Translations under genes and position numbers: made by a program
Notes under the pieces: generated by a model
Told to the model about the DNA's origin: nothing
Databases searched by the model: none
The model's input: only the letters and a program-made list of their open reading frames with translations
DNA from: Mytilus trossulus
Lineage: Eukaryota
Assembly (NCBI RefSeq): GCF_036588685.1
Contig: NC_086378.1
Span: 31,496,001-31,560,000, forward strand
Length of the DNA stretch: 64,000 bases
Reading direction: 5' to 3'
Shown: positions 1 to 64,000 of the stretch, piece by piece
Layout: the number at the start of each line of letters is the position of its first letter
Numbering within the stretch: position 1 is the stretch's first letter

Positions 1-1361
1 ACAGGGTAGAAAAATCTAAACTTTGAACAGATTCAAAATCACCAATATGAGCATGCAATTTATCAAGTACTTCCAACGAGTTCTTGACACTCCAAAAGTA
101 ATTTATTCCACTATTTTCGAAGGCCTTATTTGAACAATTTATTATAAGGTTTTTAATTGTACCAAGTGTGCTGGTAAAAAGAATAGACAATTTAGTAGTT
201 GAACAATGGCTTGAAGACGAAATAAATCTATATTTGTAAGGGGTTTTGTGTAGCCTTTGAAGCCAATACATAGTTGGGACTTCCATTGTATTTGGCTCTG
301 CTTGTAAAGCGGTGGCTAAAAGTTTATGTTTGTTACAGATTTCGTTTTCTGAAAATGGAGTCAGTTGGAATGTTGGTGAATTGGTGATTTCCTTTTTCAG
401 AACCTCAATGTAAAATTTACGTCAAACAATAATAATATTATTAGCAGCTTTATCGGCCGGGACAAAAACAAATTCCTTGGCTAGTTCTTTTAGTTTATGT
501 TTGATACGAGAAATAGGTTTATTGTGGTTATTGTTAATAGTAAAATGTTCTTTAAAATGTTGAATACGTATATCAACTATCTTCATTACTGAATTAAAAA
601 AAGAGTCCAAAGATTTTTTGTCAGCTTTTTCCCGTTTTATCCATTTCATACAGTAAGTATGGGAGTGAGTCGTGGATGATATTACGACACTCATTCCAAT
701 TAATAATTGACGGGGGAAGATATTTAGGTCCTTTACTGAGGAATGATTTTAACTCTCAGTCTTGAACGATGTTAAGATCTCCTGTTATAACATGGGAAAT
801 GGGTCCATAAATATATGCGGAATTACTGCAATTACATGAAGTAGGTGTATTTTCACTGATATTAATATCTTTACACAATTGACTATAATTAAACACAAAT
901 TTCCGGGTAGATTTCTTGTAAATATAACAAATAAGAGGTAGCTCAGTATTGTCAAAATAACCAGTAAATTGTTCTTAAACAGAATGGTCGTTAAATATAC
1001 CGGCAATATTTACAAAATCAAAGCCTTTATTGACATACTTAATTTTAATAAAATGTTTTTTATGATCTTCAGGGCGATCAATTTTGGGAAATAATTTAGA
1101 ATAACAATATGCCATAATAATTTGAACAATTTCATACTTAGGACTGCTATATGAAATTGTGTTGCAATCCTCCAAAATTTTATTTAACTTATTAATCGGT
1201 AACGAACAGAGTTTTGTTAACAGATAATGTCTGCCGTTGTTTTTTGAAATAGAAATTAGGTCCGAAATATTGGTATGATTGGCCCGAAATTTTCTTTGAT
1301 TGCGATTTGTTCTACGACCGTGAGAACGGTTTTTACGAACAGTTTTAGAAACTATATCCAA
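1..1361 (-). mobile_element. Penelope-like retroelement, decayed N-terminal/RT part (continues off the window edge)
   Basis: Minus-strand translation gives PLE hallmarks: FVFVPADKAANNIIIV, PTMYWL..LHK.PYKYRFISSSSHCSTTKLS, and FWSVKNSLEVL...SLDFSTL (RT motif A). Stops and frameshifts are present (e.g. TGA at 422-424). Confidence 0.85.
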
Positions 1362-1404
1362 AATGTTAACGGAATTGGTTCTACCGGTAGATATGCATAT
1401 ATTT

Positions 1405-1545
1405 TAAGGGGCCAGCTGAAGGATGCCTATGGGTGCGGGAGTTTCTCTCTACATTGAAGACCAATTGGTGGCCTTTGTCTGTTGCCTTTTCTTTGGTCGG
1501 ATTGTTGTCGCTTTGACACATTCCCTATTTCCTTTCTCAATTTTA
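1405..1545 (-). repeat. Copy of an abundant dispersed short repeat (AAAATTGAGAA.GGAAAT.GGGAATGTGTCAAAG...GCTGGCCCCT)
   Basis: The same sequence occurs on the + strand at about 13985-14270 and 48350-48555. Confidence 0.7.
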
Positions 1546-2689
1546 CCTTTGTATTTCGACGTACTTCAAACTTATGCAACGCGCTTTAAACGATTGCTAA
1601 GCGTTCCTATGGCGTGCAACTAACGTATACCGACTTTGTCAGTTTTCTCTGTACGTTTGGTGCACGCTGGTCTATCCACCAATGTGTGACGCCGGCATAA
1701 GGTAATCTATTCCTGAGGTAGAAAAGCCTTAGTATTCCAAAGAAAATGCATGGAATTTAACCAGCTGAATTGCAACACATGACAGATTCATAGATGTTAT
1801 AGACTTTTGTAACGATATCGCCTCGTCGTAATTATAGGTTTTGGGTTGGGACTAGCTCAAGCAATAAAAACACGTCTTACATTGACGACATTTAATAAAA
1901 GAGAGCGTAAAACAAAAAGGCGTTTCCGGACATCACTTGTACAATTCCGTTAAACATATAAAACTGAATTACACATATATAAAACATATATATCTAAATA
2001 TATAACACTTTGAACAGACAAAAAAATAAGGCTGATTGATAACTTGGCGTAAAAAATAAATTCATGCAAATTCAAGCGGCCAATCAGTCCATATAATGCT
2101 AATTTGAAGTGACACACCCTTTTAATGAAATGCAGAAAAAAAAGAAAAAAAAAGTGCTCTTTCTATAAGGATACTGTTGCACCGTATTGTAATTTTTTTG
2201 TTATAAGTACATCTCATTTTTTTCAATGTGAAAATATAAACTCAAGGTAGTAAGACTATTGTCGTGGCTAAATGACTCTTAACTGACATGATTTAAATTG
2301 TCCAACCCATTAACAGACTGTATTCCCCTAATATTCATTAAAATGTGGTATAACTCAACTTATATAACAATTATGAAATATTTATAAATGACAATTGATT
2401 TTTAAGAACCAAAGTACTACTTTGTGTCCTTTAAATCATATCTAAAAATGGTTTTCGGCCTTTTATCTAAAATATTGCTATGCGTACAAGCATAAAAACC
2501 ACACACTTGAGCGACGCCTTTTCGTTTTACTAAAAATTGCGCAGGCTATGCATGTTTTTTAATGGTGGAAAATGTTCTATGATAGATATCATTTTGTCAG
2601 ACACTTTTCTTTTTTTGATGTGATTCTCATAATGTGCCAAAAAATCTGTATATTTCACAGAGTTTAACATTAAATTGTGAGTTTTACTC

Positions 2690-2818
2690 TTAACAGACGT
2701 ATAACCAACCCGATTAACAGACCCACCGCCGATATAGCCGCATACTCAATATAGATTAACCGACCTATCTCTCGGTTAGCCGAGTGTCGGCCGTGAAGTT
2801 ACTCTCTTTAAATAAAGC

Positions 2819-2863
<45 letters not shown>
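2690..2863 (+). mobile_element. Probable 3' end of a non-LTR retrotransposon with (ATT)n tail
   Basis: A GC-richer segment with hairpin TAACCGA...TCGGTTA, then AATAAA directly followed by an (ATT)n run at about 2819-2863. Confidence 0.45.
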
Positions 2864-4524
2864 CACAGGATAGTGCGTTGTTGGTGATGACTTGATGACA
2901 TCCAACGAACATTGATTCAACTCGCAGTGATGTATTCAAATATCGTTCATTGGGCTGTTATGGATCTTCCCAGCAGCAAGCAATTGTTTTGCATTTACTG
3001 TTGGTTTCCCTTCAGTGACCAATTGTCATCAAGATTCGACTTGTTGGTTGTTTGACAAATTGTTGGTTTATAAATATTGTTAAAACGTGTTGAATATTGC
3101 TAAATAAATGCCATGACAAATAATTAGCCAAATTTCAAATTTTAATTGTTTGTTTCTTTTCTTGCTTATATTATTCTTGCAAAAAAATGAAACAAATCAA
3201 GTATGTAGTTGTATATTCATTACGCATATTGAATATGCAATAACATAGGTCTATTCTGCGTTCCTTTTAGAATGTCGATCAAAGATGAATAACTAGATCT
3301 TCTTTCACTGTATTGAATTTTTAATTTGCTTATATGTCTTTACAAACAACTTTTTACTGTTGGATATGACAAGTGCTATACTAAACCTCTTTCTAATTAA
3401 TGGAAATCAATTTGATCAGCAAGCTAATTCGGTAATTGGTTATTGTGAAACTAATACTCCTGGGTCAGTGTGAACCAGACTGTGAATACTTTAAAAAAAA
3501 ATATATTTGAAAAGATCAGTTAGAATACATACTAACGTACAGTGTCATTCTCCTTGCAATAGTATTAAAACCTTTGACTATTTTACTCTTAAACACAAGT
3601 ACTTTCCATTCCAAACCTAATACAAATTGACAGAATGATGTCATCTCACTTAATAATACAAGTGTATGCAACAACGATGGACCCTTCGAGATAGCAATAG
3701 CTCACATAAACTTTACTTTTTCTTATACCGGATCAGATAAATAAAACTTGAAATAACTTGTCATTTTAAAATTGTTTTTTCAAATGTCATCCTGCCAACC
3801 AGCAGAGATCCTCTAGTGGAATATGACTTGAATGGTGAATTCTATCTCATCGAACTTGTAATAAACAGATGGTCCGAGTACACAGTTATTTCATAGTGCA
3901 TTTCTCTTCGACAATAAATGGAAATTAAAAAAAATTCCACCTGCGCTTTCTCAATAATATTTTAACAGTGTGTTGTACTACTTTTGGGACAAATTAAATC
4001 ATAATAATTATTATAGAAAACTTCATCAGCTTTAACTGAAAATATGGAAAAATTGTATGGTAAGAGGGTCTTGAAATCTTTTAAGAGCTTCCCAAGTGCT
4101 AATTGTTCATCTTTTTCAGCTGCACCTAATCACTGCTTCACATTAATATTTATGATCCAAATTTTTTACAGTGTCATTTCTGTTTTCATGTAGCAGCATT
4201 CCAGTAGTGCCTACATAATGTTGAGTAGATATTCTATAGATTGCATTTCTTGTCAAGATTTCCTTGATAAAGAATTGTTGCTATAAACGAAGATAAAAGT
4301 TTAAACAGAGAAGTTAAAATCTTCAATTCATAAATTTCACAAACGCCATGATGACACGAAACAACGGTTTCACAGGTTATGACGGATATGTTCAAACAAT
4401 CGTAATAGCAATCTCGTCCTTTTTAGCTCGAGTTCGACCTTATAAATTAACTAGATTTATAACTGTGTTTTTACCTACATGAGTTAACGGGGGCATGATC
4501 TGTTTACCTTTCAGATAACCCCAG

Positions 4525-5481
4525 TTTTTGTCGAGCCTGCAACTTTTGTTGCAGAAAGCTCGACGTAGGGATAGTGATCCGGCGGCAACGGTGTTAGCTC
4601 ACTTCTTAAAAGCTTTATACTTTAGAAGTTTTTGTGTTGTGGTCTGTTTTTATTATACTATATGCAATAGGTCTACTATAATTGGTGTATGGAATGATTG
4701 TAAGGTGTACATGTCTAGCTGACAGGTGTCATCTGACCTTGACCTCATTTTCATGGTTCAGTGGTCAAAGTTAATTTTTTTATTTTTGGTCTATTTTTTC
4801 TAATACTTTATGCATTAGGTCAACTATATTTGGTGTATGGATATATTTTATGATCTATATGTTGGTTACGCAGGTTTTATTTGACCTTGACCTCATTTCC
4901 ACGGTCCGGTGCTCAGTTTTAAGTGTTTGTGTTTTGGTCTGTTTTTCTCATACTTTATGCAATAGGTCTACTATATTTGTTGTATGGAATGATTGTAAGG
5001 TGTATATGTCTAGCGGGCATGTCATCTGACCTTGACCTCATTTTCATGGTTCAGTGGTCAAAGTGATTTTTTTAAGTTTTTGTCTTTTTATCTAATATTA
5101 TATGCAAAAGGTCAACTATATTTGGTGTACTGAAATATATTATGATCTAAATTCAGTCTCGCAGGTTTTATTTGACCATGACCTCAATTTCACGGTTCAT
5201 TGCACAGTGTTAAGTTTTTGTGTTTTGGTCTATTTCTCTTAAACTTTAAGTAATAGGTCAACTATAATTGTTATATGGAAGCTTTGTTAGCTGTACCTGT
5301 CTGCCTGGCATGGTTTATCTGACCTTGACCTCATTTTCATGGTTCATTGGTCTTTGTTTAGTTATCTTGGTTAATGTTAAGTTTATGTGACAGTTGTAAT
5401 AAAGCTTCATACTAAGGACCATCAACATAATATCAATGATTAGTAAAGAAGGCGAGACATTTCAGTGTGTGCACTCTTGTT
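4525..5481 (+). mobile_element. Helentron/HINE-like non-autonomous element with internal ~150-bp tandem array
   Basis: Starts TTTTTGTCGAGCCTGCAACTTTTGTTGCAGAAAGCTCGAC (palindrome), contains repeated TGACCTTGACCTCATTTTCATGGTTCA units, and ends ...GCACTCTTGTT. Decayed relatives lie at about 21041-21800 and 62210-63410. Confidence 0.65.
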
Positions 5482-6099
5482 TGTCTTGGGTTCGTGTTGC
5501 TCAGTCTTGATTGTCTTATGCCTTGTTCTCCTGTCTATTCTATGTTCTTTGGATGGGTTGGTTTATGTTGCTGTTTTCACATTGCATGAACAGTTCGTTT
5601 ACTACTGAGTTTTAACATCCCTTTTGTATCTTCTGCAGATCTTTTAAATTTCAAAGTGTAGGATACCTTGGTGTTTCATTTTTATTTACAGATACGAAGT
5701 TTCCAGCTGCTATGTGTTATTTGTCCTTGGTCTCATTTTTATGTACATGTCTGTCTGGCAAATTTAAACTTTTAAGTTGTAATTATGACTGTCTGTTGAG
5801 ATTTATCTGACAATGTCCTCATTTTCACCGGTTATTAGTCAGTCTTAAGTTTTCATAGTCATGTCCATTTCTCAAATATACTATAAGAAACAGTCAAATT
5901 GTGTATGGCATTATTGCAGGGTGTACATGATTGTCTGGCTAGATTTATTTGACCTTGGACTCATTTTTGTGTTTATTTGTTTTCATGGTTCATTGGCTAA
6001 AATCTTTAATTTTAGAATGATAAGGTGTATTTCATACTATAAGCAATATCTTACCTACAATGTATATTTAAATATATATTTGGTGTATGGCATCATTCA

Positions 6100-6955
6100 A
6101 GAAGAGGGACGTCAGTCAAACTCAATGATCGAAAATAAAATGACAACGCCATGGCTAAAAAGAAAAAAACAGACAAATAATAGTATAGAAGACACAACAT
6201 AGAAAACTACAGACTAAGCAACACGAACCCCACCAAAAACTGGAGGTGATATCATGTACTCCGGAAGGGTAAGCAGATCCTGCTACACATGTGGCACCCG
6301 TCGTGTTGCTTATGTTATTTTACAAATTCGGTAAATATTCTAATTCGGTAGGTCACATTCAGGAAAAGGGAAGGGTATTGTAGTTACGACATAAGGAACA
6401 TATCCAATATCATCTGTCAGAAACGGTTACTCCGTAACGGTCAACCAACTCGTGATGGCGTCCGTAAAATTTACGAAGGGATGATTTCAACTTCATCATT
6501 CCTTGTGAGCAACAATCGTCTATCAATGAAATCATGATAGGAAATACAAGCCCGGGAATATCGTATCAATCGAGAGATATATACTCCGTATGCAGGCGCT
6601 GCTGGAATTTGCTACATAGAGATAGAAAGTTCACAATTGGGAAGCTTAGATCATCTCTTTTGTCGTATTGTTTTGCTTTCAATCGGCCCTCATTAAGTCA
6701 AGATATGAGGCAGACTAAACTGTATTTGTAGTATCTTTTATCCCCAGTTCGATGGATATATGTCAACAAAGTCACCAAATTTTGTATTATTTAATGAGAA
6801 AACATCATCTATATAGCGAAACCTAGTAATTAAAGTATATTGCTAACTTATCTTTCTTCATAAGAAGTTCCCGTATGAAGTCAGCCTCAAAATAATAAAG
6901 AAACAAGTCGGCAAGAAAAGGGACACAATTGGTTCCCATTGGAATTCCGACAGGT
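6100..6955 (-). mobile_element. Penelope-like element RT C-terminal fragment plus 3' region (decayed)
   Basis: Minus strand reads GIPMGTNCVPFLADLFLYYFEADFI, FRYIDDVFSLNN (YIDD at about 6804-6815), SASYLD and YDKRDDLSFPIVNF, with frameshifts. The tail matches repeats near 35140-35365. Confidence 0.85.
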
Positions 6956-7390
6956 CACATGAATCATTGATTATGGTTAGTAAATTCTGCATATTACAGA
7001 CATGCGAAATAGACTGGTCATGATCTATAATTAAAAAAAGGTTGTTTTTTTTCAGATTTTTATCCTAAAAATATAAATAAACAAATTAAGTGATATCACT
7101 TTTTTTTAATATATAACAGATAATATATCCAGTAACAGATTTTGTAGTTGTGTTTGTAAAACATATATATGTACGTCATGTATATGGATGTTTAAACCAC
7201 CAATGCTGTATATCATATTGCACTAAGCTCAAATAAAGAATTTGTCTAATATTCGGCAATTCTTCAACAACACGTTGAAGTCAATGATAAAAACAAGTCC
7301 CTGATAAAGCAAACAAGCACCTGTGACTAATAACGCCACGAGACCAAAGTAAAGTCTTTCAATAAAACAATAATTACAAAATTTCGTTGT

Positions 7391-10300
7391 TTACGCTTGC
7401 ATATAAGTTTCAACATTATTTTTCAGTTTTTCCATAGTTCTAGTAAAGTGTTCCTGAACTTTGTCTGCGTTGTACTCATTATGTCCATGTGGGTTTTTGC
7501 AGATGGGTTTACTACACCGACAGGGGAATGAGTCGTCCTCCACAAAGCATTCGATACCTGCCAAACTACACGCACATGTATTTGGGTCGCACATGTGCTT
7601 ACAGTTGCACCCACTTTTTCTCCGTGAATCTCGAATGTCCTTGCAATCGTCTGCTTCACCTCGATCTATGTTTACTAAGCTTGATTGTCGTAGAAGTAAA
7701 CGCCGCTGAGCAGGTGTCAATCTGTGTTCGGATTTTAAACGTTTTGTAGAATAATACCAATCTTCATCTTCCAGCTTATTTATTGCATTTGTCTCACTTT
7801 GTTCATCTTCCATCGCCGAATCTCCTAATGCCGCGTGGTATGACCTTTTTCTCATTTTAGCATGATCGGCCAAAGAATATGTATCGGAGTCTGTATGACC
7901 ATACGACATTCCTGCAAGTTTTAAAGGAGTAAATTAATAATAAAAAAATAGGATAGCACACCTCACATAATTATACATATTGCTACCCGTTAATAAAAAC
8001 TACATACATCATAAAAAATTATAATGTTCCTTGTCCATGGACTCAATCATTTCAAATTATCAGGCTCTCGGGTCGTTCTATGATCTCATCTGCGAAGCTT
8101 ATGTTTACTTTTTATCATAGTATTTGATCTTGTGGTCTCATGTACTATCATTTGGAATTTCGACTTTTAAGGTATAAATTTTGAGCAAAATATGTTGAAA
8201 CTCGTATCAGAGTTGGCAAATTCACACAAACAAGACCAGGCAAGTCATTTTCATAACAGCATAGACAACCGCAATACTTATGATCACTTATGTTGGTAAT
8301 AATACTGAATCATTTATCTTTAACTTATTGTAAAAAAAAGTAACTAAGAATTTATCATAGCTTTGCTTCGACATAGTACATAGACGTTATTTTATTAATA
8401 GCATCTCAACCTAATTCAGATATTCCTGATTCAAATATAGTCGGTTATGAAATTACTCGAAGGGGAAAATGTGTCTATCATATAAAAAGATCTAGACTAC
8501 AAGTCGGTATGTGGCTAGTCTTGACCGATTCTGTTCTTTCTGTTCTATAAATTTCAAGAAGTTGCGATTTAAAATTAATGATGATCCAATTAAAAAGTTT
8601 GCATATTTAAACAAAATAAGAAGAAATAAAATTAAATTCAGAGACAAATACTTAAGTAACGAAGCAGAGTAAGTCTTGCAAGAATGGACAATTATTCCGA
8701 AGTGTTTTTTTTTATTAAATTCCAGAGTGTCATGGCAAAAGCTGCGTGACGAGTTATACTTTACCTAATGTTGAACCTCCTTCGTGTGGTACGGATGTAA
8801 ATCCTTGTTCTCTCGGGAAATAATACACAGTGACATCCTTAAATCGAACATTCTTTTCATCCTTGGATATTTTCAAGTCGTCTAAATAAAAAGTAAGATT
8901 CAATAGTCATTTTGACGGCAACAGATACAAACAAACAAACAAACAAACAAACAAACAAACAAACAAACAAACAAACAAACAAACAAATATTTTACAAGAT
9001 ATGTGTTTATAGATGTCATATAACATTTACGATGTCTGAGGGAAATGTTTTTTCCAAAGAGATTCACGTTTTCTAGATTTTTTATTTTGTATTAAATACG
9101 AGAAATTGCGAACAAGTGAATTTGATGTCCATCTATGTACGTATTTTTTTAAATTTCGCATTGCAACAAGATGGTGTATTAAAGACTTGAGATCATATGA
9201 AGTTTTTTTATTTTCGTTACGGTAAAGTTTATAACATCTTTATTCTGTTAAACAATGGCTCAAGTTCCTTGTCTGCGACGAATCCATCTTTATTTAATGA
9301 TGTATAATGCAATAATACTTGAAATTCTAGTTGGGCTTCGGTCCAATTTTTTTTCACTTTTGTATGGTGAAATGCATTCTTGTTAAAATATTGATTTATG
9401 TTGCGCTCTTAAAAGACGGTATAATAACTAAAAAAAATCCAGATAATGAATCTAAATATAATATTGCCATCTTAATTATGTCTTTAGATTCTCAAACTTC
9501 GACCAATCTTGCTGTATTGAATTTGATTGGATAATCATTAATGTGCTTTTCGAATCTGCTTAGACTCTATCTCTGCTACTCGGTGACTTTTTACAACGTA
9601 ACTATATCACTGCCTGTAGCCATGCAGGTGACTGCATGGTTGGTATCGCTATTGCATCATTGAATTGGAATTAAAGATTTCATTCTCAATAGTAAAACCA
9701 AGGATTTGTATAGTATGTAAATCCATGGTAAAACAAAGTATATTCCGTTTATTTCGTAGTTATGTCATATACATTTGTGGATTATAAATAACAATGGTAG
9801 ACAGGGGTTACTCTTTTTGGCCGTCTTGTCAGTAACACATCCATAAAATGTGTTGCTATTATGCTATTGATCATTTTAAAATATTTTACGATTCATGACA
9901 TGCAGTTAACAAAGCTTCACATTTGACTAGTACGATCCACAAAAGACATTATTATTGCAGCTAAATCAATGATTTGCATATTTATCAAAGGTACTGCCCA
10001 GGATTATAATTTAGTACGCCAGACTCGCGTTTCGTCTACATAAGACTCACCAGTGACGCTCATATCAAAATATGTATAAAGCCAGACAAGAACAAAGTTA
10101 AAGAGCATTGGGATTCTAACTTGAATTCTAAAAAGTTGTGCCAAAGACGGCTAAGGTAATCTCAGATATGCCTGGGATAAGAAAATCCTTAGTTTTTCGA
10201 AAACTAAGTACATATGTTTGACCAATAACGTGAAATCAAACAAACCTAGACAAATACGACTGCACGTGATCGCTTTCTTTTATATATACAGCCTTCAAGC

Positions 10301-10635
10301 TTAACTTTTGAGCCCAAAAGCCAGAAGCTCCGCCGGCTCATTTTTGTTTTGATTTTAGTTGGCTTCAGTTGTAGAGGTGAATTTTACAAGCCCATTAATC
10401 TGTGGTAAGTTATTTAAAGAGAAGGCCGGCGACATCAGTGCCGTTACTGTACCACTGTCGTCTGCTCGCGGTCACAGTAACGTTAACTCCTTAATGGGCG
10501 TCTATAGTAGGTCTAGCAGCATGGCATTGACGGCTGATATGTTTCTTACATTCGCTTTAAAACATCTACATTGTTCTTAAAATTCCAGTGTAACTTACCA
10601 AAAGAAGCCATACAATTATCCATTCCCAAGTCCAT
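7391..10635 (-). CDS. CSRNP: Cysteine/serine-rich nuclear protein (CSRNP/AXUD1) family, compact 224-aa form; exons 10635-10599, 8881-8765, 7911-7391
   Basis: Spliced product [56 protein letters not shown]... contains the CSRNP signature V.F..VTVYYF.R.QGFTSVP..GGSTLGM and the Cys cluster GC.C...[13 protein letters not shown]....SFPC.C. Both introns are GT-AG and phase 1. Exon 1 is less certain than exons 2-3. Confidence 0.85.
8928..8986 (+). repeat. (CAAA)n microsatellite
   Basis: Perfect tetranucleotide run in CSRNP intron 1. Confidence 0.95.
9983..10203 (-). mobile_element. Partial retrozyme copy with type I hammerhead (10016-10059), core variant CUGGUGA
   Basis: Minus strand reads GCGTCA-CTGGTGA-GTC TTATGTA GAC-GAAA-CGCGAG-TC-TGGCGT. 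Flanks match the element at 32655-33105. Confidence 0.8.
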
Positions 10636-11074
10636 CAGACAAGTCACATACGGAAGTTTCACTCTGTACTGGGGTGTATAACACTAGTTTCAGCTCAGAA
10701 CGGTTGCATTTACATACTACGGGCTATGCCGAGCGAAAGCCAGTCACGTATAATGTAGGCCAGTCATGCCATGGTGATGTTTATGCCGGGTGTTTATATC
10801 AATTTCGTTTTTAAGACAAAAGGTGTCGTGACAAGCAAGTTATGTTATTGTATTTACGTGGATTAGACAACCGGATGTTTTAAAAATTATAGGTAAGATA
10901 GCATTTAGGAATTTTACGGAAATCTGTTGTGGCTATTCCGTATCTGATTTATAGATATTTTGAGTGATCACACGAACGTTTGAAAGTACGTTAAAAATTA
11001 TCAGAAAATGTAGCATGTAAGTAACATTGACTGAGAAAAAGTAAAAAAAATGTGGTGACTTTGAAAATCAAATT
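10636..11074. promoter_or_regulatory. Putative bidirectional promoter/5' UTRs between CSRNP-like and MRPS17
   Basis: The two start codons diverge with 439 bp between them; the region is CpG-richer than its surroundings. Confidence 0.6.
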
Positions 11075-13517
11075 ATGGCATCATCGAACATTAGGAGATT
11101 CTTAATTGGCCAAGTAATAGCAAAGGGTTCAGAAAGGATACCCTCAGTTCAAGTCCGTGTACCAAAAATGGTTCTAGATAAATATCTGTTAATGGTAAGA
11201 TATTTTATTTTTTTTGGATACAGGCTAGTATAATAATTTTTAGTAGTCCAAATAATTAAATTATGACATCTTGGAAGGCTGTCATACAAGTTAAATGACT
11301 TAGTGAGTCATTTAAATCACTCGAAACTAGGTGAGACATGCACAAAACCTTAGTATGGATAGTAAAATTTGGTATTTTCACTAAGTCATTTAAATCACTC
11401 GAAACTAGGTGAGACATGCACAGAAGTGATAGATAGATATGCATAATAAATATAAAAAATTGAGTATTTTAATAAAAAAAAATAATTGTATCATATACCC
11501 AAGTGCCTGTGCCTATATGAATCGATTCAGTGAATATTTTCCTTTAACATTAAACTAATTTTATTATCCCCACAGTGTTCCTCTTCACGGTAATCTACTC
11601 TCAATTTACTATTAAACCATGTCGAAAACTCGAACTACCATCTTTTCAATGTATCTACTTCTGGTTGTGGGCAGAATGCTATCTTTTTAAAAACGAAATG
11701 ATTCTGTAAAATTACCAGGTTATTATTTTCATTATCAATATATTTTTAAAGAGGGAATTTCACGGAAATAAGTACATTTATCTTTGTTATTAAAAAAATC
11801 AGAAAGTCAGTAACTAATTTGAATGAATTCGATAATACTAGAGAATTCCTAATGTATATGGTAATTCTAAAGATTTTCATCGATCTTTTATTTTGGAGGT
11901 AAAAAACATATTCAGATTCATAAGAATTAGGGGAAAGAAACTGAGTCAATGAAAACAAAATAAATTTGCTGCGATGTCAATTGGAAGTAGTTACATTGAA
12001 AAATGATAGTTCAAGTTTTCGACATGGTTTAGTGAATTGAGAGTAGATTACTGTGAAGAGGAACACTTTGGGGATTATGAAATTAGTTTAGTGTTAAAGG
12101 AAAATATTCACTGAATCGATTCATATAAGGTAGGGATTTTTAGCATTAAGTTGAAGGGTCGAAGAAGCGTCCTAAGCGGAGACTGTCGTGACCTAAAAAA
12201 AATTTGTTAGCCACCTTCTTCTATTTATATGGATAGTCGACCTTCCTATGGATAGAAACAAGTGCCTGGGATTTAGCTGCTGAGCTAATCTAAATTATTA
12301 TGACGTCTTGAATAGGCTATTATACTCTTTTCTTTGACGCCTTACATCGACAAGAAAGCGTCAAAAAGCTTTTAAATAACTTTAAAATAACCTTCCAATG
12401 AGTCATACTGACTATTTGGATTACTTCTAAACCTGAATTGATAACAATACACCCTCTTTACAAACCATCCCAATTTTCTGCTTAGACTCCCCACTTTTAA
12501 CCAACTTGCCACGCTTTTGAAAAAGAGTTTCATCGTGTTCAAATAATTATGAGTTGTAAGGCGTCACAGAAAATTAGATAGCCTTCAAGATGTCATAATT
12601 ATTAGGATTAAGTTTCATTCTGAAAAAATTTGGTGTAGCACTAATTAGCAGTAGCAAATATTCCCACCTCTCAAATGTAGACCCAGGGTAATAACACTGA
12701 CAGCCCTGTAGCCATGGTAGCCAGTACTTCAATACTGCTGGGAACACTCAACAGTATATATATATATCAAATATGAAATGAATCTTAATGAAGCACAATT
12801 AAAATTCAGATTTATCTTGTTTCTTAATGTACATTTTACATGTAGTCATGCATGTTAATGCTGTAGACTTGAATTGTTCTTTTCTGGGCAGTAAGAGTTA
12901 TCCTTCGTTCCATATATACAAATGTACAATGTAGGCAACTGACTCTCCTCATAAAAAAAAAACAAAAAAACATTTGCATTTGTATTTTATTTTTTTCATT
13001 TACATGTTGTACTGTTAAATCAATCATCCTTTTTATTTTTACTTTATGTGATTACATGCTTGTTATGAGCCCTATGATTAGGAAATAAAATATCTTTATC
13101 TTTATTTATCTTATCTTGTAGAGTGTTTACACTACATGTACATGTATACTGTTATTACACTTATTTTTTTAGACTAAAAAGAGCTGACCCAAATTTTTCT
13201 ATTGAAATTTGCAAATTATATGTATAAATATATTATTTATTTGATCCTTTCAGTATTTCAATCATCCTGACCAGTTCTGGGCAGCTGAAGCACCAGAAAC
13301 ACAAAGTAAAGTTGGAGATATAGTTAAAATACAAGAACTTGAAGAAAGAGCTAGTCCAACAATTACTCATCAAGTGCATGAACATGTGTTTAAAACGGGA
13401 GAAATAAGAGATCCTGTTACTGGAAAAAGATGTCGTGGCATGAAATATGTAGATGAAGAATGGAGGGATGCTGTTCAATCCAAACTAGAAAATGAAACTG
13501 GAAAATGGTTTTCTTGA
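11075..13517 (+). CDS. MRPS17: Mitochondrial ribosomal protein uS17m, 127 aa; exons 11075-11194 and 13254-13517
   Basis: MASSNIRRFLIGQVIAKGSERIPSVQVRVPKMVLDKYLLM|YFNHPDQFWA...SKVGDIVKIQEL...HVFKTGEIRDPVTGKRCRG matches MRPS17 motifs (LD.YLL.YFN, VGDIV, VFK.G...DPVTGK.C). Phase-0 GTAAG/TTTCAG intron; AATAAA at 13532. Absent from the ORF track. Confidence 0.93.
11514..12127. mobile_element. MITE/foldback element with ~145-bp terminal inverted repeats in the MRPS17 intron
   Basis: TATATGAATCGATTCAGTGAATATTTTCCTTTAACA... at 11514 is the reverse complement of ...TGTTAAAGGAAAATATTCACTGAATCGATTCATATA ending at 12127. Confidence 0.85.
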
Positions 13518-13725
13518 CGATTTTTAATATAAATAAAATTATCATACACAATTCTGACATATAATTTTAAAGACATGACTTCTAATCTTTTGTTTTCTGT
13601 TTACTATATTCTTGCCCCAACCATTTCCATTATGTTCTGCCTATGATGCATGTTGTAGAGTAGCATTATATTTTCTTATGTGTATCCACTGACCATGGAC
13701 ATAACATGTGTAATTGAGGGCATAC

Positions 13726-13879
13726 AAGGGCGGATCATGCCATTTCAAAAAGGGGGGGGTTCCCAACCCAGGACAAAGGGAGGGTTCTAACTATATGTCC
13801 CCATTCAAATGCGTTAATCAGCCAAACAAAAGGGGAGGGTTCCAACCCCCAGAACCCCTCCCCCTGGATACGCCAATGG
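13726..13879. mobile_element. ~150-bp MITE (CAG/AGGGCGGATC...GGAT.CGCC..TG family)
   Basis: Short TIRs and G/C runs; related copies at 15230-15380, 20820-20968 and about 39509-39647. Confidence 0.65.
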
Positions 13880-14436
13880 AATAATTTTGTCCTATAAATA
13901 AGGGGAATATAAAAATGAGGATTGGTGAAGTTATATGATTTGTTTTATGATTGCACTTTGATTTCTATCAAGATTTAATTAAATTAAAAATGGAAATTGG
14001 GAATGTGTCAAAGTGACAACAACCTTACCAAAAAAATAAAAAAAACAGCTGAAGGCCGACCACTAATAGGTATTCAACACAGCAAGAGAATTCCATATCC
14101 CCAGGTGGACTTCTGCTGGCTCCTAAACAAAATTGTGTACTAGTTCATCAGTGAAAATGGACGTCATAATAAACTCCAAAATATACCTGTATAAATGAAC
14201 TAAACAAACATTAAATTTACCAGACTTACAATAGCCAGAGGCTCCTGACATGGGACCTGGTCAAACATAAAGCATATACATTCTAAAAAATATTCTTTAA
14301 ACTTTAGATTTTAGCTGTTTACAGTTAAAAAGTTTTTTTCTCATTTCTTTTACTGGTAGTTTTGAATTAAAATGGGATGAAACACCATAATGGCACTTTA
14401 CAATTAGATTGTTAGGTAGCTAGCCCTACTGCTAAC

Positions 14437-14723
14437 TTAGGGAGCTACCATTTGATTTTTAAAAAAAATAGGCAGGACAGGAGTTTTGAGTAAAAAAAAA
14501 GGCAGGATGAGACACTTGCAAAAAAAAAAAAGTCAGGACGACAATTTAGGTAAAAAAAAGTCAGGATAAACTATAAAAAAAAAAGAAGACAGGACCGAAA
14601 AGAGTGAAAAATAAAAAGGCTGGACAGAGATAACAGCTAAAAAAAATGCAGGACAAAATTTTTCATCCCCCCCCCCCCCCCCCCCCCCCCCCCCACATAA
14701 AAATCAAATGGTAGCTCCCGTAA
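14437..14723. mobile_element. MITE, PIF/Harbinger-like
   Basis: TIR GGGAGCTACCATTTGATTTT / AAAATCAAATGGTAGCTCCC flanked by TTA/TAA. The interior has An-GCAGGA repeats and a poly-C run. Confidence 0.75.
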
Positions 14724-15229
14724 GTACAGAAGGATGCCTGTTCTGTCTTGAACAGTTTTAGAACGTTGAATTTAGTGGTCATTTTCAGACTTTATTGTGT
14801 TGCTCTATGAGGAAGTACTCTTACAGTTTGTGCCAAGTTGTGCAAATATCAACAAAATTAGACTGGAAGTGGAACTCTTTCCATAAAAAAAATTATCTGG
14901 ATTTGCTCAAGTTGCTGCAATCAGGCTAATTTAATTTATTTTATTTTATGATGTTTATATTAACTTTAGTATGTCCAATGTAGTGCTGTATTCATTAAAA
15001 ATGGCACACTATAAAAATAATCTGTCTGTAATCAGAAAAAAAATTGGAAAATTCTGACTTATACAAGATATCACAAGAGTTTTCAGAATTTCATTTCAGT
15101 GTGGAACAATTTTGGCCACTATTGAGCATTCCTGCTACCTGTAGAAACCACATCCAAAAGGGAGGAAACTGAGATAAGAAGATACATTGACTGCAGTTGT
15201 TTTAAGTGTTAAAAAAATGTAATGGTGAT

Positions 15230-15380
15230 CAGTGGCGGATCCAGAAATTTTCATAAGTGGGGGCCCACTGACTGACCTAAGAGGGGCCCACTCCAGTCAC
15301 GCTTCAGTGATTCCCTATATAAGCAACCAATTTTTTTCCCAAAAAGGGGGGCCCCCTGCCCCCTCCTAAATCAGCCTCTG
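15230..15380. mobile_element. MITE with 5-bp TSD (GTGAT)
   Basis: GTGAT|CAGTGGCGGATCCAG...ATCAGCCTCTG|GTGAT. Confidence 0.75.
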
Positions 15381-18300
15381 GTGATGCCCTTTTTGTATTC
15401 TGTGCCAACTAAACTGATGCAAACTAATGATGGTTCCTGTTAATAGTTTTAATCTTTAATCAATTTGATAACACTCAGTAGAGCAGGGAAGACATTGAAG
15501 ATTGTCAAAATAGAGTGTTACCATGTAATTCCATCGTCTTAAAAATGCATGAAACATTTGTCACTGGATTATAAGCAACAGCATTCAATAATATAATTCC
15601 AGTCGGGTTTTGTGACACACGCTTCTAAAAACCTTTCATCAGAATCAAATGCACAAAATCTTTAAAAAACACAAAAGCACAATCTTGGCTTTAACTCATT
15701 TCAGCAAAGTAGCTGTTATTAAGAATTAGAATACAATAGTAAAGAAAATGTTGGGGAAAACTTTAATAAGAGGCTGAGCGCATCCAAATGACATAAATGA
15801 CCAAACAACATTTAGAGGTGTCTGTAATATGTTGGGTTTTTTTTTTAGATCTTTCCAAGTCAATATATTGATCGACATCCTATCCCCAAATAACGAAAAT
15901 ATTAATGTCTATTTGACGAAGTTCCTAGTTTGGGACTGGCTCGCGAAAATGTGGTGTGGTTAAACCAGCATATTTGAAATATATATTTCCCCCGTTTTAG
16001 TCGCGATTAGTAGATTTACGAAAGAAGTAAATACAAAAAGGGGGAAGCCCGTAAAAAAATGCCAAATAAAACTCTAAAATATATCAACTAATGGAATACA
16101 TCTATCATATTCCTGACTTGTACAGGCATTTTTAGTGGATTGAACCTTATGTTCATAGCTAGCGGAACTTCCCACGGATGTGTGTAGTTCTGTTGTGTCG
16201 ATAATTTGGCTGAGCAAGCAAAACACTCAATTCAATTCTTAATTACTTTAAGCACATTATGCTTATCAGTGCAATAAATACAAATACATTTCTATAACAC
16301 AACATGACATAATACATCAGAGAAGCAAATAAATATCAAGTATTGACCAATAACAGTTTGGTCCTATGATTAAGTGCATTAAACAAGAATTTACATACTA
16401 CAATAAGAAATCAATATACAAAGAAATCTCACGAAGAAACCAACCCAACAAAAAAGTATTGCAGTTAATAGTAAATCTCACAGAGACGTTAACAAAAAAA
16501 AATGTTATATGATTAAATTGGAAGACACAAACAGACTTTTTTTGTACTTTTATATCTGACAAAAGAGCCAACACAAAAGCTTATGTATTTAAAATTATGA
16601 CCAACTGAAATTGCAATTCGTTTAAAAAAAACAAACTGTTCAACTGGTCAGAATTTTTTTACAAACTGCTGTAGATAACCTCAATCGACTTGCATATTAA
16701 CAATCCTATAAGACTTTTAATTCCACTTCATTTATGCAAAGACATATAATAGTATTATGTATCACTGATTTATGTAGTGAAAAATCACTGAGTTAACAAT
16801 TTTATACACATTTAATTGTTGTTGTAACTTTGAATTATGTCAGTGACTGCTATGGATAGACTTAAGAAAATTTGGAGATGATAGTAAATAGAAAATACAA
16901 GTGCTTTGTAGTATATTGTTATGACCGTATAACACAGTCAGACTGAAAAACTTAAGAAGAAGAAAAACCGGATTTAAAAAAAAGGAGGGCTAAATGAAAT
17001 AGTCTTTTCCCCCCAAGTACCTATATGCTTTGAAGAAGTGAAATGATAGAACATAATTGGAAACCGTTATCAGCTTCTTACGGCGGTCGAACAACGAACA
17101 TAAAGTAATGAAATTTTTAGAAAAAAAACTATAGGTTTTCTACAGGAGATACCATTTTCGTTTATTTTGGTTATGCAGACTAAAGGCAATATTGGAACAT
17201 AGAACCTCCTTTGACATTTGGGGTTTCATTTGTTTTTCTATAAAATTTTCTTAATTATTTCATTTTATTTTCTCTTATTTGTTCTCGGACGTGATATGAA
17301 TAGAAAAGTGTTGTCCGATGAACGCAAAGGATAGTCTTGCATTGGCATTTTGATAATTTTGATAAATAATTGACACATATCATTCGGTTGCAATGATATT
17401 TACACACTTATATATAAATACATTAATACTTCTCTGCCAGTGCCGTAACAACATTGAGGCAAATGAGGCGAATACCTCATGTTGGAAATTAAAAAAAAAA
17501 AAAAAAAATTTAAAAAAAAACTGAAACAAAAGATTGTCTTCTGACATATCAAATTCAATTTTTCTTAGTATGGACAAGGACTTATAAAGCCTATATACGT
17601 CCCTGGTATGGATTGTAAAAAATTGGGTATTTTCTCTGAGTCGTTTAAATCACTCGAAACTAGGCGAGACATGCACAGAAGTGATAGATATGTAAATATC
17701 GAATATTTTAATCAGCAAAATAAAAATTAAAAAAATATCTACAGATATATACCCATCACGCGCCTAAGGATAAAACTAGACAGCTGCCATGGTTTAAATC
17801 AAAGTAAGACCACCAATTTCCCGGTATTAAATAATTTGGAAAAAAAATCCAATGTATTTGCATATGACATTTTACATTGGGTAAAACTTGCATTAAGTCG
17901 TGTTCAGACCCTTTAACAGAAAATAAAGGAATATGGAGTAAACATGCAGGGAACATAATCGCACACAGAGTCATTGCATAGAAAAAAATACAAATCAATG
18001 GTCAAAGCTTTTATTCCTGTTCTACATCTTGATAGTGAACTTGTTGGAGGGTCTTCAATAATAAAAGAATCATTAATATACCGTAAAACAAAATCAAGAT
18101 AGTTCCTAGTGTCAACCTATGCAGGACTAGAACTTAGAGTATAATACTGCACTCTCAATATATTTAAATCTAGTCATAAAAAATCAGCACAATATTAGAC
18201 AAAAACTGACAGACCGGTATTAATGATTATAAGAATTACGATTTTTGCTTTATCCTACATATTGGTCTTTTAATCTTGTCCCTAAAACCGAAAAAATCTT

Positions 18301-20404
18301 GTATTACAATAAATCTATATTTTTGATTTGAGACCAGAATATTGTGGAAAAAATAGATAAATTTTTTTTGCGTTTCAATATAAGAAAGAGTCCGGGAAAC
18401 GCTCAGAATGCACGATTTCGCGTTATTCGTCTAACGGTCCTGTTTGCGATATATGATTCTTTTTTTAAAAGTGAACCATCTTAATAGTTTGAATAAATAT
18501 TTTTATGGTGTATCGTATGCTTTTTTAGGAATGTTTCTGGCTACTCTTTTTTGTAGTTTTAACTTTTTTCATATTTGTATCACTCGTGACTGTCCATATA
18601 ATACAGCAATGATCAAAGAGAGGAAGTACATTACCATAATAAAATAAAATAAGCATGAAATTGAAAAAGAGCACACACATTTTAAAATAAGGTAACATAA
18701 GTTGATAACTGAAAGAACACACTTTCTTTCTACCATTTATCAATTTCACTAAAATGACAAAAAACACTTCCACGCCCAAATAAGCGGCGATACTGGCATT
18801 CTTCGTAGCAGGTAGTGACGTCGTCGTCTTTTTGATTGTGTCGTACTGTCGCCTTGACGTTGACTCTATGGTTTATGAGAGGGAGCTTCTGTCGAACGTT
18901 TTTCAACATGTAAGTAATTAAAATGTCTAAATAATTCTACTACTAATAATAAATTCTTTAATTAAAGAGGTTAATGTCTTTCTTTGTTCTACTTTTGATA
19001 ATCACTTACTTTGTAAAGAGCTCACATCAAATACAGATTACGATTTTATACTTGTAAGCAATTCAAATTAAAGAAATCCTTTCCTAACTTCGACAATGAT
19101 TGGGATTTACTTGGATAATATAAAAAAATGATTTGAAGAGATGGTAGATAAACAAGTGTAGAACAAAGATACAAGTTTGGCTAAAGTATAAAATATAAAA
19201 TTGCCTCTTCATAGCTAGTCTTTTTTTCCATTGTTGGGTTACTGTCTCAATGATTTATAATCATGATTCCTTTGTTAATATGTATCACAATTTAGTGTTC
19301 TATTTAAAAAATAATTAACTAGGGCCTTTTTAATGTCTTAATAAGATGTCATAGAAGTTACATATCTAAAAGAGTGTAGCGTCTAACTTTTGCCGATATT
19401 TTTAAAAGATTGATTCGAAGAAACTACTTCCTTATGGTTTAAAAATGTGTTTATCTTAAAAAAAAAGAAAAAAAAGAAAAGAAGATTAGATATGACCAGA
19501 AATGTATACGTTGTATATGAAATTAAGGAATTGTAGAGTAATCCATGTTGAAATCATCTAGTCAAGCCATTCAATACCGCATCTCTTCGATATTTGTTGT
19601 TTCTTTTTCAAAAGGGTTGAGGTTGGTTGGCTTTTGTTTGCAAGGTGTAACAGGTCGGGACCACCACCTTATATTGAAATGCATAAATTTGCATATTTAT
19701 GTTTTCGCACATGTACTTGTTTATTTACATGTGACGCAATTTATTTTTTACCGGGCTAGGTTTTTTACCAATCCACTAAATGAGTTACAATGCATGATGG
19801 ACTACTACGTGTTTACAATCAACCAAAAACACGTGTTATTTACTGAAATACAACACATTATTTCGTGCAATGCGGGATTCTCAATTTCGCTTTGTTTTTC
19901 ATTTTGTGTATCCTCATTTATAGTTCGTGATATAAAGTATTAATGCTCAGATTAACGAAGATTTGTTTCTATGCGAAGAAAAAAGGGTTTGAATTACCCG
20001 ATATATAGCCATTAACGTGTTTGATGATGGCACAGAGATTTCATGTATTTGTCCACCAGACAGCAACGAAACAACAGCAAAAAAAAAACACAATTACCCA
20101 TGAGACAAACTAACTACTGTAAAGTAATCCGTCGATAAACGCCGGTGCTGATATTCACGAGTACAGCAATATTCGTATAGATAATTAAAAGGATATATGG
20201 AAACCTTGAATTTTGGGTTCGTAAAAAGGCGAAGAAAGATTTACATACATGTCAGTGTTAACAAAATCTATAAGTATTTTTTTGGGTCACATTTCAGTAT
20301 ATGGGACTTCCAAACTGTTCCCTTTGTTTTGAAGGTAGTGAAGTCAGCAACTGTAATTTCAGTTTATTCGTTTTTTAACGGGCTCGGACATTTGCCAAAC
20401 TGAA

Positions 20405-20643
20405 TAAAATCATTACAGCTGATTTCTTTTACCTGCAAAGTAAAACTTTGGTTGAGTTGCTTGCTTTGTTTGTATAGTTGTTTATATACAAGATTTGAAA
20501 ATAAGATTAACATATTTAAACAATATATATATAGGCATAGTTAAACTTGCATATTTTATATTTTGTACAATATACAAATAAAGCAAGCAAGCTAACCAAA
20601 GTTTTGCTCTACATGCATTGGGAAATAAGCTGTAATGATTTTA
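20405..20643. repeat. Imperfect ~240-bp inverted repeat (old MITE/hairpin)
   Basis: TAAAATCATTACAGCT...AAAACTTTGGTT...TTGCTTGCTTT pairs with AAAGCAAGCAA...AACCAAAGTTTT...AGCTGTAATGATTTTA. Confidence 0.7.
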
Positions 20644-20819
20644 TCCATATGTATGTGCAAGGTTGAACATTTGATATGTTTTTGCCGCCTAGAAAAACAC
20701 GAAAACTTTCATTGAAACTCTTCTTTCTGTACTGAATGTGTTTTTTTCTATCAGGACCTGAAATAATAGTAAGAACATAATAATATTCAGTATGCTAAAA
20801 ATAAGTGTTATGAAAGCGG

Positions 20820-20968
20820 CAGGGACAGATCCATCCATTTTAAAAAGGGGGTCCTAACCCTGGAAAAAATGGGAGGGGGTTCCAACTACATGACCCTATA
20901 CAAATGCACTGATCGTCCAAAAAAGGGGGTCCATCCCCCGGAACCCCCGCCCCCTGGATCTGTCACTG
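20820..20968. mobile_element. ~150-bp MITE, same family as 13726
   Basis: CAGGGACAGATCCA...TGGATCTGTCACTG with near-TSD AGCGG/AGCAG. Confidence 0.7.
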
Positions 20969-22407
20969 AGCAGAGATAGTTGAGAACCGATATGCATATT
21001 TAAATGTTAATGAGTAAACTTAAAACCCTTTGAGCTTGTCATTGTCGAGCCTGCAACTTCAAAAAGCTAAATATTTCAGAAGGTAGAAGACCTTGATTCT
21101 TTCTTTTTTGTATACAGATGCCTTATTTTACGAATTTTCCGTCTGTCATATGTCCATTGTCCTTGACCTTATATTCCCGATGTTCCATGACTACTTGAAA
21201 AAAAAGTTTAGATTTTTAGTATTCTTAATGAGTAATAGGATAATCATATTTGGTATGTGGAAGGTCCTCATGCCAGTCAGACAGTTTTACATTGACTTCA
21301 ACAACATTTCATGGATCAGAGAACAAGGTTACGTTTTTCGTGGTTAATTTGTAAAAACTATAATCAATAGGTCTACAATATCATTTGGTGTATGGAATAA
21401 TTGTGAGGTGAACATGTCTAACTGACTTCGATCTCATTTTCATGGTTCAATGCTTATAGTAAAAGTTTGTGTGTTGTGATCTGGTTTATAACATTGTATG
21501 CAAAAGGTCAACTATATATATCTAGTGTATGCAAATATTTTATTATTTACATGTCAGTTTGGCATGTTTCATTTGAGTTTGACTTCATTTTCATGGTTCA
21601 TTACTCATGCTAAGTTTTTGGTCTGTTTTTTCTTGTACTTTTAAAAGCAATACTAGGTCAACTATATTTGGTGTATATGTCTCTCTGGATATTATCATAT
21701 GACCACGACCTAATTTTCATGGTTCATTGGAAAATCTTAAGTTTTCCTGGTTAAGTTTGTTTCTTAGATACTATACACAATAGTTAAACTATATTTAAAG
21801 CATGTGATTATTCTAATCATTTTCTTGTATAATGTTAAGTTTGCTGTATACTGTTACAACACTGTCCTAGGTTCTGGACAGGGAATGGCACTTGCAAAAA
21901 ATGTTCAACTCTACCACATTCAGTATTCACCAGTCCCAAGTCAGGGGCCTGTAATTCAGTGGTTGTTGTTTATTGCATTATATTGTATTAGTTTTTTTGT
22001 TTCTTTGTACATACATGTAACTCAAGCCTTTAGTTTTCTGGTTTGAATTATTTCACATTTGTCATTTTGGTGCCTTTTTATAGCTTACAATGTGTGGATC
22101 TAAATCTGTTAACTTTTACACAGTTTGGTTTCTGGTGGAGTTGCCTGATTATACCACATCTTTTATCTTTATATTATTGTTTACTGCCGCTAAAATGTAT
22201 TAAAAGGACACTGCAAAGAGAACAATGCCAACAACCAAGTAAAGTACAAAAATTAAGTACATTGAATTTGATGAGATACAAATTACAGAAATGGGCAATA
22301 TAGGAAAGGTGTACTGACACAAGTAGTCTCTAAACACATTAGCTCCAATGGAGCTTTCGTTAGTAGAAGCCATATTAACTATGTGTATCAGTGAGAAAAG
22401 TGTAAAA

Positions 22408-23126
22408 GCATAAAAATATAGTATATATACCAATACACATAATTAACAGCGCCTGGTGATGTTTTATAGCCTGACCGGTTTCGGTCCATAAAGGACCTTC
22501 ATCAGAGGCAGAATGGTGGATTAATGTTTGCACCCTATTTATATAGATATGGTAACCGGCGGTTGAGTAAGCCAGCGGTTGTGTTAACCGGCGGTTGAGT
22601 TAACCAGCAGTTCAGATTTAACTGGCCGTTTAGATTTAACCGGCTGCGGTTGGTTTAACCAGCGGTTGAGTTAACCAGCCGTTGAGATTTAACCGGCGGT
22701 TCAGAGATAATTAAATTATTAAAACACTCTTTACCCAATTATAAAGCCAAAATATGGTTATATCATCAGGTCACATGATTACCGTATAATGTCTAAAAGT
22801 TTACCGTAACATGTAAAGAAAGTTTACCGTAACATGTAAAGAAAGTTTACTGTAACATGTACATTAGCTAAATATAGATATTTGTAACCATGGAAAATCC
22901 CACTGAAAGGATAATTGAACCTTTTAGATATCAACAAGATACACATTTATCCACTGGATAACTTTGAGCCGCTGGTTCACTCTGAACCGCCGGTTAAATC
23001 TCAACCGCTGGTTAACTCAACGGCTGGTTAAACCAACCGCCTTTATGGACCGAAACCGGTCAGGCTATAAAACATCACCAGGCGCTGTTAATTATGAGTA
23101 TTGGTATATATACTATATTTTTATGC
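22408..23126. mobile_element. Inverted-terminus element (PLE-type tail-to-tail remnant) with hammerhead ribozyme and internal short tandem repeats
   Basis: 22408-22494 is the reverse complement of about 23040-23126, and about 22644-22705 mirrors 22980-23040. The interior has TTAACC(A/G)GCGGTTGAG repeats and a 23-bp repeat at about 22796-22860. Confidence 0.8.
22469..22509 (-). ncRNA. Minimal type I hammerhead ribozyme, core intact
   Basis: Minus strand: GCCT-CTGATGA-A-GGTCC TTTAT GGACC-GAAA-CCGG-TC-AGGC. Stem I is GCCT/AGGC, stem II is 5 bp, stem III is the palindrome ACCGGT, and the cleavage triplet is GUC. Confidence 0.85.
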
Positions 23127-23622
23127 AGTTTACAGAAATGACCTTTATCATCATAATCATTATTAATCAATGTCATGATATTACTTAAGGACATTTGGTA
23201 ATAATTATATGGACAATTTCTAATATTACAGCAAGTTCTATTAAATTTTGGCCTAGCCAATAACAAGATGGTCATTGGATGGCTAGAGTGATTGTATATA
23301 TTGGTACATATACATGTATCCCTTTTTTTCATCCAGAAATTGTGGAAAAAAAAATAAAGGTCAAATGAAATCTTTAACCTTTTATTACAATATTAACAAG
23401 TTACAGTAGATCTTATATTCACATTACTTGTGGTTCAATAAAACAGATCTGTCCTTATTTACGGACAAACTTCAAAAACAGATGTATACATTTACATTTT
23501 TTCAGTTCCTGTTTTTAAATCCAAGCTGCCTTTACTGAAGGTAAACAGACGTATAAACAAAAAGTGATTTTCTTTGTTTTAATGACTGTTGACCATAACT
23601 CTACATAATTATTCCAACAGTA

Positions 23623-26600
23623 TCAAATAGCCAGTGCATCACTTTGTATTTCATGACTGAGTTGGGTTTGTAGATCACTTAGTTTTTTCTTCAGCACAGA
23701 TAATGTTGAAAACATTATATTCTCAGGTCTCAGTGAACCACATGATTCAACATTGTAGAAAAATTTGTTTGCTTTTCCAAGAGGATTTGGTTCTGCTTGT
23801 ACTGAAACAGAAAAAAACAAAATTATTTAGATTTAAATATAGATGTACTAAATCAATATGAGGGGGGATAGGAGGGGTCCTGATCCCGAAATCCCAGACT
23901 TCAAAAAACGAAATCCTGAGGTCCCGAATTTAAATAAATTAAATCCTGATGTCCCGAAATCCGAAAAAAAGGAATCCCGGATCCTGAAAGGGTCAATCCC
24001 GAAATCCCAAGCAAAAACACCCAATCCCAGAGTCCCGATAAAGGTCCTATCCCCCCTCCAATATGGAGAGAGAAAAATATATTGGGTTTAAGGCCCCTTT
24101 TTATACATACTTGAAGACACCCATTGGACATAAATCTGACAAGCTTTAATTTAAATCATTACAACTGTAATTTCCATTAGAAATAAAACTAGAGGCTCCA
24201 AAGAGACTGTGTCGCTCACCTTGGTCTATGTGAATATTAAATAAAGGAGACTGATGGAGTTATGACAAAATTGTGTTTTGGTGATGGGGATGTGTTTGTA
24301 GATCTTACTTTTTTAAACATTCTTGCTGCTTACAATAATCTCTATCTATAATGAACTTGGCCTAATAGCTTCAGTGGAAATGTCAGTAAAAATTTACTAA
24401 TTTTGCGAAAATTGTTAAAAATTGACTAAAAAGGCTATAACTCCTTACAGGGTCAATTGATCATTTTGGTCATGATGACTTTTTTGTAGATCTTACTTTG
24501 CTGAACATTTTTGCTGTTCTATAATAATATTCAAGATAATAATCCCAAAACAGCAAAATTTCCTTAAAATTATCAATTCAGGGGCAGCAACCTAACAACG
24601 GGTTGTCTGATTCATCTGTAAATTTCAGGGCAGATAGATCTTGACCTGATAAACACTTATACCCCATGTCAGATTTGCTCTAAATGCTTTCGTTTTTGAG
24701 TTATAAGCCAAAAACTGCATTTTACCTCTATGTTCTATTTTTAGCCATGGCGGCCATCTTGGTTGGTATGCCGGGTCACCGGACACAATTTTAAAACTAG
24801 ATACCCCAATGATGATTTTGGCTAAGTTTGGTTAAATTTAGCCAAGTAGTTTCAGAGGAGAAGATTTTTCTAAAAGTTTACGGACGCCGGACGACAGAAG
24901 CCGGACACCAACGGACGCCAAGTGATGAGAAAAGCTCACTTGGCCCTTTGGGCCAGGTGAGCTAAAAATTAGCATGGGTGTACTGAAAATTCAACATTTT
25001 TTAAAAAAATGACCTGTATATGTGAAGAATAATTTTGGTACTTAGCTATTTGATTACGACATTGTTTGTAAAACCCCATCGGTACTGGCATTTTCAAAAT
25101 TTGAAAATGGTGGATTGAACCTGGTTTTATAGCGCTAAACCTCTCACGTGTATGACAGTCTCATCAAATTCTGTCATTTATTTACAACCATGCGTGAACA
25201 AAACAGACATAATAGGTAAAATTGTCAAAGTATGGGTACAGCAGTCAAATATTCTTACTAATAAGTACTAATATTGATATAACAAAAACACTGCTATGAT
25301 GTTTTAAAAGTATCGCATTGATATTAGAACTAATAGCATTTGTATATTTATGTATATAAGAAAAACACTGCACTTCAAATTTTACAGGGACATAAACATT
25401 TGCTTCTAACTAACTTCTAAATGTATATTTAGACTCAATTGTTGTTTATATTTGAACAATAAGTTTTAAAGTTAGTATTTTCTTAATTTTTCCTTGCCGA
25501 AAAAAAATATTTTCCGCATTAAATGTCTGCATATTTACAATTGATATAAGACAATATTGCTATGTGATATAAGAAAAGTTTTTAACCATTCGCTTCTTCC
25601 ATAGACTGAAAATGAATATTTGTCTTATACATACTTTCGTCTTCTTCAAGTTCTGTGTACTCACTCTTTGGCCTGAAATAATCATAGGGATTCATTTAAC
25701 TATGTAAAAGTGTATAATGTGATTATGCTATGAATTTTTACTTGAACAGGGAATAGCCTTTTCATAAAACTGGATTCTATACCTAAAGACTGGCAGTGTT
25801 TTATAATTTTCAGTACATGATATTTTTGTGGAAATATACATTCCAGATAATTTGAAACTTAAAATTACTTGGATTTAGAGTATCTTACAATTTTGTATGG
25901 AGGGTTTGATCCTAAAGAACACAAGGTTCATGAATAACCAAATAAGGTCATTTTACAAAAATTTAATAAAAACCAGATGCTCAGCAGGGCGTAGCTTTAT
26001 ACGACCGCAGAGGTTGAACCCTGAACGGTTGGGGCAAGTATGGACACAACATTCAAGCTGGATTCCGCTCTAAATTTTGATTGTGATTAAATAGTTGACA
26101 CAGCATAGGTTTCTGACACAGAATGAATGTATTCAAATGAACTTAAAATTTTTGTTTTCTCTTAGAGCAATTCACTATGCTGTTGAATATTAATCCTCTC
26201 AAAAAAATGTTTGAAGAAATTTTCTTTTTATTTATGAAATTTCAAATGAGAAAAATTGAACCCAATTTTTTAATCACATCCCCCTTTCCCTTATTCCAAA
26301 ACTAATTTCAATTAAAATATTCTAATGGAGTTTGCAACAATTACTACTCATTAAAATACATCATAAAATATTAAGATGTAAAAAAACTGCTTGTTATCAC
26401 TGGATGGTAAAGATTATTTAAATTTATCAGTTGGTAGTAAAAAGTGAATATACATTGTATATTGTATATAACAAAGATTTAAGTTGATTCTGGACAAAGA
26501 AAGATAACTCCAATTTAAAAAAATTCTTGCAGATATTTCTTGCTTACTATACTGGACAAAGAAAGATAACTCTTAATTAAAAAAAATTTTGCTATTTCAC

Positions 26601-29600
26601 AATATTGTGAAATTAGATATTTCTTGCCATTGCATAATACTGTGCAATTGAAAAGACTTGCTATTGCACAATACTTAATATAATAATTTTAGATCCTGAT
26701 TTGGACCAACTTGAAAACTGGGCTCATAATCAAAAATCTAAGTACATGTTTAGATTCAGCATATCAAAGAGGCCCAAGAATTTAATTTTTTAAAAATCAA
26801 ACTTAGTTTAATTTTGGACCCTTTGCACTTTAATTTAGACCAATTTTAAAACTGGACCAAAAATTAAGAATCTACATACACAGTTAGATTTGGCATATCA
26901 AAGAACCCCAATTATTCAATTTTTGATGAAATCAAACAATGTTTAATTTTGGACCTCGATTTGGGCCAACTTGAAAACTGGGCCAATAATCAAAAATCTA
27001 AGTACATTTTTAGATTCAGCATATCAAAGAACCCCAAGGTTTCAATTTTTGTTAAAATCAAACTAAGTTTAATTTTGGACCCTTTGGACCTTAATGTAGA
27101 CCAATTTGAAAACGGGACCAAAAATTAAGAATCTACATACACAGTTAGATTCGGCATATTAAAGAACCCCAATTATTCAATTTTGATGAAATCAAACAAA
27201 GTTTAATTTTGGAACCTTTGGGCCCCTTTTTCCTTAACTGTTGGGACCAAAACTCCCAAAATCAATACCAACCTTCCTTTTATAGTCATAAACCTTGTGT
27301 TTAAATTTCATAGATTTCTATTTACTTATACTAACGCTATGGAGCAAAAACCAAGAAAAATGCTTATTTGGGTCCCTTTTTGGCCCCTAATTCCTAAACT
27401 GTTGGGACTGAAACTCCCAAAATGAATACCAACCTTCCTTTTGTGGTCATAAACATTGTGTTTAAATTTCATTGATTTCTATTTACTTTAACTAAAGTTA
27501 TTGTGCGAAAACCAAGAATAATGCTTATTTGGGCCCTTTTTTGGCCCCTAATTCCTAAACTGTTGAAACCAAAACTCCCAAAATCAATCCCAACCTTTCT
27601 TTTGTGGTCATAAACCTTGTGTCAAAATTTCATAGATTTCTATTAACTTAAACTAAAGTTATAGTGCGAAAACCAAGAAAATGCTTATTTGGGCCCTTTT
27701 TGGCCCCTAATTCCTAAAATGTTGGGACCAAAACTCCCAAAATCAATACCAGCCTTCCTTTTATGGTCATAAACCTTGTGTTAAAATTTTATAGATTTCT
27801 ATTCACTTTTACTAAAGTTAGAGTGCGAAAACTAAAAGTATTCGGACGACGACGACGACGCCAACGTGATAGCAATATACGACGAAAATTTTTTCAAAAT
27901 TTGCGGTCGTATAAAAATCATATGACTATTATAGGGAAGTAATTATGAATCTTCTGACACAAGATTTGAACTGATAACATGTTATTTGGATATACTCACC
28001 ATTCTTCTGGCTTGGGATAGATTGTGTGTCTCAATGCATTATCTGGGTCATACTCGAATGCTACACCACATGTTGGGTTCCACTTAGCATGCTCCTTGGC
28101 AAATCCTTTTCTGGCAAAGGCTCTCACTTTCAATTCCTGTCCTTTTCTTAATTTGACTATCAAGATATCTACAAAATTAATAAACATTTCCAGTTGGTGA
28201 AAAAATGCTCAGGTGAACTATGTATATCTGAGTAAGGTCAATTGAAGACAGTTGTTTTTCAAAAGCAATAATTATTTCAATACCTATAAACAGGTTTACA
28301 AAGCTGCAAGTTGAATACATGAAACTTATCTGCCGAAAAAAGGTAACTTATACATGAATAATTCTGTGAGAAATTTCTACTTTATCTTTTATTTCCATTT
28401 TGCATTTACTTGAATTTGTATTATTTTTTATTAAAGAAGTTTTAATCTCATTAGTTCTGCAATATAAATTTTGTGTTTTCATAAGTTGTTTCTTTTCTGT
28501 CTTGGATTAACCTGACGCACAATTTCTTTATGACAATTTGAATATGCATGAGTTATCATTGGTTGCAGTTACTTTGTAGACCTCTTTACATCACTATTAG
28601 TTAAACGAATAATATTGTGTGCTCTTTACACACTAGAGGTGAATCATATATTTTTTGTACAAATAAAAGATAATATTAGTTACATAGTGTGCACTATGTA
28701 ATGCATTTATCTTACCGACAATCTTAACGCGTAAAATTTAGACTAGTGACCTATCAAAATGAGCAAGTCTTCAATACAGGTAGCATTAACATGATCTAGA
28801 AACTACTTCCTTTTTCTCCTACAAAAACAGATGCCAACAATGACAACTTATTAGATTTAAATGTGTTTTATGAATTTATTTCCATTTATCATCTTTTTCT
28901 TCGTCTGTCAAAGATTTTCTCTCAGTACTGTTTTGTTATTCTAAAGGGACATAACACCACTACTAACCGTGTATGAAATAAGCCCTGCCTCCTCCTCCTG
29001 GAGGTAAGATAATGTTTTTTACCTGAGAATAGACTTCTTTTTCAAATACTTTTTTTTGTACTTACATGTTTCACTAAGCTTTGAGTGGGTAAAAGTTTAT
29101 TTAAAAGTTAAAAATGAAATTATAGCGAACCCTATTGAACCTTTCTATAGATTCACCTGCAAGTTACCTGTCCATTTAAACTTTTGGCAGTTCTATTGTC
29201 CCATCTAACAAATACAACAGGTATTGTTCTCTGTATAGTTTATTCACCAGGACCTTTAAATTTCTTCTAAGAGAAATATATCACTCATTGATTAATTTAC
29301 CTGAGTAAAAAATTTATCTGCTAAATTAGATGGAAATAAAATGTGTACTATTTATAAACCAGATGCTCCGCAGGGCGAAGCTTTATACGACCGCACAGAT
29401 TGAACCCTGAACGGTTGGGGCAAGTATGGACACAACATTCAAGCTGGATTCCGCTCTAAATTTGGATTGTGATTAAATAGTTGACACAGCATAGGTTTCT
29501 GACACAGAATGAATGTATTCAAATGAACTTAAAATTTTTGTTTCCTCTTAGAGCAATTCACTATGCTGTTGAATATTAATCCTCTCAAAAAAATGTTTGA

Positions 29601-32600
29601 AGAAACTTTCTTTTTATTTATGAAATTTCAAATGAGAAAAATTTAACCCAATTTTTTATTCACATCCCCCTTTCCCTTATTCCAAACCTAATTTCAATTA
29701 AAATATTCTAATGGAGTTTGCAACAATTACTACTCATTTAAATACATGATGTAAAAAAACTGCTTGTTATCACTGAATGGTAAAGATTATTTAAATTTAT
29801 CAGTTGGTAGTAAAAAGTGAATATACATTGTATATTGTATATAACAAAGAGGTAGTAAAAAGTGAATATACATTGTATATTGTATATAACAAAGATTTAA
29901 GTTGATTCTGGACAAAGAAAGATAACTCCAATTAAAAAAAAATCTTGCAGATATTTCTTGCTTACTATACTGGACAAAGAAAGATAACTCTTAATAAAAA
30001 AAAAAATTGCTATTTCACAATATTGTGAAATTAGATATTTCTTGCCATTGCACAATACTGTGCAATTGAAAAGACTTGCTATTGCACAATACTTAATATA
30101 ATAATTTTAGATCCTGAATCTAAGTACATGTTTAGATTCAGCATATCAAAGAATTTAATTTTTGTTAAAATCAAACTTAGTTTAATTTTGGACCCTTTGC
30201 ACTTTAATTGAGACCAATTTTAAAACTGGACCAAAAATTAAGAATCTACATACACAGTTAGATTTGGCATATCAAAGAACCCCAATTATTCAATTTTTTA
30301 TGAAATCAAACAATGTTTAATTTTGGACCCCGATTGGGGCCAACTTGAAAACTGGGCCAATAATCAAAAATCTAAGTACATTTTTAGATTCAGCATATTA
30401 AAGAACCCCAAAGTTTCAATTTTTGTTAAAATCAAACTAAGTTTAATTTTGGACCCTTTGGACCTTAATGTAGACCAATTTGAAAACGGGACCAAAAATT
30501 AAGAATCTACAAACACAGTTAGATTCGGCATATTATTAAAGAACCCCAATTATTCAATTTTGATGAAATCAAACAAAGTTTAATTTTGGACCCTTTGGGC
30601 CCCTTTTTCCTTAACTGTTGGGACCAAAACTTCCAAAATCAATACCAACCTTCCTTTTATAGTCATAAACCTTGTGTTTAAATTTCATAGATTTCTATTA
30701 ACTTAAACTAAAGTTATAGTGCGAAAACCAAGAAAATGCTTATTTGGGCCCTTTTTGGCCCCTAATTCCTAAAATGTTGGGACCAAAACCCCCAAAATCA
30801 ATACCAGCCTTCCTTTTATGGTCATAAACCTTGTGTTAAAATTTCATAGATTTCTATTTACTTTTACTAAAGTTAGAGTGCGAAAACTAAAAGTATTCGG
30901 ACGACGACGACGACGCCAACGTGATAGCAATATACGACGAAATTTTTTTCAAAATTTGCGGTCGTATAAAAACTGTATATGAGTTTGAATGTATTATATT
31001 TTCAATCTGTTGAATGTAAACACTAATTCAAACATTAATAAAAGTTGATTCCTAAAAAAAATTAACATTATTCCTATTTCCAAAAAAAAATTGATAAAAA
31101 AAACCTAAAAATGTTGATGTTTACATATTAAGGCCTTCTTAAAAGTATTCTATAACTAAACAAAAACTAAAAAATGCAAATTTTCATACGAACAATACTT
31201 TTTATTTTAAAAACAAACTGTTTATGATTAAGTTATTATTTATTTTGAACATATTGGAAAAAATATTATAAATGTTTAATAAACATGAAATCACAGGCAT
31301 TTTTTTTTATGTGAAACATGTAATTTCTATCAATTTAGCAGATAAATTTTCTACTGAGGTAGATTAATCAATGAGTGATATATTTCTCCTAGAAGAAATT
31401 TAAAGGTCTGAGTGAATAAACTATACAGGAAACAATACCTGTTGTATTTGTTAGATGGGACAATAGAACTGCCAAAAGTTTAAATGGACAGGTAACTTGC
31501 AGGTGAATCTATAGAAAGGTTCAATAGGGTTCGCTATAATAATTAAAAAAAAATAGGAATTGCCGATTTATTCTGATGTTTCCAATTTTGTGGGATTTTG
31601 AATTTTGTATCTTTTATAAATTATCATGATTATATGTTTCATAATTTTAAGCATTTGAATTTATGATGATAGCCTTAACTTGCTTAAATTTAAAAATAGA
31701 TCAGTGTTACAGTTTACAAAATAACAAAGATAACTTAATGAATGGAGGTGCTCATTTAGATGCTAGATTGAGCATTGAGTTATTGTCCAAACAGGTTTAT
31801 AGAAATACAGAATTACTGTGTGATATTTATAGGAATGGGAGTCATAATTTTTTTTATGTGTTATACTGTTTTAATGCACTTTAACTTACCATCTGTTTCT
31901 TCATATTCGCTTGCTTCTTCTTTTCTTTTAGATGTAACCTAGGGATATAAATATAATATAACATGAGTTAAAAATTATCATATTGCTGTAAACTATCTAG
32001 AAATCATTAAACAATATATTATATAAATAGAATAAATGAAACAACTGCAAACTATAGGGTGATAAAATATGATTTTAAATCTAGCATTCAGAGCATGTAT
32101 AGCCAAATTTTTTCAGAAAAAAATATTTTGAAGTCTTATAAGCATGCTTCAAGTTGTGAACTTTAGTTATGTTAATGTAGAAATCAGTTTATTATTATCT
32201 ACATGGAACTTCTACCCAGATTACTTTACAGTTACATATAAAAAGGTTGATGACAGTTTCGCATTTCTACTTTTAAGTTACAGTTTCACATTTCTTTTTT
32301 CTATTAATCACCTCACCTCACCTATCCTCTTCATGCTGGTCGGCATTTAAGGCTTCTATTAATAGTTACACATTTCTACTTTCTATTTTCAGTTTCACAT
32401 TTCTACTTTCTATTTACAGAAGAATGGCTAACCTATGAACTAACCCATCATGTCTGAACAATTCAACCCGTTAACAAAGACAGTCAGTAGAACTGCCCCA
32501 GTAACTAATGCACCAAGTTTACAAAGTATATGTAGGAATACAATTTTACATGCTATAACACTCAAAAGAATCAAGCAGGTAAATATTACAGTAACATGAG

Positions 32601-35600
32601 GTTTAGGTAATGAAAAAAATAGTACAAAAATTCCTCTTCTAAGTTTATACAAATTTGTATTTGTTTGGCTTTTAAATAACTATTTTGATCTGAGCATCAC
32701 TGATGAGTCTGATGTAGACAATGTGTGTCTGGTGTATTAAATTATAATCCTGGTACCTTTGATAACTACTACACCACTGGTGGATGTTTCGTCCCTGGGC
32801 GTTTCACCAGCCCAGTAGTCAGCACTTCGGTGTTGACATGAATATCAATTATATGGTCATTTTATAAATTTCCTGTAACAAAACTTTAAATTTTTCTAAA
32901 AAGAAGGGATTTTCTTATCCCAGGAATAGATTACTTAAGCGGTATTAGGCACAACTTTTTTTGAATTTTGAACCTCAATGCTCTTCGACTTTATACTTGT
33001 TTGGCCTTAAAACTATTTTGATCTAAGCTTCACTGATGAGTCTTATGTAGACAAAACACGGGCATGGCGTATTAAATTATGATCCTGGTACCTTTGATAA
33101 CTATTTACAGAAAGAAACATGTTTGGTTTGGCATCAATTGATGTTTCTAAAATGGGTTGTAGTCATTAAGCTAGTAGGTATTTCACAATCTATAGAATAT
33201 ATTTATCCTAGAATTCAGAACTCAACACAATCGGGAACAAACCAAGTTGGAAATTTATAAGAATTATCATACTTTAACGATTTGTTTTTATTCAATCCTT
33301 TTCAGTCTTAAAATGAGTTGAAAAAATAAATAATAGGCTTGTGAAATTACCTTACAATGAAAGGGTTTTATTTGGCCAAACATGGGGTATACTTATCAAT
33401 AAAACAGCGAAAAAGTGACCTATACATGCAGTACACCAAGACCAGAATAAATACCAAATTATGTGTGCCACAACTTATTTGCATACATGATACTAGTTGG
33501 ATATATATTTTGTTGAATGTTCTTATTTCATAGTTCTGTCATATAAATAAGAACTTTTTTTTTACCTAACCTCAGAAGTTTGATATTTTTTATCCAGATA
33601 CAAATTATACTGTTTTTGTACTCCCTTACATTATTAGAAATTTAAAATATACAGAAAATCATGAAATATTCTGTACATTTTTGTATTACCATTTTTAGGC
33701 AGATGAGTCGCTTCCCTTACCTAAACCTCTGATGAGAACAGTCAGTGTTCTCAACTTGAAAGATTTTGTCATTGACGCAGAAAAATTAGAACCTGGTAAT
33801 CACCTGAAAGAAAGCTACCCAGCTACATGTATCTTTGATGGAATCCCATGTATCATCAAAGTCAAATCTAAAGGTATTCCATACAAATTTACATTTTTAA
33901 TTTAAATTTGTTTTACACTGAGTCTTGTCATTTTTTTGAGGTGATGGATATTTATTTTAATGTCTTTATCATAAATCAAGCCTTTGTTTTTTTCTCTTTT
34001 GAATTGTTTCACAATTTGTCAAGCTGGGGCCTTTTATTACATTCTTTTTGTTCTGTGTTTTGGTCAACTTGAAGGTCATAAAATATCCTACATCCAGTTG
34101 AAGTATTTGTCTCCTTGCCAATCATACCACATATTTTTATTTTTACATTTATAAATGTTTTGCCTTTATCCTATAGATAGCAAGCCAGAATTGGACAACC
34201 CAAGTTTCATGGCATCGTTTGAAGACAAGAACTCTGTCTGTTGTGTTTATGAAGTAACAGATACTCTTAAAGATAGAATTGTTCAATGCAAACTCCAAAA
34301 CACCAGATTCCAAGAGGTTTTTATATGGCGTTTAGCAAAGACACTTTTGGAGTTTGCACTAAATGGAAAGATAACTCTATCTACAAAAGTAAACAGTACC
34401 ATGATACATTTTTACGGTCCAAAAGGAACAATCTTTCTTGAAGCCACTGATAACCCAATGACTGAAATGATGGGAGCCGATTCAGCAATCTATGAGGCCC
34501 CTGAGGTTTTACGACAGGAAGAACCAACTAACCAAGCATTTTCATGGACAGTTGGATGTATCATTTATGAAATGTTAGCATTGGAACCTGCCTTCTTTGA
34601 TAGAACTGGTACTAATCCATTTCAAGTATTTATGGACATGATGCAGGGCATACTACCCCCTGAACCTACAGAGGGTAGTCCAGAAATAATAGAAATTATG
34701 TGGCACTGTTTTAAATCAGATCCTGCAAAAAGAATTCCTCCAGAAGATTTGCTTAGATTTGCAATAGCCCATTCAGAATAAAGCTTTTATTTTATGTCAA
34801 ATGTTTAGCTCTTAAACGGCTTGGTTATTTTGTTAAGATTCTCTATTTGATAACTTGTTTCCAAATATTAACAATTAATTTGTTATGTTACTTAACAATT
34901 TTAAGAACGGATGATTTATTTTAGCCAGATACTTATACATGTTATTGCTACCTCTTTTAAATATTTTTTTTCAGAAATCTTTCTTTTAAATATAAAAATA
35001 CACAGACTGATTTTAATCCATATCAATGTTTTATATAGATTGTATGTTTTATCAATAAAGTTTTATTATAATTATTAATATATTTAATTCAATGTAACAT
35101 TCAACAACTTGGCAACATCATGGTGGTCAGTTTATATAAGCAACACAACAGGTGCCACATGTGGAGTAGTTTCTGCTTACCCTTCCACCTGAGATCACCC
35201 CTTGTTTTTGGTGGGGTTCGTGTTGTTTATTCTTTAGTTTTCTATGTTGTGTCATTTGTACTATTGTGTGTCTGTTTGTCTTTTTCATTTTTAGCCATGG
35301 CGTTGTCAGTTTGTTTTAGATTTATGAGTTTGACTGTCCCTTTGGTATCTTTCTCTCCTCTTTTATATAGGCAGAGGAAGCTAGATTACCTAGGAAAAAA
35401 ACATTAACCTACTGGCAGTAAATCCTAGTCAATTAAGATCAAAGTCAAACCCACCTTGCCGTAAGTGGGGTTTCAAATCTCACAACCTGGGTTGATAAGC
35501 CAATGTTTACTGTAGATGAATAACTAAGACCATGTAGACCACTTGACCACAACTGGATATGTGTTTAACCCCACTATTTTAGATTCATATAATTTTGCAT

Positions 35601-38600
35601 GCTTTCCCATATTGCCTCTCGATTAAGGATTTTTTTCGTTATTCAATGATACTGGAATACTCATTTTACTGCTGTTTACAATTTACTTCACTAGTCCAGC
35701 GTTTTAGTGAAAGGTTCCTGTATTTTTACAAGAAAAAAACAGTCAAAACTACATTTAACAACCCTTCTGTAATAGCTTTGGAGAAAAACTCCACATAGGT
35801 CGTGTTATTTTATCATGGAAGAGATGAACACATTTACATAGTGTGAGAAGTCAAATTGCATTGACCGTATATTCATATGTGATATACAGTCACAGCCTCG
35901 CTTTCTACTTGTTTCTAATCCTTGTACAAATAAAATTGATATTTCGAGACGATATAAAAAAGAAGGTGTGGTATGCTTGCCAATGAGACAACTATCCACA
36001 AAAGACCAAAATGACACAGACATTAACAACTATAGGTCATCATATGGCCTTCAACAATGTATGGTTATTCTATATATACGTATACACACCCAACTCCACA
36101 CAAAATTATTCCCATCTAGTGATAGCAGAGGTATCTTGTATTTCTAAGTTGGATTACTTACAGGAACACATTTAGGATTACTGGAGATGAGATGTGCACT
36201 AGTTACGTGGGTGGTCTGGTCATCGTTACATTTCATATCCAATGTGAACTCAACTGAACACTCTGGGCAAAACTCTTCACATGTACAATCCTAAAAACAA
36301 ATGTGAAAATATTAATTACTAGTATATACAGGAAATTGACAAATCTACACATGCATTTGTATTTAAAATGAAGAATTACATATCCAACTTTTAAACCTTT
36401 ACTCTTTAAGTAATCACATGCTAGAAATGAATAAGAAAAGATTTTACATGAATTAAACATGAAACTACTCTTGCCCTTCAAGGAATGGATGAAAAAATAA
36501 CATCAGCATCTGATACTTTAAAGTTTGGTATTCATCAAGAACATCCACAAACATTCAGAGTTTGTGAAAAGTGTCAGTCCTCATGATTTCACCACCAAAA
36601 TTTTAAATAGGACTGACATAATTTTAGTATTTTTCAATAGATTAATAGTGAGGACCAGGTGATTTTCTTCAAGGACCACCTGGAGGGAAAAGATTTCCCA
36701 ACTCTGCAAAATCCTTTTCCATTGATTATAATCTTACTCTAGAATACTGCATCCTGTCCACTATTTCATCACTGGTCAGCGGTATCAAACCAATTCTGTG
36801 GGCTAGAAACTCATCAAATAACACCGTAGAGTTGGATTCCATCTGTACCCAATCTATTGCTGAAATTAATAAAATAAACATTGATAAACATCATCTTACA
36901 TAAACATTATAAACATAGTTCAAATGATATCAATTTATCTAATTCATCATTCCTAACTTTAACTATATTCAAATAAAAGGACTATTGTAAAAATATTATG
37001 TTAAACATAAACCTGATCATAAACCTAATCACCATGATCACAAACTAATAAATTGAAACCCCCTCCCCCCCTCCGGGATTGAGACAGTATGCATAAGTCT
37101 CGCTACTCCAAACTAGCTGAGGCAAGACAAAGCATTGAAACGTAAAATTCTTTGGCTGTCATGTAACTAGTAACTGTCCTTACTTTTTTAACCCAAAAAT
37201 GTACAATGTAGTATACATGATTTTTTTTTATCAAACAGTCTAAACTGCAAATTATATATCAATAAGTGTTATTTTTTTATATTTTCTTTGGAAAAAAATA
37301 CAAGTAATTTACCCTAATTCATTCATTCTTGACACATAATTCACATAATAGATCAAAAGTAATTATATATCTTAATATCATTCTATAATATACATGTACC
37401 AACCATCTAAGATTGAACATTGAACTCAAGAACTGTGTTTTGAAATTAAAGCTGTGTATTGAGTTGTGTAATAAATAGTGTAAGACTAGTCCATTTACCA
37501 TGAGAGATAATACATTGTTATATGCAGTATATATTTGACCATGTTGACAGGGTTAAGTAAATAACAAATGAGTAAAAGCCCCTATACTACATGTACACAA
37601 ATTAAAAGATGTATAAACTCCAACTTCAGACGAAAACATTAAACTATGTCATGTATGTGCAGGATTTAACCTGTGTCAACCCTCTCTATGACTTGCAATT
37701 GCAACAGACTGCAAAATTAAATTAAAATTATTGTTTCTTTTTCATTTTATTATTTGTCATTATGGAAACTTCAATAAAGCTTTTCATTGTAGTTTTTGTG
37801 CAAGATAAAACTTATAATATATGACTCAGCTGATATGATTTTTTTTATAAACAATCAACACAATAAAAGTAAAATACAATTCATAACATGCATATTAATG
37901 TTAAATATTTGTTTAATTATATATCTGACATAGTTACCCATGGTTGGAACTTCAGCTATGCATACTCTTCTAACAGCATTTGCAACACTGTAATCAAATA
38001 AAATGAAATATAATCGTTATCAAATGCCAGAGCTCCAGATAAGCTGCGTATTTGCGTGATCACGCAATACAAATATTAGAAAACCCAATGCAATTGTCCA
38101 TTGTAGGGTTCAACAACCCAATTAATTCAACGGAAAACCCAATTATATGCCAAAACCATGAGTTTTCAACCCTTTTATTGACCACCGTTTGCGTTATTTA
38201 CCCTTACATGTATCTGTTTAAAGTCGTCGCGTAAACTATTTTTATAATATTTATAATTGGAAATTTCCTGTCGTTCTAAAAATAGATCCCTGCATCAAGT
38301 ACCTGAAATGGGTCCCTGTTTGAGATTTCCCTTGCTCAATAGGTACACGTGTTTTTGTAAACATTTCGATCTTCTCGGCGTTTATCTAATGAGTGTGTTT
38401 TATGAGTCATATTTTTTTCGCACTGCTCGGGATTTATCATAACATACATTGAATTAAAACGAAAGTGAATGTCCGGTAAAAATATTGAATAGAAGCATGT
38501 TTTCGGCTTCTTTTGAAAAGCTGAGGGAAAGTTATGATGATAACAAGACTCAGCTAGTGTTTTTAGGAAGCGTCCATCAAATGCACGGGCGTTTGTGCGT

Positions 38601-41600
38601 ACCATAACGAGAACATTGCTAATAAACACGGAGTTTCATCAAAATCGAAATCAGTTGAAAAATGTAAAAGGCCAAATCAATTATGAAATGATACGGCATC
38701 AGAAACCAAAAGTTATAAATAAAATACAACTAAACCCAGATTTATGTCAATTGAATAAAACAAAAGTATTCAGGTATAATTAGATTTTATATACTATTTT
38801 TTATTCATTTTACGGTTAATTATATAATGAATACACATACCATGCACACAGGCACTGGTCTCAGAATTTATTATATTAAGGTATAAGACGAGTGCCTGTG
38901 AATACACATATCCGTTTTTGTGAGAAAATACAAAACTGGCAAAAGGTTTGAAACGGGACACAATTTAAACCTACAATTGCTCCTCAGTGATTAAACCAAA
39001 TAAAACAGCTAGCAAATAACCTAACCATAACCCCAAACCAAATAAAACAGTTAAACAAAGAAAGAAACATATTTAAGATGGGAAAAATGGGTTGATATTG
39101 CCTAAATATTCAATATTGTGTCGATGAAAAAACCCAATTCATTAAGGAGCTTGGTGGTGAAAAACCCAATTTGATATTAACCTGAGGGGTGAATTGGAAT
39201 TGATAATGCAATTAAAAAACTTTATCACCCAATTATATAACAAAATGGTGGGTAAAAACCTCAATTTGTGAATTCTTATCTGGAGCTCTGAATGCAGAAC
39301 TAAATTCCTTTAGAATGTTAGACAAAAAGATTTAAAATACCATGGCCCAATCATTGCAGATCCAGATGAGGATAATTTCTTCCTCTTTTTAAATGTACAT
39401 ACATGTAGGTTGTGGATGCAACTGCATGTAGTGGCAGTTGTCAAAAATTATGAAGGAGTGCAGAAATAGGAAAGTAGATAGATAACAGATATAAGATCAT
39501 ATACATGTACAAGGGAGGATCCAGCTTTTTTTAAAAGGAGGGTTTCAAACACAGGAAAAAGGTTGGGTTCCAACTACATGTCCCCATTCAAATGCATTGT
39601 TCGCCCAAAAAAAGGGGGGTGTTGGCTCCCCCTGGATTGGCCACTGCATTTACGAAGATGACATACCTGCCAACTGTCACTATTTATGGGGGATTTCCCC
39701 CATGGAGGCTCCCAAATTGAAATTTTTAAAGAGCAATTATGTCCACAATTTTAACAAAACAATTAATTTTACAATGAATTGAGGCTTATTAAAGTATGAA
39801 GAAGCCAAAAAACAACATTACACTGTATTTGAAGGCCCCCATGAAGGATTTTTAGGAGTATGGCAGCCATCTTGCACACAAAACCCCCATGGAAATTTTG
39901 AAAACTTGGCAGGTATGAGATGTAGGTATGATTAGTGCCAATCAATGAGACAACTCTCCATCCAAGTCACAATTTGTAAAAAGTAAACCATTTAAGGTCG
40001 AAGAACATCCCTCAAGGCAGAGCATTGGGTCACACCAAATAACAAGCTATAAAGGGCCACAAATAACTAGTGTAGGACAATTTAAACTAGAGGCTCTAAA
40101 GAGCCGGTGTCGCTCACCTTGGTCTATGTGAATATTAAACAAAGGAAGTAGATGGATTCATGACAATATTGTGTTTTGGTGATGGTGATGTGTTTGTACA
40201 TCTTACTTTACTTTAATAACAGTCTTGCTGCTTAACATTATCTCTGTCTATAATGATCTTGGCCCAGTAGTTTCAGTGGAATATGTTAATAAAAACTTAC
40301 AAATTTTATGAAAATTGTTAAATATTGACTAAAAAAGGACAATAACTCCTTAGGGGGTCAATTGACCATTTCGGTCACGTTGACTTATTTGTAAATCTTA
40401 CTTTGCTGAACATTCATTGACATTATTGCTGTTTACAGTTTATCTTTATCTATAATAATATTCAAAATAACCAAAAACAGCAAAATTTCCTTAAAATTAC
40501 CAATTCAAGGGCAGCAACCCAACAAATGGTTGTCCAATTTGTCTGAAAATTGCAGGGCAGATAGATCTTGATCTAATTAACAATTTTACCCTGTCAGATT
40601 TGCTCTTAATGCTTTGGTTTTTGAGTTATAAGCCAAAAACTGCATTTTACCCCTATGTTCTATTTTTAGCCGTGGCAGCCATCTTGGTTGGTTGACCGGG
40701 TCACGCCACATGTTTTTTAAACTAGATACCCCAAAGATGATTGTTGCCAAGTTTAGATTAATTTGGCCAAGTAGTTTCAGAGGAGAAAATTTTTGTAAAA
40801 GATCACTAAGATTTACGAAAAATGGTTAAAAATTGACTATAAAGGGCAATAACTCCTGAAGAAGGCAACTGACCATTTCAGTCATGTGGACTTATTTGTA
40901 AATCTTACTTTGCTGAACATTAATGCTGTTTACAGTTTATCTCTATCTATAATAATATTCAAGATAATAACCAAAAACATCAAAATTTCCTTAAAATTAC
41001 AAATTCAGGGGCAGCAACCCAACAAAGGGTTGTTCGATTCGTCTGAAAATTTCAGGGCAGATAGATCTTAACCTTATAAACAATTTTATCCCATGTCAGA
41101 TTTGCTCTAAATGCTTTGGTTTTTGAGTTATAAGCCAAAAACTGCATTTTACCCCTATGTTCTATTTTTAGCCGTGGCGGCCATCTTGGATGGTTGACCT
41201 GGTCACGCCACACATTTTTTAAACTAGATACCCCAATGATGATTGTGGCCAAGTTTGGTTTAATTTGGCCCAATAGTTTCAGAGGAGAAGATTTTTCTAA
41301 AAGCTAACGACGATAGACGACAACGGACGACAGACGCCGAACGACAGACGCCGGACGAGGACGACGGACGCCAAGTGATGGGAAAAGCTCACTTGGTCCT
41401 TTGGGCCAGGTGAGCTAAAAAGGAAAACCAAGTCTCATCTACATAAAACATTAGAAACAAGATACCCTTATGAACCACATCTAAAAACAGATTCCCGACT
41501 TTGGACAGGTGCAAACAAAAACTTTAACCATTACCCCAACATGACGCAGTATATATTATAACATAACAATTTACAACAGTCAACATAGAGAAGACACATT

Positions 41601-41949
41601 TCAATAATGTTGATTATTTGATCGTTTTTTTCTTCAGCAATGTCATTAATCCATTCTTTCTGTACAACTTGAACAAATCAATGTTGTGGCAGTGATAAGA
41701 GTTCGAAATATCTAGTTTAAAGAGGAAAAGAAATCCAGTTTTTTTAATTTTTAAAATCACTTTCATCTTTTTACAGACTACATTTTTGTACATGCAGCAC
41801 CAGTATCAGAATCAATCTAATTTAAGAGGCATAGCAGATATGTTAATTAAGTGTTTTTGTAACCTCAAATCAGTATCTTCAAGCGTGAATTTAAGATTTT
41901 CGTCTGTTAGTTCTGTTAAAGTTACAGTAGGTTGATTAGCGTATGGCAT
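23623..41949 (-). CDS. POLR2C: RNA polymerase II subunit RPB3, 273 aa; exons 41949-41864, 37987-37938, 36859-36738, 36290-36162, 31938-31890, 28168-28000, 25672-25635, 23801-23623
   Basis: [51 protein letters not shown]...[18 protein letters not shown]...[14 protein letters not shown]...KEHAKWNPT...[19 protein letters not shown]. All introns are GT-AG with consistent phases (822 nt total). Minus-strand AATAAA at 23381-23386. Confidence 0.97.
23859..24059. mobile_element. MITE in the last POLR2C intron
   Basis: TIR GAGGGGGGATAGGA / TCCTATCCCCCCTC with internal ATCCCGAAATCCC repeats. Confidence 0.75.
24186..24967 (+). mobile_element. HINE-like element family B (one internal unit)
   Basis: Begins AAACTAGAGGCTC.AAAGAG...GCTCACCTTGG, has a (GGAC/GAC) microsatellite, and ends in hairpin AGCTCACTTGGCCCTTTGGGCCAGGTGAGCT. 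Second copy at 40084-41420. Confidence 0.8.
25971..27914 (+). mobile_element. HINE-like element family A with internal satellite arrays (~180-bp and ~160-bp units)
   Basis: 5' AACCAGATGCTC...TTTATACGACCGCA subterminal IR; 3' (GAC)n then TATACGAC...TGCGGTCGTATAAA; tandem units containing GGGCCC. Confidence 0.85.
29119..31540. mobile_element. Non-autonomous DNA transposon with ~220-bp TIRs, interrupted by a family A element
   Basis: 29119-~29338 (ATTATAGCGAACCCTATTGAACCTTTCTATAG...) is the reverse complement of ~31322-31540. Confidence 0.85.
29356..30971 (+). mobile_element. HINE-like element family A, second near-identical copy with fewer internal units
   Basis: Colinear with 25971-27914 and has the same termini. 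Confidence 0.85.
32450..34781 (+). CDS. Nested antisense gene: N-terminal SOCS box plus NEK6/7-like pseudokinase, 302 aa; exons 32450-32578, 33699-33873, 34177-34781
   Basis: Open frame across two GT-AG introns (phase 0, then 1; 909 nt). An in-frame TAA lies just upstream of the ATG. SOCS box: [23 protein letters not shown]|[15 protein letters not shown]. Kinase motifs: [52 protein letters not shown] at the stop and at about 35054. Confidence 0.85.
32655..33105 (+). mobile_element. Non-LTR retrozyme unit: 333-nt monomer bounded by two degenerate hammerhead motifs
   Basis: Direct terminal repeats each contain CTGATGA-GTC..ATGTA GAC (32700 and 33033). The GAAA box is lost or mutated in both. 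Confidence 0.8.
35372..35550 (-). mobile_element. Possible decayed tRNA-derived SINE
   Basis: Minus strand has an A-box-like TGGTCAAGTGG and a B-box-like GATTTGAAACCC; both are degenerate. Confidence 0.35.
38028..39290. mobile_element. Non-autonomous DNA transposon, 16-bp perfect TIR, 5-bp TSD (hAT5-like)
   Basis: AATGC|CAGAGCTCCAGATAAG ... CTTATCTGGAGCTCTG|AATGC, with subterminal AACCCAAT repeats. Confidence 0.9.
40084..41420 (+). mobile_element. HINE-like element family B (two internal units)
   Basis: Same termini as 24186-24967 with the internal block duplicated. It is inserted into a copy of the TGCCAATGAGACAACTCTCCA repeat. Confidence 0.8.
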
Positions 41950-42272
41950 TTTCTTGCTTGTGTATTGCAGTAAACCCTCGAAATCTTAAACCGGAAATAA
42001 AACCGTATTGTCCCATTAAAATTTGTAGGGGTGGACAAGTTACAAAAAAATCTTTGGAATCAGTTTAAAGACGAGATATTAATAAATACTCCTTTATAAA
42101 TAAAGAAACTGTCAGCCTTAAGCAATAACATACTTCAAGAATGACATTGCCAGGCAAAAACTATGTTTGTGTGATATAAATATCAAACTTACCCTACAGC
42201 AATTTATTTGGCACATCTTGTTTACTTCCGGTTTCGGGACAGCTGTGGTCATCAGAAACAAACAGCATAAAC
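41950..42272. promoter_or_regulatory. Bidirectional promoter POLR2C / RPRD1B with oppositely oriented ETS-type sites
   Basis: 323 bp separate the divergent ATGs. ACCGGAAAT is at 41990 and ACTTCCGGT at 42224. Confidence 0.8.
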
Positions 42273-45200
42273 ATGTCTTCATTTACAGATAGCAACTTCG
42301 TAAAGAAATTAAGCGAACTGAACAACACACAGCAGAGTATTCAGACTTTATCTTTATGGCTGATTCACCACAGAAAACATTCAAAAACCATAACCCAAGT
42401 ATGGCTGAGAGAACTGCAAAAAGGTTATACCTGGCTACAATATCTAAATACACAACAGCACGTGTAACGTGTCTAAAATGTCAATATTGTATATATTTGA
42501 TGAAGATAACATTTCTAACAATGAGTTGACATTCTGCAATGTTAGCTAGTAAATGCCATAGTCTGTTAAGGTGCACTTGCAAGCCTCAAAAGAAGTTATT
42601 TGTCTCAAAAACAGGTTAGAACCAGCTACATGTACCTGAATGAGTTTGAACTGTTTCACATACATGTAATGCATCCGTTCGTTAAACATATTAAAAAAGT
42701 CAATGAGGATATGAATTTTAAATGTTAATAATTTTAAATGTTATGAATTTAATTATGTGAGTAAGCCCATGATCTTTTTTTGAAAATTATATTCATGGAT
42801 ATACTAGTCCGAGATTACTCTGATATCCAACGGCTGTTTTGCCAGTCAATCTGGACCGTGGCCAGGGCGCATCAGAGCTCGTCCAATATCAAAAAGTGGA
42901 TATTTACCTTCTAAAACAAATGCAAGTCTACCGTTCTACCATGTCACTGTAATGTCTACATAGCTTCTGGAGCTGACTGGTCTTGGATGTAAATAAATCA
43001 ATTACAGATTCTTTAACTCTCTTTCAACTTCGCACCCTACACATTAGCTTTCAAAGCCTGTTCACACCCTACAAGCTCCCATCCTTTTTATTGGTTTTGT
43101 GTTTAATAATTTGGAATCAAGTTTTGGTAAGCATGGTAAGTCATGAAAGTGTATTGCTACAGCATGTATAAAAAAAAAAATCATTATCTTCATTCATGTT
43201 TTAAAATAAAGTGAGATAAAAGGTGCCAAGTTAAAAACAATTATCTTTCATGTTTCTATTAAATCTTAAATGTTTTACCAAGCTAAATACATCAACATGC
43301 AGTATTTACATCAAGACAAGTTAAAACAAGTTGTAGGGTTTTGAGTGTGTTAGTACTTACAAATGTAGTGTTGTATTTGTCTGCATGTAGGTTTGACTCT
43401 CAATATAATAACAAGTATGTGGTTCAATATTCATTCAAAACAAGCATAGAATCATAAGTACAATATACGTAGAAACGCGACGTCACATCATTGGTGGCGA
43501 TGGCACACATACGAACGCATAACGTTTCCACAATCCTCGACACAAGTCATGATTTTCATATGCTTAATCTTGTTAAAAGGAATTCATAACAAATTGCCAC
43601 ACACCAAATCACCCCACTTTGTTACCAACTCGGCCCACGTTTAATCGCTCCATTCACTGAATGTTTACCAACACGACCCACTAATGAAATGAGTAAAATA
43701 CCATTGAATATACATTTTTAGGTCTAACAACTCGTCCAGCTTTTGAAACCAAAGGGCTAAAATCCCTCTGAATATAGGTCTGCCAACTCTTCCCACATAT
43801 ATATGAAAAATAGAAAAATTCTGAGGAAATTTTTCCTGCCAACTGGCCCAACTTATGAAACATGAGGCAATCCAATAGAATATAGGTCATCATATGTTCC
43901 AGTCTGATCTCAGTTCTTCATTTGTGATATTTTGATGTTAAATTTTCTACCTAACCTCTGAATTTCCTATTGTGACGTCTTAGAAGAGGCGACCATGCCT
44001 GATAACATCACATAGAAATAAAACATTTTTGTAGATCTTTGATTAACTTCGTCTGCATTTTGTCTAAACATAATTAATTTACATGTACATGAATATTAAT
44101 TTGATCTTATATCCTGTTAAACTGAAAGCCAAGTCATATTTGCTCTAAAGACTATTGGTGGTAACAAAATATTATTGACCACATACATGTATCTTAAGAC
44201 CATTGTAAATTTTGTAAACTGCATGCACATGAATGATTGATGTATGTATTAACCTTACATGTGTGTAAACTATTCAAAGAACAGATAATTATTTACTTTA
44301 TTGTTTTCAGTCCGTCCTTCAATGAGATTGATATATATGTACCTAGCTAATGATGTAATACAGAACAGTAAGAAGAAAGGACCTGAATTTACCAGAGATT
44401 TTGCTACTGTAATGACAGATGCTTTTGCTTCAGCTACAAAGTAAATATAAACCTGAGTTACTGCAAGAAGCTGTTATACCAGAAAAACTTTCATAGATAG
44501 ATACATGTATAAGAAGATGTGGCATGTATGCCAATGAGACAACTCTGAAAAGTCTGAAAATAAGTTTTGGTTTGGGAAGAGTACATGTACAATATAAATG
44601 GCCTATAGCATTGAATTGACATGCAACTTAGATTTGTATGCCCCACCTACGATAAAAGAGGGGCATTATTTTATCTGGTCAGTGTGTCCGTCCATCTGTT
44701 TGTTCCTTCGTCTGTCCCGCTTCAGCTTAAATTTTTTGGTCGAGGTAGTTTTTGATGAAGTTGAAGTCCAATCAACCTGAAACTTAGTATATATGTTCCT
44801 TATGATATGATCTTTCTAATTTTAATGCCAAATTAATGTATTGACCCCAATTTCACGGTCCAATGAACATAGAAAATGATTGCGGGAGTGGGGCATCTGT
44901 GTACTGGGGACGCATTCTCGTTTTAAGCAAATTTACAAATTATAGCTCATTTGAGAGTCTCTTTATAATATCAAGGTCCTCTGTCATAAAACTTGACTCA
45001 GTGCTTGAATACAAAATATGTGCTTGAAACACTCAATCCAGCCTTTTGATAGATTGAAATTTGAGTCTTTTGGGGAAATAATTATACACCAATTTTTTAT
45101 GACTGTGAGGCAAGTGCCAATATGGAAAAGGCCATGTAATAATCTATAAATATTTTGTAAGAATAAAATAATGTATTCCATTATTAAACAGAAAATTAAT

Positions 45201-48200
45201 ATTTTAGAGGAATACCTTTTCTGAAAATTAATATTATACATTTTGTACATGAAAACCAAGGAAATATATATATTAAAACAGACAAAAAATTATCTGAATA
45301 ATGTATAAATAGACTAATATGTATCTTTAATTTAACATATATTTTAAGTACATTCTATGTCTTTTAAATATTTCACAGTTTTTAAAATAGTTGAGAGTAC
45401 ACTTTGATGATATAGATCGTGTGCATGTGTAGAAAGAACAACGGCATTGTCAGTTTGTTTTCCATCTATGAGTTTGACTGTTCCTCTGGTATCTTTCGTC
45501 CGTCTTTTGTATTAACTAAAATAGTTATCCTGTAAATATTTGTGGAATAGTTCTGAAAATAAAGAGCTTTAGTAAATATTTTAATGCTGTTAATTTGTAG
45601 AGATGCTGAGGAAAAGGTGAAGAAATCAGTGGATAGAATATTAAATATATGGCAGGAACGAGGTGTTTATAGTAAAAACACAATAGACAAAATCAAAAGT
45701 GGAACAGGTGAGAAAAAACAAATGGGTCATACTTAGATGCAACAAACCTAGGCATAGAATTATCTTATATGTGTACCACCAACTTTGGGTTTGCCTGCCA
45801 TCTAAGAAAAATGAAATATTTTCCCATAACTTTTGGGGATCACTCATGTACATGTATGTGTTATCTGTTTGCAACAATAGGTCAATTGGCACAGATATTT
45901 TTGGGTTTATACTTGGAGACTAAAGCATAAAACATCATTGTTATTTTATTCTTTATTAAAACAGATTCATCTTTTGAATGAATTCGAATAAAATAAGTGG
46001 TTCATCTAGGATATAGATGTTTGAAAGTTACATTTGATGCTTTAGGCAACCTTATACAATCATTGGTTACTGTTAAGTTTTTTGTATGGCACAAAACTTA
46101 TGTTTCATCATTTGTTTTAAATAGGTATTGTTTGAAGATCAAGAAACATATGTCACTCTCTCAAGAGTATAAGCTTTATTACATATTTAATTTTCAGGAA
46201 ACCAAATTGTTCACAAAAGTGGTGAGTACGCTATCAATTTTACTTTGCTTGTCTGGAACTCTGTATATACATTTTGTACCATCTGACCATCATCCATATT
46301 GTATGTGTTTTAAGCAGAAAAATTATTGTTTCAGTGTTTTGTATAAAAGAGCACTCTATGGTAAACTAAATATCTTGTAGTTGTTATATGGTAACATTTG
46401 AAATTTCCAAATTGTTCAGATTAAAAAATAAGGTTAAGGCACCTTAATCAAGATGTGTCATCTCAAAAATTATTTTTCAAGATTGATTTTTTTTGTTTGA
46501 AAAACTCAATAAGATTGATTGTTCTGTAAGAAACTTGATAAACTGTTGAGTGCTCTTTAGGGTAAGTAATAAATAGAAGTGGTACTTGGTTGCCTTGGCA
46601 AACAGATTTCTGGTTATTGGACTGTATTTCTCAAATTTGCAATCTATAGCTAATCAAACATCAAAAATCTCTAATTTCTTAAAAATATTGGTTTGAAATT
46701 TATTATTTAAGATAAAATGTAACTTTATTGTTATAAATTATTTATATTTAATTTTATAATTACTTTGAACATTCATTTGTTTTATAGCCATAGTCATGAT
46801 AGTCAGATAAAAAGTATTTTAGATAATAAAAAAAAAAGATACATAATAGTGTGATTTTAAGTATGAAAAACATATTACTCGTTTAGCTATTGAATTTGAG
46901 AAATACAGTTACTATGCGTGGTGTTTGCACTTACATGCTTGCTTGCAATTGATGTATGTTGTGGTGTGTCTTTCTATTGTAGCCCTTCAAGACATTACAG
47001 AGAGAAGGAAGAAAAAGATTGAAGAATATATACCTACCTATAAAAAAGGTGAAATTTGTGTAGTGTGTTGAGAAGGGAAAGGGGGAGGCAACCTGATATA
47101 ACTTATTTATACATAAGTCATTTTCATCTTAAATAACATCAACATCATTCATTTTAAATATTATATGTTGTCGGTAATTATAAATAATTTCAGAAGATTT
47201 CTAGAACAAATGTTTTATTTTTACAGCTATATCAGATATAGCTGCTGAAATAAACTTAAAAAGAGGAAGAGACAAGAAAAAAGTAGAGGAATATGTACCT
47301 GTCAATAAGGTCAAAGGTTAGTATAGAAAAAAGTAGAGGAATGTGTACCTGTGAATAAGGTCAAAGGTTAGTACAGAAAAAAGTAGAGGAATATACCTGT
47401 CAATAAGGTCAAAGGTTAGTACAGAAAAAAGTAGAGGAATATGACTATGTACCTGTGAATAAGGTCAAAGGTTAGTATAGAAAAAGGTAGAGGAATATGT
47501 ACCTGTGAATAAGGTCAAAGGTTAGTATAGAAAAAGGTAGAGGAATATATACCTGTGAATACGGATAAAGGTAAGTACAATCAGAGGTTTTATTACATTG
47601 GTTGCAATGAATTACATTGATTTCCCAGTTAGATAAAAACCGATAATTTCACATGTGAAATAAAGGTGGTTATTTCACTCATTGATGTCATACAACAATA
47701 AGCGTTGTCAAGACGTCGATAACGTCGAAGCAAAACATGCGTAGGAAAAACATATAGTTCCTTACATTTTCTACATTAATTTCATAAAAAAACAATTTGA
47801 CAATGTAATAAAAAGTATAACTAATTGCCGTATTTGAATATAAAAAAATAACACAACGCATGACCGAACGACGCATGGATTAAACTACTATGAAAAAAAC
47901 ACTCAAGGGAATATGGTAGTAATTTGATTAGACACATGTTTGTTTGTAGGGCATTTTCTTCAGGATAAAGCAATAAAGTAACACAATCAATACAAATTTG
48001 TTCAATAAGATACACTTCAAAAAGACACCAGGGGAAGTAACTTACTTTCAATATGAAACTATTCTAGCATTTTATAGGAAATTCAGTTTTTTTTTACGAT
48101 CATTAATTTTTGATTTTTCATGATCATTATCTCTGCTTTTATTAAAGATTAGTTGGAAGCTTCTTTCATGGATATGAGTGAGCCAAAAAATTAGATTTTC

Positions 48201-51200
48201 AAAAGAATTATAATTTTTAATTCCAAAAAATGGAGCCCACCAAAATAAATGAATCTGCAGTATTTATGTGATTACGTTTAGGATTCTAAGAACATGATAC
48301 ACTGTCATTAATTTTATTTTAAGTAAGACCTGTAGAATAAAGATTAAATAAAATTGAGAATGGAAATGGGGAATGTGTCAAAGAAACAACAACCCCACCA
48401 TATAAAAACAACAGCAGAAGGTCACCATCAGGGGTCTTCCATGTAGGAAACATTCCCGCACCCGGAGGTGTCCTTCAGCTGGCCCCTAAACAATTATATA
48501 CTAGTTCAGTGATAATGACTGCATACTAATTCCCAAATTGTACACAAGAAACTAAGCTAAACTTTTGATTTTTTTTCCAAATATTGACATATTCCTGAAA
48601 TCAACATGATCAAAAGCAAATGCTTGCAGTCTAATTTTGGAAGTGATTTGTGACAAATTTGCATGTGTACCCAATGTCTATAGGTTAATAAAAAAAAATT
48701 AACTAACTAAAATAAATTCCAACTACACACCTATATTTCTTAAGCAGAAAACGGTAAACACACATTTATCTTATATAGTGGTGTCATATTTTTGAGAATG
48801 TCACAAGAAATTTAGTATTTTTAAGAGCAGTTAAATTTTGTTTTATTAGACCCACAGCCAGTTGAAGCAGCACCTCCTAATAAGAAAAAGAAGAAAGAAG
48901 AAATGTTGTCATTGAGGGAAGAAATAGAGCTTATGTCAAAAGATGATACAAGTGGCCCACCAGATGTAAGATCTTACTATACACACATTTGGAAGTTCCC
49001 TCTCAATATTTACAAGTATTTACAATTCTAGTAATAAAGTTTGGTGTTCTCTTTGAATAAAAAACAGTACTTTTTACATTTTGTCTTTTGATGCTTCTAA
49101 AGGTTTTTTTCAAAAAGATATTGAAATTAATCTAATTTCACAGTTGCATATTCATATTTATATTTGAGACCATAACATAAATTTGTAAATACTCATGTGG
49201 AACTCATGTAGATCTGTGTTGAAGTGGCTTGAGCTTTCAATGTGATGCCTAACATTTTTTTAATAGCTCTTAATAAAATTAAAAATGAAACGATTGGTTA
49301 CGAAAAAAAGTTTTTGTTTTAGATTAAATATTTGTTAATCTATAAGTGTAATTTGTTTCTGAACATATCTTTAAGAATAAGATAGTTGATAAAACACAAG
49401 AAAGTCAAGTGAAAGAGATTAATAATTGTATGAAATGAAGCATAGGGTATATGCAGCAGACTTGTAAAATACCAACACAATAGCATTGTGGGTACAGAAA
49501 AATACCACAAAGAAAGTAAAATACCAGCACAATAGCATTGTGGGTACAGACAAATACCACAAAGAAAGTAAAATACCAACACAATAGCAATGTGGGTACA
49601 GAAAAATACCACAAAGAAAAAACAAACAACAAATGTTGTACTTCTGGTGCAATACTCACTGGTATTGACATAGTTCACATCTATGTTGTATACATTTGCT
49701 ATGCTGCATTTTTACTAGTTTTCATTGTTTTGTATTTACAGGCAGAAGAATTAGTGAAACGTTTATCAGACCTTGAGCATTCAGCGTCTAGTGATGCTGC
49801 TGTAAGAGAGAAGATTGCTGCTCTTCCACCTGAAGTGTCTGATGTTAACCACCTTGCCAAAATTCATGGTAAAAATTCATCTACTGTGAATTCATTTATT
49901 TTTTGTGTGTACCAATTTTCCTTGATATTTTATTCAGAGTTCTTCTAAAGTCTGAATTCGAGCCTGAAAGAAAATTTGTTCTTCCTTGATTGAAAATTTG
50001 TGGTTCACTATCATGAAAGAAATCCATGAAAACTAGTGTCACAAGAATAATTAATAATAAATTCACAAATGACTTTTTTTTAGGACATTTCTTTTTATGT
50101 TTGAGCAAAATTGATGAATTACTTACCTGTGGAATTATTCAAAGTATATTATTTTTTTCCCAAAGATTTTCGGATAGAATCATAGAAAGCATGGCAACAA
50201 GTTAGATGTATGTATCAAACCTAGTTTGCAGCACATCATGACTTATTTTCCTTAGCCTCTCTCCTTATGGACATTTTTTAAAGTTTCTATTTTATACAAC
50301 ACTTTAACTATTTGATAAATTCTGTGTAATATGTGATCAGGATAATAAATAGGATTTGCATATTTTAAAGTGTATGTAGAAAGCTCGGGTCAGTGAGGGT
50401 CCTAACGTCAAATTCACAGTTGAACTTTTTGTATTAAAGCAGCTGCCATGTTCAGACATGCTGAAATCAATTAACTTCATTTTAATGCAATATCATCCGA
50501 AATTGGCAGGTTCACTTAACGGAAAAGCCTTCAGCTTTGTATGATGCAATGTTTTGAAATGACTTTTAATGTAAAAAAAGCAGTAATTAAATTTCACAAA
50601 AATTTATATTTTGATTTTGTTTGTTTTTCTGAGCTCTAGTGAATTAAATATTTATGTTATGTTTTGTTAATACACAAAATGTAGTATTATTTTTTAACAT
50701 ATACTATTTAAATTTCATGTTAAAAATAAGTATTAAATGTTGACAGAGTTGGTTGATAATTATCAACTTCAAAAATTTCAAATTTGATTGATACTGATGA
50801 TACCTGTGGAAAGCCCACCCTGTAGATGATTATCAATCAAATTTTCCTCTAATTTAAGGATGAACAATCTTTTTTATATTGTACAGATTAGAAATCAAAA
50901 GAAGTACTGGAGATATTATCATTCATTTACAATGAATTATTTTTGTAAACATGCAGATTTGATTTTTTTTTTTTAAACAATTCATTTTAATATTTTGTAA
51001 TCATTTATTGACTCATAAATATTTTTATGAACAACAATTTTTTGTTCTGCACTAAAATTTAAAACATTAGGCAAATATAAGGGAAGAAACTCTTTCTGAA
51101 TTTAACATGATTTGTTTTGCCTATTTAAAATTTGGAAGAAAGACAACCTATTCAATAGACCTATGTATTACACCAAGACTAACTGTCAATAGAAAGGTCA

Positions 51201-54200
51201 AAATTAATTGTGGCAGATTTATCAAACATATTTAAACGAAAAAATTTTGGTCATATATTGGTATCATGTTGGCGGCGGCGTCGTCGTCGTTCAAAGACAT
51301 TTGGTTTTCACACTCTAACTTTAGTAAAATTAAATAGATATCTATGAAATTTAAGCACAAGGTTAATGACCATAAAAGGAAGGTTGGGATGGATTTTGGG
51401 TGTTTTGGTCCAAACAGTTAAGGAATTAGGGGACAAAAAGGGCCCAAATAAGTATTTTTCTTGGTTTTCGCACAATAACTTTAGTATAAGTTAAAAGATT
51501 AACAGAAATCTATGAACTTTTAACATAAGGTCTATGACCACAAAAGGAAGGTTGGGATTGATTTTGGGAGTTTTAGTCCCAACAGTTTAGGAATTATGGG
51601 CCAAAAACAGGTCCCAAATAAGCATTTTTCTTGGTTTTTGCGCAATAACTTTAGTAAAAATTTATAGAAATCTAACAAAATTTTAACACAAAGTTTATGA
51701 TCACAAAGGGAAGGTTTTGATTGATTTTGGGAGTTTTGGTCCTACCGAATTAGGGACCAAAAAGGTCAAAAATTAAACTTTGCTTGATTTCATCAAAAAA
51801 TGAATTATTGGGGTTCTTTGATATGCCAAATCTAACCATGTATTCAGATTCTTAATTTTTATACCCCCACTTTAAAAAAGAAGGGGTATACTGTTTTACC
51901 TCTGTCTGTCAGTCCGTCCGTCAGTCCGTCCCATGAATATTTTTCGTCGCATTTTTCTCAGGAACTACAATACAAGGATTTCTGAAATTTGGTTTCAGGG
52001 TTTATCTAAGTCAGCTATACCGTTTCATGTGTTTTCAGATTGATCACTTGACAACTTCCTGTTTACCGAACACTTGTATGATTTTACACATGATAGCCAA
52101 GTTGAAAATTTTCGTCACATTTTTCTCAGGAACTATACAAGGATTTCTGAAATTTGGTTTCAGGATTTATATAAGTCAGCAATACCGTGTGATGCGTTTT
52201 CAGATTCATCACTCGACAACTTCCTGTTTACCGAACACTTGCATATTTTTACACTATTAATATTATCCACTTGCGGCGGGGGTATCATCAGTGAGCAGTA
52301 GCTCGCAGTTTCACTTGTTGGTCCTGTTTTCAAATTGGTCTACATTAAGGTCCAAAGGGTCCAAAATTAAACAGCTTGATTTTAACAAAAATTGAATTCT
52401 TGGGGTTCTTTGATATGCTGAATCTAAACATGTACTTAGATTTTTGATTATGGGCCCAGTTTTTAAGTTGGTACACAGTATTGTGCAATAGCAAGAAATC
52501 TTCAATTGCACAGTTTTGCACAATAGGAAGAAATATCTAATTGCACAATATTGCGCAATAGCAAGAAATTTTCAATTGCACAATATTGCGCAATAGCAAG
52601 AAATTTTCAATTGCACAGTTTTGCGGAATAGCAAGAAATATTCAATTACACAGTTTTGTCCTGTTTTCAAATTGGTCTACATTAAGGTCCAAAGGGTCAA
52701 AAAGTAAACTTTGTTTGATGTCAACAAAAATGGAATACTGTGGATTCATTTATTTTCGTGGGTACCAATTTTCATGGTTTGAGGAAAACTTACATATTCG
52801 TGGATATTTAATTTCGTGGTTTTGGCAAAGTCTACACTCATTCCTTTACAAAATTTGTATTTCGTTGAACATTTGAATTCGTGGTTCTCCTGTACCCACG
52901 AAATTTGGTATCCAACGAATATTAATGAATCCACAGTACATGTATATGAGTTTCTTCAATATGCTGAATCTAACGTTAACCATGTATTTAGATTTTTAAT
53001 ATTTGGCCCCAGTTATCAAATTGGTCCACATTGAGGTCTAAAGGGTTTAAATTGAACATTACCCCATTTCATCAAAAATTGAATTCTTGGAGTTCTATGA
53101 TATGCTAAATCTGACCATGTATTTAGATTTTGAATATTGGACCATAATAGGTAAATGTCTAATTTAAAATTTTTAAGTTTTTAAGTTTAAGTTCTTAGAC
53201 CACATTCATTCTGTGTCAGAAACCTATGTTGTGTCAACTATTTAATCACAATCAAAATGTTATGTCCATACTTGCCCCAACTGTTCAGGGTTCGACCTCT
53301 GCGGTCATATAAAGCTGCGCCCTGCAGAGCATCTGGTCATTGATTGCCAAGGTAAAATTTTCAACCAATATCAGAATTAGTAAGCCAGTATTTATCTAGT
53401 TAAAATTTGTTGTTTAACAATTACTCAGAAAATCAAGATCTACTTTACACATTACATTTTCAACAAATCATCAGACATCTCCTAATTGGACCGACCACCG
53501 TTATGATATTTTAGGGTTTTTCGTAAACAAGACATGGTTCATGTCATATATAAACAAATCCAGGTAGTAATTTGTATCTTTATTGCAATATTCAAATTAT
53601 CAATGCCACTTTAAATGCAATTCTATATTGTTAAAATAAAGGTCACATGGTAAAGTGATAGAATCTTTTTCTCCAATGATTAAAGGAAAAAATTAAATGT
53701 TTTAAATGACTGCTTGGAGATTACAGTAGACTTTCAAGCAGGAAGGATAATGAATAGTGTGTCCTCAGTCAATCAAATTGTTCAATTTTCTAGTGTGTGC
53801 ATTATGTGGTCATGTCATATCTGGTCTATCAATACTATTACTCTTCCCTAAAAAATACATATAAGTCATGATTAATATAGTTTGTGTTTTTGTATTTCAG
53901 ACAAAGAATCTGGTGTGATATTGTCAAGAAAAGTAGAAGATGCATGTATATTGTTGTCTGAATATAATTTTCGATTAAATGCAGAGTTAGAAGAAAGGAA
54001 AATGGTTGGGAAAATGTTAAAAGATTTTATAGCTTGCCAAAAAGAACAATTAATGTCTGCAGAGAAAAAAATAGAGGTAAAAATGGATTTTTTATTATTG
54101 TTTTTTTTTAAATGTTTTATGAAATTTACTAACAGGAGCACTAAGATATTTATGGATTTGTTAAAAAGTATTGTTATCTCCCCTTCCACAGTTACCTCGG

Positions 54201-55302
54201 CTGAACCTTGACTAATATTAAAGAGAAATACATCTTTTGTTTTCTTTATTTTTGCAATACAGATAGATTCAATTGTCAGTATAGGTGGACTAAACATTAA
54301 GTTTAAGTCTGTAGTTTAAATGAATTCAGGCCTTAAAAAATATTGTCACACATTTCAAGAATTAAAAAAAAATATTTGACAGAAGCTTTATAGTTGGTTT
54401 CATTGGGTTGTAAGTGAAACGCAGATTGGCTGGTTTTTTAAAGCTTGACACGTGAAAGTCCAATAATTAAGCAAGAAAATGGGAAAACAAGTCCAGTTGG
54501 ACACTGGAAATTACATGCGCTATTATGGCAACGAGAAGCCAGATACAGGATTCTCACTAAACAATAAGTGGAATCCTGAATGTGACCTCCCAATGAGACC
54601 TCTGTATAATATCCATGAGGCAGCATCTAGAGCAAATTTAAAAAAAAAATGTTTCTGTTAAGCCTTTAAAAGTGTTACTGTAAACTCATTAAGGCCGTAG
54701 TTTTTTTATTTTTAGTTTTACGAACCCTCCTACCCTAATTTTTGCCAAATAGGAAAAAAAATAAAATTAAAAATGTTGATTTTTATTTATTTTTTCTCCT
54801 CCGACCTAGTGTTTTTCATGCAAAAAAAATATATTTTTAGTTCATAACTGCATGAAAGAATCTAAATTTATGCTCTTGGTGATTTAGTAAGTTGTTGCAC
54901 ATTGATTTTCAATTCAAACCTTGTCAAGAAAAAAAAATAGTTGTTACACTAGTAGAAAATCTCCTGGTGAAATAAAAAAAAAAAATTTTGATATTGATGG
55001 TTGGTATTAAAAAAAAATCAGCAGCAGCAGTTTTTTTTTTTTTTTTTTTTTCGTCCTCCTACCCATTGGTTTTGTCAAAAAATTTCGTAAAACTAAAAAT
55101 ATAACTATGGCCTAACAGTATGATTTTTCTTATCTTTCAGGAATACAAGAAACGATTAGATAAAGTGACTGAAGTCCGAGGAGAATTGGAATCTCACATA
55201 AAAAATTTACCTGATTTTGATCTTTTACCTCGTTTAACTGGTGGTCTTGCACCATTGCCTTCAGCTGGTGATCTTTTCAACATGCAAGATGGTAGACATT
55301 GA
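42273..55302 (+). CDS. RPRD1B: Regulation of nuclear pre-mRNA domain protein 1 (RPRD1B/CREPT-like), ~382 aa; exons 42273-42423, 44311-44440, 45601-45707, 46198-46221, 46983-47048, 47227-47316, 48850-48965, 49742-49868, 53901-54076, 55141-55302
   Basis: CID domain MSSF...KKLSELNNTQQSIQTLSLWLIHHRKH...YLANDVIQNSKKKGPEF...RILNIWQERGVY. Coiled coil LEHSASSDAAVREKIAALPPEVSD...LLSEYNFRLNAELEER. C-terminus LPD..LLP..TGGLAPLPSAGDLF. Phases are consistent; the three small linker exons are less certain. Confidence 0.93.
44632..44922 (+). mobile_element. Short HINE-like element
   Basis: TTTGTATGCCCCACC...GGGGCAT palindrome, (GTCC/GTCT) microsatellite, and end GGGGCATC...CATTCTCGTT. Confidence 0.6.
47275..47577 (+). 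repeat. ~50-bp minisatellite x6 duplicating an RPRD1B exon end plus splice donor
   Basis: Unit AGAAAAAAGTAGAGGAATATGTACCTGTGAATAAGGTCAAAG|GTTAGTAT, with donors at 47317, 47367, 47415, 47471, 47521 and 47571. Confidence 0.9.
49465..49619 (+). repeat. 52-bp tandem repeat x3
   Basis: Unit TAAAATACCAACACAATAGCATTGTGGGTACAGAAAAATACCACAAAGAAAG. Confidence 0.9.
51859..52319 (+). mobile_element. Nested HINE-like element inserted at TT
   Basis: TTATACCCCCACTTTAAAAAAGAAGGGGTATA palindrome, (GTCC)n, and two internal ~165-bp units. It splits the host motif AATTTTT|GGTCC. Confidence 0.75.
52736..52938. mobile_element. Tc1/mariner-type MITE (TA TSD)
   Basis: TA|CTGTGGATTCATT...AATGAATCCACAG|TA; relatives at 57850-58048 and 60005-60165. 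Confidence 0.85.
54693..55112. mobile_element. PIF/Harbinger-like MITE (TAA TSD) abutting an RPRD1B acceptor
   Basis: TAA|GGCCGTAGTT...TTTTAGTTTTACGAA ... TTCGTAAAACTAAAAA...AACTATGGCC|TAA. Confidence 0.8.
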
Positions 55303-55894
55303 CACAGTATTAGGGTATGGTTATGTTTTACATCCCCACTGATCTTATTGTTGTCATCTCTAATTTAAGTAAGCCCCTACCAAAAATTTATACACAATGC
55401 TTATGACCACAAAATACTGATCAAGTTTGAATTTCTGTGGTGTCACTATAACTATGAAGAAAAATTACTGAATAATACATATCCATTCTCTTACTTAAGT
55501 TTGCCTCAACTGAATGTTGTGAAACTTATACACAATACTTATTACCACAAAAATAAAATCAAGTACAAATTTGGGTAGCTTCACTTTTGCTGTTTGTCAA
55601 TTATATCCCTTTATAACTTATTTGATATGCAAGAGGTATCTGTGTCACATGGCCACATTCCCTTTCTTCAGTTAGTAGTATGTAGATTATGTTTTGTATG
55701 AAATTGATCAATGTATGTTGTTTGAACAGCACTTGAAATTTATTAGGACAAATCTAATTTAAGGGTGAAAAATGGGTATCTTTTTAAGGCAACAATACCA
55801 AGAGGACTTTAAATTTCATAAGTCATATAGAAAAACTGACAAAACCATGGTGAAAGATAAAAAACTACAAAAAGACGGAACAATAAACAACACT

Positions 55895-56020
55895 CTGCAT
55901 AGACAACTAAATATTGAGAACATTACATCTACAGATGTGCATAGACAACTAAATATTGAGAACATTACATCTACAGATCTGCATAGACAACTAAATATTG
56001 AGAACATTACATCTACAGAT
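55895..56020 (+). repeat. 42-bp tandem repeat x3
   Basis: Unit (C/G)TGCATAGACAACTAAATATTGAGAACATTACATCTACAGAT. Confidence 0.9.
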
Positions 56021-56084
56021 GTGCTGATATAAATGAAAAACATTTATCTTTTGAATACAAGACGGGGAAAAAAGGACAATGTGG

Positions 56085-56309
56085 TGGGTCTCATTGGGGT
56101 ATGAGCGTGAAGCAGGATTGCCGATTATTTTTAAGCGTGACACGTGAAAGTAAAATTATTGTGTCGTGAAAACGGGAAATGAGGTCTTGCGGTACCTGGG
56201 AAATGACAAAAAAATGAGAATTGCTTACGCATATAGTGTAAGCGGGATACGGGAATCTGACAAAACAGTAAGCGGGAACCGGGATCAGAACCCCCCAATG
56301 AGATCCCCA
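56085..56309. mobile_element. MITE
   Basis: TGGGTCTCATTGGGG ... CCCCAATGAGATCCC; decayed relative at about 54395-54601. Confidence 0.7.
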
Positions 56310-56370
56310 ATGTGTGCTGAATTAATGAGAAATTAACAATATAATTTATACGGATTTTTGTTTTTTGTAG

Positions 56371-56441
56371 GTTTGGATAAAAATGGCTCCGTATATAAAG
56401 AAGGCATTCCTGTTAGTACAGATGAAGTGACTAGTCAGTAA
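56371..56441 (+). CDS. RPRD1B: Candidate alternative terminal exon of RPRD1B (GLDKNGSVYKEGIPVSTDEVTSQ*)
   Basis: Strong acceptor TTTTTGTTTTTTGTAG, phase-compatible with internal donor G|GTAGAC at 55291/55292. Confidence 0.45.
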
Positions 56442-57849
56442 ATGTGCAGATATTGTCTTATTCCATCATCATCCTCCATCTATCACCGTGATGAGTGCTC
56501 CTATTTATATGTTTCAAATGAATGGTCATCTCTGTTCTGAAACTAGTAGTGCTGTGTAATACTTAAAATGTTGTTATAAAAAATTATTTCTGTAATTATT
56601 TCAGATTGTATAAATCTTACTGGTATTCCTGGTAATGATCACATGTCAACTTTTGCAAAGTTGTCTGTCATCCATTCTTTTAAAAAATGCTTTGAAATTG
56701 ATGGACCATTTTGGAGCTTTTTGTATGATCCTAATAGCAGTTTTGTGCTCTCCAGCATAAAAGTGCTATCAGAATGCTATTTAATAGCATTTTTATGCTG
56801 GCCCTGGAGAGGGAATTAAGTGTTACCCTTGTCCATTCCTACCTACATTCTTCCTTAAATTGGTCATTCTTTTACAATGTTGTGGATCCTATACACAATG
56901 CTAACTATGAAAAAATGGAGATGAAAATCGAATTTGGGTAACTTCACTTTTACCGTTCTAGTGTAACGCCCCTTTATAACATTATTTGCAAGCAGGGGAA
57001 TCATCTGTATCCCATGGAAACATTCTCCATTTATTAATTTAAAAAACCTTCCTGTAGACTTCTTGTCAGCCAAGTGCTTAATGGGTGTCAACATGACAAC
57101 AAATTTTTCCCTCAAATTCTATAAATGTGATGTCATGGAGAATTATTTTTTGAACTAATTTAGCAATTTATTGTGGGCATTTTAATCTGAGTCTCAGAGT
57201 TACCAAATGCATTTCTCCTCATTTGGTCACCCAATCGCAAAGTTAATTAAATTGAAAGAAAGATGGATTTTTTTAACTCAGATGATAGTGGACATTGTAT
57301 TAAAACTGTAGTATATTAAGATTACCCTATAGGCATTGCATAATAACTCCAGTATGGATGATAGATTGGGATACAAGCTCCTTAAGTTTTTTATTTGTAG
57401 TCGTTTAAAATTTGGGTTTTTGGTAAATTTTTAAAGAAAAAAAAATCAAATCTTCTTAAAATTGCATATAGCACACGTACACAATATAATTAGTTATAGT
57501 AAAAGTCAACTTTGTGATTTATTTTGTTTGTTGTGGATTTGTCCAATTATAAAAAGAAATTTGATTAAAAGGCAATTTTTGCCTGAGTTAGATTTAGATA
57601 TTAGTTTAACTATAAACACAGAGATTTTGAAAAAGAATTTTAGAGCATTTGATTATAATGAAGACGCATTGACTGCACTTATATTCTTGGACATTTACAC
57701 TTGAACATTTAGATTTGGACATTTAGACTTGGACATTTAGACTTAGACATAACAAAACACCTAAATGAGGTAGTATTGTTTATATATAATTCATTATACA
57801 ACCAAGTGTAAATTCTTAGATTACATTGATACTGGTGAAATGTTTAAAT

Positions 57850-58048
57850 AACTGTGGATTCGTTTAGATCTGTGAGTACCGACTTTAAAAAAAAGGGGGG
57901 GATTCAGGAAAACTGTATTTCCATGAATATTTGATTTTGTGGTTCTGCTAAAGTCAGCCTATAAGCCTATAGAAATTTGTATTTAGTTGAACAATTAAAA
58001 TCCTGGTCTACAAATTGGTACCCCACAGATAATAATGAATCCACAGTA
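57850..58048. mobile_element. Tc1/mariner-type MITE
   Basis: CTGTGGATTC ... GAATCCACAG|TA. Confidence 0.7.
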
Positions 58049-58360
58049 AACCATAATGCCTTGTAGTATGAAAGTTGAAGACAGAATGGCAGTATATTTT
58101 TATGAGAGAGAAGAATGTTTGTTTTTTATTTTGTTAGTTTTACAAGAAAACATGTATTTGTTATTACATCAATATTAATGTGTAGAGATTTCTATGCATC
58201 CTTTTATATTTTGTAGTTTGTATTGTTCTACCCATAGTTTGAAAAATTTCAAATTTTTCAAAAATATTTTCATTCACAAAAGAAATACATTTGTAAAATA
58301 AACTCTTATCTGTGTAACAAAAGCACAAGGTGACTTTAAAGGTTTTGTTGTATATTCTAC

Positions 58361-59158
58361 TACTGTGAAAGTAATTTAATTCGTGGGTATCAATTTTTGT
58401 GGTTTGAGCAATATTTACATGTTTGTGGGTTTTTAAGTTCGTGGATTTTAGTTTTCTAAAACAAAATAAAAAATTAAAGCCTTTAGAAACGAAGGTTACA
58501 AATAGTCTGGATTGAAGGAATTTGCAAAGTAAACATTGACCCGTGTAAATCGTAGTGACAACACTAATTAACCCAAGTCTGGATTGAAGGAATTTGCAAA
58601 GTAAACATTGACCCGTGTAAATCGTAGTGACAACACTAATTAACCCAAGATAAAGTGATCAACAGATTAAGGACCATCAAAGGTGTTAATTAGACCATAA
58701 ATATGTCACCTAAAGAAATCAGTATCTTAAATTGTAAAATAATTCTAATCAAAATCAAGCCCAGCATGAAATTATTATTTCCCATATGTACGAAAACTAT
58801 GAGGATATAAAATGAACACTTTATCATACTAGCATATCAATACCAGAAATCTGACTTTCATAAATAAAAAATATTTTTATGAAAATTAAAAGATCAAAAG
58901 TTGTACAGTTTAGGTTAATAAAGATTAAATGGGTATACTTTCTGCATGCAGTTGTAGTGCTGTGACTGCTATTAAAGTATTCTCAGATTCGAGGTTATTC
59001 AATATATTCTCTAGATCATATCAGTAGTCAAACCTTCATGGGGATCTTTCCGTGTCTTGATTTGAACAATGGTTGTTTTATTTCGTTAGACACTTAAATT
59101 TGTGGATAAAGTCATCCACGAAAATTGGTACCCCACAAATAAAAGTACTTTCACAGTA
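58361..59158. mobile_element. Tc1/mariner-type non-autonomous element with internal 72-bp perfect duplication (58504-58649)
   Basis: TA|CTGTGAAAGTA ... TACTTTCACAG|TA. Confidence 0.8.
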
Positions 59159-60004
59159 TTATTGATCACATTTTCCAAAATTATTTAATTCGATTTGTGA
59201 AAAAATGTCAGTCTTTGTAACAAAACATCAAACTGTTTACTGAGTAACAGATTTAATGCTAAATTATACAATGGCGGAAAATGTTTGATTTTTTTATATG
59301 GCTCATTCTTGGTTGTTAATAATCTTTCCTCATAAACACCAAGCTCTGTACGCAAGAAATGTTGTCTTCTCGAGAGAGCATTGAAATTGTCAAACAATGG
59401 AGAAGAAATAATTGCATAGGTTGAAAAAAAAATGTTCAATTGATTTGAAGTTTGTTTGTTGATGCATAAAGTAAATTGGTAATTGAAAGTACCTATAAAT
59501 AGAATATTCAAATTCAAAATTTTATCACAAAACTTTTTTGTAACAATACATTTTACCTGATTTATACTGATTATAAGTACATGTATTATTTTAGTTTGCT
59601 AAGATGATTAAAAAGAAGATTTTTGCATCAATAAGTCATGTTGTTAATGTTCTACTGATATTTTTGTTGCTTTGGCTCTTTATGGGTTAATGGTAGCCCT
59701 TAAGTTTTTTTGAAAATGAATTTATTATTTTTCTGTAATCAGTAGGAATTTTTAAGCATTGTGTACTTTCAACTGTGCTAATTTTGTATTTTAAAAAGGT
59801 CTGTTCACTGTAGTATAAAAACACATTTTCAAGGTTTACTTTACTCAAAATAGACTTTTAAAAACATAAAAAAACGAATTAAAAAAAAATGATCCCCAAA
59901 ATATGAGATATGGAGTACTTATAGTTAGAATATGTCACACAATTTCGCGTCTTGATAAGATTTTGACTTTATTTTCTGATTTAAGGTAGTAGTTTGAGGT
60001 GTAG

Positions 60005-60165
60005 TACTGTGGATTATTTTTGATTTCCTGGATGGATATTTGATGTTCTGGTTTTGCAAAAGTCTGCATAGAAGCCCATAGAACATTTGTACTTCTTTGA
60101 TCTTTAAATTTGTGGCTCACCTTTCCCCAAATTGGTATCCCATAAACTATAATGAATCCACGGTA
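60005..60165. mobile_element. Tc1/mariner-type MITE
   Basis: TA|CTGTGGATT ... AATCCACGG|TA. Confidence 0.7.
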
Positions 60166-60321
60166 TGACATCATAAAGATAATCATAGGTATGTCAGTTT
60201 TAATGCAAGGAACAGTATCTAGTACATTTTACTACACATTAATACTTGTAAGATTGAACACATGTCATTTGTCATCATTTGATGGACAGATTCTAGCTTG
60301 ATCAGAACGCATTCAATCTTA

Positions 60322-60528
60322 CCAGGAGATTGATTGGCTACCAGAATATACATGACGTGATCAGTAAATTTACTTCCAGGAGATTGATTGGCTACCAGAA
60401 TATACATGTGATCAGTAAATTTACTTCCAGGAGATTGATTGGCTACCAGAATATACATGTGATCAGTAAATTTACTTCCAGGAGATTGATTGGCTACCAG
60501 AATATACATGTGATCAGTAAATTTACTT
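60322..60528 (+). repeat. 51-bp minisatellite x4
   Basis: Unit CCAGGAGATTGATTGGCTACCAGAATATACATGTGATCAGTAAATTTACTT. Confidence 0.92.
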
Positions 60529-62906
60529 GTGTCTTATTTCTTATTGGGCAATTTTTGCTCAGTTTGAATTTGCATGGCATATGATGCCTGCAGAGATGCT
60601 TATACTGCCACCCACCAAGACTAACTGTGTTTTGAAATAACATTGGGTTAACTTTGTAATAAATGTAGATTTCTGAAATCAGATAGAATAAAAACCCTCT
60701 GGCATTTTGCATCAGTTTGTATTTTTCACCACATATTTTGAAAACAAAATTTGATATTTACCGGTACATTTAAGATTCACTATAAAATTAGAATGTCTTC
60801 TAAGGGAAATAGTTTAAGGGAGATAACTGACCTTGTTCATCATTTTTAATCAGAACTGATTTGTCTTTCTAAAATCTCAAAAGATTAATTGTTTATAACT
60901 TAATTGATTCTAAGATTGACTTGATGTTGGTTGTTAAAGAGGTCACACCTGTGTATTGTATGATGTTATTACAATATTTTAGATAATAAAATCATTTTTA
61001 TGTGTAGAGATGGTAATTTAATAATACCAACCAAGCAATGAAAAATGACTAAAATAAATTGCATGAAGTTTCATCATAGAATTTTATGAAATGAAAAATT
61101 AACACAGCAAAAAATGGAAAAGCTGGGTCCTATTCAGAAAAAAACAAGAAACCTGTCTTGAAGATGTATGACACAACTTCTTTGTTGTCGTGGAAATATT
61201 TTACAACAAAGAATAACAAACAATTTAGATGACTACATTGAAAGCTATTGCACAAAATGATAAAAGGACATTCTCTTGTATATTATATGCAATATTCCAC
61301 TGTCATTGGTTTTCTTCTTGTTTGAACTGAATGAGGATCACAAATTATGAACCATCTATACAGAGGCTGGCTTTTATAGTGGTAATAGCTCAGCAGTCAT
61401 CTAAATGTCAAGCATGCTCTTTATCCAAAATCATTATCAGAATTGATAACAACAGCCAATAAATACCATGGTTTCAGTTTTCAAAAGACTATCCACAAAC
61501 CATTGCATAAAAAATTAACAATTGAGTAACAGAAACTATATAATTTTACCCTTCAAGAGCACTTGATATCACCAAGTTTTTTTGGTGGGGTTCATTTTGC
61601 TCATTGATATAAGCCATTAAGGAGATGTGTTTTGAGTGCAAGTTAGACTACACTCCATCCAAGTAACAATTGCAAAAAGGTCAAAGTACCGTTTTCAACA
61701 TCAAGCCTTTATTTTTCTGTTGGATTTCCTAAACTTGTTTTTCCTTTGGTTGTTTTAAGTTTGTTGTCATGGTGTTGTCAGATTTAATTAACTTGGCAGT
61801 TTAAATAATTCTTTGGTATCCTTTCTTTTATCAAAAACTTCGGGTGAACTTGATTTCTGTGAAAGAGTAGCTGTTCCTGGTCCACTAATAGCAAAATCAT
61901 AATAGGTGGCCTAGAAAAGTTTAAAAAAAGGGTAAGAAATTTGTTAAGTAAATATGATGAAACAGTCCATACAAGTTCCTTGATGCCATGACTAAAGAGG
62001 AAAATTTCTACAGTTTGACAAAAGGGCCCCAACATTTTAAATTTAAAAAGAAAATCCAGATAATTGCCCCCTGAGTGCTATAACAACACCCCAATACTTT
62101 TAAGGGGTTTACACTTTTAGTTTTTGTCATGCCTCTGATTGGAAAATCAGAGAACACAAGGCTGTATAGTGATTACAACGATGTATATTTATAGTATAGA
62201 GCTTTATATTTCAGAAGCTAGACAACCTGGAAGCTTCATACCTTATAGGAACTTTTTTTCTGTCAGTTACATGTTCATTGTACTTAACCTCATTTGTATG
62301 GTTCAGTGGCTGCTTGAAAAAAAGTTTTAAGTTTTTTGTCACCTGAAATACTCACTCATTATGAGTAAAAGGAAAACATAATTTTTGTATATGGATCTGT
62401 GTAAGGTCTCAATGTCTGTAAAAAGTACAACAAAAAAATACGGACCTCCCAAGAAAAATTCAGAACGAACGAAAGGTCCCTTATTAAACAGCTATTACTG
62501 GTGATCAAACATACTAATGAAATCGAAAACTGTCGTATTTCTGACAGGCTTCACCTGACCTTGACCTCATTTCATTGATATAAAAAAGAAGATGTGTTAT
62601 GATTGCCAATGAGACTAACTCTCCACAAAAAACAAAATTCCATGAATTAACAAAAAAAAAAAAACCATTCCTTATAGTCGGCTATAAAAGGCCCTGACAT
62701 GACTTATATAAAACAATTCAAATGAGAAAACTAAAGGCCTAATTTATGAACAAAAAAACAAGTATGTAACACATCAACCAATGACAACCACTGAATTACA
62801 GGCTCCTGACTTGGGACAGACACATACATAAACGATGTGGCAGGGTTCAACTTGTCAGTCTGTCTTGTACTTTAAAAAGGTCAATAAAATTTGGTGAAAG
62901 TCTAAT

Positions 62907-63115
62907 TACTGTAAATTCAGAAATTAATGCGAGGTTTTTATTATTGCGAAAATGCGACTGAGTTGTAAACGCAATAATTTAAACTCGCATTTTGAAATAT
63001 TTTATCTGAATTTAACAGGATTTTTCTCAAAATCGTAAAAATTAAAATCGCATTTAAGCCTAAAATGACATAATCCCAATAATAAATGCACGCAATAATT
63101 TCTGAATTTACAGTA
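62907..63115. mobile_element. Tc1/mariner-type MITE
   Basis: TA|CTGTAAATTCAGAAATTA ... TAATTTCTGAATTTACAG|TA. Confidence 0.85.
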
Positions 63116-64000
63116 ACAGGTTTCATCTGACAGTGATTTTAATTCCATGGTTCATTGAAAAATGTTTAGATTGTGCGGTTTGGTATATTCTGTAAATACA
63201 TATAATAGGGTCACTATATTTGGTGTATGGATGGCAGAAAGGTGTAACTGTCTATCTTGCTAATGCTGGTTTCATTTCACCATTACATCATTTGTTTAGC
63301 AAGTGGTAAGTACTATAAGCAATAGGTCAGCAATATTTGCCGTTGGTGATGATTACAGATGTACATGTCTGTCTTGCAGGGTTCATTTGACCTATGACCT
63401 TACATTATGACCAAAAAAAAAAACAATAAGCAAGACATTAAACATGTGCACTCTTCCCTGGAATACTCATATAAAACCATTATCAAAAATTGTTGAAAAT
63501 AAAAACACAAACATGTACATTGTATATATTAATGTTAGTAATAAAGTTATGTTCAATAGTAATGAAAAAAAAATGATAAAATATAAAAAGTTTTTTTTTT
63601 TTTTTTTTTTTTTTTTTTGTATGGGTTAAATCAAGAAATGTGGTATTTGTATTTGATACAATCTGGTATTGTAAACAAAGTTCAATTTATATCATTACAC
63701 ATATCCGATATCATATAGTAATCTCAATAAAACTTCTAAAGTCGCTCCAGTCCACATATTTACTCTGTGTTTTAGTAAATGCCAAAATTATAGTAAAACG
63801 TATCCGAGAGAGAGATCGGACAAGCGCTTATAAATAAAAAGGTCAAGGTAGTTAAAAGGGGCGGACAATGCATTGATGCTGAACTGTGTTTCATTTTACA
63901 AAACAGATTTATTATACATTCAAATCAAGTGGACTATTTCATATGCTTCAAGCAAATTAAAGAAACAGTAGGTCCGTGAATCTGAAGGCTGCTAAAGAGT

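What the first reader, a model, noticed from the sequence alone, without database searches (positions are those of the whole stretch)
32450..34781. SOCS-box + NEK6/7-like pseudokinase fusion: candidate new Cullin5 E3-ligase substrate receptor
Seen: three exons splice in frame to 302 aa, while the ORF track shows only the last exon. Exons 1-2 join to give [38 protein letters not shown], i.e. a BC-box (PSLQxxCRxxI) and a Cul5-box (LPLP) with normal spacing. The rest follows NEK6/7 as I recall them: LKDFVI..KL..G...[17 protein letters not shown] vs LANFRIEKKIGRGQFSEVYRAACLLDGVPVALK; ASFEDKN vs ASFIEDN; [15 protein letters not shown] vs GCLLYEMAALQSPFY; CFKSDPAKR vs CINPDPEKR. The Gly loop is eroded, helix C appears deleted, HRD..N is replaced (STKVNSTM), DLG/DFG is replaced (EAT) and the subdomain IX Asp is lost. 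The beta3 Lys and APE remain. Established: SOCS boxes recruit Elongin B/C-Cul5-Rbx2 and usually sit C-terminal to SH2, ankyrin, WD40, SPRY or GTPase domains. Inference: a dead kinase fold reused as the substrate-binding module of a ubiquitin ligase, possibly for NEK partners or substrates. I do not know of a described protein with this architecture.
Basis: partly seen in the sequence, partly recalled or inferred. Interest (0 to 1): 0.9.

Follow-up and report, generated by a model that had tools for sequence, protein, structure and literature searches.

The report
SOCS-box NEK-like pseudokinase gene
This mussel gene encodes a dead copy of the NEK6/7 kinase with a ubiquitin-ligase docking motif (SOCS box) at its front end, and it belongs to an old, unstudied family, found in sea anemones, jellyfish, an annelid and molluscs, that most likely marks bound proteins for degradation.

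Summary
Three GT-AG exons (32450-32578, 33699-33873, 34177-34781, + strand) encode 302 aa. A RefSeq protein of Mytilus trossulus named "Nek7-like" (P0014) is identical to all three exon translations.

The N-terminus is a canonical SOCS box. In 31 family members with a complete N-terminus, the BC-box Leu is kept in 30, the BC-box Cys in 29, and the Leu and second Pro of LPLP in all 31. The rest is a kinase fold closest to NEK7 (family profile 153 bits, against 98 for NEK1). It lacks the Gly loop, the HRD Asp (3 of 34 members keep one), the DFG Asp (0 of 34) and, in molluscs, helix C.

Named members come from bivalves, gastropods, a chiton, an annelid and cnidarians, so the family is not only molluscan. 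The genome has a separate true NEK6/7 gene. A predicted complex of the SOCS box with Elongin C scored 0.67, against 0.02 for the best control.

The most likely role is a Cullin-5 substrate receptor that uses the pseudokinase as its binding module. That is inferred, not shown, and the substrates are unknown. I found no paper on this architecture. Databases list these proteins only as "Nek6/7-like". No RNA reads could be laid and no dN/dS computed.

The parts
32450..32578 (+). Exon 1, codons 1-43: start codon, conserved N-terminal hairpin (FNPxTKTV), BC box and second SOCS-box helix
   Evidence: Partial Pfam SOCS_box hit, E 0.006. The AF2 model has strands at 3-6 and 11-14 and helices at 24-36 and 41-47.
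32516..32545 (+). BC box, S23-L-Q-S-I-C28-R-N-T-I32, the predicted Elongin C binding helix
   Evidence: In 31 members with a complete N-terminus, L24 is kept in 30, C28 in 29 and I/V32 in 30. L24 and C28 are the lowest-error contacts in the predicted Elongin C complex.
32579..33698 (+). Intron 1 (GT...AG, phase 0), which splits the SOCS box between helix 2 and the Cul5 box
   Evidence: Proteins P0014 and P0001 run continuously across the junction.
33699..33873 (+). Exon 2, codons 44-101 plus the first base of codon 102: Cul5 box, third SOCS helix, and the degenerate N-lobe (no Gly loop; beta1-beta3)
33711..33722 (+). Cul5 box core, L48-P-L-P51
   Evidence: L48 is kept in 31/31 members, P49 in 26/31, L/I/V50 in 31/31 and P51 in 31/31. 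It lies about 23 aa after the BC-box Leu in all members.
33858..33860 (+). Codon K97, the equivalent of the beta3 (VAIK) lysine
   Evidence: Lys in 25 of 34 members, Arg in 7, Glu or Gln in 2, so it is not under catalytic constraint.
33874..34176 (+). Intron 2 (GT...AG, phase 1)
   Evidence: The split codon G|AT gives the Asp102 present in P0014.
34177..34781 (+). Exon 3, codons 102-302 plus stop: beta4-beta5 (no helix C before them) and the whole C-lobe
   Evidence: Pfam Pkinase E 8e-12. In the AF2 model beta3 (93-100) joins beta4 (112-118) by a short loop with no helix. The alignment shows a gap of about 20-25 residues relative to cnidarian members.
34380..34403 (+). Degenerate catalytic loop, S170-T-K-V-N-S-T-M177, in place of HRDxKxxN
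   Evidence: In the family, the HRD Asp is kept in 3/34 members and the catalytic Asn in 6/34.
34440..34451 (+). E190-A-T-D193 in place of DFG/DLG
   Evidence: The DFG Asp is kept in 0/34 members.
34497..34505 (+). APE motif (A209-P-E211), opening the most conserved block (alphaEF to alphaG, residues about 205-265)
   Evidence: P210, E211, W225 and G228 are invariant in 42 sequences. Y207, C229, Y232, E233, P239, A240, P262, C279 and R287 are at least 90% conserved.
35054..35059 (+). First AATAAA after the stop codon, the likely poly(A) signal (3'UTR of about 290 nt)
   Evidence: This fits the 1.06-1.26 kb contigs that carry the whole CDS in congeners.

Best explanation
The gene encodes a 302-aa protein built from two modules. 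An N-terminal SOCS box (BC box plus LPLP Cul5 box) most likely docks onto Elongin B/C and, through it, Cullin-5/Rbx2. The rest is a NEK6/7-derived kinase fold that has lost the Gly loop, the catalytic loop, the DFG Asp and, in molluscs, helix C, but keeps the fold-defining and peptide-binding C-lobe (P+1/APE, alphaF, alphaG). The likely mechanism is a CRL5 substrate receptor in which the dead kinase is the substrate-recognition domain. This is functionally analogous to the way Tribbles pseudokinases present substrates to the COP1 ligase. Shown here: the gene model, the architecture, loss of catalytic residues across the family, strong conservation of the Elongin C and Cul5 contact residues, NEK6/7 ancestry, an origin before bilaterians, and a predicted Elongin C interface. 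Inferred: real Elongin B/C-Cul5 binding, ligase activity, lack of nucleotide binding, and the identity of the substrates.
For: The gene model equals RefSeq protein P0014. Congener contigs of 1061-1262 nt hold the whole 906-nt CDS, although the gene spans 2.3 kb, so they are spliced transcripts. Pfam SOCS_box scores 26-27 bits in orthologues against a cut-off of 23.5, with a best family E-value of 6.4e-13 and hits in 28 of 42 aligned members. The BC-box and Cul5-box residues are almost invariant from cnidarians to molluscs, while the residues around them vary. AF2 gives mean pLDDT 91.7 and pTM 0.87, with three SOCS helices at 24-36, 41-47 and 52-59. In the predicted complex with Elongin C, ipSAE was 0.67/0.67/0.65 against a best control of 0.02. 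That mark was reached by 51 of 78 solved complexes and 2 of 108 mismatched pairs. The runs agree in at least 90% of contacts and the partner pLDDT is at least 62. The interface joins Elongin C residues 80-119 to partner residues 17-35, centred on L24 and C28. Elongin C is encoded in this genome, which also has at least 72 other SOCS-box sites. For the kinase part, the family profile scores 153 bits against NEK7, 98 against NEK1 and 79 against NEK2. Foldseek's top hit is NEK7 at E 6e-13, and VIA gives NEK7 Z 20.9, rmsd 5.2, 240 residues aligned. Catalytic residues are lost across the family. The family forms one side of a branch with 100% support against 40 active kinases. A separate true NEK6/7 gene lies on contig C2.
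Against: There is no experimental evidence of any kind. The window's own protein scores 23.0 bits on Pfam SOCS_box, 0.5 below the curated cut-off. The complex prediction used Elongin C from another invertebrate (identical in the C-terminal 46 aa, 47/55 in exon 1), had no Elongin B, and belongs to a class with many solved examples, so the pass may only reflect likeness. dN/dS was not computed. No substrate is known. SOCS boxes usually sit C-terminal to the binding domain, whereas this one is N-terminal.
Confidence: 0.6

Rival explanations
1. The protein is a scaffold or decoy rather than a receptor. The pseudokinase mimics NEK6/7 and sequesters or allosterically regulates NEK6/7 partners, for example the NEK9 docking peptide. 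Here the SOCS box controls only the protein's own stability or localisation through Elongin B/C and does not deliver substrates to Cul5.
For: The NEK6/7-specific similarity extends to alphaD/alphaE (L132 and W152 nearly invariant). Those elements form the groove where NEK9 docks on NEK7 (PMC4632185, read). From my own knowledge, not tested here, Elongin B/C binding stabilises several SOCS proteins.
Against: The Cul5-box residues are as conserved as the BC box (L48 and P51 in 31/31, P49 in 26/31). A role that needs only Elongin B/C would not require that.
Confidence: 0.2
2. The protein is an atypical but active kinase, with catalytic residues that have migrated as in WNK or CASK, and it carries a SOCS box so that the kinase itself is turned over or localised.
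For: The beta3 Lys is kept in Mytilus and in 25/34 members, and APE is invariant.
Against: No member has HRD plus DFG. The DFG Asp is kept in 0/34, the HRD Asp in 3/34 and the catalytic Asn in 6/34. There is no Gly loop, helix C is absent in the mollusc clade, and the beta3 position is Arg, Gln or Glu in 9 members.
Confidence: 0.05
3. The protein is a pseudo-receptor that titrates Elongin B/C or Cul5 away from other SOCS-box proteins and does not bind substrates itself.
For: The genome encodes many competing SOCS-box proteins, with at least 72 sites.
Against: The strongest conservation lies in the C-lobe surface elements (alphaEF to alphaG). A mere competitor would not need that.
Confidence: 0.05
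4. The finding is an annotation artefact or a decaying pseudogene of NEK6/7.
For: All catalytic motifs are lost.
Against: The 302-aa ORF is intact, with canonical splice sites, and is 91-98% identical among four Mytilus species. Full-length relatives occur in further bivalves, gastropods, a chiton, an annelid and cnidarians. Transcript-sized contigs exist and the fold prediction is confident.
Confidence: 0.01

Closest known systems
SOCS-box substrate receptors of Cullin-5 ligases (SOCS1-7/CIS, ASB, SPSB, WSB, RAB40; Pfam PF07525)
   Same: It has a BC box ([ST]LxxxCxxx[IV]) followed about 23 aa later by LPLP, and a predicted three-helix box. The predicted contacts run to the C-terminal helices of Elongin C.
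   Different: The partner domain is a kinase fold, not SH2, ankyrin, SPRY, WD40 or a GTPase. The box is N-terminal to that domain rather than C-terminal. I found no described SOCS-box protein with a kinase or pseudokinase domain.
NEK6/NEK7 protein kinases
   Same: They are the best sequence and fold match by a wide margin: 153 bits against 98 for NEK1, Foldseek E 6e-13 and VIA Z 20.9. Size is similar, with a bare kinase domain and a short N-terminal extension. RefSeq names the gene 'Nek7-like'.
   Different: It is not the orthologue, because a true NEK6/7 gene lies at G000:C2:90.40 Mb. The Gly loop, HRD, catalytic Asn and DFG are lost, and helix C is deleted in molluscs. It carries a SOCS box. 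The C-terminal 200 aa sit in one exon, against at least five exon-sized matches over NEK6/7 residues 140-321.
Tribbles pseudokinases (TRIB1-3), adaptors for the COP1 ubiquitin ligase
   Same: The proposed logic is the same: a degraded kinase fold binds the substrate and a short linear element recruits an E3 ligase. TRIB1 (5cem) appears among the structural neighbours, and a 'tribbles homolog 2-like' cluster is a language-model look-alike.
   Different: The kinase ancestry differs (CAMK-like against NEK). The E3 system differs (a COP1-binding C-terminal tail against an N-terminal SOCS box for Elongin B/C-Cul5). There is no evidence of specific common descent.
LRRC41/MUF1, an N-terminal BC-box plus Cul5-box protein (from my own knowledge, not tested here)
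   Same: It is a precedent for a SOCS/BC box placed N-terminal to the presumed substrate-binding domain.
   Different: Its binding domain is a leucine-rich repeat, and it is unrelated in sequence.

Membership tests
SOCS box (PF07525) / CRL5 substrate receptor | BC box [STAP]-L-x-x-x-[CSA]-x-x-x-[LIVA] | tested here: met
   The window has S23-L-Q-S-I-C-R-N-T-I32. In the family, L is kept in 30/31, C in 29/31 and I/V in 30/31.
SOCS box (PF07525) / CRL5 substrate receptor | Cul5 box with an LPxP core at normal spacing after the BC box | tested here: met
   LPLP lies at residues 48-51, about 23 aa after the BC-box Leu. L48 and P51 are kept in 31/31 members.
SOCS box (PF07525) / CRL5 substrate receptor | Pfam SOCS_box score over the gathering cut-off (23.5 bits) | tested here: inconclusive
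   The window's protein P0014 scores 23.0 bits, E 9.7e-5, just under the cut-off. Orthologues score 26.0-27.2 bits. Of 42 aligned members, 28 match at E <= 0.01, with a best E of 6.4e-13.
SOCS box (PF07525) / CRL5 substrate receptor | Three-helix SOCS-box fold | tested here: met
   AF2 places helices at 24-36, 41-47 and 52-59 with block pLDDT of 86-90. This is a prediction only. The box could not be folded alone because it spans two exons.
SOCS box (PF07525) / CRL5 substrate receptor | Predicted interface with Elongin C through the BC-box helix | tested here: met
   ipSAE was 0.67 against a best control of 0.02. The mark was reached by 51 of 78 solved complexes and 2 of 108 mismatched pairs. 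The interface joins ELOC 80-119 to partner 17-35. The pass may reflect likeness to solved complexes.
SOCS box (PF07525) / CRL5 substrate receptor | Physical binding of Elongin B/C and Cul5/Rbx2, and ubiquitylation of a bound substrate | not testable with these tools
   This needs pull-down and in vitro ubiquitylation.
NEK6/7 protein kinase (active enzyme, orthologue) | Protein kinase fold with NEK6/7 as nearest relative | tested here: met
NEK6/7 protein kinase (active enzyme, orthologue) | Catalytic residues: Gly-rich loop, HRD Asp, catalytic Asn, DFG Asp, helix C Glu | tested here: not met
   The window has STKVNSTM and EATD at the catalytic-loop and DFG sites. In the family, the HRD Asp is kept in 3/34, the Asn in 6/34 and the DFG Asp in 0/34. 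The helix C column is a gap in 17/34 members, including Mytilus.
NEK6/7 protein kinase (active enzyme, orthologue) | Orthology to NEK6/7 | tested here: not met
   A separate gene at G000:C2:90400550-90405253 matches a NEK6/7 orthologue at 65-86% identity per exon. The SOCS-pseudokinase family is split from the active kinases by a branch with 100% support.
Tribbles-type pseudokinase E3 adaptor | COP1-binding C-terminal motif and Tribbles-specific degraded N-lobe | not tested
   I considered this only as a functional analogue. The best sequence relatives are NEKs, not Tribbles.

The most novel reading that the evidence does not exclude
This would be a pre-bilaterian family of Cullin-5 receptors that uses a dead NEK6/7 fold to capture NEK6/7's own binding partners, such as the NEK9 docking peptide or NLR-type sensors that bind the NEK7 C-lobe in mammals. 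It would act as a ubiquitin-dependent brake on NEK or inflammasome-like signalling. It is retained in cnidarians, annelids and molluscs but appears lost from the usual model animals.
Probability: 0.12. Interest if true: 0.85.

Novelty: new variant of a known kind. Interest (0 to 1): 0.62.

Why it matters
SOCS-box proteins are defined by the domain that picks the substrate. A pseudokinase would be a new class of that domain. It would also be a second, independent case, after Tribbles-COP1, of a dead kinase wired to a ubiquitin ligase. The family is old: it spans Cnidaria, Annelida and Mollusca and is catalytically dead in every member examined. It is currently hidden under "Nek6/7-like kinase" annotations that wrongly imply enzyme activity. 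It occurs in Nematostella (XP_001630230.2), so it can be studied experimentally. Finding its substrates could show what NEK6/7 surfaces recognise independently of catalysis.

Tried and rejected
So read laying was not used, no RNA junction reads were examined, and no orthologous CDS was available for dN/dS.

Steps left out on purpose:
I used the database protein P0014, which is identical to all three exons.
- The SOCS box could not be folded alone because it spans two exons.
- The exact M. trossulus Elongin C could not be used whole. It has three exons, one shorter than 30 aa. I used the invertebrate Elongin C P0265 instead. Elongin B was left out because no searches remained.

Searches that led nowhere:
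- The protein-atlas search returned only generic kinase clusters.
- Seven literature searches found no description of the architecture or of the accession numbers. The two papers that mention both Pfam names concern other matters.
- The bacterial promoter and terminator scan is not meaningful for this eukaryotic gene.

Limits of what was found:
- The tree does not by itself place the family next to NEK6/7, because the other 38 active kinases are unnamed. The NEK6/7 ancestry rests on the PDB profile scores.

Rejected readings: pseudogene, active kinase and NEK6/7 orthologue (see the rival explanations and the membership test).


Full report
THE OBSERVATION

Exon 1 is 32450-32578, exon 2 is 33699-33873 and exon 3 is 34177-34781, all on the + strand. 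Both introns are GT...AG, and the phases (0, then 1) give 909 nt, or 302 codons plus a stop. An in-frame TAA at 32441-32443 lies nine bases upstream of the ATG, so nothing can be added to the N-terminus in this frame.

Pfam gives a partial SOCS_box match on exon 1 (E 0.006, profile positions 3-26 of 39, cut off by the exon end). It gives nothing on exon 2, and Pkinase on exon 3 (E 8e-12, C-lobe).

A homology search with exon 3 found 302-aa proteins. Their 90% cluster contains RefSeq proteins of four Mytilus species, all named "serine/threonine-protein kinase Nek6/7-like". One of them, P0014 (M. trossulus XP_063439941.1/XP_063439942.1), is identical to all three exon translations (43/43, 58/58, 200/200) and has the Asp predicted for the split codon. 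I used P0014 as the full-length protein from that point on.

Several cluster members sit on assembled contigs of 1061-1262 nt that hold the whole 906-nt CDS, although the gene spans 2.3 kb. Those contigs must therefore be spliced transcripts. The first AATAAA after the stop is at 35054, which fits an mRNA of about 1.2 kb. The gene is single-copy in the genome.

THE SOCS BOX

On full-length proteins Pfam SOCS_box scores 23.0 bits for P0014, 0.5 below the 23.5-bit cut-off. It scores 26.0-27.2 bits for M. galloprovincialis, M. californianus and Pinctada. Of 42 aligned family members, 28 match at E <= 0.01, with a best E-value of 6.4e-13; ten of the 42 are fragments with no N-terminus.

Conservation is more telling than the score. 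Among 31 members with a complete N-terminus:
- the BC-box Leu is kept in 30, the Cys in 29 and the Ile/Val in 30;
- in the Cul5 box, L48 is kept in 31, P49 in 26, L/I/V50 in 31 and P51 in 31;
- the spacing between the two boxes is constant at about 23 residues.

AlphaFold2 run with this alignment gives mean pLDDT 91.7 and pTM 0.87. It places three helices at 24-36, 41-47 and 52-59, which is the SOCS-box topology, with LPLP between helices 2 and 3.

The genome encodes Elongin C. Exon 1 is at L004:1432-1596 and further exons are in L005. The genome also has at least 72 other SOCS-box sites over Pfam's cut-off.

I tested a predicted complex of an invertebrate Elongin C with residues 15-64 of P0014. 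The Elongin C used was P0265, identical to the mussel protein over the C-terminal 46 aa and 47/55 in exon 1. The results were as follows:
- ipSAE was 0.67, 0.67 and 0.65, against a best control of 0.02.
- The pass mark was reached by 51 of 78 solved complexes and by 2 of 108 mismatched pairs.
- The runs agree in at least 90% of contacts, and the partner pLDDT is at least 62.
- The interface joins Elongin C residues 80-119 to partner residues 17-35, with L24 and C28 at its centre, which is the canonical arrangement.

Many such complexes have been solved, so the pass shows likeness and does not prove that this copy binds.

THE KINASE-LIKE DOMAIN

A profile of 42 family members scores 153 bits against NEK7 (E 9e-44) over the whole domain, against 98 bits for NEK1 and 79 for NEK2. 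Foldseek ranks NEK7 chains first (E 6e-13). VIA-align gives NEK7 Z 20.9 (rmsd 5.2, 240 residues aligned, model range from 28 or 55 to 302), statistically tied with NEK2 and Aurora A.

I aligned 34 family members to a bona fide NEK6/7 orthologue (P0175, 535 bits to NEK7). The catalytic positions fare as follows:
- Gly-loop glycines: kept in 4/34 at the first position and 0/34 at the second.
- HRD Asp: kept in 3/34.
- Catalytic Asn: kept in 6/34.
- DFG Asp: kept in 0/34.
- Beta3 Lys: Lys in 25, Arg in 7, Glu or Gln in 2.
- APE Pro and Glu: kept in 34/34.

In the window the catalytic loop reads STKVNSTM (34380-34403) and the DFG site reads EATD (34440-34451).

The mollusc and annelid clade also lacks about 20-25 residues where cnidarian members keep a helix-C-like segment. 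In the AF2 model, beta3 (93-100) runs into beta4 (112-118) through a short loop with no helix.

What stays invariant or nearly so are the fold-defining and peptide-binding C-lobe residues: Y207, P210, E211, W225, G228, C229, Y232, E233, P239, A240, P262, C279 and R287. This pattern, with the fold and surface conserved and the chemistry gone, is the signature of a pseudokinase under selection for binding.

RELATION TO NEK6/7

The genome has a separate true NEK6/7 gene at G000:C2:90400550-90405253, with exon-sized matches at 65-86% identity to P0175. The window gene is therefore an old paralogue, and the RefSeq name "Nek7-like" misleads as to activity.

In a tree of 29 family members and 40 active kinases, the family is one side of a branch with 100% SH-aLRT support. 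The other active kinases in that tree are unnamed, so the NEK6/7 ancestry rests on the profile scores.

The gene structure also differs. Here the last 200 aa are one exon, whereas in NEK6/7 the corresponding region (residues 140-321) gives at least five separate exon-sized matches.

DISTRIBUTION

Named members come from the following groups:
- Bivalves: Mytilus (four species), Pinctada, Tegillarca, Saccostrea, Mya and Dreissena.
- Gastropods: Patella, Bradybaena and Elysia.
- A chiton: Liolophura.
- An annelid: Owenia.
- Cnidarians: Rhopilema, Actinia and Nematostella (XP_001630230.2).

An exhaustive profile search found 24 clusters (at 50% identity) below E 1e-30 and 253 below 1e-10; the weaker ones grade into ordinary kinases. 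Every full-length member I inspected has the SOCS box and none has HRD plus DFG. The fusion and the loss of catalysis therefore predate the split between cnidarians and bilaterians.

No named member came from vertebrates, arthropods or nematodes.

NEIGHBOURHOOD

The flanking genes are unrelated to this one: a CSRNP-like gene near 7.4 kb on the minus strand and an RPRD1/CREPT-like gene near 49.5 kb on the plus strand. There is no cluster or operon-like context.

INTERPRETATION

The best reading (about 0.6) is a Cullin-5 substrate receptor whose recognition module is the dead NEK6/7 fold. Its logic is analogous to the Tribbles-COP1 system. The equal conservation of the Cul5 box and the BC box argues for ligase assembly rather than Elongin B/C binding alone.

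The main rival (about 0.2) is a decoy or scaffold for NEK6/7 partners whose SOCS box only tunes its own stability. [quoted passage not shown] That is a lead and nothing more.

An active atypical kinase, a pseudo-receptor and a pseudogene are all unlikely, for the reasons given under the rival explanations.

NOVELTY

Seven full-text searches found no description of a SOCS-box kinase or pseudokinase, of this family, or of its accession numbers. The proteins exist in databases only under automatic names. I class the finding as a new variant of a known kind: a SOCS-box receptor with a new type of binding domain. It is of real interest to the pseudokinase and ubiquitin-ligase fields, and it is testable in Nematostella. 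It remains wholly computational and no substrate is known.

Noticed in passing
window 32255-32441 (+): A 27-nt unit (consensus AGTTTCACATTTCTACTTTCTATTT..) occurs four times, at 32255, 32282, 32364 and 32391, directly upstream of the start codon. The 20-nt core gives 3 matches in the window against 0.08 expected. On the opposite strand it reads as GAAA-rich tandem units, which could be a promoter or 5'UTR element.
   Followed up: partly
window 32424-32443 (+): Two mini-uORFs lie just before the main ATG: ATG GCT AAC CTA TGA at 32424-32438 and ATG AAC TAA at 32435-43. A possible splice acceptor (tatttacag) ends at 32419, so an upstream non-coding exon may exist.
   Followed up: no
G000:C3:16.309-16.365 Mb; G000:C1:26.001-26.028 Mb; G000:C4:20.130-20.150 Mb: There are long tandem arrays (period about 1.7-1.9 kb, dozens of copies) of intronless ORFs of about 270-289 aa. 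They are 31-32% identical to the C-terminal two thirds of a NEK6/7 kinase domain. This looks like a large kinase-like gene expansion or a satellite-like repeat carrying a kinase ORF.
   Followed up: no
G000:C2:90400550-90405253 (+): This is the true NEK6/7 orthologue of M. trossulus. It is split into exon-sized matches of about 35-52 aa that are 65-86% identical to a NEK6/7 reference. Its exon structure contrasts with the single 200-aa exon of the window gene.
   Followed up: partly
L004:1432-1596; L005 about 1563-1608 and about 4824-4961 (G000:C1:98.170-98.175 Mb): This is the Elongin C gene of M. trossulus, with three coding exons. The C-terminal 46 aa are identical to those of insect and gastropod Elongin C.
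   Followed up: partly
window 7391-7909 (-) and 49538-49948 (+): The neighbouring genes include a CSRNP-like exon (Pfam CSRNP_N, E 3e-36) and an RPRD1/CREPT-like exon (E 2e-12). Neither is functionally linked to the finding.
   Followed up: partly
family alignment A4 /: Cnidarian and several unnamed members keep a helix-C-like segment (..W...v.H.Ni.k) that the mollusc and annelid clade has deleted. Three unnamed members (P0072, P0075, P0088) carry an extra insert of about 8 residues (consensus F.FPNHPHH) in the N-lobe.
   Followed up: no
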